Below the pieces are notes generated by a model, which made no database searches, had not been told where the DNA came from, and saw nothing but the letters and a program-made list of their open reading frames with translations. 64,000 nucleotides of DNA from Mizuhopecten yessoensis (lineage: Eukaryota). The first letter of the stretch is position 1, and each line of letters opens with the position of its first letter. The stretch is from assembly GCF_002113885.1 (NCBI RefSeq), contig NW_018407219.1:649218-713217 (forward strand), in the 5' to 3' direction. Positions 1-64,000 of the stretch are shown piece by piece. The translations under genes and the position numbers were made by a program.

Positions 1-99
1 ATAACTTGTCCACACTGTTGGAATGACTTCTTTGCCCCATATATAAGTATATATATATATGATGACCCGCTCCCCTTTATTTAACTTAGATATAACTAT

Positions 100-380
100 G
101 TAGCACAGTTCTGCCAGGACAGTTCTATTTACCAGGTAAGTCAGTTGATTTGACTGTCTGTAAAGAGCTCTGAGGTTCTCAGTTTGAATCCCAGTCCGGC
201 CTTGTTACATTTATCTTTACACTCGAGGGGGGATGGATCGAGACACAGCGTCCCTTATAAGTTAACCTCAGTACTGTTCTGACAATTCCTGCCTTGGATA
301 CTTCCGTTATACAGAGTCCCTCGTTAAAATATCACGAATGAATGCCGTAGGACAGTAGGACAACACAGAGGTATATTCCA
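100..380 (+). mobile_element. Degenerate tRNA-headed interspersed repeat (SINE-like); body shared with 42761-42907
   Basis: A/B-box-like remnants (AGTCAGTTG ... GTTTGAATCCC, ~158-192), then blocks GAGACACAGCGTCCCTTATA, TATACAGAGTCCC and G(T/C)ATATTC that recur in the same order at 42778-42907. Confidence 0.45.
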
Positions 381-920
381 ATTATCTGAATTTAATGGAG
401 ATGCTGACAGTGCTAACCAACCCTGCACATTCGACCCAGAGTGCTCCAAGGTTACGCTGTTAGAATTCACATCCTGTTTACTGATATTACTTTTGTGTCT
501 TTCTGCAGCCCTGATATATGTTATACTTGTGTGACACTGTAAATAATGACAAATAAAACATTATTCTCAACTATAAGTGTATACTGGCAAATCTAAATCA
601 CAGAATGAATGACAACACAGTCAATTCCATGCTTGATCATGCTGGTTCTGGTTAGAAAAAGATTAACCTGACCTTGTGGAAATGATTTAAAAGAAAGTTT
701 AGGAAATGCATGCAGGGCTGAGAGATAAAAATACTCCAGGAAAACAAACCTTCATATTACCCTACCACACATGGCCTATTTAAGTAATATTAGTATTAAC
801 TATCATGGTTACATGTAGTTAAAAAACACAAAGACTCAATCAAGTTTATTTTCTAAAATGACAAAATAAGTTTAAAATATCAGCCTAATAATATTATTGG
901 TATGGTGAAAATTTCATTAA

Positions 921-2396
921 GGTGGCTCCACACTTTCGCAATTAACCAGCAAAATACGTTGAAACTTTCATATAATGGTTATGCAACTATGCAGAGTTGA
1001 TTTTATGAAAATCTAAACACTCCGATAGTTTTTTAGCTCCGAAAAAATACCAAAAAATTGAATTTTCGTCAATTTTAATATTTTCCGTTTTTTGTGTGTG
1101 TGACATTGTTCGGGACAATTACAACAATAATAAAATGAAAAGAAGCATTTCTAATTAACCCTACAAATATTTTATTTATCGCAAAATATGTAACATATGT
1201 TACACAATGTGTTTTTTATTGAATTTGTACGGATAAAAGTGATTATCTACAAGCTAAAAGCAAACAGGACACAAAGATCTATACATATAGAATGGGAAAT
1301 TGAACAAAATATACACAATGGCTTTATAATTAATTTATTTTACATTTTACAATTACTTCCATCCGGGTGAGAGTTATCTTCCTTGAAAAAAATCTGAACT
1401 TTTTGCAGAGGGGTGACATTTACACAATGACAGTTGTCCCTGTTTACATATAACAAAAATGATGGAAATAAATCAAAACTATGATATCAAAATTATCAAT
1501 GTATTGTTCTTTAATGGAACCAAATTACCCTCAGTCATGTACACTTTGGACATCATTCCACAGTCCGCTAACTCACAGTATATTTATAATTACATGTCAG
1601 GTACATATGTGACCAGAGGCTATCGCATGGTATGCCGTTCTCACGTGCACTCACACATGCATTTCATAGGTATCTTGATATTTTACAAAACATTATTTTC
1701 ACAGAGTAAGTAGACTACATTTGTAAACACGATTAAATCGACAGAGCGAAACTCCCTCAACAGCGAAAATCGTAACGACCTCAAGCTTATGAACTCGTGT
1801 TGCATATGTGAGGTCGGTACGTCCGCATTCCATGCGTTTCCTATATGACCTTCTTGAGGTCGTTAGGTCTCATGTCACTGTCTTCCCGTGAGTCTGTTTA
1901 TGTCTATGAATTTGAAAGCTTTATTCCTGAAGTACGTGTGATTAGACATTTCCCGGTAAAATCTGGATATCGGGTGTTGACATATCATCGGCACGCACAT
2001 GTACTATTGTTTACCAGGGTCCTGTTCGTTTATGCGGAGCAACCGGTTTGACCGTTTATAAATGTAACAATTTCGGGTATAAATCCTGGCGGACCTGCAA
2101 ATGTGTATGCAGGCCTTGCAAGGCTTTCTCAAGGCTCGTCTAAAAGCAGCATCAGATTACCAGGTCTGACCTTATTTAATAAACGAACAACAGTGGTCCG
2201 ATCGGTTTGACCGTTTAAACGAAAACGGCCCAGGTGTTACTATAATTTGCACTACGATATTGAATGCCCGATACGCCATACGGAAATGACGACACGGTGT
2301 ACATGCACATTTCGATAAAGATAATGGAGTCCGAGCTGTACTTTTTCCGGAAGTACGTCACAAAAATGGACGCTGATGACGATGTGTGGAGACACC
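921..2396. mobile_element. Non-autonomous DNA transposon, Kolobok-like (TTAA TSD)
   Basis: TTAA at 917-920 and 2397-2400; termini GGTGGCTCCACAC / GTGTGGAGACACC (13-bp TIR, 1 mismatch); no transposase ORF. Confidence 0.75.
2018..2230. mobile_element. PIF/Harbinger-like MITE nested in the Kolobok-like element
   Basis: CAG at 2015-2017 and 2231-2233 (3-bp CWG-type TSD); imperfect TIR GGTCCTGTTCGTTTA / TAAACGAAAACGGCC; subterminal CGGTTTGACCGTTTA near both ends. Confidence 0.6.
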
Positions 2397-2512
2397 TTAA
2401 GGAAAATACAATTTTTGTTCTAAATTTTATGTTTTTCTCTTTAGTGCTGCTAACACACTACCTTAGAGTAAAATGAGATGTCTAATTTCTAGCCACTTTC
2501 TACATTTTGAAA

Positions 2513-3772
2513 CTGTTCTCAGCTACACCAAGACTAATGTTACAGACACCTGTCCTCAGCTACACCCAGATTGATGTTACAGTCACCTGTCCTCAGCTAC
2601 ACCCAGATTGATGTTCCAGACACCTGTCCTCAGCTACACCCAGACTGACGTTACAGACACCTGTCATCAGCTACACCCAGGCTAATGTTACAGACACCTG
2701 TCCTCAGCTACCCCCAGATTGATGTTACAGACACCTGTCCTCAGCTACCCCCAGATTGATGTTACAGACACCTGTCCTCAGCTACGCCCAGACTAAACAT
2801 GTAACAGACACCTGTCCTCAGCTACACCCAGACTGATGTTACGGACACCTGTCATCAGCTACACCCAGACTGATGTTACAGACTCCTGTCCTCAGCGACA
2901 CCCAGACTGATGTTACAGACACCTGTCATAAGCTACACCCAGACTAATGTTACAGACACCTATCCTCAGCTACACCCAGATTGATGTTACAGACACCTGT
3001 CATCAGCTACACCCAGACTGATGTTACAGACTCCTGTCCTCAGCGACACCCAGACTGATGTTACAGACACCTGTTCTCAGCTACACCCATACTGATGTTA
3101 CAGACACCTGTCCTCAGCTACGCCCAGACTAAACATGTTACAGACACCTGTCCTCAGCTACGCCCAGACTAAACATGTTACAGACACCTGCCCTCAGCTA
3201 CACCCAGACTGATGTTACAGACTCCTGTCATCAGCTACACCCAGCCTGATGTTACAGACACCTGTCCTCAGCTACGCCCAGACTAAACATGTAACAGACA
3301 CCTGTCCTCAGCTACACCCAGATTGATGTTACAGTCACCTGTCCTCAGCTACACCCAGATTGATGTTCCAGACACCTGTCCTCAGCTACACCCAGACTGA
3401 CGTTACAGACACCTGTCATCAGCTACACCCAGACTAATGTTACAGACTCCCGTCCTCAGCTACACCCAGACTAAACATGTTACAGACACCTGTCCTCAGC
3501 TACACCAAGACTAATGTTACAGACACCTGTCCTCAGCTACCCCCAGATTGATGTTACAGACATCTGTCCTCAGCTACACCCAGACTGATGTAACAGACAC
3601 CTGTCCTCAGCTACACCCAGACTTATGTTACAGACACCTGTCCTCAGCTACACCTAGACTAAACATGTTACAGACACCTGTCCTCAGCTACGCCCAGACT
3701 AAACATGTAACAGACACCTGTCCTCAGCTACACCCAGACTGATGTTACAGACACCTGTCCTCAGCTACACCC
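2513..3772. repeat. Minisatellite, 37/40-bp unit ACAGACACCTGTCCTCAGCTACACCCAGACTGATGTT, ~33 copies
   Basis: Tandem periodicity read directly; 40-bp variant carries CTAAACATG. Confidence 0.97.
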
Positions 3773-6725
3773 CCTGGTGACTGGATGAATCTTGATGTGT
3801 TTAGTCATGATCTCTTCCTCCGTTCTAGAAAAATAGTGGTAACAAACTTGATACATAAACTCAAAGACAGCTGCTAGGTGGTCCTTGTGCTTTTCTGGTT
3901 CAACTCAAATTTCCACATGAATAAAAAAAATCCAGAATGACTGCCTGGCAATAATTTTGTCTTTTCAATCCATTTGAAAATAAATTTATAATTCACAACT
4001 GAGGACCAAAGGACCATACACACAAAGTTTCATCACAATCTCTCCAGTAGCATCTGAGAAATAGCAGTAACAAAATTTCTTTACAGACTAAGTACTATCT
4101 TTTTAGCAGTTTCTGAGAAATAACTCGTTTATTTGTCATAAACTACTTAAGGTATCTTGACTGATGGATACCAGACCATGGAAGAGAACTGATTTGGACA
4201 GCTCACCATCTGAAAATGGTGGGCTACAAATAATGAGAATACTTCAGAATCTCAAGTCTGTTTGAATGTGGTTGTTCTCAAACCTGTTTCTTTTTTAAAA
4301 AAAATTTGAAATCAATTTATAAAAAACACATTCTTTACCGATTGTGAATGAAAGAGGTGTTCAGTATTACTAACAACGTGGTTATAAAGGTATTTTCAAA
4401 TCAACTCTTGAATTTTTTGTTCAGCATTTTAAATTGTCTGCTCTATTGCACCATTCAGGAAGAAGATTGCAACAATTGGATGTTTTTCTTCCTTTGGCTT
4501 CAGAAGTGTATTAGCAGCTCATTACAAACTCTTCTAGTGGTATGATCACCGTCAAGGTCCTGGCCTACAGAATAAATGATGTTCTGATGGAAAAGCAGTC
4601 TGTTCAATTCTTAAGTTTTGAAAACAAATTACTTTAGAGTTCCAGGCTGCATGCCTCTAGCTGTTAAAAAAAACAATTTCTTGCTTAAAAAAAGAAATTT
4701 GTGTACATGCTTTCAATCTCAGAACATCCCAAAGGTTTAAGAGAGTCATTTCATTCACAGAACAATAGCATTACTCATCCTTTAAACACAAACAACCAAT
4801 TGTTATCATAAATATAGAAAGAACTGGAACTGAAAAATAATCCCCAAGGTATTTTGCAAATTAGTCATTTCAAGATTGGTTTTAAAACTCTAAACCATGG
4901 CTTGGCAAATTAAACCTCCTCTTTTTGGTGTGTGAAATGTTATAAAACGATCATGTTAATCTCTTTTTGATACAGTCGAAAATCCAATCATAACAGACCA
5001 GATCATAAGCTGACCAGTGGTACATTAGTCATTTTGATATTCTTCAGTAGCTCATCTATATATATATACTAACTTGATATCATATATCTAGCCCTTTGCC
5101 TCCTGCTTGTGCTGCTCCTTGATCTGATGAAAGGACCCTTCTTGTTAGTGTGAATCAAACCAATTAATGACCAATGGTGAAACAGGAAAAGGGCGGCCAT
5201 ATTACCTTTCCTGGGACAGCCTTTGTAGAGACAAGACTGGTTACTGACCTGTATCTGAATACCTATCAAAGACCATCACACAATAACCTAATGCTGGCTA
5301 TAGTTTTCCTGAAATTAGTATCTTGAAAAATAACACAGTGTTTAATTTTGTCTGGTCTAACCATATCAGCTCCTGACCAGATGAAAGTTATAACCTGATG
5401 TCATTGTTTTCACCTAACAATCAGCAATATGACCAGATTTGACAACCAGAGAGATTGATGGTAGAATGCATTATATACCACATAAAACACTGATTTTCTT
5501 ACCAACAGAAAAGATAAGTTTGAAATTATTTTCCTTTAATATGTTTCATCTCATCTTTGTGTCATGTACTATATAGGTTCAACCCTTTGATTTTTCTCAG
5601 CACAGAAGCTACAGTTAAACCACTATTATATAAACATCTACATAACAAGTGGTTATGTAGATGTAAAAGTCCTACATTTTTCACCTCACAATACAAGTAC
5701 AAGTACTCATTAATATAATTACATAACTTAATTATAACTTTTCTCTCCTGACTTATCTACGTCCGCTTCATCAGCTATATCACATTGAAGTATTTAGTAT
5801 AAACAGAAAACGCCTACACTAGATAGATGTATACTTATTTCAAAACCTGTTAAGCAAAACAAAAATATAAGCAATTAACCTTCATGTGGGAGGAGTCCCT
5901 CAGGACAAAAACTCTATCAAAACAGTAATCCTGGAGTGTGTTTGTGTGTTTTTTATCCATGTCATTTACCAAAGGATAAAAACCGTTATACAATGTATAT
6001 AGGTGAAAGATTTGTGAGCACGATGGGAGTCAGAGTAATACCAAACGCCAACATAGTAATGGTTCCTGACAAAACACACTAGTCACTAGCCAACGTCATA
6101 AACACCACTGGAATTACACTGGCCTCAGAGCTGGAGTGTGGTCAGACAAAACTCCTCCTCACTGTATGATTAATATTCCTCTATTTCATATAATTGTGAT
6201 AATCAACAAGGAAGGAAGGAACTTTTTTGCTGATGAGGTCGCCGTCGACATAAGAACTTCCGATCCCCTTGGATCACACTCATTATTTTGTCCCACTTGT
6301 GACCCACTCATTATTCTACACTTTCACACAGAGACTTTGATCAACAGCAGACTAAATTGTAAACGTGTCGGGTACCAGTCTCCTCATTGATAACATGGTC
6401 AGCCATGGTCAGCATTTAGACATTTTTCCTGAAGTAATATATCTGTACCTATAGATTAGGGATATCACTATTCCACAGTTGGTATGGTAGAAATAGGTGC
6501 CAGGTATTTGGAATATGCAAATCAAAAGAGTGTCAACAAGGACTAATTTGACAATTTTCAAAGGGAACAAAAAATATGTATTTGACTCCAAATCTGAAAA
6601 AAATATTTCTGACTATACATTTAATTGATTCTCTATTTTCAACAAGAATTGTAGGTTAACTAATATAATACCTAATCAGCTTACAAATTATATTGCTGAA
6701 CAAGTCTACTCCAATGTGCAGTTAT

Positions 6726-7443
6726 AACAAGAGGCTCATAGGGCCTGTAATCGCTCACCTGGATATCTAAGCAATCATGGCAGAATATTCTCCAAATGAG
6801 ATTCAAGGGAAAATGCCAGACCCCAAGGCCAATCCTTGTAGCATATATATCTGTACTCGATTTTTCATGTCCAGCAATTTTATGAATGGTTATGGGTTGG
6901 GGATTTCAATTGTTTCCAAGCTGTGACTCAGAAACTAGGTCCCTACGGTTGTGGCCAGGCCCCGGGAGCAATTCTAATATCATGACTGCATTTGTCTCTT
7001 TTTGCCCAGCATTTGTATATATAGTTTTAGCATGGGGATCTCAACCGTTTCAAAGTTATGACCCAGGGGTTAAGTCTGCAAGGGTGGGGCAGTCCCCAAG
7101 GCCATCCTGGAAGCATATGTGCATTCATCTCTTTATACTCAGCAATTGTCTATATGGTTATAGGGTGGGGATCTCAACTGTTTCCAAGCTGCGACTAAGA
7201 AACTAGGTCCCTAGGGGTTCGGTCAGACCCCAGGGTCTATTCTAATATCCTGACTGCATTTGTCTCTTTATGACCAGCATTTGTATATATAATTTTGGGT
7301 GGGGATCTCAGCCGTTTTAAAGTTAAATTCCAATCAGTGGTTAAGAAGAAGAAGTCGTTTAAAGAAAGTGTTGACGGACGGACGACGGATGCCACGGTAT
7401 GGCATAAACTCACCTTGGTCCTTCGGACCAGGAGAGCTAATAA
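6726..7443 (-). mobile_element. Helentron-associated interspersed element (HINE), copy 1
   Basis: Sub-TIR GCTCACCTG / CAGGAGAGC, hairpin GGTCCTTCGGACC, (GACG)n microsatellite near 7374-7390, ~134-bp internal tandem repeats (GGATCTCA-type blocks at ~6901, 7036, 7169, 7303), AACAAGAG terminus. Confidence 0.75.
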
Positions 7444-7730
7444 GTGATGGCATTGTGTAGTTGGTTTCATAAAATCTTATAAATAATATTTTGGATCTAA
7501 TGTAAATGTATTTCAGAATGAATAAGACAATTACCAAAGATTTCACAAAAGGGGCATAACTCCCATAAAATAGCTGGATTAAAAAAAAAATGCAGATGCA
7601 CAACTTAAGGGTGTGGCAACCATATCTATTGAGTTTCCCAAATTTAGGATGAAAACTATATGAATAGTAGTAGGTGATGATATCAATGGCTTAGATTTTT
7701 TGTAAAAGGGCCATAAATACCCATGTCAAT

Positions 7731-8362
7731 AAACAAGAGACCAAGAGGGCCTGTATCGCTCACCTGGATATCTAAGCAATCATGGCAAAATATTCTCCAA
7801 ACAAGATCCCAGGGATAGGGCCAGACCCCAATGCCAATCCTTGTATCATATCTGTATTAGATTTTTCATGCCCAGCAATTGTATGTATGCATGGTTAAGG
7901 GGTGGGGATCTTAACTCTTTCAAAGTTGTGACTCAGACACTAGCTAGGTCACTGTCAGGGGTTGTGGCCAGACTCCAGGGTCAAATCCAATATCATGGCT
8001 GCATTCATCTCTTTATGCCCAGCAATTACATATATAGTTTTGGGGTGGGGATCTCAACCATTTCCAAATTATGATCCAGAAACTAGGTCCCTAAGGTTGT
8101 GGTCAGACCTAAATGTCAGTGCTAACATCATGATTGTGTTTGTTCCTTTATATACCAAATAGGATTGATAGCCCGTGCATAGTTCTAGAGAAGATGTCGT
8201 TTATAGCAATATAGCCAAATTGCCCACTTTTGGCCCAGCCCCTCAGTCCCCTGGGGAGGTCAGCCCCACCATTTGTAAAATTTTGAATCCCCACTACCTA
8301 AGGATGCTTCCATTCAAATTCAGTTTAATTCCAATCTTGGTCCTTCGGACCAGGTGAGCTAA
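7731..8362 (-). mobile_element. HINE, copy 2 (same family as 6726-7443; microsatellite segment deleted)
   Basis: Near-identical AACAAGAG..GGGCCTGTATCGCTCACCTGGATATCTAAGCAATCATGGCA start and TTGGTCCTTCGGACCAGGTGAGCTAA end; CCAATC joined directly to TTGGTCC. Confidence 0.75.
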
Positions 8363-8655
8363 TAAAGTAAGCAGAGATACACCACTTCTGAGTATCAAAA
8401 AGGTATTCCACAAAATCCAAATGAAAACTATCGGAAAGGATTGTCAGAATGAGATTTCATTTGCAGACTGATAGACAAAGGGACGAACAGACAGACAACC
8501 TGATTCCAGTATTTAGGGATCCATTGACCTTTCCTTTATAATGAGGGCTGGGGGATGATAGGAATTACCTGGTAAAACGTTTTAATGGCCAAATGCCTTA
8601 ATTGACTTTTTAAATATTATTGTGATTTCACCACATTTGATAGCATTGCTACAAG

Positions 8656-9218
8656 ATTGAGGGGCCAGGCAATCCCTTTATTAGAATCCTCACTGCACAT
8701 AGATTGATGGGCCAGGCAATCCCTTTATTAAAATTGTCACTGCACATGGATTGAGGGACCAGGCAATCCCTTTATTAGAATCGTCACTGCACATGGATTG
8801 AGGGGCTAGGCAACGACCTTTTATTAAAATCCTCACTGCACATGGATTGAGGGCCTAGGCAATCCCTTTATTAAAATCCTCACTGCACATGGATTGAGGG
8901 GCCAGGCAATCCGTTTATCAAAACCCTTACTGCACATGAATTGAGGGGTCCAGGTAATCCCTTTATCAGAACCCTCACTGCACATGGATTTGGGGGCCAG
9001 ATAATCCCTTTATCAAAACCCTTACTGCACATGAATTGAGGGGTCCAGGTAATCCCTTTATCAGAACCCTCACTGCACATGGATTTGGGGGCCAGGTAAT
9101 CCCTTTATCAAAACCCTTACTGCACACGAATTGAGGGGTCCAGGTAATCCCTTTATCAGAACCCTCACTGCACATGGATTTGGGGGCCAGGTAATCCCTT
9201 TATCAAAACCCTTATTGC
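8656..9218. repeat. Minisatellite, 47-48-bp unit, ~12 copies; 3' half is a 95-bp dimer
   Basis: Unit GATTGAGGGGCCAGGCAATCCCTTTATTAGAATCCTCACTGCACAT; two variants alternate from ~8890. Confidence 0.95.
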
Positions 9219-10329
9219 AAGGTAACCCAAACTTTAAAAGGATGCAGGACATGGACAAACAAATCTCACTAGATGATTATAATGCTTGGAGACTCCTAGA
9301 AAGTCCTCAAGATGAATGGAGAAACATCCTTCAATCAAACAAAACACTTGAGGCCTGGTACCTTCAAAGTACACCCATTGAATGGCATCTGATGACATAA
9401 TATAGCGATGGGGTTGTCTGTCTCCCACAGACAATTTTACATCCCTCTCAACACTGTACCCACAATTCCTCTCAAGACTCTGACCTCAGAAGGGTATCAT
9501 ACTAATCCCGTCTTACATGAACGATAGGGTCAAAATCTCACAAACTTATCAGACAGGAGGTGAACATCAATTCTTCTGTGGGTATTCAATACCATTAATG
9601 TAGGAGAGTGAGTCACAAGCACTTCTAAGCCAATAGTTCTAGTGCCATTACGTCTTGCCTTCATCGATTCCTGTCTGTGTGTCAAGTTATAATTGATATG
9701 TTCATTCTATCATTAATCATTTACTGGAGGCATATTCTGTACATCAGATCTGTCTTTATGAAACAGTCACGCATTTGAATTTAAGTGAAACCTTTAACTG
9801 CAATGATTTGTCTTTTCTTTTTTAATTTCCTTTCTCTAACAGATATCAAGTTCAATTACTTGCAAACAGATAATAAAAAGTATGAACTTTTTAAAATTCT
9901 TTGATATAAATATCATAAGGAAAACAAAGCATTTAGAAATTACGTAATACTGTTAAGCTTTGCTGAAGGAATGCCTATCTCATAACAAGCAGGGCATTTT
10001 ACACTTTACAGTAATAGAGCGACTGATGTGTCATCTTCCATCCTTACATTGTAACCCTGGTGTAAAATGTCCGATCCTCGTGTCGGTCATTCAAAATTCT
10101 ATCATTTAATGACAAGAGGTAATCATTTACCTTTGTTCTATGACATCTCACAAGACAGTCTCAGAACATTGACAGCCTTGCACTTAAAGAGCACTGCACT
10201 TAATTCCGGAAACAGACAGGTAAATGCCTGTTGGAGATATGGCTAGACTTTGCCCTATAATTAGTCTAGGCAATCTAGCACATTGTTTTGAAACTAATTG
10301 CAACAGTAGCAATTTTAGCAAAGTGCAAT

Positions 10330-10394
10330 CAATAATACAACATTTATATCGTGCCCTATTTAATTTAGAAAATTTCTTTTAGAGTGCATTTACA
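10330..10394 (-). mobile_element. LINE (L2/CR1-clade-like) 3' tail remnant
   Basis: Reverse complement TGTAAATGCACTCT...GGCACGATATAAATGTTGTATTATT resembles the tail at 37607-37687. Confidence 0.4.
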
Positions 10395-10969
10395 GTACAT
10401 GAAAAATAATTGTTTGATAGGGTTTATATGCAAAGGAGAAAATTGTTGAAGGCGTATCATGATTACACCATCACAAATTATCATGATTGACCAATCAAAT
10501 GCTACATTACATCTCAGATAAATAAATATTGATCAGAATATATATTACCTGGTAACCACATTCATGTAAACCACTAAGGGAGACTACTGAGTACAGTTTT
10601 ACTATTGTGATAGACAGAATTACAATTAATAGTATACATGTATTGCAATTGTCATGACAAAAGGTTTGAAGTACATTTTTGTCATTTCTGTTAGATTTCA
10701 CTGTAAATTTATTATAAATATTATCAGTAACGAAATGATAACAGTATATATATTTTTATAAATTGTACGCAAGAAAATTATCTGTTTTCTCATCAACAGT
10801 AATATAATGAGCAGTTGGAGAATGAAAAACTGGTAGAAATATCCTGTGTGTAACATATGAACTGTAACTAAAAATACTGCATACTGTGACCAGCCATCAC
10901 TTGTTAGCAAAATGGCAACCACCATATATGATCCTTTTCAACATTTCAACCTAATTTTGTTGTATTACT

Positions 10970-12533
10970 TTGGCACAGCCCTGCTATCAATATATTATCT
11001 GGATGGAAATGTATAAATCAGTTCCAACACTGGCACAGCCCTACTATCAATATATTATCTGGATGGAAATGCTTACATCAGCTCCAACACTGGCACAGTC
11101 CTGCCATCAGTATATTATCTGCATGGAAATGTATACATTAGTTCCAACACTGGCACAGCCCTGCCATCAGTATATTATCTGGATGGAAATGTATACATCA
11201 GTTCCAACAATGGCAAAGCCCTGCCATCAGTATATTATCTGGATGGAAATGTTTACATCAGCTCCAACACTGGCACAGCCCTGCCATCAGTATATTATCT
11301 GGATGGAAATGTATACATCAGTTCCAACACTGGCACAGCCCTGCTATCAGTATATTATCTGGATGGAAATGTATACATCAGTTCCAACACTGGCACAGCC
11401 CTGCTATCAGTATATTATCTGGATGGAAATGTATACATCAGTTCCAACACTGGCACAGCCCTGCTATCAGTATATTATCTGGATGGAAATGTATACATCA
11501 GTTCCAACACTGGCACAGCCCTGCTATCAGTATATTATCTGGATGGAAATGTATACATCAGTTCCAACACTGGCACAGCCCTGCTATCAGTATATTATCT
11601 GGATGGAAATGTATACATCAGTTCCAACACTGGCACAGCCCTGCTATCAGTATATTATCTGGATGGAAATGTATACATCAGTTCCAACACTGGCACAGCC
11701 CTGCTATCAGTATATTATCTGGATGGAAATGTATACATCAGTTCCAACACTGGCACAGCCCTGCTATCAGTATATTATCTGGATGGAAATGTATACATCA
11801 GTTCCAACACTGGCACAGCCCTGCTATCAGTATATTATCTGGATGGAAATGTATACATCAGTTCCAACACTGGCACAGCCCTGCTATCAGTATATTATCT
11901 GGATGGAAATGTATACATCAGTTCCAACACTGGCACAGCCCTGCTATCAGTATATTATCTGGATGGAAATGTATACATCAGTTCCAACACTGGCACAGCC
12001 CTGCTATCAGTATATTATCTGGATGGAAATGTATACATCAGTTCCAACACTGGCACAGCCCTGCTATCAGTATATTATCTGGATGGAAATGTATACATCA
12101 GTTCCAACACTGGCACAGCCCTGCTATCAGTATATTATCTGGATGGAAATGTATACATCAGTTCCAACACTGGCACAGCCCTGCTATCAGTATATTATCT
12201 GGATGGAAATGTATACATCAGTTCCAACACTGGCACAGCCCTGCTATCAGTATATTATCTGGATGGAAATGTATACATCAGTTCCAACACTGGCACAGCC
12301 CTGCTATCAGTATATTATCTGGATGGAAATGTATACATCAGTTCCAACACTGGCACAGCCCTGCTATCAGTATATTATCTGGATGGAAATGTATACATCA
12401 GTTCCAACACTGGCACAGCCCTGCTATCAGTATATTATCTGGATGGAAATGTATACATCAGTTCCAACAATGGCACAGCCCTGCTATCAGTATATTATCT
12501 GGATGGAAATGTATACATCAGTTCCAACACTGG
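10970..12533. repeat. Minisatellite, 60-bp unit, ~26 copies; core copies identical
   Basis: Exact 60-bp period; variants confined to the first ~6 and last ~2 units; explains the 534-aa repetitive ORF. Confidence 0.98.
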
Positions 12534-13754
12534 TACCATATTGGAAAAAAAATGTGTTTTTCTACGACACTTAACGGCTGCAAGATCTTCAGAATAAACT
12601 GCCTTAATTACCGCAACTGTTAATTATTGACATTGTCATCAATCTGTTTTATGTTGAGAACAGATTTTGTCGTAACAATTAGTGTTCACGCTTGGTGTGG
12701 AGGTTTGTCTGTCACAAGTACCAGCATCACTGTTACTTTTAATTTGTATACAGTACAAAGGTTATCTATTTAGTGAAGAGTTTTTACTGTAGGATGCTTT
12801 CATCAATGTCCAGTCAGGATTGTGGTGTTTGTTACTGATGTATTTGTGAATTGTTACACACAAACAATAAATGACATTGTACTTTTTCTCTGTTGGTTTA
12901 TTATATAAATATAATGCCTCCATGCAGGCACTTTCCCTGTTATGTTATTGAATGATTGGAAATCTGAGCGGTCTGCCCAATACTTGAATTGAATGACAGG
13001 TGATCTGCACACTCCCTTGCATATATAATCTTGCCTCATTAGGCGTTAGTTTTGTACACAAGTTGCTGTATAGTTGCTGTGTATTTTTGGTTTTAATTTT
13101 TAAACTGCATTTTAATTAATTTTATTCCTGACCAATGAGTTTAAGTTACCAAGGGAACTTTCTATAGTGTAACATACAATTGCTATTGGGACTACCACTT
13201 TCACGATAAGTTGATCCCCTATCGACTTATCATTACACCACTATAAACAATATTTCTATTATATCTTAAGGAAGACATATAAAAAGGATTAAGGAAACCT
13301 CTGGGCAATATGCTTCATTTGCATAAATTCAATATGGCCACTGCATGAACATACCATTGCTCTAAGCTATTAGCTCAGCAATTTGAAGTGGTGAAATGGC
13401 TTTTTTGTCTCAGGAATAGATTTTAACTACTTTGAAATTGTATTTGATGGTTTAAATTTAATGACTGAAAATAGAACTGGGAAAAAGTGAATGTGGTACC
13501 CCCTTTAAAAGACGTTTTCTTGTGTGATAATGCTCTCAGCACTATACTTTGGATCTCAATAGGTTCTTTCTCTTTTCCTGATTCGCCTGTGAAATCTGCC
13601 ACCATAGCTGTTGGAAACATATTAAACAACAGACAAACACACTACATGTGTCTGTAGTATTATATTTTTAGAAAAAATGTAAATGGGGCAGCACAATGTT
13701 AGTACTCCCAAAACATTTCTTTTATGTAGTCATTGGGAGCAATTAAACCTTTTA

Positions 13755-13975
13755 ATGAGTTCTTGCTTCAGGTTGATACGAGACAGCATTTAGACATTTC
13801 GGTGACATAGAGCTTTGTGGTATAAATTAATGTTTTCATGAGTTCTGACTTCGGGTTGACACCAGACAGCATTCAAACATTTCTCTTTAGATAGCTTTAT
13901 GATACACATTATAACCTTTCAAACATGTCTCTTTAGATAGCTTTATGATACACGTTATAACCTTTCAAACATGTC
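13755..13975. repeat. Two overlapping short tandem duplications (~83-bp period x2, then ~46-bp x2)
   Basis: ATGAGTTCT..AGACAGCATT at 13755 and 13838; TTCAAACAT..TTATAACCT repeated from 13872. Confidence 0.8.
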
Positions 13976-14299
13976 TGGACTGTTGATAATACTGTAGTTC
14001 AGCCAATATCATACAGTAATGGTTACTGAAGAGGGACTAATGACCAGCACCTTACAAACTGTGAAGGCATAGATCATACTGACATAATGTAGGAATTATC
14101 TGAGTACGGTTCAACGACATTGTAAACCAAAGAACATTCAACATAATATGAAAGGTTTCAACCAATTAGAAGAAGCTCTGACCTCTATTTAGTGTGAAAA
14201 CTCCCCAAAACATTCAATTTCATAGGGCAATGTAATGTTTGTTTGTACATGATATTTCCCCGATGAGAAATATAAAGGTCATCAGGATACTTACAGTTC

Positions 14300-14882
14300 A
14301 GATTTGCCATTCTAGAAATGTCACACAGTCTAACAGAACTTAAAATCTGTAATGCTTGATTCTAGATCTAACTTCAAGATCAAAAGAACTTGTACTGTGT
14401 GACCTCGTGATCCAATGTCAATAAGATCTGAGATTTTGTAATTCTTGATACAAGATCCAATGTCCTGAATAAGAATTCAAAGAAGTCTCTAACATTTGAC
14501 TCGAGATCCAATGTCAATGAGAGCAATAGAATCTCTAACATTAGACTTGAGATCCAATGTCAATGAGAGCAACAGAATCTGTAACACTGGACTTGAGATC
14601 CAATGTCAATGGGAGCAATAGAATCTCTAACATGAGATTTGAGATCCAATGTCAATGAAAGCAACAGAATCTGTAACAATTGACTCGGGATCCAATGTCA
14701 ATCAGAGCAATAGAATCTGTAACACTTGACTTGAGATCCAATGTAAATGAGAGCAACAGAATCTGGAACACTTGACTTGAGATCCAATGTCAATCAGAGC
14801 AATAGAATCTGTAACACTTGACTCGAGATCCAATGTCAATCAGAGCAACAGAATCTGTAACACTTGAATCACGATTCAATTC
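14300..14882. repeat. Minisatellite, 46-bp unit (GAGATCCAATGTCAATGAGAGCAATAGAATCTGTAACACTTGACTT); 8 clean copies plus degenerate 5' copies
   Basis: GATCCAATG recurs every 46 bp from ~14503 to ~14825. Confidence 0.93.
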
Positions 14883-15351
14883 TAGATAAAAAGAGAATCA
14901 GTTAAGCTGATCCACACAATAATGGAGGACATTACTAATCATGTTCTATCAACATTATTGAACGATGACAGGTCAAAGTTCAGTCAGATGGCTTCAAGAC
15001 CCGTGACAACCCCTCAGTCCTGACTGTCAAATTTCTCATACACCATATTATATCTTAGTAATTACTTAATTAATGATGTAAGTAACACTGATAAAATACA
15101 TTTTTTTAAGTGCTAGGTTTTGGTTTAAAACTTGCCGGGGCTCTCTCAGTCTGGAAGATTCAGAACCCAATTTTTCACTGTCGTGTTTGATCTCAGGCTT
15201 TAGTTCTGTTAAAAGAATTAATTGCATAAAGCAACTTAAACAACTGCATTTGACCCCATTATTTTGTCGGAAGGAGTCATTTTAGGTGCCTTTTAAAACG
15301 ATTTTAGGTTTTGCAAAATGGTTTGTCTCCATGGTTTGAAAGGTTGGATAG

Positions 15352-15447
15352 CATGTAGTTTCGCCCATATTTGTTCATGTAGTTTCGCCCATATTTGTTC
15401 ATGTAGTTTCGCCCATATTTGTTCATGTAGTTTTGGCCATATTTGTT
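15352..15447. repeat. 24-bp tandem repeat x4 (CATGTAGTTTCGCCCATATTTGTT)
   Basis: Direct reading. Confidence 0.95.
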
Positions 15448-15787
15448 TCCTAACATAAGCTTCCCCCATAAGTTAAGCTTAGGGACATTAGAGGGAGTAG
15501 GGCAAATTAAAGACTCTTAGGAACTGACAACTGTTTGACACATGCATGAAGTATGACCAGTTATCCATTTATCCATTAATTGTTTACTAAGTTGGCCATT
15601 ATTGCAATTTCCATGTCACAAACTGACTCCAATAATACTGATAAGCTTAAACGATTCATATACTGTTATGTCATACCATACAGTTATATTCTCTCTATTT
15701 TGTTAACCATGATGTGTTTGATCACACATGTTAAATACCTTGGTACGTAATGATGAAATTCTCTTACCCTCATTCTCACAGAAAACA

Positions 15788-16335
15788 CAAAGTGGGTCAA
15801 CCAGCACCCCTGGAAAAGTCAAAGTGGGTCACCCCGCACCCCTGGGAAAGTCAAAGTGGATCACCCCGCACCCCTGGGAAAGTCAATGGGGGTCAACCCG
15901 CACGCCTGGGAATGTCATTGGGGTCACCCCGCACCCCTGGGAATGTCAATGGGGGTCACCCTGCACCCCTGGGAAAGTCAATGGGGTCAACCCGCACCCC
16001 TGGGAATGTCAATGGGGGTCACCCAGCCCCCCTGGGAAAGTCAATGGGAGTCACCCCGCACCCCTGGGAAAGTTAATGGGGGTCATCCCGCATCCCACGG
16101 AAAGTCTATGGTGGTTACCCAGCACCCCTGGGAAAGTCAATGGGGGTCAACCTGCACCCATGGGAAAGTCAAAGTGGGTCATCCCGCACCCCAGGGAATG
16201 TCAATGGGGTTTATATTTCCAATGTTTGACCCCACACTCCTGGGAAAGTCAATGGGGGTCAACCCGCACCCCTGGGAAAGTCAAAGTGGGTCACCCCGCA
16301 CCCCTGGGAATGTCAATGGGGTTTATATTTCCAAT
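15788..16335. repeat. GC-rich minisatellite, 32-33-bp unit (AAAGTCAATGGGGGTCACCCCGCACCCCTGGG), ~16 copies
   Basis: Periodic CCCTGGGAA; produces three overlapping repetitive ORFs. Confidence 0.95.
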
Positions 16336-18402
16336 GATTAATGGTTTCCTTAGAAACCTATGTGAAATAAAAGCCCTATGCTATTCCGCCCACTGTGATT
16401 CTGTCACTAGTAATCTAGTTTGGAAGCATTACGTCTCTCCCTTTTGTCCTGTAGTGAAATGGATATCAGTCCAATAAATTAGTATCTTTCAATTTAACAG
16501 TCTTCTTTTTTAAACATATATTACTATTTCATGGATCACATGTCAAAATGGTGTTACAGTCAAAAGCTTGTCTTTTGATTTAATTCTAACTCAGTCATAA
16601 ATAATTTGGATCAAAATGCCAATTTTCAGTATTTGAGCGTTGAAGATATTGACAAAACTATGTAAGGCTATGACCTTGGTATAATAAGATCAAAGTCGTT
16701 AACGTTGGTTTCAATGGACAACATGAGCTGACCACAGAATCTACAGACATCTGACTTAGGGTTTCATCAGATTTATAAACTTCATCTGATTCTGAATTTT
16801 CTTGAATGACAAATGGAACTGAATTGTCACTTCACATGAATCTTCAAGCTTATCATGTCACTGATGTAGACCTACACATCTTACGTAAATCGTAAAAAGA
16901 AGACTTACAATTGATATTTGTCAGTAACAGCACGTATTGATGAGAAATAAACAATCGTCATGGTAACATACAAAACACAGACATTTGTATCTTATATGTC
17001 ATTACAAGAGAAAAACAATTTGTATATAAGATAGCATGTCCTTTTATTATCATGGTGTCCAATGATTGCAAGATATATCATCGATATGTCATTGTATTCT
17101 CTTTGTGTCCAGCCAGATAAACAATAATGTGGATATCCTGACCTTTCACCTCCGATCAACATTCCTGAAGATGAACTTGATGGAGGCAGGCAGAATTTAT
17201 TTGATGTTACATCAACATTTGGCTCCTCTGGGCAAAAAAGACTGACAAGGTTTTGACAGCGTTTACTACATTGTGGTGTGTGCTGGCTACCAGCAATTCG
17301 ACCGATGTCCATGTGTCTGATTAAACAGAGTGCCCAGATGGACAGCTGCTACAAAGGTCCTCTCCAAACACGGCCATTTATTTTAGTTTCGTAATCATTG
17401 CATGAATCAGATATTATGTCAGAAAACCTTTCTCTTGTCTAGGTGTTTCATTAGACTCAATGTCCCCAGCTTAATGTATCCAGCAGACAAGGGACCCAGG
17501 CCCCTGTGGTTGTAATGGTGAGGTAGGCGTTTAATTGTTTTGATCAATATGGGTAGGTGGGTTGGTGTGTGTGGGAAGGTACAAATATAAGATCACCCTA
17601 CCTATTGTTAGAAATCTTGGTTCTTTGGTGACAAATGTTTGATAGAAAACCTATGAAGAACAGTAACTTTAAAATATTTAAATGAATAAACTTGACTGAC
17701 ATTAATCACAGGAATTAAGAAACAATTCAGACATAAATTATACATTACAAACTGAAATAGTAAGATCTTCAGGAGAAGTTATTTGCAGATTTTACACATT
17801 TCAGGCCTATCCCCCATAACCTTGAAAGTGCTAAAGTTAAAGTAATTTATTTTAACAAATTGACAGTGAACTTTCATAATGGCAAGCAACAAGACAAATT
17901 ATCATGAAAGTATGCATGCCTTTTGGGTCTTAAAGAAGAAGTACTTTGCGCAAAGATTTTAACACACTCGACCCTTGTGACCTTCAAAGTGGGCCAGGCT
18001 AATTTATTCAAACATACTTATAAGCCCTTCATGCCAACAAGCTAAAGGATAAACATAGCTGATCTTGGCTTTATGGATCTTTAGAAGAAGTTGTTTTAAG
18101 TTTTTAATAAATTTAATCCCTAAGAGTCCTTGCAAGTGGATCAACATCATTCTTTTTAACTAACTTGAAAGCCCTGCACCACAGTATGATACAGATAAAA
18201 TAATATGGCTTAAAGACTTTCACAAAAATGTAAACAAATTGCAGGTGGAGAACAACAACGGATTACAAGGGAAAAAGTCAGATGAAATTAGTTCAAATTG
18301 GCTCAGGTGTTCTGTTTTAGTATCAATATTAAACACGTTTAGGAATGCTTTATTTTAAATCAAACTTTCTTTTGTCCTTTGTCCAAAAAGTACTGGCTGT
18401 CA

Positions 18403-18720
18403 GAGCTTGTAAGGGTATGGAGTAACCTTGTTGAGAGATATAGGATGAGCTTGTGAGGGTATGGAGTAACCTTGTTGAGAGGTATTGGGTGCGCTTTTCT
18501 GAGAGGAAATGGGTGATCCTCTCTGAGATATAGGATGAGCATATGAGGGTATGGAGTAACCTTGTTGAGAGGTATTGGGTGAGCTTGTCCGAGAGGAAAT
18601 GGGTGATCTTCTCTGAGATATAGGATGAGCTTGTATGGGTATGGAGTAACCTTGTTGAGAGGTACTGGGTGAGCTTGTCTGAGAGGAAATGGGTGAGCTT
18701 CTCTGAGATATAGGATGAGC
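18403..18720. repeat. 90-bp composite tandem repeat x3.5 built from 44+24+22-bp GAGCTT-type subunits
   Basis: The block after GATATAGGAT restarts at 18447, 18537, 18627 and 18717. Confidence 0.92.
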
Positions 18721-21700
18721 CTGTGTGCTACGGACAATTAAATTGACTCTCTCCAATAATAGCTATTAGACAGTTACAGGTAAAGTGTTTACATGGTAGT
18801 GTATCAGGTAATGTACTTGTTTTCTGAAGAACTTGATACTTGTTCCCATTCATTACTCAACCTGTCTTCAAACAGATAACTAACAGAATCTTTTATCACT
18901 TCATCACAATCAAGAAATTCTCCTGAAAAACGTGCAGGAATTTAGAAACACCATCTCATGATGGCAATTAACATGTAACAAAGGTCATTCAAAGTTCAAT
19001 TACCTTTACATTTTGATTAATTAACTCTCAAATTCAATCAAACTTCAAAATTACATTGATGATAATTTGAATTATAATTCCTTTCTCCCATAGTAATTGT
19101 AGTGTGAATATTTGCGACACTTTTTTTATATTCTTTGCAGTTAAAATTGATGCCATTTGGTGCAGCCACAAGGGACTTTTCAAAGCTCCATCAAGACTCA
19201 TGTAGCTGATGCCTTGAGCATTTTTCAAGTCAAAGATTGTTATCAGTTTGACAGAAATTAATCCATATCATTTCATGTCCTGTGTTTTCTCAATAATATT
19301 GTCTGAAACATTGCCATGGTTTTTGATGTGACCATGGAGTGTCAAGACAATTTTTACAAATGTTCTTGTTAAATGTCATCTTAATTTGCAGTCTCTGAGC
19401 AGTTACAACTACAGCACTAATTAAAACAAGGGGGCACAGTAAAAAAACCACATTGCTTTAATTTACCGAAAATGAATGCTATACAATTACCTTTGATGAA
19501 TAATTGATGCAATATTTTTTCTTAAATGACACAGTGAAGATAACTGTCAACAAGATCTTAGCGTTACTGGGGAGAATAACTCATAGCTAATTGCTGTTTG
19601 TAATCTTCGTAAAACAAATGAATAATTATATTACTGGGATGATCAGGTCAAAGAATGCCGTGAGTATAACTCATGTGTTCCCACTGCAGTCTGGCAATGC
19701 AATTACTGTAGGAAAGATACATCTATAAAAGATGCAGTGAGATTGCTACATCAGTTTTTGTAATTCCTGACAAGATTCCCCAAATTTGGACAATCTTTGT
19801 TATCAAAAAGAATCAAAGGGCCACAACTCTGTATATTATGTGAAACTCGTCAGTTACAAGAAGGACTTGCACATACAAAAGGCAATAGCTGCATGGTGAC
19901 TGACTTTATGAGATATGCCCCGTACAAAGTAACACTGATGAACAATGGAACATAACTGTGTATTATAAGTGTGGCACTAGACACAAAAGTAATACACAAC
20001 ACTTTGCCACCCCTAGAGGTGTTCACACACCAAATTTGGCAATTGTAGGTGACAGAGTATATGAGATATGTCCATATACAAAGTGACGTACTGACCGATG
20101 GACTGCAGATAGACAGACAGACTAAACAGACAGATTGTAAAAACTCTGTAGTCTCCTCTGGTACTTAATCAAACGGTGGGGGACCAAAATGTACTGAAAA
20201 TCAGTGTTAAACCTATGGTGAATCCACAAATGTACCCAAAAATGTATAAGATAGCTTTTTCATCTCTAGCCAACCGAACATTATCAATACATAAGTCTTT
20301 TGTCAATATCTAATGACATTTCTAAAATTTTCTTTTTTTTTGCCGAAAGAATGATTGCAGTAAGCAAGGTTTACATGTCATATTTGTTGACATAGAATAA
20401 TGTTATGAAATAGACATGCATGGATTGTAATAGAAATTCTCGCTTCAGAGCAGACCTAGCTAGCATATGAAATAAAATGTATTGTTATTAACCAATCAAA
20501 TTAAATTATTGGGTCAGGCAAGCTGAACAAGTTGATCAGCATAATTGCATAATGTCAGATTTGCTTGAGATCCCCTAATGACAGTAAAATTTTAGACACC
20601 ATTATCGATGGGAAGGATGTCAGACAGTTATAGGGGCAGATCGTCACAATCCCTTCACAGATGCAGGCTATTTATTGCTGAGTGCAGCCTTGCAGTAATT
20701 GTTTTGACAAGGGTGAACACATATTTGACACAGGCCTCAGTTAACCAAGGACAAATGTCATCCACGATGGGTAGCTGGTCTAATTGGAAAACACTGGTGA
20801 TAGGAAGACCAATTTTATCTGCTTTCTTGAAATTATCTGAGATTGTTTTACTAACTGCTGACTAAACAAGAAGAATTGTCACTGCTTTATTCTTATTGGT
20901 TACCATTGCTTCAGTGTGACTTGAGTTGATATACCATCCAACATATATGTATTATAATGATCAAATCATACTTTAACAGAGGTACTAAGTAAAATGTACA
21001 TTTTTCAGTGTTCGATTGCCATCTCATGATCTGTGCAGTTAGGCAGTGTGATGGTCTCCTACCAATACCTGTGTTAAGTATGATACTGCTACTTCTTCTG
21101 TCTATAATTTAAGGAACCATCCCAATCCGATACAATTCACGATAAAGGACTAAGGGCGTTAAGGGTCATTTGCAGCCTCAGAATTAAAATTTAGAACTGA
21201 AGTTGTTATATTCTTTATCTTCGATAAATGAACTATTAAAATAAAAAATTTCAAATTAATTTCACAACTGGTATAGGAGATGTGACGTTTCAAAGAGAGG
21301 TATAGAACTTTGAAATGAGTGTCGTCTATAAATGTGCGCTATATATTTATATTGAAAATTGGCCATTGTGAAGCAAATTTGCTTAACAATGTTCAATTTT
21401 TTAAAGCCTCTGCATGTACCAACTAAATAAGCATTTGACATGCTTAAACATTGTCAAAAATAGGTATAAATCGGATGAAAGGAAACAAGTTTGTATGGCC
21501 TAACCTTCCTTTCTCCCCTGGGGATGAAGTAAAGGAGTTACAGTAAAACAATGTTACGAACACGCTACAAAGTTATCTTTGTATCCTGTAATAAAAATTT
21601 GTTTCCTAAGCATCAAAATTCCCAAACAAATTGTGTTATTAGCAAACTAATTTCGAAGGTTCCAGTCTAAGGCAAGGGTTGTAATCTATTTGTACCTTTT

Positions 21701-22158
21701 CCTTTCAAACTGTTCCCTGAGTTAGTAATTATAAGGACAGCTTGGGACCCGACCTTATGTCATTAACTTTCTGCAAAATCCTTTTTTTTTTAATTATAAA
21801 CTGATTTATGAAAAACATGAGTCTGTATTACATTCACATCATTGATTTTGAAGAGAAATTAACATCACAACAGCCAATCAGAATTAAAGGAACTATCTAC
21901 TGCAATGCTACTTGAGGTTTTTAAATGTTATTCATGTAAAAATCAGCAGATTTTAGGTCCCTGTCAGCAAATATTTCAATCGCATTTGGTGCGTAGGGAA
22001 CAGTAATGGATATAAAATCAAAAGTTGATATCAACACACCTAAAGTTATCATATAACCACAAAAGCAAGCCGCAAATGGTCTCCATTAGGTGACAGTGTA
22101 TCACTTGACTCATAAAACTTTTACATCTACAATTAAAAGTTCGCATAATTTGTTTCAA

Positions 22159-22916
22159 TGCCATTGTCGAGGAGTGTTCCCTTTACTTGCCATTGTCAAG
22201 CCAGCCAAGAAGTGTCCCCTTTACTTGCCATTGTCAAGCCAGCCAAGAAGTGTTCCCTTGACTTGCCATTGTCAAGCCAGCCAAGAAGTGTTCCCTTGAC
22301 TTGCCATTGTCGAGCCAGCCAAGAAGTGTTCCCTTGACTTGCCATTGTCGAGCCAGCCAAGAAGTGTTCCCTTGACTTGCCATTGTCGAGCCAGCCAAGA
22401 AGTGTTCCCTTGACTTGCCATTGTCGAGCCAGCCAAGAAGTGTTCCCTTGACTTGCCATTGTCGAGCCAGCCAAGAAGTGTTCCCTTGACTTGCCATTGT
22501 CGAGCCAGCCAAGAAGTGTTCCCTTGACTTGCCATTGTCGAGCCAGCCAAGAAGTGTTCCCTTGACTTGCCATTGTCGAGCCAGCCAAGAAGTGTTCCCT
22601 TGACTTGCCATTGTCGAGCCAGCCAAGAAGTGTTCCCTTGACTTGCCATTGTCGAGCCAGCCAAGAAGTGTTCCCTTGACTTGCCATTGTCGAGCCAGCC
22701 AAGAAGTGTTCCCTTGACTTGCCATTGTCGAGCCAGCCAAGAAGTGTTCCCTTGACTTGCCATTGTCGAGCCAGCCAAGAAGTGTTCCCTTGACTTGCCA
22801 TTGTCGAGCCAGCCAAGAAGTGTTCCCTTGACTTGCCATTGTCGAGCCAGCCAAGGAGTGGTCCATTGATTTGCCATTGTTGAGCCAGCCAAGAAGTGTT
22901 CCCTTGACTTGCCATT
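22159..22916. repeat. Minisatellite, 38-bp unit GCCATTGTCGAGCCAGCCAAGAAGTGTTCCCTTGACTT, ~20 copies
   Basis: Identical central units; the stop-free minus strand gives three frame-cycling ORFs. Confidence 0.98.
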
Positions 22917-23077
22917 ATACCATATAACTCTGTTAACAATGTTATGTAAGCATTTCACACTCTCCCTGTCAGCTTACATTTCTCTTGTTAGGTAGCTTAG
23001 CAGTCAGTTTAAGTAACAAATTAACCTCGACAAAGTTCTTGGTGATCACACATGACCTTCAATGAAAGTCATCTACC

Positions 23078-23286
23078 AATCAATCAATCAATCAATTTCC
23101 TTTATTCCTACAAGAGATTTTAAATACAAAATAAAACAATGGATACTTAAAACATATATACAATGTTCTTCTTTTTGTGGAACTATTTGGGCATTATCTC
23201 TGTCCAAAATATTGTCATTGTATTGGTGATTTAATCAACTTGCAGAATTTTGATTGTCCTAAAGGTTCAGAAAGGATATGATATGT
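23078..23286 (-). mobile_element. 5'-truncated LINE 3' end with (TTGA)n tail, between 35-bp direct repeats
   Basis: (AATC)n at 23078-23096 followed by TTTATT (AATAAA on minus); flanks 23043-23077 and 23287-23321 nearly identical. Confidence 0.6.
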
Positions 23287-23574
23287 TGATCGTGCATGAC
23301 CTTCAATGAAAGTCATGTACCGCAGTCACAAACTGTCTGTATGTGATTTATAACTACTTCCTTCACAACCTGTCAGCCTATAAGAGCATCCTTAAACTAT
23401 TCATAGTTTATAACTTATCAGCCTCATAGGGCAATCATACATTCAGTCTCAATGAGCAATCGCAATCGTAAACTGTTTGTAATTTGCTTATCTTTTAACT
23501 TTTAAGCCACATTGGACAATCACAAATTGTTTGTTTTTTTGTGATTTGCTTAACCTGATAAAAAAAAAATCAAA

Positions 23575-24392
23575 TGGTATGATTGCTTGTCTAGATACCA
23601 CATACCACAGTTCTATCCTATCTTGGTATGATTGCTTGTCGAGATACCACATACCATAGCTCTATCCTAGCTTGGCATGATTGCCTGTCTAGATACCACA
23701 TACCACATTTCTATCCTAGCTTGGTATGCTTGTTAGTCTAGATACCACATACTACAGTTCTATCCTAGCTTGGTGTGATTGCTGTCTAGATACCACATAC
23801 CATAGTTCTATCCTAGATTGGTATGATTGCCTGTCTAGATACCACATACCACAGTTCTATCCTAGCTTGGTATGATTGCTTGTCTAGATATCACATACCA
23901 CAGTTCTATCCTAGCTTGGTATGATTGCTTGTCTAAATATCACATACCACAGTTCTATCCTAGCTTGGTATGATTGTTAGTCTAGATACAACATACCACA
24001 GTTCTATCCTAGCTTGGTATGATTGTTAGTCTAGATACAACATACCACAGTTCTATCCTAGCTTGGTATGATTGCTGTCTAGATACCACATACCACAGTT
24101 CTATCCTAGCTTGGTTTGATTGCTGTCTAGATACCACATACCACAGTTCTAACCTAGCTTGGTATGATTGCTAGTCTAGATACCACATACTACAGTTCTA
24201 TCCTAGCTCGGTATGATTGCTAGTCTAGATACCCCATACTACAGTTCTATCCTAGCTTGGCATGATTGCTAGTCTAGATACCCCATACTACAGTTCTATC
24301 CTAGCTTGGGATGATTGCTTGTCTATATACCACATACCACAGTTATGTCCTAGCTTGGTATGATTGCTTGTCTAGATACCACATACCACATA
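23575..24392. repeat. Minisatellite, 48-49-bp unit (TGGTATGATTGCTTGTCTAGATACCACATACCACAGTTCTATCCTAGCT), ~17 copies
   Basis: Direct periodicity. Confidence 0.97.
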
Positions 24393-27300
24393 GTGTTTGT
24401 CAATCATTCAGTTATCCTTTGTATCGTCATAATGGTAGAACAAGTACTACGGGGTGTATCATCCCACAAAAATATTAACTTGGAATCTGAGTATATTCTG
24501 CTTCCAAAGTTGATGTTTCTCCCTGAAGAGACGACCTGATGGCCGACATCCATGACTCCACGTTCTTATAAAATAAGCATAGTAAAAAGAGTGAGGCTGG
24601 TCACCAAGCTTGATAAAATACATCAGGGACATTCTTACTTTAATTGACCACCCAACAATTTTTCATCTACCTGACTAGTACTACCAAGGATGAATTGATA
24701 GGATTGGTCTTACTTTCCGTTATGGCTGGTCAGTTTGCCAGTCTGTCCATGATATTTGGTTAGATTTATCTCCCTTCCCCTAATTTCCTAGGTCATGGTA
24801 CTGGTTGCCCTGTCAAGGAGAGAATTTTCCATCAAAATTCAGTCATGTTGTCAATCTAAATTACTTTCACTGTGATATTGATTTTCTGCAGTTCATCAAT
24901 TTCTCCATAATTTTACTGGTCCAGCTTCAAAGCACATTTTTGTTTTTTGCCTGCAATTTGCGTTCAACAGTTGAAGGGAATTAACAGGATTGTGGGACAT
25001 TTTCCATTAAAAGGTTATTGAAATAGCAAAATATCAGTCTTTGTCAATCAGGAATACTGGTTGATTCTATTTTTCTATACTCATGACTATAGTAGTGACA
25101 TACCGGGGTAATCATCTTCCCTGCTGAAGAAACAGTATATATCAGCAGTCTGAATGATGGCCCTGACTATGTGATGAATTGAGGCTATATGTCAATGTGA
25201 TGATTCAGATTTGTGGAGTGACAATCATTCAACAATCCTACAATCTCTGTCCTAGGCAAATAATAATAATTTGTTCTATTTCTCCCAGAACACAACACCA
25301 CTACTGTTTCTTTCCTCAGCTAGTAATAATTAACTCATTTACCCCTGAAATTCATAATGAACTATTCCAACCTTTGAATTTGAAGAGTTCAAATGTGTCT
25401 TTAGGGGTGAATGAGTTAAAACCCCATTGTTTCTCAATTTATTAATCCTTTTTTTTTTTTTTTAAGATAAATCTACCAGGTAAGTCATTTTGTGTGTATA
25501 TATCATCTGACAAGGATCATCTGAAATTCTAAGACCTTTTTTTTTGTTTTCCGCTCTAATGATTACTCAAATATTGCTGATTCTAATTTAACCTTACTGT
25601 ATTGTTAAGCTTGTCAAGTGTGCTATAACATGATCCTGTACTTTAACTAGTATTTATCTAACATGGCCCCGACTAAATATTCTGGAAGCAATTTATCTAA
25701 CTATACTGGACCTTGTCCGAAATGACCAGTCAGGTTAAGCGCCTTCCTGACGTCCAGTTCGTTCCAAGAAGATATTATACACCTCATGTTAAGTAGGAAG
25801 GTGTCGAAACAGCCACAGAATTAATCTTTCACCGAGTGGAAGCCTCTTTCTAAGATTATAAGAATCATTGGCTGGAAAATGAGATCACATGGTTATGTTA
25901 ATTTCACTAAGGAATTAATGCTTATGACATCAATCTGAGATTGTACGAGCCGTGTTACATACCGAAACTATGTAAGGCTAATACAAGTCAAGTCAACCGG
26001 TCACTCATGTGAAAAAATCTCTCCTCCACTGCCTTTCTGTGAAAGGCATGAATAACGTTAATATGACAGGGAGTTTGTCTGGGAACGTCAATATTTAGCT
26101 TGATTAACACAACAGGTATTGACTAAAGTAACATATTCAAATCAGCCATTTTAAATCTCATTTCTTTTGTAGATGCTAAAGTACAATTCAAATGAAAATG
26201 AGGTCCACTATATTAAGTGAATTCTGCTATATATATATATGCCTGTTCATGATTTTCCTTGCTGTCTGCATATATCCACAGAAATTTTAAGAAACGCAGA
26301 ATCAGATATTTCAATTTGTTTGTCACTTAAATTGTATTAAGTAAACTGCATGTACATGTAAAAAGTCAATAAACCGGACATATATATATAAGATTCCTTG
26401 CTAACGGAACACTTGTAATGGGAAACTTGGAAGTTTTGATACCTTTACATAATCGTAATAGACACCTAATAATTTAATTCAAGACAAATTTGAAGAAAGG
26501 ACATTTCCTTGAAGACTGATAACTTAAGAACAATTGAACTTCAAAGACAATTCTTGTTTAAAGGTCAGCATTGCATGTCAGTTAGATGACATGCTGAACC
26601 AGTTAAACACAACATATCAATGTCTGGTTCATAATCCTTTATAGTTTATGTCTCTGCTTAACAATCCTTTAGCCATAATTCAAAATCCTCCTTGATTTAA
26701 TCACTTATTCTCCATTGTTTGTATCTACAAATACAAAATGTACCAAAGATGACATGATGTTATCAATCCTGAGTATGAGTAAATTAGCTAACTCACTGAC
26801 ATTTTTCAGCAATGCATTATGGTACAACATCTCATGGATGTGTAAAGGAGCAAAATTATGTATAAAAAATAGCCATGTTAAAAAGTTCATTCAATTAAAA
26901 TGATAAAAGTATCATTATCAACTGGATGACTAACACTTACATTTAATCATTACTGTTGTGAAATGAATGGCTTGAGAGTTGATAAACAGGGGCAAATGAG
27001 GTAGAAAGTATTTCTCCCTGACTTTTGTCTTTCTTGTCATAAACATCAAGCTGACGTCTGATTTTTCTCTGATTTATAACTTCTAAACTGTACCATATTT
27101 CTTGTCAATTTCAGAATTTTGAAATAATTGTCTCCAATTATTTTCACAAAATTCACCTCATGAATTTTTGTCACTATAGCAGAGTTTGCCTGTACTGTCA
27201 GAATTAAATTGACAAAGTGTGTGTCATTATTTCCAAGCCACAGGTTTGTTGTCGATGAATGTTCTATAATAAGATGATATTGTTATGTATATATCAACTT

Positions 27301-27626
27301 GAAATCCACAGGAATACATGGAGCCAAAAGAGCTATTGGACTTAAATGAAAATGAATGATACACTCTCCTGAACAAATGTTATAAATCATCACAGTTTCA
27401 ACGATGCTGATATTTTATGAGGAATTTCCGGTGTTTTTCCCATTAAAAATAGACCAATCACAAACAAGCATGCATAAGACACATATATTTTTGTGAGTGT
27501 CACCAGTCGGGATATATAAAGGGCATGTTTCTAGTTTAATTTAGTATCATGTAATGTTTTATTGGGAAATGGATTTTTATTATGAAAAAATCAGATTTGT
27601 TTTGTGCAGGATTGCAGAGGTTGTAT

Positions 27627-27864
27627 GGGGGTTGTTTTGTGGAGATCTTGAGGTACCGTATATTAGGGGCTTTGTTTTATGGAGAGGTACCGTATATTAG
27701 GGGGCTTTGTTTTGTGGAGAAGTACTGTATATTAGGGGGCTTTGTTTTGTGGAGAGGTACCATATATTAGGGGCTTTGTTTTATGGAGAAGTACCGTATA
27801 TTAGGGGGCTTTGTTTTGTGGAGAGGTACCGTATATTAGGGGGCTTTGTTTTGTGGAGAGGTAC
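27627..27864. repeat. Minisatellite, 34-35-bp unit (GGGGCTTTGTTTTGTGGAGAGGTACCGTATATTAG), running into the assembly gap
   Basis: ~7 copies before the Ns; GGGGGGGCTTT resumes after the gap. Confidence 0.93.
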
Positions 27865-28006
27865 NNNNNNNNNNNNNNNNNNNNNNNNNNNNNNNNNNNN
27901 NNNNNNNNNNNNNNNNNNNNNNNNNNNNNNNNNNNNNNNNNNNNNNNNNNNNNNNNNNNNNNNNNNNNNNNNNNNNNNNNNNNNNNNNNNNNNNNNNNNN
28001 NNNNNN
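27865..28006. other. Assembly gap (142 N)
   Basis: N run. Confidence 1.
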
Positions 28007-28827
28007 GGGGGGGCTTTATTAGAGAAGTGAAGGACAGGGACTTCTATTAAAAAGGAACAAATTATTGGATCTCTTTGATGAGTCTGTATCTTTTGAAGAG
28101 GGTACTTGTGGAGTTACATTGTGAGGGGTAAACAAGGTATACTTTATATACACTCTTAACCCAACAGAATTGACATATCTAGCAAGGGAAGTGATGGGTA
28201 TTAAACAGATATGTCCCAAGGCGATGCCACTAGTATCATGACAAAGATTTTTACAATTTTTCGTAGGTAGGTTAGCATCTGTTGCAATTACCATCGCTTT
28301 ACAAAACCAGTTTTGTATGTGAGAGGTATCCTTATACCCTCAGAATCAGGGATAATTGGAGAAAAACAGCAGCATTGCCGAGAAGGAAGTCATAAATATT
28401 AGCCATCAGATTACGCTTTGCACTGACCATTTAGCACAGGACAAAGGGATAAACACAGACCTAGGGGATACCACTGCGAGACGTAAGTTAGACTATATAA
28501 GTTCATTTAAATGTCATGTTATTTGTGATAGTAAGTGTCCGCATAGGTTGAACAGATCAAAGTGATTCCAAACAACACAACTGGTAATCAAGTTTTATCA
28601 TCAATATTGATCTAACTAAAGCATCCATGCCAATCTCCCCATTATAGATCAGTATAGCCAGAAGTGTTTTCATCAGCAGTGATTCTCTATAAAATAGTAG
28701 GTCACCTATCAGTAATGGACTCCAATTGAATGCTTTATTTTATAGAGAAAACAAGCTATCATATGGTTTTAGTGCTTTTGCTGACCTTGGACAAAATTCC
28801 GTTCAAGTTCTGACTTTAAACAAACTT

Positions 28828-31453
28828 CCCAGCAGGTAACACAACATTTATTCAACGTTGAAATGAAGTTGTAATTTGGTCGCGACGTTGATTGATTCAA
28901 CGTTATTTTTTCAATGTTGAAATGTTGTTGTAATATGACGTTTAAACAACGTTGATTAATTTGATTTTGTTTAACCTTATTGACAACGCTGAATCTCAAC
29001 GTTGAATCAACATAGATTCAACGACCTGTTTTCAATTGTTAATGATATCCTATATTTTATATTTGGTTATTATATATAGAAACATCACGATTATCATTGT
29101 CATAGGTAAACAAAATGGAAAGTATCATAACTGTGCACACATTAATATCTACTGGAGGATTTAAAATCATTTTGTTGAAATTATGAGGAAATTGAAAGAA
29201 TTAATTTAAATCTAGAGTCATTTTCTTTTGTTATTTTGACTAAGTATAAAATCGCCAATGTTTCTTTTTCAGGGAGTTTAATTTAACTTATTACTCTTAC
29301 TTTATAAATAATGATTTACAATTTTGTGATTTATTTCATGTCTGCCTATGTAGACTGATTAGCTCCCTTACTCTATGTGATTCGCCGCCTGGTGGAACTT
29401 TAGTTGCGCATGCGTCATTAACTCTATCTTTTTAAAAACGTAAGCAATCGCAGGCCATACAAAATTGGAAGTGGAACATAAACCCATATAAACCTAACAT
29501 GCAACTGCAGATGATTGCAATGAAGTGCTGCATTACAGTAAAAGGTAAGTGAAATAGGATGTCTTGATTAATCAACTCTGTGATATAGTACATGCATGTA
29601 TTATATCTGTAAGAATATATAAATGTAAGATATGGTCTACCGATTCCCGGACTTTCAGAGTTTAAAATAATTTCAAATCTGATGTGAATTTAAAACCTGG
29701 AGGTCCCGATATTGTAAGGCCGATTCACACTTGCAATACCAACATGAAACAGCAATTAAAAGCAGTTTAATATGACATATATTCAAAGCACAATGTTTAT
29801 TTGGTTGCCCAGGCAAACGGACAGTGCACACTCCTATGCACATGTGTATAAACTCACTGTTATCGCTGCTATCATAAACTGGGTCTCGCACCCGTTGGCA
29901 AGATACACGCCTCTGAGTAGCAACTGCGTTTGCAACCATGTGTTGAAATAAATGCACACAAAGAAGGTAGACTTAGTCACTTTCTTTATATGTTCTTATT
30001 TAAATTTATGAATGGTCGATTTATTACGATAATATTTCCTTAACGTAAAATTTGCGCATTAGTGCACACTTTTTAAGGTTAATATTTATATATTGTCATC
30101 TCAAAAAGAGGTGTGCATTATACGCAGGAACAAGTCATTCTTGGGTTATTGTTCTCGAGTTTCTGGTCCGCCATATTGGATTACCTCCCTACAAATAGTT
30201 TTGTTTGGAGTCGTCGGTCATATATGATAAGATTGGCGACACAATTTTTACCTACTCTAAAAAGATTAAAATCTGTAATCTGTGGTCATGACTGCTGATT
30301 TGGCGACAAACACTAGCTGGGCACAGGTAACATTTCTATGGGTTAGTTGACCAGAGGGCATAACCACCGATGCCATCTGATCCTCGTAGGATCGCCATGC
30401 TTCAGCGAAAATTATTGAAACTTCTCAACACCACAGTTAATACAATGCAGTAATTAACTAACACTGTATCAGTGATTACCGATTAACAATAGCTCTACTG
30501 CAATTTAATTGAAATTATTTGCAGTCGCGATTGAGGGACAGTGTTGTTTTCATTCCTCAACACGTGGCGTGTCGAAGCTCTACTGCACTAGCTGTTAGAA
30601 CTACAGACTGATTTGATCGTAAAGGTATTATAAAAAATATCTTTATACTAGAAGCATGAACATTCAATACATTCCCTTCAAATCTACTCGAAGGGAAAAA
30701 ATAAAAGCAGAATACACTATTTTTATGATGCATCTTTTTAAAATATTGAAATCATTCACGAGGTTATCGATTGGTAAAAAAAACCCAGAACTAACATGGA
30801 ATGAAGCCTATCTTTGAAACACTACATTCTCATAATTATGGGAAAACCGCAAAGATGTCGAAACATAAGTTGATCGGCGATTCTCTGGCATTGAAATTAG
30901 CTACACTTTCTTCTTTTGGTTTCTGCAGATCATCCACTCGTTCCACTCGTACGGAGGGAGACCTTCATGGGCTTGTTCACTCCAATAAATCAATCGTTAA
31001 TTAATCGGCGTTATAAACACCAAGCTACATTAGAAGCTACTTTTCCAGTAAGATACCAGTTATTTTTATAAGAACAAATGATGTGGAAAATATTTGACCA
31101 GTGATCATTGAAATAAATTTATATAATAATGATAATAATATAATTTATATCTTTTGCAGAAGCTGTCTAACTGCCACTTGTATGTAGGTGATGCATTCCA
31201 AGAGTTAGATATCCAAAAACCTGATGCTTACCCCAGATAAACATGATGGAGATGGGCCACAAGCTGCTGATTACAGGTTGTTTAGAGAAGTAAAATGTTA
31301 CTCAAAACAGTGTGCTGTTGTCTGCTTCTTTGTTGAACGTTGAATTTTGGTATGTTGTTTCAACTTTCACAATCAAATATAAATTAAACGTTTAAACAAC
31401 ATTTGGCTTCAACATTGAATAAACCTTTATTCAACGTATATGTACCTGCTGGG
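28828..31453. mobile_element. Non-autonomous EnSpm/CMC-like DNA transposon
   Basis: TIR CCCAGCAGGTA / TACCTGCTGGG; TT on both flanks (2-bp TSD); clusters of (C)AACGTT(G)-type subterminal repeats at 28850-29025 and 31330-31440. Confidence 0.75.
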
Positions 31454-32371
31454 TTTGGTACAACAATTTGCAGGAATTATATGAAGAAATAAAACAATAT
31501 CACAGATATTTGACTTATAGCTACGGGAAAATGTCCTGTCACCACAGTGAGTGTCACCTTCAAATCACTATTTGATAATTATTCATAGATGTCTGCTACA
31601 AATGGAGTTGGTGTTAAAATAAAGGCTGCTTCCCTTGATCTATACCAAAAATAATTGCAAAGAATTATAAGCTATACAGTTCTGTAGATTCATTTTTACT
31701 TGGAGTATTTCATTCTTTATTGACGATGCAGCAACAAAAAAGAGTTTTTCTGACTTACACTTTATTTATTTCCTTAAAGTCTTTTTTCCTTTTGATGTTG
31801 TGTATTTACATTTCCAAGAAAGCAACAGTATAGGTAAAGTGTCAGGGTTCACATCAGGTAGGTCCACCTCAACCCCTGTATACTCTTTGTTTCTATTTTT
31901 ATTTCTATAAGTACTTATTTCAAACAATTGTTACTCTGTAAAATGCATCACAAGATCTGACTTACTCTTAATACTTCTATTGAAATAGCTGTAAGACAAA
32001 TATTTTATAATATTGATGATGATAACGATGTATCCTTAATTGATGGTGTGCTTTATCTTAAAGTCTCATACAACTGAATCAATGATTCTATAAGTGTATC
32101 ATACGTTTGTCATTCCGAACTGAAATAGGACAAGGTTTAAAAATACTTTGGATTTGAAGGATTTATAAAAGTATATTTACATTTGTGCTGCAACTCACTA
32201 TGTGAACAGTACCAGCAGAAATGCATTTCATTTGAGTATGAAAGCAAAATATTTTGTTACATAACACGCGGTTTACTTATGACGTCATAGACTAACCTTG
32301 TTCAATGAGAGTCTTTCACTTCGCTTCTGATAACATGGAGAATGCCCAGGTCCACCTCAACCCCTGTACTC

Positions 32372-32600
32372 TTGAAAAACTTCTTGATGTAAAAATTGAC
32401 AACAGTTTATCTTGGTTAGATCACATAGCATCTGTTGTTTCAAAGATTAACAGTGGTTTGGGTTTACTTCGATGCATCCGTCAATATTTACCACTTTCAG
32501 CTAGACTTAAATTTTTTCATGCATGTATTTTTCCCCACTTCATGTAAAGTAGCACAGTATGGAGCGGATGCTCTTTAAATCTTCTACAAACACTGTCAAA
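32372..32600 (+). pseudogene. CR1/L2-clade LINE reverse transcriptase C-terminal fragment
   Basis: Translation EKLLDVKIDNSLSWLDHIASVVSKINSGLGLLRCIRQYLPLSARLKFFHACIFPHFM*SSTVWS fits the KxLGVxIDxxLxWxxHI ... YCSxVW region; in-frame stop. Confidence 0.8.
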
Positions 32601-32626
32601 AGCGCATTCATACCGGCATCAAAATT

Positions 32627-33581
32627 AAACAAGAGGCCCATTTGTAACAAAGGTAACTTGCATTGAACTACATGTAATGCAAAAGTAGTGAGAAAGATGT
32701 ACTATGTACAAATAGTGGTTTTGTCAGTCAGCTGAATTTTGGTAAAGCACCTTAAGACCCTTCCATCTATGAAGAGTATTTGATTTCTACCATATCTGGA
32801 TCTTGAGAAGAAGATTTTGAAATTTTAGTCAATTTGACCCTTTTTGGCCCGACCCTCAGACCCCTGGGGACCAGTTTACCCCCTCCCTAAGGGTGAAACG
32901 TGAGACGTACCCCAGGGTCATGAAATTCACAATTTTGGCAGAGCATATTGAGACCCTTCCATTCATGAAGAGTATTTGATTCATATATCAGGATCTTGAG
33001 AAGAAGAGTTTTGAAATTTTAGCCAATTTGACCCTTTTTGGCCCCGTCCCTCAGGCCCCTTGGGGTCAGTCAGGGCTGATTTGTGCATATCATTAAACTG
33101 CTATCCAATACTGGTAATGCTAACTAAGTTTGAATTAATTCCAATGGAAATTAAACAATGCTGGTCAAAAATGTGATTTCCTTATATAAACTAAAGTAAA
33201 GTTTACCCCCTCCCCAGGGGGAAACGTGAGACCCCATGCAGGGTCATGAAATTCACTTTTACGATAAAGCACCTTAAGACCCTTCCATCTATGAAGAGTA
33301 TTTGATTCTACCATATCTGGATCTTAAGAAGAAGATTTTTGATATTTTACTCAATTTGACCCGTTTTGGCCCCGCCCCTCAGGCCCCTGGGGGCTGGGGA
33401 CCATATAATTCACAAATTTGGTTGAACTTTGGCCATGGAAGGTTTCTGCAAAATTTCATTGAAATTCTTTCAAGGGTTTTGGAGAAAAAGTCGAAAATGT
33501 AAATTGTTTACGGACGCACGGCGGACAAAATGCGATCGCAATAGGTCACATGAGACTTAATTTGTCTTAGGTGATCTAAAA
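32627..33581 (-). mobile_element. HINE (second family) adjacent to the LINE fragment
   Basis: AAACAAGAGGCCC terminus; internal repeats (GACCCTTCCAT..GAAGAGTATTTGATTC at ~32757, 32953, 33279); (GGAC)-like tract; terminal hairpin TAGGTCAC..GTGATCTA. Confidence 0.7.
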
Positions 33582-33729
33582 CCCGCTGTTCCATCCCTAT
33601 ATGGAATCGCTTGTTAACTTTCAGCAATAGAATTCTGGAGACTGGAAAGATGATATGTCAAAAACCTGCAAAATAGGCCTTTTGTATTCTTCATCAGGTA
33701 CATTTATGTATGTATCGTATCTATCCATC

Positions 33730-33838
33730 CAATCTAATTAAAATCATATCTTCACTTCGCTCCCGTTTTCTGATATGTCGCGCTTCAACGCGATTTATTA
33801 GAAAACTGACCGATGTGAAGATACTTTTCATTAGATTG
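33730..33838. mobile_element. Hairpin MITE with 9-bp TSD (Mutator-like)
   Basis: CTATCCATC at 33721-33729 and 33839-33847; the whole element is an imperfect palindrome CAATCTAAT...TCGCG / CGCGA...ATTAGATTG. Confidence 0.8.
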
Positions 33839-35016
33839 CTATCCATCTAGACAGTTGTCACTAGTTTAGAAATGTATATATATCAATGCTGGCAGCTGAC
33901 GTGTTTCGTAGTAGTCTGTGGTGTGTGTTAAATAATGTCTGTGTCCTTATTACACTCCAATCTGTCATAAAAAAAATCTAATCCTACAAAAAATATTAGA
34001 CATCAAAGGAGCAGGTTTTAATTTCATTTTTAGCAAGGAAGGACTTCTTTAGAAGCAAAGGATTCTATTGTCTTAATCAACCTTTTACCCATTAGACAAA
34101 TTACATTTCCGGGGCCATGTGATCTAGATCTGATTGAATCTAGCTGCAGCTGCAGCCATGCAAACAAATACCCCATATTTTATGTACGCAAATAATTGCT
34201 TCTATCCTTTTTTATCTTGTTGATCTGAAACAACTATTTTCAAAATCAGAAGATTTTACACTGACCAAAATGTTACCATAAAAGTACCTGTAATTCATTA
34301 AAGCAATCTTCAAAGCACCGAACACACGTCTGTTATGTACGTGGCAAACAAAAAAACAGCATCTAATGGAAATTAGTCTACTGCTTATCATGATATCACT
34401 GTGTTTTATAATTCTGCATTTCTAACCTGCTGAATGGTTCACAAGATTGATAGACTGTATAGATGTCTGGCCCAGCAATGCTAATGCATGTCACTCATAT
34501 GTTCGTCTCGACACCATCAAATACCATTTACATGAGTTATCTCCCTGTAAATAAGACAATAACGCTGCCAAGATAAAAAGTTTTATATTATACTGTTTCA
34601 AAATGCGTTTAAAGGAAATCACCATTTATTGAAAACCTTTCAGACCTCAGTAACTATCAAACCTTTCCTTTCTAATTGAGATGTTATGCCAGAATATGTC
34701 GGAGAGTAGCCTGTGGGAATGATTTATCATTCTAAGTATTTATGGCTCTTCATGACATCTTTAGTAATCACACACTCACACATTCATAATCAATAAGCAC
34801 TATGTATTTCCCAGATAATTAGTGCTGCCCCAATTTAGTAACTGACAAATTAATATTTTATAATTGTGACAGATGAACGTTTCATATCTGTGACACATGA
34901 ATAAAAGCGTTTTGGCTTGTCCTATTTTTAAAACTATGCTTTAACTCTGCTATCTCTAACCAGCCCTGGATCGCCATGAGGTCACAGTGACAGTGTTGGA
35001 TTCCGATGGCATGGGT

Positions 35017-35113
35017 AAGACTTCTGTTGTCATGACTACTTGTGTTGTCAAGACTTCTGTTGTCATGACTACTTGTGTTGTCAAGACTTCTGTTGTCATG
35101 ACTACTTGTGTTG
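35017..35113. repeat. 33-bp tandem repeat x3 (dimer of 16/17-bp subunits)
   Basis: AAGACTTCTGTTGTCATGACTACTTGTGTTGTC repeated. Confidence 0.93.
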
Positions 35114-35564
35114 CACTTTTCAACAAGTGTCTAAAATAATTGTCTGGATATTGTTTATTTCAGAGCAGCTCTTGGTGAAAGTAATGATTGTCTAAAACAT
35201 GTTAATGCTAAATGTTTGTATGTGATATAACGAGTAGTTAAAGTGTAATATCTAATTAAAATCACATCTATCATTACACTTTGTTCTGTAAACACTGTGT
35301 ACTTCATATAACAAAGCTAAAGATCTGGTTATAATTAGATTGACTTAAAGATACCCGTGCAATGTGACCACAAAAAAGTCCCCCTTAAGAACAGGAGAAA
35401 AGCCCATTAAATGTTGGAAATAAATATCTGAAACCTAGTTCACTTGAAAGGATCAAGTCGAAGTAATAAATACAATATTAGGGATTCAATAATGATGCAG
35501 GTCAGAATTCAGACGACAATGTACAGGGGAAATTATGAGAAGTTCTTTTTACACAACCAACAAA

Positions 35565-35628
35565 ATTTTCTATGTGACGTTTCGATGACTAGCACGATAT
35601 GTACACTGTCACCTTCATCAGACAAATG
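35565..35628 (-). ncRNA. Minimal type I hammerhead ribozyme motif (inverted copy)
   Basis: Plus-strand TCATCAG 35615-35621, GTTTC 35579-35583 and GAC 35576-35578 are the reverse complement of the same intact core. Confidence 0.7.
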
Positions 35629-35651
35629 ACCAATGAAGTGTATGCATTGGT

Positions 35652-35716
35652 CATTTGTCTGATGAAGGTGACAGTGTACATATGGTACTAGTCATCGAAA
35701 CGTCACATAGAAAATG
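35652..35716 (+). ncRNA. Minimal type I hammerhead ribozyme motif
   Basis: CUGAUGA 35659-35665, stem II GGUGAC (35667-72) / GUCAUC (35691-96), GAAA 35697-35700, CGUC with predicted cleavage after C35704, stem I UGU/ACA plus CAUUU/AAAUG. Confidence 0.75.
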
Positions 35717-37599
35717 GTATTGGTTGTGTAAAAAGAACTTCTCATAATCCATACTTACCAACCTGAAGAAAATATTTAGAAGTAAAGGGGAAATGTTTAA
35801 TCATATGTATTATAGATTGATATGAAGTATGAATCCTTAAGTCACTACATCTCATGGTTAGAGGCTAAATGCATAGGTTAGGGTCGACAAGAACAAGTGT
35901 TTTGCTTTGTGAGTAATTGGAAGCCCTGTAAAACTGATCTCTCCAAACGCAGTCAAATGGAAGTCATATAAAAACAGAGTAGGCTTCAAACAGTAAGTTG
36001 TTTGGGTTCCCGAAAAGAACGGGTGATTAACTGGTTTGGAATTAGCCGTCAAGTGTTTCCATCAATATTAAATCAACTGTTTGAAACGTTACAGATCTGC
36101 AATATGAAAGTAAAGGGTAGCAGAGAATGATCTAATAAAACACAGTTCAAATTATATACATTTTACTTAGCTTTCAATTGGTCGGTAAAATTCACCAACT
36201 GCTTTTTATCAAATTCTGTAAAATGGAACTGTTCGCACTATAATCCCCACTGAAGCAATGAGTGAATTTAATATCCTGTGAATCTTTGAAAAACATGTCA
36301 CATATTTACAGTAGGTAAAATCTCAGACAAGTGACAATTAATTAACATGCATCAAATATGTCCTTGAAATTCGCTAAAGCAAATATTTAATGAGGTGAAA
36401 ATGTTGCAGTTTATATATATAGATACCATATCTGCAGAATTGTTTTGCACAAGTCATGACCCTGGGTCCCAACATCAGCGTTATATACAGCCAAACCAGT
36501 TCATGCGACCACCTCCTTTTAAAGCTTGTAGTTTTCAGGGAGTCTGCCAATTTCTGGTATGATCTATATACTCAGTATCTTATTTAATAAATTTACAGGA
36601 AAATTAATGAAGCAAATTGACATGTTCATGCATGGTAATGTTTTGCGGACATGCAGTTTCTCCACGTCATTGTGAATACACTGTGTCAATGCAACTATCT
36701 TTGGTATAAAACAAAATTACCAGCTTCCATTACTATGTATGTCGGACTTTTACTGAGAAAGCTTTCTCCTGTAATGTACGAGCCATATGCGTCCCTATTT
36801 GCTGCTATTGTCAGTTCAAACCTTTCCATAGATGGCCAGGATTAACTGTTTACAGAGCTCACTGGTCAATGCAGTCGGAGCTCATTTGCAGATATTTGCC
36901 CCTAATCATCTCTCCAGGGAAGAACACCTTCTTTTGAGAACACCCATGGACATTAAAGTAAGAATGGAGTAGTTTTAAATTAGGTTTTACATTGAGTATT
37001 TACAAGCAGTCTGCCTCTTTCCCTGGACATATAATTGGCCGGTGGGTAATAGGTGTTCGATGTGTTTACCCCATGTCACATGGTACTTGGTCAGGAAGCT
37101 CTGAAATAATGATGAAGTGACATTCCGGAAATCAAAGCAAGCCAAGGAAAAACCTGTTAATTGTCAGATTTCGGTAAGGACAAAATCAATATCTCTAACT
37201 AGATGGACTGTCATTCATGGTCACCATTTGGTCATCTTATAAGGCCACTTACAACACCAGAAGTATAAGCTACGCAAGTGTTGCCATGGTAAAAAAACAA
37301 ATAGCAGTCCTTATTTTTATTCTCTCACCACCATCAGTTTTCTAGCCTCTGATTAGAGAAGATTGCAAGAATGATTAAGGTTTTTATTCCTTTGGCTGTA
37401 TCTTCCAAAAATGTATGAATATACTGCATAATTTTCAACCTCTAAACAAACATACTGCATCTTAGAATCTTTGCAAAGATGTTATGTAAAAACCACCCTT
37501 TTTATTTGTTCAATTATGTGCACATTGCTTGCTTAAATGTATAAAAGTGATTGTAAGCCTTTGTTTTTTGTTTTCACAATTATAACCGTTACTATTATC

Positions 37600-37687
37600 C
37601 ATATATGTTGTAAAGCGCTTTAGAGTAATTTTACAAATTATATATGGTGCTATATAAATGTTGTATATTATCATTATTATTATTATT
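37600..37687 (+). mobile_element. LINE (L2/CR1-clade-like) 3' tail
   Basis: TGTAAAGCGCTTTAGAG...GGTGCTATATAAATG followed by (TAT)n. Confidence 0.6.
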
Positions 37688-37974
37688 CAAATCTCTCACT
37701 ATAATACAACTAACTATCTGTATTATAATCTAGCTCTCATTAGTATAAAGATGTAGCACAGTCAAATCTCCCAATATTATACATAGTGCAGATAATAAGA
37801 AAACATTCTCAACAGAAAATGTATGTCTTATAGTCCTTGTACATCATCACGCAGGTGTCAGTGTCCTACTCTTATATATAGTTAAGGTTGTATCCTATCT
37901 AAAATATAATACCTGTGATTAATGTGAGAGTTGCCTCCCTTAATATTTTGTCAGTAAGCAGTATCTAATGCTCC

Positions 37975-39166
37975 AGAGCTATAACTGTAATGTAGAGGCT
38001 GACTCCACCCTGTGTACGATACACAACACAATAATTAATCTCTATACCTGATCCTCCCTCTAGAGCTGTTATGTTGAGGCTAACTCGACCCTGTGGACCA
38101 TACACAACACAATAATTAAGCTCTATACCTGATCCCCCCTCTAGAGCTGTTATGAAGAGGCTAACTCGACCCTGTGGACCATACACAACACAATACTTCA
38201 TCTCTATACCTGATCCACCCTCTAGAACTGTTATGTGGAGGCTAACTCGACCCTGTGTGCCATACACAACACAATATTTAATCTCTATACCTGACCCTCC
38301 CTCTAGAGCTGTTATGTTGAGGCTAACTCGACCCTGTGGACCATACACAACACAATAAATAATCTCTATACCTGATACTCCCTCTAGAACTGTTTTGTAG
38401 AGGCCAACTCGACCCTGTGTACCCTACACAACACAATAATTCATCTCTATACCTGCTCCTCCCTCTAGAACTGTTTTGTAGAGGCCAACTCGACCCTGTG
38501 TACTATACACAACACAATAATTCATCTCTATACCTGATCCCCCCTCTAGAGCTGTTATGAAGAGGCTAACTCGACCCCGTGTTTTATACACAACACAATA
38601 ATTCATCTCTATACCTGCTCCTCCCTCTAGAACTGTTATGTAGAGGCTAACTCGACCCTGTGTACCATACACAACACATTAATTAATATCTATACCTGAT
38701 CCTCCCTCTAGAGCTGTTATGTAGAGGCTAACTCGACCCTGTGTACCATACACAACACAATAATTAATCTCTATACCTGATCCTCCCTCTAGAACTGTTA
38801 TGTAGAGGCTAACTCGACCCTGTGTACCATACACAACACAATAATTAATCTCTATACCTGATCCTCCCTCTAAAACTGTTATGTAGAAGCTAACTCTACC
38901 CTGTGTACCATACACAACACAATAATTAATCTCTATACCTGAGCCTCCCTCTAGAACTGTTATGTAGAGGCTAACTCCACCCTGTGTACCATACACAACA
39001 CAATAATTAATCTCTATACTTGATCCTCCCTCTAGAACTGTTATGTAGAGGCTAACTTGACCCTGTGTACCATACACAACACAATAATTAATCTCTATAC
39101 TTGATCCTCCCTCTAGAACTGTTATGTAGAGGCTAACTCGACCCTGTGTACCATACACAACACAAT
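37975..39166. repeat. Minisatellite, 81-bp unit, ~14.5 copies
   Basis: TCTATACCTG every 81 bp (38041, 38122, 38203, 38284...); unit length divisible by 3 gives repetitive ORFs. Confidence 0.97.
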
Positions 39167-39369
39167 ACCGGGAAGTGTTTGCTGCAGGTTAACTTTCGCC
39201 TTTTTTTCCCTCTGTAATGAGGGCGATTTTATCATTACAGCCAATATAGGTAAATAGCGTAATAAACGTAGTAATTAAATGTGGAGGGCGAAATCAACAA
39301 TGGGTGAACATTGATCTTATTGGCAAAGGGCGAAAGTTTGACTGAGGGCAAAAATGTGCTGGTATACAG
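39165..39369. mobile_element. Degenerate MITE between two satellites
   Basis: Imperfect TIRs TACCGGGAAGTGTTTGC..AACTTTCGCC / GGCGAAAGTT..GCAAAAATGTGCTGGTA; internal GGGCGA repeats. Confidence 0.6.
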
Positions 39370-42260
39370 GTAATAATGTGGGGCACGTATTTATAGTACA
39401 GTGCACACAGGTAATAACGTGGGGCACGTATTTACGTATTTATAGTACAGTGTATGCAGGTAATAACGTGGGGCACGTATTTACGTATTTATAGTACAGT
39501 GTATACAGGTAATAACGTGGGGCATGTATATATAGTGCAGTGTATACAGGTAACAACGTGGTGCACGTATTTATAGTACAGTGTATACAGCTAATAATGT
39601 GGGGCACGTATATATAGTACAGTGTATAAAGGTAATAATGTGGGGCACGTATTTATAGTACAATGTATACAGGTAATAACGTGGGGCACGTGTTTATAGT
39701 GCAGTGTATACAGGTAATAAAGTGGGGCACGTATTTATAGTACAGTGTACCCAGGTAATAACGTGGGGCACGTATTTACGTATTTATAGTACAGTGTATA
39801 CAGGTAATAACGTAGGGCACGTATTTATAGTGCAGTGTATACAGGTAATAACGTGAGGCACATATTTACGTATTTATAGTACAGTGTATACAGGTAATAA
39901 TGTGGGGCACGTATATATATTACAGTGTATAAAGGTAATAATGTGGGGCACGTATTTATAGTACAATGTATACAGGTAATAACGTGGGGCACGTGTTTAT
40001 AGTGCAGTGTATACAGGTAATAAAGTGGGGCACGTATTTATAGTACAGTGTAAACAGGTAATAACGTCGGGCACATATTTATAGTACAGTGTATACAGGT
40101 AATAATGTGGGGCACGTATTTGTAGTACAGTGTATACAGGTAATAACGTGGGGCAAGTATTTATAGTACAGTGTATACAGGTAATAACGTAGGGCACGTA
40201 TTTATAGAACAGTGTATACAGGTAATAATGTGGGGCATGTATATATAGTACAGTGTATAAAGGTAATAATGTGGGGCACGTATTTATAGTACAATGTATA
40301 CAGGTAATAACGTGGGGCACGTACATATAGAACAGTGTATACAGGTAATAACGTGGGGCAAGTATTTATAGTTCAGTGTACACAGGTAATAACGTGGGGC
40401 ACATATTTATAGTACAGTGTACACAGGTAACAATGTGGGGCACGTATTTATAGTACAGTGTATACGGGTAATAACGTGGGGCACGTATTTATAGAACTGT
40501 GTATACAGGTAATAACGTGGGGCACGTGTTTATAGTGCAGTGTATACAGGTAATAAAGAGGGGCACATATTTACGTATTTATAGTAAAGTGTATACAGGT
40601 AATAACGTGGGGCATGTATATATAGTGCAGTGAATACAGGTAATAACGTGGAGCACGTATTTATAGTACAGTGTATACAGGTAATAATGTGGGGCATGTA
40701 TATATAGTACAGTGTATAAAGGTAATAATGTGGGGCACGTATTTATAGTACATTGTATACAGGTAATAACGTGGGGCACGTGTTTATAGTGCAGTGTATA
40801 CAGGTAATAAAGTGGGGCACGTATTTATAGTACAGTGTACCCAGGTAATAACGTGGGGCACGTATTTATAGCGCAGTGTATACAGGTAATAACGTGGGGA
40901 ACATATTTACGTATTTATAGTACAGTGAATACAGGAAATAACGTGGGGCATGTATATATAGTGCAGTGTATACAGGTAATAACGTGAGGCACATATTTAC
41001 GTATTTATAGTACAGTGAATACAGGAAATAACGTGGGGCATGTATATATAGTGCAGTGAATACAGGTAATAACGTGGAGCACGTATTTATAGTACAGTGT
41101 ACACAGGTAGTAACGTGGGGCACGTATTTATAGTACATTGTATACAGGTAATAACGTGGGGCACGTGTTTATAGTGCAGTGTATACAGGTAATAACGTGG
41201 AGCACGTATTTATAGTACAGTGTATACAGCTAATAATGTGGGGCACGTATATATAGTACAGTGTATACAGGTAATAATGTGGGGCATGTATATATAGTAC
41301 AGTGTATAAAGGTAATAATGTGGGGCACGTATTTATAGTGCAGTGTCTACAGGCAATAACGTGGGGCACATATTTACGTATTTATAGTACAGTGAATACA
41401 GGAAATAACGTGGGGCATGTATATATAGTGCAGTGAATACAGGTAATAACGTGGAGCACGTATTTATAGTACAGAGTATACAGGTAATAACGTGGGGCAC
41501 GTGTTTATAGTGCAGTGTATACAGGTAATAACGTGGTGCACGTATTTATAGTACAGTGTATACAGGTAATAATGTGGGGCACGTATATATAGTACAGTGT
41601 ATAAAGGTAATAATGTGGGGCACGTATTTATAGTACAGTATACAGGTAATAACGTGGTGCTCGTATTTATAGTACAGTGTATACCGATAATAACGTGGGG
41701 CACGTATTTATAGAACAGTGTATACAGGTAATAATGTGGGGCATGTATATATAGTACAGTGTATAAAGGCAATAATGTGGGGCACGTATTTATAGTACAG
41801 TATACAGGTAATAACGTGGTGCTCGTATTTATAGTACAGTGTATACGGGTAATAATGTGGGGCACGTATATATAGTACAGTGTATACAGGTAATAACGTG
41901 GGGCACATATTTATAGTACAGTGTACACAGGTAATAACGTGGGGCACTTATTTATAGTACAGTGTACACAGGTAATAATGTGGGGCACGTATATATAGTA
42001 CAGTGTACACAGGTAATAACGTGGGGCACGTATTTATAGAACAGTGTATAAAGGTAATAACGTGGGGCACGTATTTATAGAACAGTGTATACAGGGAATA
42101 ACGTGGGGCACGTATTTATAGAACAGTGTATAAAGGTAATAACGTGGGGCACGTATTTATAGAACAGTGTATAAAGGTAATAACGTGGGGCACGTATTTA
42201 TAGTACAGTATACAGGTAATAACGTGGTGCACGTATACGTATTTATAGAACAGTGTATAA
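39363..42260. repeat. Minisatellite, ~41-bp unit (TATTTATAGTACAGTGTATACAGGTAATAACGTGGGGCACG), ~70 copies with multi-unit block duplications
   Basis: Direct periodicity; 8-bp insertion variant (TATTTACG); block 39601-39777 recurs at ~40691-40867. Confidence 0.98.
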
Positions 42261-42760
42261 ATAATATTTTGGAACCATTAAAATTGAAATTCAGCTTTTG
42301 CCATATCATTTGTTCAGTGACAATGTTGATTCAAATGATTAATATGCACAATTTCTATCACAGAAATAGATACATTCACAAGATTATACTGCAAACAATA
42401 TTGCACAAATGACAATAAGTATGTACATACTAAAATCAATATCATATAGACATGCACATACACAAACCCGGAATTGTGTAAACGTCATTTGCTGTGTTCT
42501 CTGTCTTAATGCAGTAGAACCTTGCAATACACAGACACCTAGCTAACACGTCAGTGTCCTCCAGGACTGTGAACTGCAAACTGAACCAGCAGACTAAATT
42601 ATGTCCCCTTCCTGGAATTACCATGCTAGCACATTACCAATTCTCTACAGTTTCCACAGAAATAATAACAACTATGCACTTGCTGAAATTTCATGTAATA
42701 TTTCAAAACAGACAGTTAAATTGCTACTTTAAAGTAACTTATTTGATATTCAAACAATTT

Positions 42761-42907
42761 GACTCAAGGGGGTTGGTGAGACACAGCGTCCCTTATAGGT
42801 TGAAAATCCGAACCAATTCCAATGGTTACCGCAATGAGTATACAGAGTCCCCACTTACAGCTCATCAATGAATTCAAATGGAGTGGGGACATTACAAGGC
42901 ATATTCT
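42761..42907 (+). repeat. Interspersed repeat body homologous to ~222-380
   Basis: Shared ordered blocks GAGACACAGCGTCCCTTATA, CAATTCC, TATACAGAGTCCC, ATATTC. Confidence 0.7.
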
Positions 42908-42911
42908 TGCT

Positions 42912-43494
42912 TAACATCACGCTAACACAATTGGTACGCTATACCCAAATTGGTACACGGTCAGAAAATGGTTCAAATTGTACTTTAAAATCGAATTTGA
43001 GCATTTTCCTTTTACAATTTAACAAAAGAGATATTTATCAGCATTTCCACAGAACAGTTTTGTTTTCAGGAACATTTTAAGAGTACACAATCAACATCAG
43101 ACATCAAAGTAAACATATCAAAAATCCAGTAAAAACAACGTAAGTCGACGAAATTTTAGAGGATTTTAAAGGGATTAAATATAAGCATGTTCAAATATTG
43201 TTTTCTTGTCCTTATAACCGGATTATATATAGTTTATATATATACTATTGTAGGTCAGTACGGTATCTATAAAAGCAAAATATTTTGTTGCAATCGGACC
43301 ATCAACTAGTAGAAATAAAAACAAGTTTCATAGCCTGTGATGTGGTGTACCAATTTGGGTCCTAATCTTGGCCGAAAAACAGACGAAATCTCACTGCGAG
43401 CTTAGTGTTCTATTTTCAAAAACAAAAAACTTGTAATTTTTAAATATAAATGAAAAACTGTCAAAATTGTACCAATTGTGGTAGCGCGACTTTA
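42912..43494. mobile_element. Non-autonomous TIR element (Tc1/mariner/pogo-like)
   Basis: TIR TCACGCTAACACAATTGGTAC / GTACCAATTGTGGTAGCGCGA; inner inverted pair CCCAAATTGGTACAC / GTGTACCAATTTGGG; TA near both ends. Confidence 0.65.
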
Positions 43495-43630
43495 CAGAAT
43501 ATTTGTTTTTGGCATGGTGTGGACATGTTTCATCTCACAGGTGAGCCATCATCCAAACTACCCAACCAACAGTGACATCATCCAAATAGATTACTCAAGA
43601 GTTTGATCAAGAACCATGTTGAGCACAATT

Positions 43631-45349
43631 GAGTAGATCATAAAAGATCAGTATATATGCGTCCCTGATCACGATGTTCCCCACTGGAGTAGATCATAAA
43701 AGATCAGTTTATATGTGTCCCTGATCACGATGTTCCCTACTGGAGTAGATCATAAAAGATCTGTATATATGTGTCCCTGATCACGATGTTCCCTACTGGA
43801 GTAGATCATAAAAGATCAGTATATATGCGTCCCTGATAACGATGTTCCCTACTGGAGTAGATCATAAAAGATCTGTATATATGTGTCCCTGATCACGATG
43901 TTCCCTACTGGAGTAGATCATAAAAGATCAGTATATATGCGTCCCTGATAACGATGTTCCCTACTGGAGTAGATCATAAAAGATCAGTATATATGTGTCC
44001 CTGATCACGATGTTCCCTACTGGAGTAGATCATAAAAGATCAGTATATATGCGTCCCTGATAACGATGTTCCCTACTGGAGTAGATCATAAAAGATCAGT
44101 ATATATGTGTCCCTGATCACGATGTTCCCTACTGGAGTAGATCATAAAAGATCAGTATATATGCGTCCCTGATAACGATGTTCCCTACTGGAGTAGATCA
44201 TAAAAGATCAGTATATATGCGTCCCTGATAACGATGTTCCCTACTGGAGTAGATCATAAAAGATCAGTATATATGCGTCCCTGATAACGATGTTCCCTAC
44301 TGGAGTAGATCACAAAAGATCAGTATATATGTGTCCCTGATCACGATGTTCCCTACTGGAGTAGATCATAAAAGATCAGTATATATGTGTCCCTGATCAC
44401 GATGTTCCCTACTGGAGTAGATCATAAAAGATCAGTATATATGCGTCCCTGATAACGATGTTCCCTACTGGAGTAGATCACAAAAGATCAGTATATATGT
44501 GTCCCTGATCACGATGTTCCCTACTGGAGTAGATCATAAAAGATCAGTATATATGTGTCCCTGATCACGATGTTCCCCACTGGAGTAGATCATAAAAGAT
44601 CAGTATATATGTGTCCCTGATCACGATCTTCCCTACTGGAGTAGATCACAAAAGATCAGTATATATGTGTCCCTGATAACGATGTTCCCTACTGGAGTAG
44701 ATCATAAAAGATCAGTATATATGCGTCCCTGATAACGATGTTCCCTACTGGAGTAGATCACAAAAGATCAGTATATATGCGTCCCTGATAACGATGTTCC
44801 CTACTGGAGTAGATCATAAAAGATCAGTATATATGCGTCCCTGATAACGATGTTCCCTACTGGAGTAGATCACAAAAGATCAGTATATATGCGTCCCTGA
44901 TAACGATGTTCCCTACTGGAGTAGATCACAAAAGATCAGTATATATGCGTCCCTGATAACGATGTTCCCTACTGGAGTAGATCACAAAAGATCAGTATAT
45001 ATGCGTCCCTGATAACGATGTTCCCTACTGGAGTAGATCACAAAAGATCAGTATATATGCGTCCCTGATAACGATGTTCCCTACTGGAGTAGATCACAAA
45101 AGATCAGTATATATGCGTCCCTGATAACGATGTTCCCTACTGGAGTAGATCACAAAAGATCAGTATATATGCGTCCCTGATAACGATGTTCCCTACTGGA
45201 GTAGATCACAAAAGATCAGTATATATGCGTCCCTGATAACGATGTTCCCTACTGGAGTAGATCACAAAAGATCAGTATATATGTGTCCCTGATCACGATG
45301 TTCCCTACTGGAGTAGATCATAAAAGATCAGTATATATGCGTCCCTGAT
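43631..45349. repeat. Minisatellite, 56-bp unit (GAGTAGATCATAAAAGATCAGTATATATGCGTCCCTGATAACGATGTTCCCTACTG), ~30 copies
   Basis: Direct periodicity; a highly degenerate monomer follows at ~45375-45432. Confidence 0.98.
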
Positions 45350-46269
45350 TGTAATACATGTATAACCAACTGTAACAGAACACAAAAGATCAGTGTTTGT
45401 CCGTTATTGTACGTCCAACACTGGAACAGATCAATCAGAAGCGGACATTTTGCCAGACATACGATTAGAACTCCCAAGGTGACTTGCATCACCTAGTAAA
45501 GTGGTTATCACACAATGATTACCTGGAAAAGAGCCCCATCTACTTCACTTCAGGTTCTATCTGTAGACAGAAAATCTGATTAGTGAGCTGGTCAATACCA
45601 ACTTTATTACTTTCCTGAAAATTTTCATATATAATCTGGAAAATTAACGATAAAAAAAGAAGCTGTTCTGAATATAGAGTCAACGCTTCATAATCTAAGC
45701 TACCAAGAGACCTCCCTAGATCTCTATTATGCAACAACTGTTTTAGACATCAGGAGTCCTGGGAACAAGCTATACATGTAGTGTATAATAATTACATCAT
45801 ACAATTAGCTCATCTAACCCTGCGATAAGAGTAAATCCTATTGTTCCCTTATGAAGAGTTATTCAACCAATCAGGTGATGAGTCTGAGTAACAGGATCTA
45901 TATATATATGACAGTAACCTTCACGCTGTCTGGTCCCCTATTGTTATCAGTTATGTTTATTAGGATCATGACTGCACTTTGACCTCTAGTATTGTCTTTG
46001 ACAACCCTTTGACTTCTAAACCCCTGCAGATTCAGGTAAAGTGTTGTAATTGGTGACTTAACAAATGTTGGGCAACCTGCACAATTGCGGGTTTTCTTCG
46101 ACGTCTTTCGCTAATATAAAGGGACACTGAAAGAAACCACAATTCACCTGCTCCCCCATTTGAACATTTGGGATCTTCATATTTTCATAGTTCCTAACAA
46201 CCATTTTTGTTTCCTTAATTGCTTTAGGCGAGCTTGGCAATACCTCACTTTTGGCCTCATATATACATA

Positions 46270-46830
46270 CGTGTTAACACTTGCCCAAGTGGGGAAGAAA
46301 TTGGGTTCTGTCCCCTAGTTGGGACATACCAATTAAGTCCTTAAAAATGGTAGTTGTAATTCCTTGCTTAACATTCAGCAATTATAAGTTGTCAGTATCA
46401 TGTGACCAGTTGGAATACTGTGCTGGGTGACGTCAGCATGGTATTTGATTAAGGAAGCACTCTTAAGTCAGCATCAGATCTGCACTATCACAAGGAGGCA
46501 ACTACACCAACATACCCCGTCTCCGGCACACATACATACATGCACATGTACGTAATGTATGTCTCTGTCTTCCTCATCAGAGAGACAGATGTCAAAATGG
46601 ACACGTACTTAAAGATGATAGAACGAACGCTGCCAAAGACATACATGTATATTTTGTAACACGACTTCTGTTAACTCACAGGAAGATCCCGCCTTAAGAG
46701 TGCTACCTTAATCAAATACCATGCCGACGTCACCCAGTACAGTATTCCAACAAGGACTTAACTGGTATGTCCCAACTAGGGGAGGCAGCTAGTCCTTAAA
46801 TGACCTTAGCTGTTAACAGGACTGTAAACC
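46270..46830 (+). mobile_element. Degenerate tRNA-derived SINE interrupted by a composite insertion
   Basis: B-box-like GGGTTCTGTCCCC, AAAAATGGTAGTTG..CTTGCTT..TCAGCA block, CA-rich tract, tail GTCCTTAAATGACCTTAGCTGTTAACAGGAC..AAAC; family assigned from recalled mollusc SINE architecture, not a search. Confidence 0.6.
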
Positions 46831-48233
46831 TAGAGTTTTATACATTTAGTTGTAGCCGTTACCAAAGGTTTGACAGTATTTTTTCACTGGGTACTCAGGT
46901 TTACTACATGTTTATGGTTATAGCACCAAAAGGAACTTTTGTTTTGATATTCACTTTTAGCCCAATTTCACATCAGAATACTGATGCAGGATATATTTCA
47001 TAGTGTCCCAATATGTTCATGCCTGCTGATTTTTGTGTTGATTAAATAAACACATAATTAGTGAAATAATTTTTGCCATCATACAGTTGAATTATATAAT
47101 AAAAAGTGATTATGATACCCTTCCCAAGAGATAATGCTAATAAAACACTCAACCCAGACGCAGCACCTGTACATTTGCCTCGATACATAAATATAAACAT
47201 GCTGTAGATGCCAAACTAAATGTTTACATTGCTGGAGAACCTGTTAGATAAATGAGTTAATTACGACCCCCTCACCTAACTGGTTTTCTTTGGCTGCTCT
47301 ATAGTAACCCTATCATCACAGCACAGACTAAATGCATCATCTCCTGAGCTCTCTGTAGGGTGCATCATCTTCCGAGCTCTCTGTAATGTAAGTCACAGTT
47401 TGTATGCAAGGTATAATCTACAGATAGGATGATCAAGTTTTTACAGTATTACAAGACATCCACTACCTGATCTTTTAAAGAAATATTGAAGAAGCAAAAT
47501 CTTTCAATATGTCACACATCCGAAAAGATTTATCTACACCTTATCTTGATAACTGCAATAGTCATCTGGACCCGTATTAGGTTGTTTGGGAATCAAATAA
47601 AATTTCAGTCAATTATCATAATTTGTAATATATCACTAATCATTAACAAAAATGAGCCTAATTAGCATATGTGACCTTGACCTTTGTATTGAGAACAGTG
47701 TCTGCTACACCTGTAACCTGGATAATTTTACTATGAGCACTGACCTACAACCATGACCTTGGTCTTTACATTAAGCACATCTGTGATCCAGATCATTATA
47801 AAGGTTCTTGGTTCACAAGTTAAAAAAGGTTCTAAAAACTTGTAAGATTGATGTTTTTTCAGCCAAAAGTGCCAATGTGTTGTGTGATAATTTCAAGGTG
47901 ATTACTTTCTAAATGTACCTAATAACACAAACACCCGTGAAGTCTGAAAGCGGAAGGAATTCCGATATCAAAGATTTGAGGGGGAAAACCTCCATCAACA
48001 CATATCTTCTGTAAAAGTCATTACAACCAATGTCTTTTGATAAATGTTATCTTTCTCAATTTTCGTGATATATTTAAGATGTGTGTCCAATTATTTGATA
48101 AGAAATGCATCTGTTGAAACAGTCCTACCTTTATAAACAATTCTACATATTTTAAGAAAATTGCATGACCTCTAAATAAATAGTATTTTACATTAAGAGT
48201 AACATTTTCAATGTTAGGGAGGTGGCAAGTTAA

Positions 48234-48353
48234 TCTGTCTTCCTCATCAAAGAGACAGATGTCAAAATGGACTCGTACTTGAAGATGATAGAACGAACGC
48301 TGCCAAAGACATACATGTATATTTTGTAACACGACTTCTGTTAATTCACAGGA
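48234..48353 (+). repeat. 120-bp segment duplicated at 46564-46683
   Basis: Direct alignment with ~4 substitutions. Confidence 0.95.
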
Positions 48354-50353
48354 GAGCTCCAATCTCCCGTCACCTTAAGCACCAGGATCAATTTGGAGCT
48401 CTCCGTAACAGAGTGGGGAGGAAGTTGTGTACACACATCCCTAACATTATCACCCATCTTCCATATATACAGAAACAGGTGTGTGTTTGTTTCAGATAAT
48501 CTAATACCTTACATTTGTTTATACAAAATCATAGAGTCATCTATTAATATAATAAGGTGGTGTATTCTACGGCTATCTAACGTACCAGTGTTGGAGGCTT
48601 CCCAAAATCCACAGTATTGTATATGAAATGAACAGAAATGGTTTACTTTACCCCCTATAATCAGGCTACTTCTCTCTCTGAGAAAGTTAAAATTCCCTTG
48701 TCCAAAGAAAACGAGTTTGAATTTTGACAGCCAGCTGAATTTAAACTTAATTGAGAATATTAATCTAGTATATTCTTTGCAAAAACGTTCACCTAATAGT
48801 TTCCCATGCAATTAATTGAAATTTTTTGTTTTTGTTTCCAACATTTCCATTGATGTAAATCATAAGGCCTAAAAAATGACTTATATCATTATATTGTCTA
48901 GACACATTCTAATGTTATTCCAGCCTTGTCCTTTGTGAGGGAAGAAAAGTACCTATATAGCTATCATCAGTTAAGTACCCAATCAGATGTACGTACCACA
49001 GATGTTCATCATGACTACCGGTCACTTAGCTTACCCTTTCACTACCCCTAAGACTGTGACCAATCACCTGAACAAGGACATCTTCCAAGAAACTATAAAC
49101 AGGATTTTCTCCTCGACTACTAATTTTGTTTATAGAGTGTCAGACGGTGCACTTAATGGTACAGCATGCTGAAGTGCACTGTAGTTTAATGTGTATTCAA
49201 TATGATTGGAATTAATGTTTCAGGAATTTTTAAACGCACGAGATGAAATTAAATGAGAATAAAGATTTACATCTGACAGATCTCAGAGTGGCAATCCTGT
49301 AGAAGGATGGTACAATAATGTTATTTAACACCAAAAAAATAGGCAGCAATGTTAACGATAATCCCAGCATAGCAAGGGAGAGAACTCTAAATAAGCTAAT
49401 TAAAGCGGCACTCCTCGTGATATTTATCTTTCACTCTCTGATAATATATTTACTCCATGACCTTTTAGACAGACCATTCCAGCAATGTTGAACCATCTTA
49501 TCAGTAAAACTGTTACCATGGTTTCTATCTATCTTTAAGACAAATTAAGAACATATCAATGAAGCAATTTCGCATAAATAATATAATATCTCACTAATCA
49601 CACGGTATATTTGGATCTTAGTTGTGCAAACATAACAGAAAATGTCTGAACATACCATACTCTACCCAACTAGTGCCAATCTTTTTTTGCAGCTTATGCT
49701 TATGAATATCATAGAATTGTATTCAGGTCGATAAACATATGACTGTTTCATCAGTGGGAAATTCAGCCGTAATACGAAATGATAATAGTGCGGAGAAAAC
49801 GAAGAATTCATTTTAAATATCCAAAAAGAAAACATTGAAATGTTTCACAAAAGAAATTTATTTTAGAGCCTATAATCAAAAAGTACAAATAAATATTTCC
49901 ACATTTTGGATTCATATTTAAGGTAAAATGGTTGACTTTCACTCAATGACTGCGAATACAATTTCAAATATCTCAGATTTACTATAACTTTAATAAGTGA
50001 ATGGGCAAGCTTCTAAAGTTTGACCATACAATGATTACCTGAAAAACAAAGAATGTCAAAAGATAAAGTAAGAAACAGAGGTATATCTTCATCCTTATGT
50101 TCTATAAAATACTGACAGTTAATTATGATGATGGTTTTCAAAATACTGGAGATTAGTGACACTTTAGGTAATCTCGGGGTATACATGATGCAAATTAAGT
50201 GACAGAATATTTCTATTTCTACAGACCATATAACAAAATGTATCATATACCTGCATGGCACAAAATTTTCTCTTTCTTGCATTAGGACATAATAAATCAT
50301 ATTGTGATGCTGCATAGTTGAAATTTTCTTTCTCCTTTTTTTTTATATATATA

Positions 50354-51723
50354 CTAGCGGAAAAAAGAAACTGTGCATGAGGAGAATTGTTATAGAACAT
50401 GTATTACCAACTGAATATACATGAAAATTCACACACATGACCGAATATGACACATACACACTATCGGTGTGTCATTGACAGTTTTTCCCGTGCAGTTTGC
50501 TCTCTATATATAGGCGTTACCAGTTTGCACGTTTTTCTCGTCCAGCCATCCAATTCGACAATGACAGTTTATTTTTCAACTGTTGGGTCACTCTGTTGAG
50601 ACCAGTAAACAGTAAAAACAGCATTATAACGTTTTAATTTGTGATTAATGCTACGCAGAGGCTCAATGAAAATGACCACTTTCAGATTATTGGTATGCTT
50701 CACGCTGGTATGGGCCAAGCTGTTGTCTCAACACGTTTTCATGTCCATCGAAACACAACCCGGGACAGTTTGGCCACGTCGGCGATCGACCTTGTGCGGG
50801 ACATCCACGTGTGATGTCACGTCAACAGGACAACCATTTTTTGGCTTATCCATTTGTGAAATTGCTTCCAAACAACAAGTTTGATATCCGTCCGCAATGT
50901 CCTGCAATCCGCCCAGTTCTTCTGCCACGTCATCATGTAGCACGTCTTGACTGGTGCAGAAGGCATCTGCGATTTACTTGATAGGATTGGGCAGGCATTT
51001 TGTTCATAGTAGTGACGGCCGTTCCAGAGTGTATCGTCGCGTTGGAGAACGTTTCCGTGATGTGTGTGTGGTACAACAACGTTCTTTTGGCGGAGGCAGC
51101 GTTATGATTCGGGGCGGCATCACAGCCAACGGGAAAACGCCTCTTGTGGTTGTTAACGGGAATTTGAAGGCGCTACGTTACCATGACGAGATCCTCCGGA
51201 CCCACGTCGTTCCATTCGTGCAAGGGCAGCAATGTCACATTACGCTACAGCAGGACAACGCCAGGCCACGTACACACAGCTCGTGTCACTATGGACTTTC
51301 TGGTCCAGCAGAACGTTGAGGTGTCGCCCATTGAACTTGTCTGGGGTGAAATGAAGCGCAGATTACGGGCATTACCTAATCAACCGGTGACGTTGGCTGA
51401 TTTGCCTGCAGCGTTGGTACAGATCTGGAATGCCATCCCACAAGCATTCTTGAACCGTCTGATAGGCTCCATGCGTCGACGTTGCCGGGCTTGCATTCAG
51501 GCAAACAGTGGACATACAAGGTATTAACTTTGTGGACTCAGTATTGACCCCTGCTGTGTGTATGTCACTCCTGAGCGGAACTTATTGATTCCATAACGTG
51601 GCAAATGGAATGCAACTGTTAATGAATAACAAATAATGGTCCCTGAAAACCTTGTTGTTCTACGTCATACACATTAATTTTTATAACACATTTTAGGCAT
51701 GCACAGTTTCTTTTTTCCGCTAG
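50354..51723 (+). mobile_element. Tc1/mariner DNA transposon, both ends intact, dead transposase
   Basis: Perfect 26-bp TIRs CTAGCGGAAAAAAGAAACTGTGCATG (50354-50379; 51698-51723), TA flanks within a (TA)n tract. Confidence 0.95.
50648..51527 (+). pseudogene. Tc1-family (DD34E-type) transposase pseudogene
   Basis: Across frames: HTH-like IIGMLHAGMGQAVVSTRFHVHRNT, SDGRSRVYRRVGERF, FGGGSVMIRGGI, QQDNARP, SPIELVW, SMRRRCRACIQANSGHTRY*; frameshifts and deletions of the first-Asp and WPxxSPDL segments. Confidence 0.92.
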
Positions 51724-54435
51724 TATATATAGACTTCAACAAATTACCGTAAGACTTCAAAGCAGGATTTTCCCTTTCATGAATGAAATATCTTTCTTTT
51801 GAATTGGCTATAGCAAAATATTTGCTATATTGAGGTTTGAGATTCATTAGAGATAAAAATAGTAATAAAGGTCATAAGGTTCAGAATACCCGTCCCTCAA
51901 ATTAGTCAACTGATAACTACAGACCGAGATTAAGGTAGATAGGCCTCTACAATGTGGCCTTTTCCCAAATGCTTCTTGTTCCATGTCCTTATCAATCCCT
52001 ATTTGGCACATTCCATCTAGAAAATATCATAATCCCAAGCATACTGTGTGATGAATTTATTGATAAATACTTGTAGGTCAATGAAACCTATCAGAACTCT
52101 GACCAAGATTTGAACTGGTCAAGAAAGGAAATGACAAATGGAGAAACCTGGAATTAATTAGAGCCCTTTATTGTAATATTTATGTGTTACCATGGCAACT
52201 GGGTACGATGAATCATTCTAGATCCCAAATGAGGAGTGTAAAACCTGAAGGACTCCACTGTGGTGTTTTGTATATACAGAGTATTATCCCCTTCACTCCG
52301 TTTTGGCTACGTAACTGTAGCAAGACTAGGCTAGGATACTGCCGTAAACAATAGGCTAAGCTCAGTTGGTTAGAGACAGTATAATGATCAGTGGTTTAGG
52401 AATCCAGTCCTTGTCTTTCATCTTAAAAATGTTTTCATAAAAGTCCCACAAGATAAGGTTTCATGTCGAGAAAATAATACAACAGTTGGCAATACCAATT
52501 GCAAACAAAGTGTACCCAAGGCCAGAAGGACATACGAAACTGGCATACTTAAAATCCTTCTGTTGCATTTTTGTATCTAAATATATGAAAATCTGGTAAT
52601 GCAAGGAGAAGCAACAACATTTAATGTTCTTCGTTACTCAGTAAAGTTGAAAATCATTTCTGGAATGTGGTGAAAAGAGAAAACATACTGCATTTGACCA
52701 ACTTAAGCTAAAACAATATATGTACATCTTATTTCATATTTATCCTTAACTTCATGACCTTCAAAAAATTGATTTTCATGTGAATTTTCTCCCTTTTTAT
52801 ACACATTAAGTTATTTTAAACCATGAAAATAGACACTGAAATTGCCCCTGTTTGCCAATCATACAAATTGATTCATCTTACACCATTAAAACCAACGATA
52901 TTTGTATTGTTCATTAATTAATTGATTTTGCTATTAGAGTTTAAATATTGACAAAGTCTCATCTGAGAATCCTGTCATATTTGACTATTATATGTGGAAA
53001 CTGTCGATCAATCAGAAAGCTGGCAATGTATAATATAAATATTGGCCAAGTTTCATCAGAATCCAGTCATATTTGACAAAAGTTATTGTTTAGAAACTGT
53101 CAATCAATCAGAGCACAGTACGCTAATTAATTATTTGCAGATTTTGTGCAAGTTTGAAATTAGCCTTCAGCTTCATATAATGTGCATTCATACCAAGTTT
53201 TATTAAAATTGAATGATATTTAAGCAAGTTATTATCTTGTTGAAACATAAGTGTTGACAGACAGACATAATTAAGCTCCCCATACCATAATACATATTAT
53301 GTTGACGGGTGTATAAAAACAATTCAAAGCACATGCAATTTGATTTGCTACTATCATGACAATACAGTACTGTAGCAGCAAAACTAAGCTGCATGTGCTA
53401 CAAATCGAGGGTTGCAATTGGTATATTAAGGAACAGAGTATTGATTAAGATTAAGTGATCCTGAGGTCTCCAATGTAACATGTTACACAAGGGCGTTAAG
53501 CTGATCTTATAACAGTGTCTTGTCTGCCTCTTTAAACTCCTATTAAAGTAGATCCAGCCTTGTACTTTTAATTTAAGCAGTTCTACAGAATGTCTGGTCA
53601 ACTTCTTTCTGTGACTCTGTCCTCAAACATCCAACAATATTATGCTGGATCTACAGCGTTGAGGTCAGAGGTTAACGGAATTCCAGTGGATGCTGAATGT
53701 TGTATTAACATGTATGACCCTTGTAACCTCCGCTGTAACACAAATCTCACGGGAGTAATTACAAACCTTAAGTATTTACACAGATTCATGCATTTAGATG
53801 TGTTGTTCATTGAGCGTGGAGTACTCGCTGGTGTAGAGATCACAGCAGTTGTGGGTGCTGATCGTCTGAGTACAGGGGGTTAATGCCGTCCTGACATCGT
53901 GTCTCATTGTGTCTCCTCACCTAGGGTTCACAACATGGCCAAAACCATCAACTACAGGACGTACTGTTGAGTCCCTTGACATTTTTGTCATTCTTGCAAA
54001 CAAACTTGACCTCGGCTCCTGGAAGTACTGGTCAATCACTGGCGATACCGCCAGGACAAATGATGCTGTAAATAGTGTGCAATTCAGACATATCTGACCA
54101 TGTGTGTGTTGTCAACAATACACATTGTCTGGGGTTTTACATACAAGACATTGTAAACTCAATAAATTGAGTTTTACACATAAACTGTTGTTCAGTTTCA
54201 AATAAATCATAATATTGTTATTAATTTTTCTCATATTATTTAACAGTAGTCCAAAGAGGGAAGCAACACTTTCTAACATTAAATAATGTATCAAGTTTTT
54301 GTGTAAACCGCATGAACACCTTCCATTATGCTCATCAAAATTACTACAAAATTAAGACAGTGTCAAGATACAGTTTGCAAAATGCTGCTGTTGTGTGTGA
54401 TGTATTGCCTCCATGAACCTCCCAATTCTCTTCTC

Positions 54436-54867
54436 TTTGACAACCTTATGATCACATGACATTCAAGTAGGGGATGTACGTCCCTATCTATGGTGTTCTC
54501 TACGACTTTGACAACCTTATGATCCCACGACATTCAAGAAGGGGATGTACGCCCTTATCTATCGTGTTATCTACGAATTTGACAACCTTATGATCACATG
54601 ACATTCAAGTAGGGGATGTGTGTCCTTATCTATGGTGTTCTCTACGACTTTGACAACCTTATGATCACACGACATTCAAGAAGGGGATGTACGCCCTTAT
54701 CTATCGTGTTCTCTACGAATTTGACAACCTTATGATCACATGACATTCAAGTAGGGGATGTGTGTCCTTATCTATGGTGTTCTCTACTCTTTGACAACCT
54801 TATGATCACATGACATTCAAGTAGGGGATGTGTGTCCTTATCTATGGTGTTCTCTAGACTTTGACAA
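54436..54867. repeat. 70-71-bp tandem repeat x6 (variant order A-B-A-B-A-A)
   Basis: TTTGACAACCTTATGATC at 54436, 54507, 54578, 54649, 54720, 54790; AAGTAGGGG versus AAGAAGGGG variants. Confidence 0.96.
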
Positions 54868-55149
54868 ATTAAATAACACAATACCTATACAGATGTAAGC
54901 CATTTGACACTACCGGTAATTGTTGGTAATGTAAAAGAGTTGTGTGACTTTTTGGCATCCTTTGTACAGATCGTCATAGATACCAGCTGTGTAACGAAGC
55001 TATATTTAACAGACTGAAAATAAACAGATCTCTTCCTTATCATCTAATCCTGTCACAGTTGGAAGACAATAAACTGTCTTAACACTTGGTAAAAACTGAA
55101 AGTATCCCATTTAGAACTAAAAGAAAATTACAAATTGAATGTCTTGTCG

Positions 55150-55340
55150 CCTAGTGTAATGGCTATAAAGTTGATGTCGAATCCTCTGCGACATATCTGG
55201 GTATTTTGTTAGATTTCTTTCTGGTGAGTCTACTGCCTGCAGTACTATAATTCTGAAAGTTAACAAGAGGTTGAAAATTCTATCGAAAAAGCAAATGTAT
55301 CTCTACAGTCTACAGAAACTCTTGTGGTCTCCTCTTGTTT
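55150..55340 (+). pseudogene. Degenerate CR1/L2-clade LINE RT fragment
   Basis: Pieces CNGYKVDVESSATYLGILLD..LSGES..IILKVNKRLKIL resemble the YLG..LD..L region after the RT core; frameshifted. Confidence 0.6.
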
Positions 55341-56275
55341 CGTGCCCTTAAAGACAAACATAACATAAAATAATGTTATGAGCTTTATTTCAGATTTTTA
55401 TTGTACAGAAAGAGTTTGACTTAATTTTCCTAAAGCCAATACTTGGCCACGGGGTAATAAAATGAAACAAGGGATTCCAGAGGAATATTGGCACCAAGAA
55501 TAAGAAGTTCATACTGCTGTGGATGACACTGTTCTTTCAAAGTGAGGTTGTGGTTTGACCTATTACTGGAACAATACTTAATCTACAACCATGTGAACTT
55601 AAATTTGAAATTTTGAGAAAGATCTGCCTATTATTTATTAGGAGATAGTGATAACAAAAAGGAACTGTCGGAATCCATTTTGTTATTTTCTGATCAGCCT
55701 CTAAATGAAACATGCACAACCTATTATAATCTACATGAAATTTGGTAACAATCTTGGTTTCTGATCAGCCCCAAAACTCCATATGTGTGACTAGGAATGA
55801 TGGGGAACTTTCATGTGAATATTGAGAAGGATCCTTTCCATTTTTCCTGAGAAATAGCAACAAAAACTAACTCCAAAATTCAAGATAGCCACCTGTTGGT
55901 CATCTTGGTGGGTATTTTTTTATTTTTTATGATCAGACCCAAAATTCCATATACAGAACTAAGGACAACAGGGAAACTTAATGTGAAATTTGAAAAAGAT
56001 TTTTCTTCTCATACTTTCCAAGAAATATCGCTAACAATCTTTAACTCACAAAATTTAGTATGGCAATGGACAAAGGGTGATGATGGTGGGCAAAAAGGTA
56101 TGCATGAAATATAGAGTATATTTAATACGGATATATCACAAGTATTTTTAAAGTGGAATTGTAGTTGTTCGGTTTGTGACAAAGTTTACCTAATTTATTA
56201 TCTATAAAATATTTTTTTACCACCTAGAGAATAAAACAGAGGTAAAATTGCATGCCAACAGTGCATACTCCACAG

Positions 56276-56388
56276 TAGCAGACACATCATTGTGTGTTTC
56301 TGGTTTACAGATAGCAGACATATCATTGTGTGTTACTGGTTTACAGATAGCAGACACATCATTGTGTGTTACTGGTTTACAAATAGTA
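56276..56388. repeat. 36-bp tandem repeat x3
   Basis: TAGCAGACACATCATTGTGTGTTACTGGTTTACAGA. Confidence 0.93.
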
Positions 56389-57240
56389 GACTGCAAGATG
56401 ACAGCAGTATCCGGGCAGTCATAGAGAATTAAGGAAACAGGAAAGCCAAAGGGAAACATAAGTCACTTTTCGTAGTCTTTTTATGCACATATTAAAAAAA
56501 AAGATCTGAAAGGAACACTTGAGATATCACATGGATGAAGAAATAAAATATGTTTCTTTTCTATTTTAACAATAGCAACTCCTAGACTTTGATGTCAATT
56601 CAAAGGGCAAAGGGCACCCTGCCCCGCACTGCCCCGCCCTGCCCTGCCCTGCCACCACCACAAAAGAGGAATGAAAGTAGGGAAAAGATAAATCTCTATA
56701 GAATGGGTGAGACAGGGAAAGACAGTGAACTTGTGCACACTATTTTCTGAAAATATCAATACTTCAAAAAAGGATTGCCTCATCATTTTGATAAACATGT
56801 TTAAAAGTGACAGCAATGTTTGTATTTGGTTGCTTTCTTGAACAAGTTTTAAAAATGGAGAAAAATAATCAATAATAACTGAAAAGCAAAACAAAAATAT
56901 GCAAGATTAGTTTTTTCACTGTCTTGGTTAGACCGTGAACATCCTATTCTCATGACTTTTCTACCTTCATCACTCAGCCATGAAGGATTTTATTAGTCTT
57001 TTACTCTCAACAAGTTTTTCTGCGAAAAATGAGATATTTACTCTATTATAATCAGAATTTTTTACTTTCTGAAATTATTTTGACAGTAATAAGAATATTT
57101 AAAAAATAAAATTCAAAAATAAAACCCTGATATCACGATTGTTTTGTGATGTGGTAATCTATGATTGTGTTATTGCTATGTCAGTATGTATAGAGTCTGG
57201 CATTTTGACATTTTACTGTATTAGGTGTGCTTATCTATGA

Positions 57241-58478
57241 TGTGACAGGGTATTATTTATATTTTATTGTTTTATAATATGTATTAGGACATGCTTTGAC
57301 TATGTCATTATATTTGCTTACAATTATTGGGTCAGAGTGTGCTTATTTATCTAATAATGTATTAATGTGTTTTATTTGTATTTATAGTTTGTATGAGTAT
57401 TAGTTGGATAGATAGATATATATATATGTGCTTGACACAGTGAGTTGTACTCACCGGTATGTTATATAAATGCAATCTTACCATATATGGAAAACTCGTG
57501 TGTTCATAATAAGATCCATACTTTGACCTTTGACATAACCTGCATGACTTAGACCATCTGATTGGCTGGATACCATCTAGGGAGGGAAAGTTCAATATGA
57601 TTTTATGTAGATACATAGTTCTTTGTTAGGCAGAAGATATTAGGATATTGGAGAGGAAGGAAGGGTCACATCAGGAGTAGAAATTGGGGATTGGGAGGCA
57701 AGTTTATTTTATTAGTATATCATTATCGTTGTAGTAATTGTAAGTAATTTATTGTTTGGATTATAAATGTTAAACAATAAATTGCTATGAAGTAAATGTA
57801 TCTTTTTAAATATAAGGTAATGCTGTTGTTCTCAAGGATAAGTATTGGTTGAGTGTAGAATCTGTACGTCTACAAAGTTGCCAAATAGCATTTTCAATTT
57901 TTATCATTGACAAATGTGTTCAATAGGTTTTGTATTTTATTTTCATTTAGAATCATGAGTGAAATTGAGAATAGGTTTTGTATTTTATTTATTTAGAATC
58001 ATGAGTGAAATTGAGATGTGAGACAACAGATTAAGAACAGATTGAGATAGACATATACCTCTACACCATATGTATAGAGTGAGTTTATGAATTCTAGAGT
58101 CTTATATATATATGTAGATCTGTGTATCTTATATTTATGAATAAGGGAAGTAGCTTTAATGCAATCCTTGGTCAGTGGTGTAATTTATGGTATTAATATG
58201 ATCAAAGTATTTAACAGTGCTATATAAGTAATGTTAAAATATATAAATGTGGTTGTAAATTATAAAGATTTCCTATATTTCTTATCTGGTAAGAAATGTA
58301 AAAGTGCCAACTCGTTAATCTGTAATGTGAAAGAGTTGTGTCCGTTGACTTAGTGTGCAGGAGTATAAATGTATGTCTTTGTTTTGTTGTAGGCTAGTTT
58401 ATAGATGTTGTAATAAAGCAACAACCATTTGAAGAGGCCAGAGTTTTGATTTTTGTTTTTTCCACCAGGCCTGTTACA
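57241..58478 (+). mobile_element. Probable solo LTR (Gypsy-like)
   Basis: TG...CA ends with inverted termini TGTGACAGG / CCTGTTACA; AATAAA at 58412; flanks ATGA / GTGA (4-bp TSD, 1 mismatch). Confidence 0.55.
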
Positions 58479-58920
58479 GTGATACTCTCAGTCATTGTTA
58501 ATGGCGATTCGAGTTACAGGTATATATATATATATATATATATAATATGCAGTAATAGAGTGCTAGCTTGTGAAATGTCTCTATGATTTCTGACATATGA
58601 CTATACTGATTTGGCACACTGTACGTGGCTTAGTGAATTGTTTTCAGCGATTTATAGACTAGACACCAGCCATAAGTTACACCCTTTGCTTGACAAAAGA
58701 AACATACGTTTTTGAAAGCTCAAAAATTTAAGTTTTCAATTCCTTTTTTGTGTTCAAAACAAACTAAGCATTTACTTGATAAATTTATTACGAATATCAG
58801 ATATTCTGTGTTTAGCATGGTCTACCTAAGTTTTTGTAATAAAGAATGCCAACAGACCAAAGTAAAACAGGTTATAAGTGGGAATGTATTGTAACACAAG
58901 GAACATACAATAACAGCAGT

Positions 58921-60770
58921 ATACTGTTCACTAGTCAGCCACAGTGCCAGTAATTAACTGTTCACAAGTCAGCCACAGTACCTGAGCCTTTAACTGTTCA
59001 CAAGTCAGCAACAGTACCAGTCATGAAATGTTCAAAAGTCAGCCACAGTACCAGTCATGAAATGTTCACTAGTCATCCACAGTGCCAGTAATTAACTGTT
59101 CACAAGTCAGCCACAGTACCAGCCTTTAACTGTTCACAAGTCAGCCACAGTACCAGTCATGAACTGTTCAAAAGTCAGCCACAGTACCAGTCATTAACTG
59201 TTCACTAGTCAGCCACAGTACCAGTCATTAACTGTTCACTAGTCGGCCACATTACAAGTCATTAACTGTTAACTAGTCAGCTACAGTTTCAGTCATTAAC
59301 TGTTCACTAGTCGGCCACAGTACCCGTCATGAACTGTTCACAAGTCAGCCACAGTTTCAGCCATTGACTGTTCACTAGTAAGTCACAGAACCAGTCATTA
59401 ACTGTTCACAAGTCAGCCACAGTTTCAGTCATTAACTCTTTACTAGTCAGTCACAGTACCAGTCATACTGTTCACTAGTCAGTCACAGTTTCAGTCATAC
59501 TGTTCACTAGTCAGCCACAGTACCTGAGCCATGAACTGTTCACTAGTCAGCCACAGTTCCAGTCATACTGTTCACTAGTCAGCCACAGTACCTGAGCCAT
59601 GAACTGTTCACTAGTCAGCCACAGTTCCAGTCATCCTGTTCACTAGTTAACCACAGTACCAGCCATGAACTATTCACAAGTCAGTCACAGTTCCAGTCAT
59701 ACTGTTCACTAGTTAACCACAGTAACAGCCATGAACTGTTCACAAGTCAGTCACAGTTCCAGTCATACTGTGCACTAGTCAGCCACAGTACCAGCCATGA
59801 ACTGTTCACTAGTCAGCCATAGTTCCAGTCATACTGTTCACTAGTTAACCACAGTAACAGCCATGAACTGTTCACAAGTCCGCCACAGTTCCAGTCATAC
59901 TGTTCACTAATCAGCCACAGTACCAGCCATGAACTGTTCACTAGTCAGCCATAGCTCCAGTCATACTGTTCACTAGTTAACCACAGTACCACCCATGAAC
60001 TGTTCACTAGTCAGTCACAGTTCCAGTCATACTGTTCACTAGTTAACCACAGTAACAGCCATGAACTGTTCACAAGTCAGTCACAGTTCCAGTCATACTG
60101 TTCACTAATCAGCCACAGTCCCAGCCATGAACTGTTCACTAGTCAGTCACAGTTCCAGTCATACTGTTCACTAGTTAACCACAGTAACAGCCATGAACTG
60201 TTCACAAGTCCGCCACAGTTCCAGTCATACTGTTCACTAATCAGCCACAGTCCCAGCCATGAACTGTTCACTAGTCAGCCATAGTTCCAGTCATACTGTT
60301 CACTAGTCAGCCACAGTACCAGCCATGAACTGTTCACAAGTCGGTCACAGTTCCAGTCAAACTGTTCACTAGTCAACCACAGTACCAGCCATTAACTCTT
60401 TACTAGTCAGTCACAGTACCAGTCATACTGTTCACTAGTCAGTCACAGTTCCAGTCATGAACTGTTCACTAGTCAGCCACAGTTCCAGTCATGAACTGTT
60501 CACTAGTCAGCCACAGTACCAGCCATGAACTGTTCACTAGTCAGCCCCAGTACCAGCCATGAACTGGTCACTAGTCAGCCATAGTTCCAGTCATACTGTT
60601 CACTAGTCAGCCACAGTACCAGCCATGAACTGTTCACAAGTCAGCCACAGTACCAGTCATACTGTTCACAAGTCAGCCACAGTACCAGTCAGGAACTGTT
60701 CACAAGTCAGCCACAGTTCCAGTCATACTGTTCACAAGTCAGCCACAGTACCAGTCATACTGTTCACTGT
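58921..60770. repeat. Minisatellite, 32-36-bp unit (ACTGTTCACTAGTCAGCCACAGTACCAGTCATGA), ~55 copies; central 66-bp dimer
   Basis: Direct periodicity; alternating 32- and 34-bp units over ~59540-60390. Confidence 0.98.
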
Positions 60771-62232
60771 ATGGTTATTATGCAACTGTTCAAATTACAA
60801 AATATTGCTGTTGTTTCACATTAAAACCTTCTGAAATGTTTTATTTCTTTGTGTGGTTTTTACATAAGAGCCACTCATCAAAAGGAGTAAGACATCAACT
60901 ACAATCTTACAAGTAAAATCTGACATGCAATGAGGGGATCCATTCACACCTATGGAATCATTTCTCTTCTGGTAGAAATGAAGCTATCTCTATTGACTTT
61001 TTACAATGTTATACAAAAATAAACCTGACATAAATTTGTTTCAAGAACAAAAATACAAGTCTGTCTCTGCAAAATTAAATTGCTATAAAATAGAAGTTCA
61101 GTTCATTTTATGGTTGATTTGTATATTTGAAAAAACTTTTTTTTTCTTTTTCTACATGTATATTTATTTTAAGATTTAAAATCTCTCAATGCGTAACACG
61201 TTTAGCTGAGTAGACCAGAAGTAGGTAACATGCTATTTAAGTCTGAATGGTCCCTAGTAATGTTTACTCTGAATACATACAATGCTTTGGCAACATGATT
61301 AAATTTCAATGTGGCAGCTTGGTATAGACACAGGACATTTCTAGATTCCCAAGCTACAGCGATTACTCTGACCGATGTAGGCTACAGCGATCACTCTGAC
61401 TGATGCTAGCACAAGGAAAATTGCATTCTTTTCCGTTTCTGAAAACTCTCTGCACACAAAAATAACTTCACACTGCTTCTCCACTTATCTCGGTTGTAAA
61501 ACCTCAATTTGAACAGCTATTTGGAATTCTTTTTAACCATCAATCAAAACTCAAAATGGATTTTTGGAGATAGGACTTGATGAAGATACGTTATGATTGG
61601 CTAATAATGCAGCGATTGATTGACAAGAAAAATGGCAGAATCGCTGATGAAGACTGCAGAGAGATAATAAACTTTTCACCTCTTGGAACACAATTTGTTG
61701 GAGCTTGAGACCCATTACCTGTCTATACAGTGAAGTAGATTTGTCTGTTGTAGATATATTTCTTATAAACAATGAGATGAACATTACTATGCTTAGACTT
61801 TTTGTGTAATCAGTATATATGTTTCCTTGGCAATATTTTACTTTGGTATGGGTTTTTTTCTGTACCAAACAACTGTTTTTGACACAAGAACATAATAAAA
61901 ATTTAAACAAGTGAATTCAAACAGGTTCAACAGGAAAGGACACTTAATTCTTCAAAAAGCTGTATTTTATCATTACAATTATTAATACAACCCACCCCCA
62001 CCCCCTAAGCAAATGTAAGCTGTAGGGCAAAGGAGACACTGTGTATGGCATCAGTTACTGTAAGTACTCATGTTAGCATTAAAATTTAAACAGATAAGCA
62101 CATTGATTAATTGGGACACTCACAATATATGTGACAGGAAACTATATATACAGAAACTTCAGGTGCTTTAATCATAAATTGGCCAAAAAAACTGCTAAAA
62201 AAAGGATACTGATAAAAGTTGTATGTTTACAA

Positions 62233-63570
62233 GATAGTAGCTGTCCCATCACAAATTCTACAGTAATTAGATAGTGGCTGCCCCATCACAGATTCTACAG
62301 TATAGAGGGTGGCTGTCCTATCACAGATTCTACAGTATAGAGGGTGGCTGTCCCATCACAGATTCTATAGTATAGATAGTGGCTGTCCCATCACAGATTC
62401 TACAGTATAGATAGTAGCTGTCTCATCACAGATTCTACAGTATAGATAGTAGCTGTCCCATCACAGATTCTACATTATAGACGGTGGCTGTCCCATCACG
62501 GATTCTACAGTATAGACGGTGGCTGTCCCATCAGATTCTACAGTATAGATAGAAGCTGTCCCATCACAGATTCTACAGTAATTAGATAGTGGCTGTCCCA
62601 TCACAGATTCTTCAGTATAGATAGTGGCTATCTCATCACAGATTCTACAGTATCGAGGGTGGCTCAGTCTCATCACAGATTCTACAGTATAGAGGGTGGC
62701 TGTCCCATCACAGATTCTACAGTATAAATAGTGGCTGTCCCATCACAGATTCTACAGTAATTAGATAGTGGCTGTCCCATCACAGATTCTACAGTATAAA
62801 TAGTGGCTGTCCCATCACAGATTCTACAGTATAAATAGTGGCTGTCCCATCACAAATTCTACAGTATAAATAGTGGCTGTCCCATCACAGATTCTACAGT
62901 ATAGAGGGTGGCTCAGTCTCATCACAGATTCTACAGTATAGATAGTGGCTGTCCCATCACAAATTCTACAGTATATATAGTGGCTGTCTCATCACAGATT
63001 CTACAGTATAGATAGTAGCTGTCTCATCACTGATTCTACAGTATAGACGGTGCATGGCTGTCCCATCACAGATTCTACAGTATAGATAGTGGCTGTCCCA
63101 TCACAAATTCTACAGTATAAATAGTGGCTGTCCCATCACAGATTCTACAGTATAGATAGTGGCTGTCCCATCACAGATTCTACAGTATAGAGGGTTGCTG
63201 TCCCATCACAGATTCTACAGTATAGAGGGTGGCTGTCCCATCACAGATTCTACAGTACAGAGGGTTGCTGTCCCATCACAGATTCTACAGTATAGGGGGT
63301 TGCTGTCCCATCACAGATTCTACAGTATAGATAGTGGCTGTCCCATCACAGATTCTACAGTATAGATAGTGGCTCAGTCTCATCACAAATTCTACAGAAT
63401 AGATAGTGGCTGTCCCATCACAGATTCTACAGTATAGATAGTGGCTGTCCTATCACAGATTCTACGGTATAGAGGGTGGCTGTCTCATCACAGATTCTAC
63501 AGTATAGAGGGTGGTTGTTCCATCACAGATTCTACAGTATAGAGGGTGGTAATGTTCCATCACAGATTCC
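62233..63570. repeat. Minisatellite, 35-bp unit (GATAGTGGCTGTCCCATCACAGATTCTACAGTATA), ~37 copies
   Basis: Direct periodicity; decays into degenerate copies up to ~63630. Confidence 0.98.
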
Positions 63571-63791
63571 TCTATATGAAACATCAAATATTCTCCTATC
63601 AGACAGAACGCTATTTTATCACAGATTCTATTGTATGTCAGGAAGCGTATTTCATAACTCAACCTTTCATCCGATGGGTAAAAGTGCAAAGCACTAATAT
63701 GTATGTCATTGTATAATAGATAAACACAGGAAGTCTGTGTGTCAGGCCCTTAGTATTGAGGTGTCTAATTGTATGGTATACCATTAGCCAT

Positions 63792-64000
63792 TACCGTAAA
63801 TTAGCTGGTAGAGTGCGCACTTGGGTATAGTGCGCAGGTACGTTTTTGGGGTCAGATTTGAAAATTTAAAAAAATAATGAAAAAAAAATGAAAAAAAAAA
63901 TCATGAATGTAACCGGTATCAGACTGGAAAAGTACCATCAAAGGTAGCTTGGTGTTTATAATGCCGATTAATTAACGATTGATTTATTGGAGTGAACAGG
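63792..64000. mobile_element. Left end of a pogo/Tigger-like TIR element (cut by window edge)
   Basis: TA|CCGTAAA terminus followed by twice-repeated AGTGCGCA; partner end not in the window. Confidence 0.45.

What the first reader, a model, noticed from the sequence alone, without database searches (positions are those of the whole stretch)
35532..35748. 217-bp palindrome carrying an intact hammerhead ribozyme core on each strand
Seen: two ~104-bp inverted arms around a 9-nt spacer. Each arm has CUGAUGA-A-stem II-GAAA-CGUC. The ~5 arm mismatches lie outside the catalytic core (two in the stem II loop, three distal). Established: minimal type I hammerheads with a palindromic ACGU in place of stem III occur in Penelope-like element termini and need dimerisation to cleave. 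Inference: this is an extremely truncated PLE insertion. A transcript from either strand would carry one sense ribozyme locked in a ~100-bp hairpin with its own antisense, so it could act as a self-silenced ribozyme and a dsRNA/endo-siRNA source against its family.
Basis: partly seen in the sequence, partly recalled or inferred. Interest (0 to 1): 0.7.

Follow-up and report, generated by a model that had tools for sequence, protein, structure and literature searches.

The report
Mirror-image Penelope retrotransposon stump
This 250-base mirror-image sequence is one ordinary short insertion of a very common jumping gene (a Penelope-like retrotransposon): two copies of its end joined head to head, each carrying a predicted self-cleaving RNA that would be zipped shut in a hairpin, and it was likely built by copying RNA onto both cut ends of the target DNA.

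Summary
The palindrome is real: 104-nt arms, 5 mismatches, a complete minimal type I hammerhead core in each arm. It is the terminal repeat (pLTR) of a Penelope/Poseidon-type retrotransposon with at least hundreds of copies here, tied to RT and GIY-YIG remnants. The insertion is larger than reported (35532-35781): a 33-nt tail on the right arm only, an 11-13 bp target duplication and a 2-nt junction overlap. This architecture is published, as are opposed minimal hammerheads and siRNA from inverted Penelope copies; this scan noted it before in many other genomes. Here 98 of 104 head-to-head pairs carry exactly one tail and 78 of 98 have a duplication of 10 bp or more. The tail-less arm is as often the longer one, and 32 of 56 pairs differ at a two-base polymorphism, which argues against simple fold-back copying and suggests priming from both DNA nicks, often on two different RNA templates (a local mutation hotspot is the rival). 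The intact cores show no sign of selection. Nothing here supports a special siRNA or ribozyme role for this locus; cleavage and small RNAs were not testable.

The parts
35521..35531 (+). Left copy of target-site duplication (11 bp, 13 if 35532-35533 are counted)
   Evidence: Matches 35782-35794 with one mismatch; 78 of 98 family pairs have such a duplication of 10 bp or more against 1.5% of shuffled flanks
35532..35646 (-). Left arm: tail-less pLTR 3' part, family positions -10 to 104; includes the '9-nt spacer'
   Evidence: Full-length 115-nt matches at 96-97% elsewhere in the genome; alignment to a family copy
35576..35621 (-). Minimal type I hammerhead core of the left arm (C3 at 35621, predicted cut after 35576)
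   Evidence: Pattern scan and pairing check; activity untested
35645..35646 (.). 2-nt overlap (microhomology) at the head-to-head junction
   Evidence: Left copy ends at -10, right copy starts at +1 with overlapping coordinates; 36 of 98 pairs overlap by 1-8 nt
35645..35748 (+). Right arm: pLTR 3' part, family positions 1-104
   Evidence: 1534 first-look candidates, 40 scored, best others 96-98%
35659..35704 (+). Minimal type I hammerhead core of the right arm (stem II 35667-35672/35691-35696, palindromic ACGU 35700-35703, predicted cut after 35704)
   Evidence: consensus features as in PMC4209133; activity untested
35711..35718 (+). Variable 8-nt quasi-palindrome (family positions 67-74); holds the two-base polymorphism at which the arms differ
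   Evidence: Minor-allele fraction 0.39 and 0.35 at positions 72, 73 against a median 0.03 elsewhere
35749..35781 (+). 33-nt Penelope 'tail', on this arm only; in the family it runs into the ORF start (ATG at 35772-35774 reads ATA here)
   Evidence: In L032/L207 the tail continues into an N-terminal reading frame ahead of RT remnants; 3' ends are bimodal, 137 arms at 101-116 and 207 at 126-139, 4 between
35782..35792 (+). Right copy of target-site duplication (to 35794 if 13 bp)

Best explanation
This is a dead, heavily 5'-truncated head-to-head insertion of a Penelope/Poseidon-type retrotransposon, likely built in one event when both nicked strands of the target DNA primed reverse transcription of the element's terminal repeat. 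Shown: family membership, link to RT and GIY-YIG remnants, one-sided tail, target duplication, junction overlap. Inferred steps: (1) the element's endonuclease, probably as a dimer, nicks both strands 11-13 bp apart; (2) one 3' end primes at the tail site (position about 138), the other at the short site (about 104); (3) both cDNAs stop early (at +1 and -10) and are joined through a 2-nt overlap; (4) repair leaves the duplication. The two arms here probably came from two different template copies (two RNAs, or the two terminal repeats of one RNA). The hammerheads are passengers of the repeat; any read-through transcript makes the antisense arm first, so the ribozyme is predicted never to fold. 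The locus most likely has no function.
For: 28 of 30 RT-selected loci carry the arm, 24 of 30 with an inverted arm upstream (read); RVT_1 E 2e-6 and GIY-YIG E 1e-3, both under Pfam's cut-off on broken copies; tail continues into the ORF in L032. One tail in 98 of 104 pairs, two in 4, none in 1, unclear 1 (P about 1e-24 against independent ends). Duplication of 10 bp or more in 78 of 98, mode 13, control 1.5%. Tail arm reaches further 5' in 29, tail-less arm in 31, equal in 7 of 67 clean junctions. Shorter arm stops within 200 nt upstream in 66 of 67 pairs. 32 of 56 pairs differ at positions 72/73, 8 by two changes, against about 1.7 expected from the 0.75% background; discordant pairs share fewer non-majority bases elsewhere (6 in 2734 sites against 18 in 3219, P 0.03). 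An Anolis PLE protein nicks and extends both strands, is predicted dimeric and starts at two sites that bound the tail (PMC11167929). Core bases 3.0% diverged against 3.8% for neighbours, P 0.064.
Against: The two-template step is not clean: positions 67-74 form a quasi-palindrome, 2 of 67 pairs hold it in reverse-complement forms and the polymorphism is poorly linked to subfamily markers, so a mutation hotspot may explain part of the discordance. Paired arms usually belong to the same subfamily (position 97: both 16, one 6; expected 5.5 and 33) and 11 of 67 share a rare 8-mer (0.8 expected), so many insertions used one template or one master. 84 of 151 pattern-picked intervals show no partner arm within the 1.5-3.2 kb fetched. 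No empty allele was seen, so the duplication ends are inferred. No intact ORF was found. Four pairs have two tails.
Confidence: 0.85

Rival explanations
1. Same origin, but the locus now works as a hairpin-RNA source of endogenous siRNA against its family.
For: Very stable predicted hairpin. In transgenic D. melanogaster siRNAs match the inverted parts of Penelope copies (PMC3681739, passages). Present in 4 of 4 DNA runs laid.
Against: One of at least 104 such pairs, 28 of 98 no longer than 260 bp; divergence like its neighbours; the upstream 160-200 nt of the repeat, where a promoter would likely lie, is missing; no small-RNA data.
Confidence: 0.12
2. The inverted arm arises by fold-back self-priming of a single cDNA or antisense template, as proposed for Adineta Penelope, and arm differences are later hotspot mutations.
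For: Proposed in PMC3846280 (passage). 11 of 67 pairs share a rare 8-mer, and variants seen only in the two arms of one insertion occur.
Against: A fold-back copy of one cDNA should be contained in the first arm, yet the tail-less arm is longer in 31 of 67 junctions, this locus included; 8 of 56 pairs differ by two changes.
Confidence: 0.12
3. A fold-back DNA transposon or MITE whose long terminal inverted repeats were captured from a Penelope end and that moves as a unit.
For: Long inverted repeats with a target duplication.
Against: Junctions differ at every locus, spans run from 94 bp to over 2 kb, ends are asymmetric and duplications vary from 10 to 19 bp; no second copy of this junction among 238 intervals (read).
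Confidence: 0.02
4. Assembly artefact (fold-back read or collapsed repeat).
For: Palindromes are prone to misassembly; no single contig spans the whole stretch.
Against: In four independent DNA runs contigs run from the unique left flank into the left arm and from the tail into the unique right flank; arms differ at 5 sites; tail and duplication follow the family rule.
Confidence: 0.01

Closest known systems
EN+ Penelope-like elements with an inverted pLTR, one-sided 30-40 bp tail and TSD (Pen2a_Av and others, PMC3846280; fig. 2 legend and text of PMC8557442)
   Same: Inverted 5'-truncated copy, tail at one end, tail continuous with the ORF start, target duplication, overlap at the junction.
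   Different: No ORF left between the arms; 250 bp in all; duplication mode 13 bp here against 8-10 bp in the Adineta examples read.
Minimal hammerheads of metazoan PLEs (PMC4209133)
   Same: Extra base between positions 9 and 10.1, G10.1-C11.1, palindromic 15.2-16.2, long stem II, short stem I; dual motifs on opposite strands about 100-700 bp apart are reported there for Schistosoma.
   Different: The two cores here are only 37 nt apart; stem I has a 5-nt bulge after 3 bp; activity not tested.
Poseidon of Anolis carolinensis, PAc (PMC11167929)
   Same: RT plus C-terminal GIY-YIG without linker Zn finger; two 3' ends that bound a tail; hammerhead in the pLTR.
   Different: In PAc the ORF begins at stem II and the start sites lie about 111 nt or more into the ORF; here the predicted start codon lies in the last 11 nt of the tail. 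In the parts read and a word search that paper does not link the two sites to inverted insertions.
Inverted Penelope copies as siRNA sources in Drosophila (PMC3681739)
   Same: Inverted repeat able to give double-stranded RNA.
   Different: There siRNAs were observed; here none could be examined.
Twin priming of LINE-1 (recalled, no call)
   Same: Both target strands prime cDNA synthesis and the products join through microhomology.
   Different: LINE-1 inversions split one RNA into non-overlapping parts; here both arms repeat the same terminal segment.

Membership tests
EN+ Penelope-like element | Terminal repeat lies 3' of an RT followed by a C-terminal GIY-YIG endonuclease | tested here: met
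   Family copies: RVT_1 E 2.1e-6, GIY-YIG E 9.5e-4, below curated cut-offs because copies are broken; order RT, EN, arm
EN+ Penelope-like element | [quoted passage not shown] | tested here: met
   VYKIGCKNCDASYIGETG, then two histidines in EHRK and ITDHA, in translated copies; criterion from PMC8557442
EN+ Penelope-like element | Partial tandem pLTR-ORF-pLTR | tested here: met
   L207: direct repeats with hammerhead at 1731 and 4016, tail and ORF start after the first; this copy has an internal deletion and stops
EN+ Penelope-like element | Inverted 5'-truncated copy, 30-40 bp tail at one end, variable TSD | tested here: met
   98 of 104 pairs, 78 of 98 duplications; this locus fits
Penelope/Poseidon clade | No CX2-5CxxC finger in the RT-EN linker | tested here: met
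   Read by eye in the 265-aa frame of L111 and in L062, L271
Penelope/Poseidon clade | RT groups with Penelope/Poseidon in a tree | not tested
   No reference PLE sequences were fetched; PDB search gave 0 hits
Minimal type I hammerhead (min-HHR) | Core boxes, extra base after A9, G10.1-C11.1, palindromic 15.2-16.2, stems I and II | tested here: met
   against the consensus in PMC4209133
Minimal type I hammerhead (min-HHR) | Self-cleavage as a dimer or with protein help | not testable with these tools
   Indirect test, pile-up of 5' ends at the cut site, negative: 6 of 224 ends at 59-63
Rfam hammerhead families | Score at gathering threshold | tested here: not met
   0 hits; stem III is missing, as in all min-HHRs
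Hairpin endo-siRNA locus | Transcription through both arms and 21-22 nt reads | tested here: inconclusive
   Only contigs of long-RNA or guessed-RNA runs, no strand, no small RNA
MITE / fold-back DNA transposon | Fixed ends and internal structure shared by many copies, fixed TSD length | tested here: not met

The most novel reading that the evidence does not exclude
Penelope integration is an asymmetric double-priming reaction on two RNAs: one subunit always starts at the tail site, the other at the short site, and in this family half or more of the inverted insertions join cDNAs from two different template copies. The palindromic minimal hammerhead could be what pairs the two RNAs, as a retroviral dimerisation signal does, so that it serves packaging as much as cleavage. 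Thousands of such palindromes would then be a genomic record of two-RNA integration complexes.
Probability: 0.2. Interest if true: 0.55.

Novelty: new member of a known kind. Interest (0 to 1): 0.2.

Why it matters
The locus itself is an ordinary transposon relic. Its value is as one of about a hundred sampled insertions that constrain how Penelope elements build inverted repeats, a step the literature read here calls undefined (PMC8557442): exactly one tail, either arm longer, and arms that often differ at a family polymorphism. If the two-template reading holds it would favour double priming over fold-back self-priming and give the dimer-dependent hammerhead a testable second role.

Tried and rejected
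Rfam: no hammerhead model scores; miRNA hits only reflect the hairpin. Selection on the ribozyme core: not significant, and 5 mismatches miss the core by chance half the time. Idea that the two arms are reciprocal recombinants (GG and TT): dropped, TT is a common family form. Pile-up of 5' ends at the ribozyme cut (lead from earlier notes): not seen; 41 ends fall in 53-82 against 18 in 23-52 and 32 in -7 to 22 of 224, no sharp peak at 61, a peak at 74 is likely alignment trimming at the variable patch, and the sampling favours short arms. Empty allele: none among the joints shown in 4 DNA runs; 47 joints were not shown. Transcription: low-depth contigs cover the unique left flank up to or into the arm in 3 of 4 RNA or guessed-RNA runs (depth 8.1, 3.4, 2.5), without strand, and DNA may be present; no splice-like joint in 29000-37800: no conclusion. 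Host gene: no obvious coding exon among 48 frames of 90 aa or more, read by eye, not scanned. Sigma-70 scan irrelevant for a eukaryote. PDB search empty; Atlas gave no answer; first Pfam scan hit RT only, 1 of 5 pieces. A tail-sharing sister family was looked for among 17 arms starting after position 77: they are truncations or deletions of the same family. Literature searches; none of the listings or passages read describes two-template building of inverted Penelope copies, but subscription papers and supplements were not seen.

Full report
Observation. The inverted repeat is at the stated place: arms 35532-35635 and 35645-35748, 104 nt, five mismatches, nine bases apart. Each arm holds CUGAUGA, one extra A, a 6-bp stem II opening with G10.1-C11.1, GAAA, CG and UC; the predicted cut follows 35704 on the plus strand and 35576 on the minus strand. 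Stem I has 3 bp, a 5-nt bulge and 3-4 further pairs. These features match the minimal hammerhead consensus of metazoan Penelope-like elements (PMC4209133, parts 1-2 of 4 read). Rfam has no model that scores. The hairpin folds at -164.7 kcal/mol, z -24.8.

Family. The arm is a repeat: 1534 first-look candidates, 290 exact matches of one 26-mer and 268 of another, controls 0. Upstream of other copies lie reading-frame remnants with YVDD and VYKIGCKNCDASYIGETG. Of 30 loci chosen by the RT sequence, 28 carry the arm and 24 carry an inverted arm upstream (read). Pfam gives RVT_1 (E 2e-6) and GIY-YIG (E 1e-3), both under the curated cut-off on broken copies; 2 of 4 pieces had no hit. Two cysteines between GIY and YIG and no linker finger fit the Penelope/Poseidon clade as defined in PMC8557442 (passages); no tree was built. 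One copy (L032/L207) is a partial tandem in which the repeat continues through a 33-nt extension into the ORF start. No intact ORF was found among the 282 loci.

True extent. The insertion runs from 35532 to 35781. The left copy covers family positions -10 to 104 and includes the 'spacer'; the right covers 1 to 137; they overlap by 2 nt. The right arm alone has the tail. An 11-13 bp duplication with one mismatch flanks the whole. Contigs of four DNA runs from four studies join both unique flanks to the element; no empty allele appeared among the joints shown.

Family rule. In 238 merged intervals I found 348 arms; their 3' ends are bimodal (137 short, 207 tailed, 4 between; tail-biased searches inflate the second class). 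Of 104 head-to-head pairs 98 have one tail, 4 two, 1 none, 1 unclear (P about 1e-24). 78 of 98 have a duplication of 10 bp or more, against 1.5% of 1500 mismatched flank pairs. 28 of 98 span 260 bp or less; 49 pairs keep both ribozyme regions, 11 of them within 330 bp. 67 of 151 pattern-picked intervals show a partner arm within the flank fetched. The sample is partly chosen by likeness to the window's arms. The architecture is published: inverted pLTR, optional tail on one of them and TSD in PMC3846280 (passages) and PMC8557442; opposed minimal hammerheads 100-700 bp apart in PMC4209133. Earlier notes of this scan report the same in at least 45 other genomes (unchecked); none lies near this locus or matches its sequence.

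Mechanism. PMC11167929 (parts 1-2 of 4, word search) shows that an Anolis PLE protein nicks and extends both strands, is predicted dimeric, and starts at two sites that bound the tail. The one-tail rule is what follows if each nick uses one of the two sites (inference). Fold-back copying of one cDNA, or self-priming as suggested in PMC3846280, predicts that the second arm is contained in the first and identical to it. But the tail-less arm is longer in 31 of 67 clean junctions, the tailed arm in 29, and 32 of 56 pairs in which both arms show TG, GT or TT at positions 72/73 differ, 8 by two changes, where background change predicts about 1.7 and near 0 (20 further pairs with rarer forms and 22 that do not cover the site were left out of this count). 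Against a pure two-template reading: arms nearly always share a subfamily, 11 of 67 share a rare 8-mer, the polymorphism sits in a quasi-palindrome that also inverts, and it is poorly linked to other markers. For it: discordant pairs share fewer non-majority bases elsewhere (P 0.03), and pairs that share a rare base agree at 72/73 in 11 of 15 against 23 of 61 (P 0.02). A mixture of one- and two-template builds fits best; two templates may be two RNAs or the two repeats of one RNA. At this locus the arms read GG and TT, which needs one change under two templates and two under one. The shorter arm ends within 200 nt upstream in 66 of 67 pairs, as expected if it runs off the RNA 5' end.

Ribozyme and siRNA. 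Stem II forms with probability 0.99 in the arm alone and 0.00 in the full transcript; on either strand the antisense arm is made first, and the two cores lie on opposite strands, so they cannot dimerise in one RNA (from the sequence). The cores show no sign of selection: 118 of 171 arms keep all 12 core bases at 3.3% mean divergence. 5' ends do not pile up at the cut site. siRNAs from inverted Penelope copies are reported in PMC3681739 (passages), so the idea is plausible for the family but not new; here only low-depth, unstranded contigs touch the flanks. The bioRxiv preprint 10.64898/2026.07.22.740005 was seen only as a listing and a word search without relevant hits. No supplements were read; those of PMC11167929 and PMC4209133 may bear on the mechanism.

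Verdict. A real but ordinary relic of a known kind. Interest 0.2; the two-template hint is the only part that may add to what is in print.

Noticed in passing
window 35751-35759: The tail holds ATACTTACC, so its minus strand reads GGTAAGTAT, a perfect 5' splice-site consensus (match to the U1 5' end recalled, no call). It is the family majority (98-102 of 107 tails per base), no better kept than the rest of the tail. Could bear on antisense transcripts; may be chance.
   Followed up: partly
window 35711-35718 and family positions 67-74: 8-nt quasi-palindrome just 3' of the ribozyme cut with many variants, including exact reverse-complement forms, twice within one insertion.
   Followed up: partly
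L138 (G000:C657, about 1339300-1339490): The start of the tail is amplified into a short tandem array of about 24-nt units next to a family copy.
   Followed up: no
L207 (G000:C76725:567000-573000): Partial tandem copy with both terminal repeats and the ORF start, but with an internal deletion and stops.
   Followed up: partly
window 50676-51527: Broken Tc1/mariner-like transposase in several frames, recognised by eye from QQDNA and SPIELVW motifs; not scanned.
   Followed up: no
window 32500-33700: Very high-copy repeat with a 66-nt direct repeat and very deep cover in RNA-run contigs.
   Followed up: no
window 37898-39190, 10955-12620, 22196-22973, 35017-35115: Tandem arrays (81-nt unit at 37.9 kb, 33-nt unit at 35.0 kb, others seen as repetitive frames).
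   Followed up: no
window about 27860-28000: Run of N.
   Followed up: no
L195:3-650: 216-aa frame of an unrelated non-LTR-type reverse transcriptase upstream of a family copy, judged by eye.
   Followed up: no
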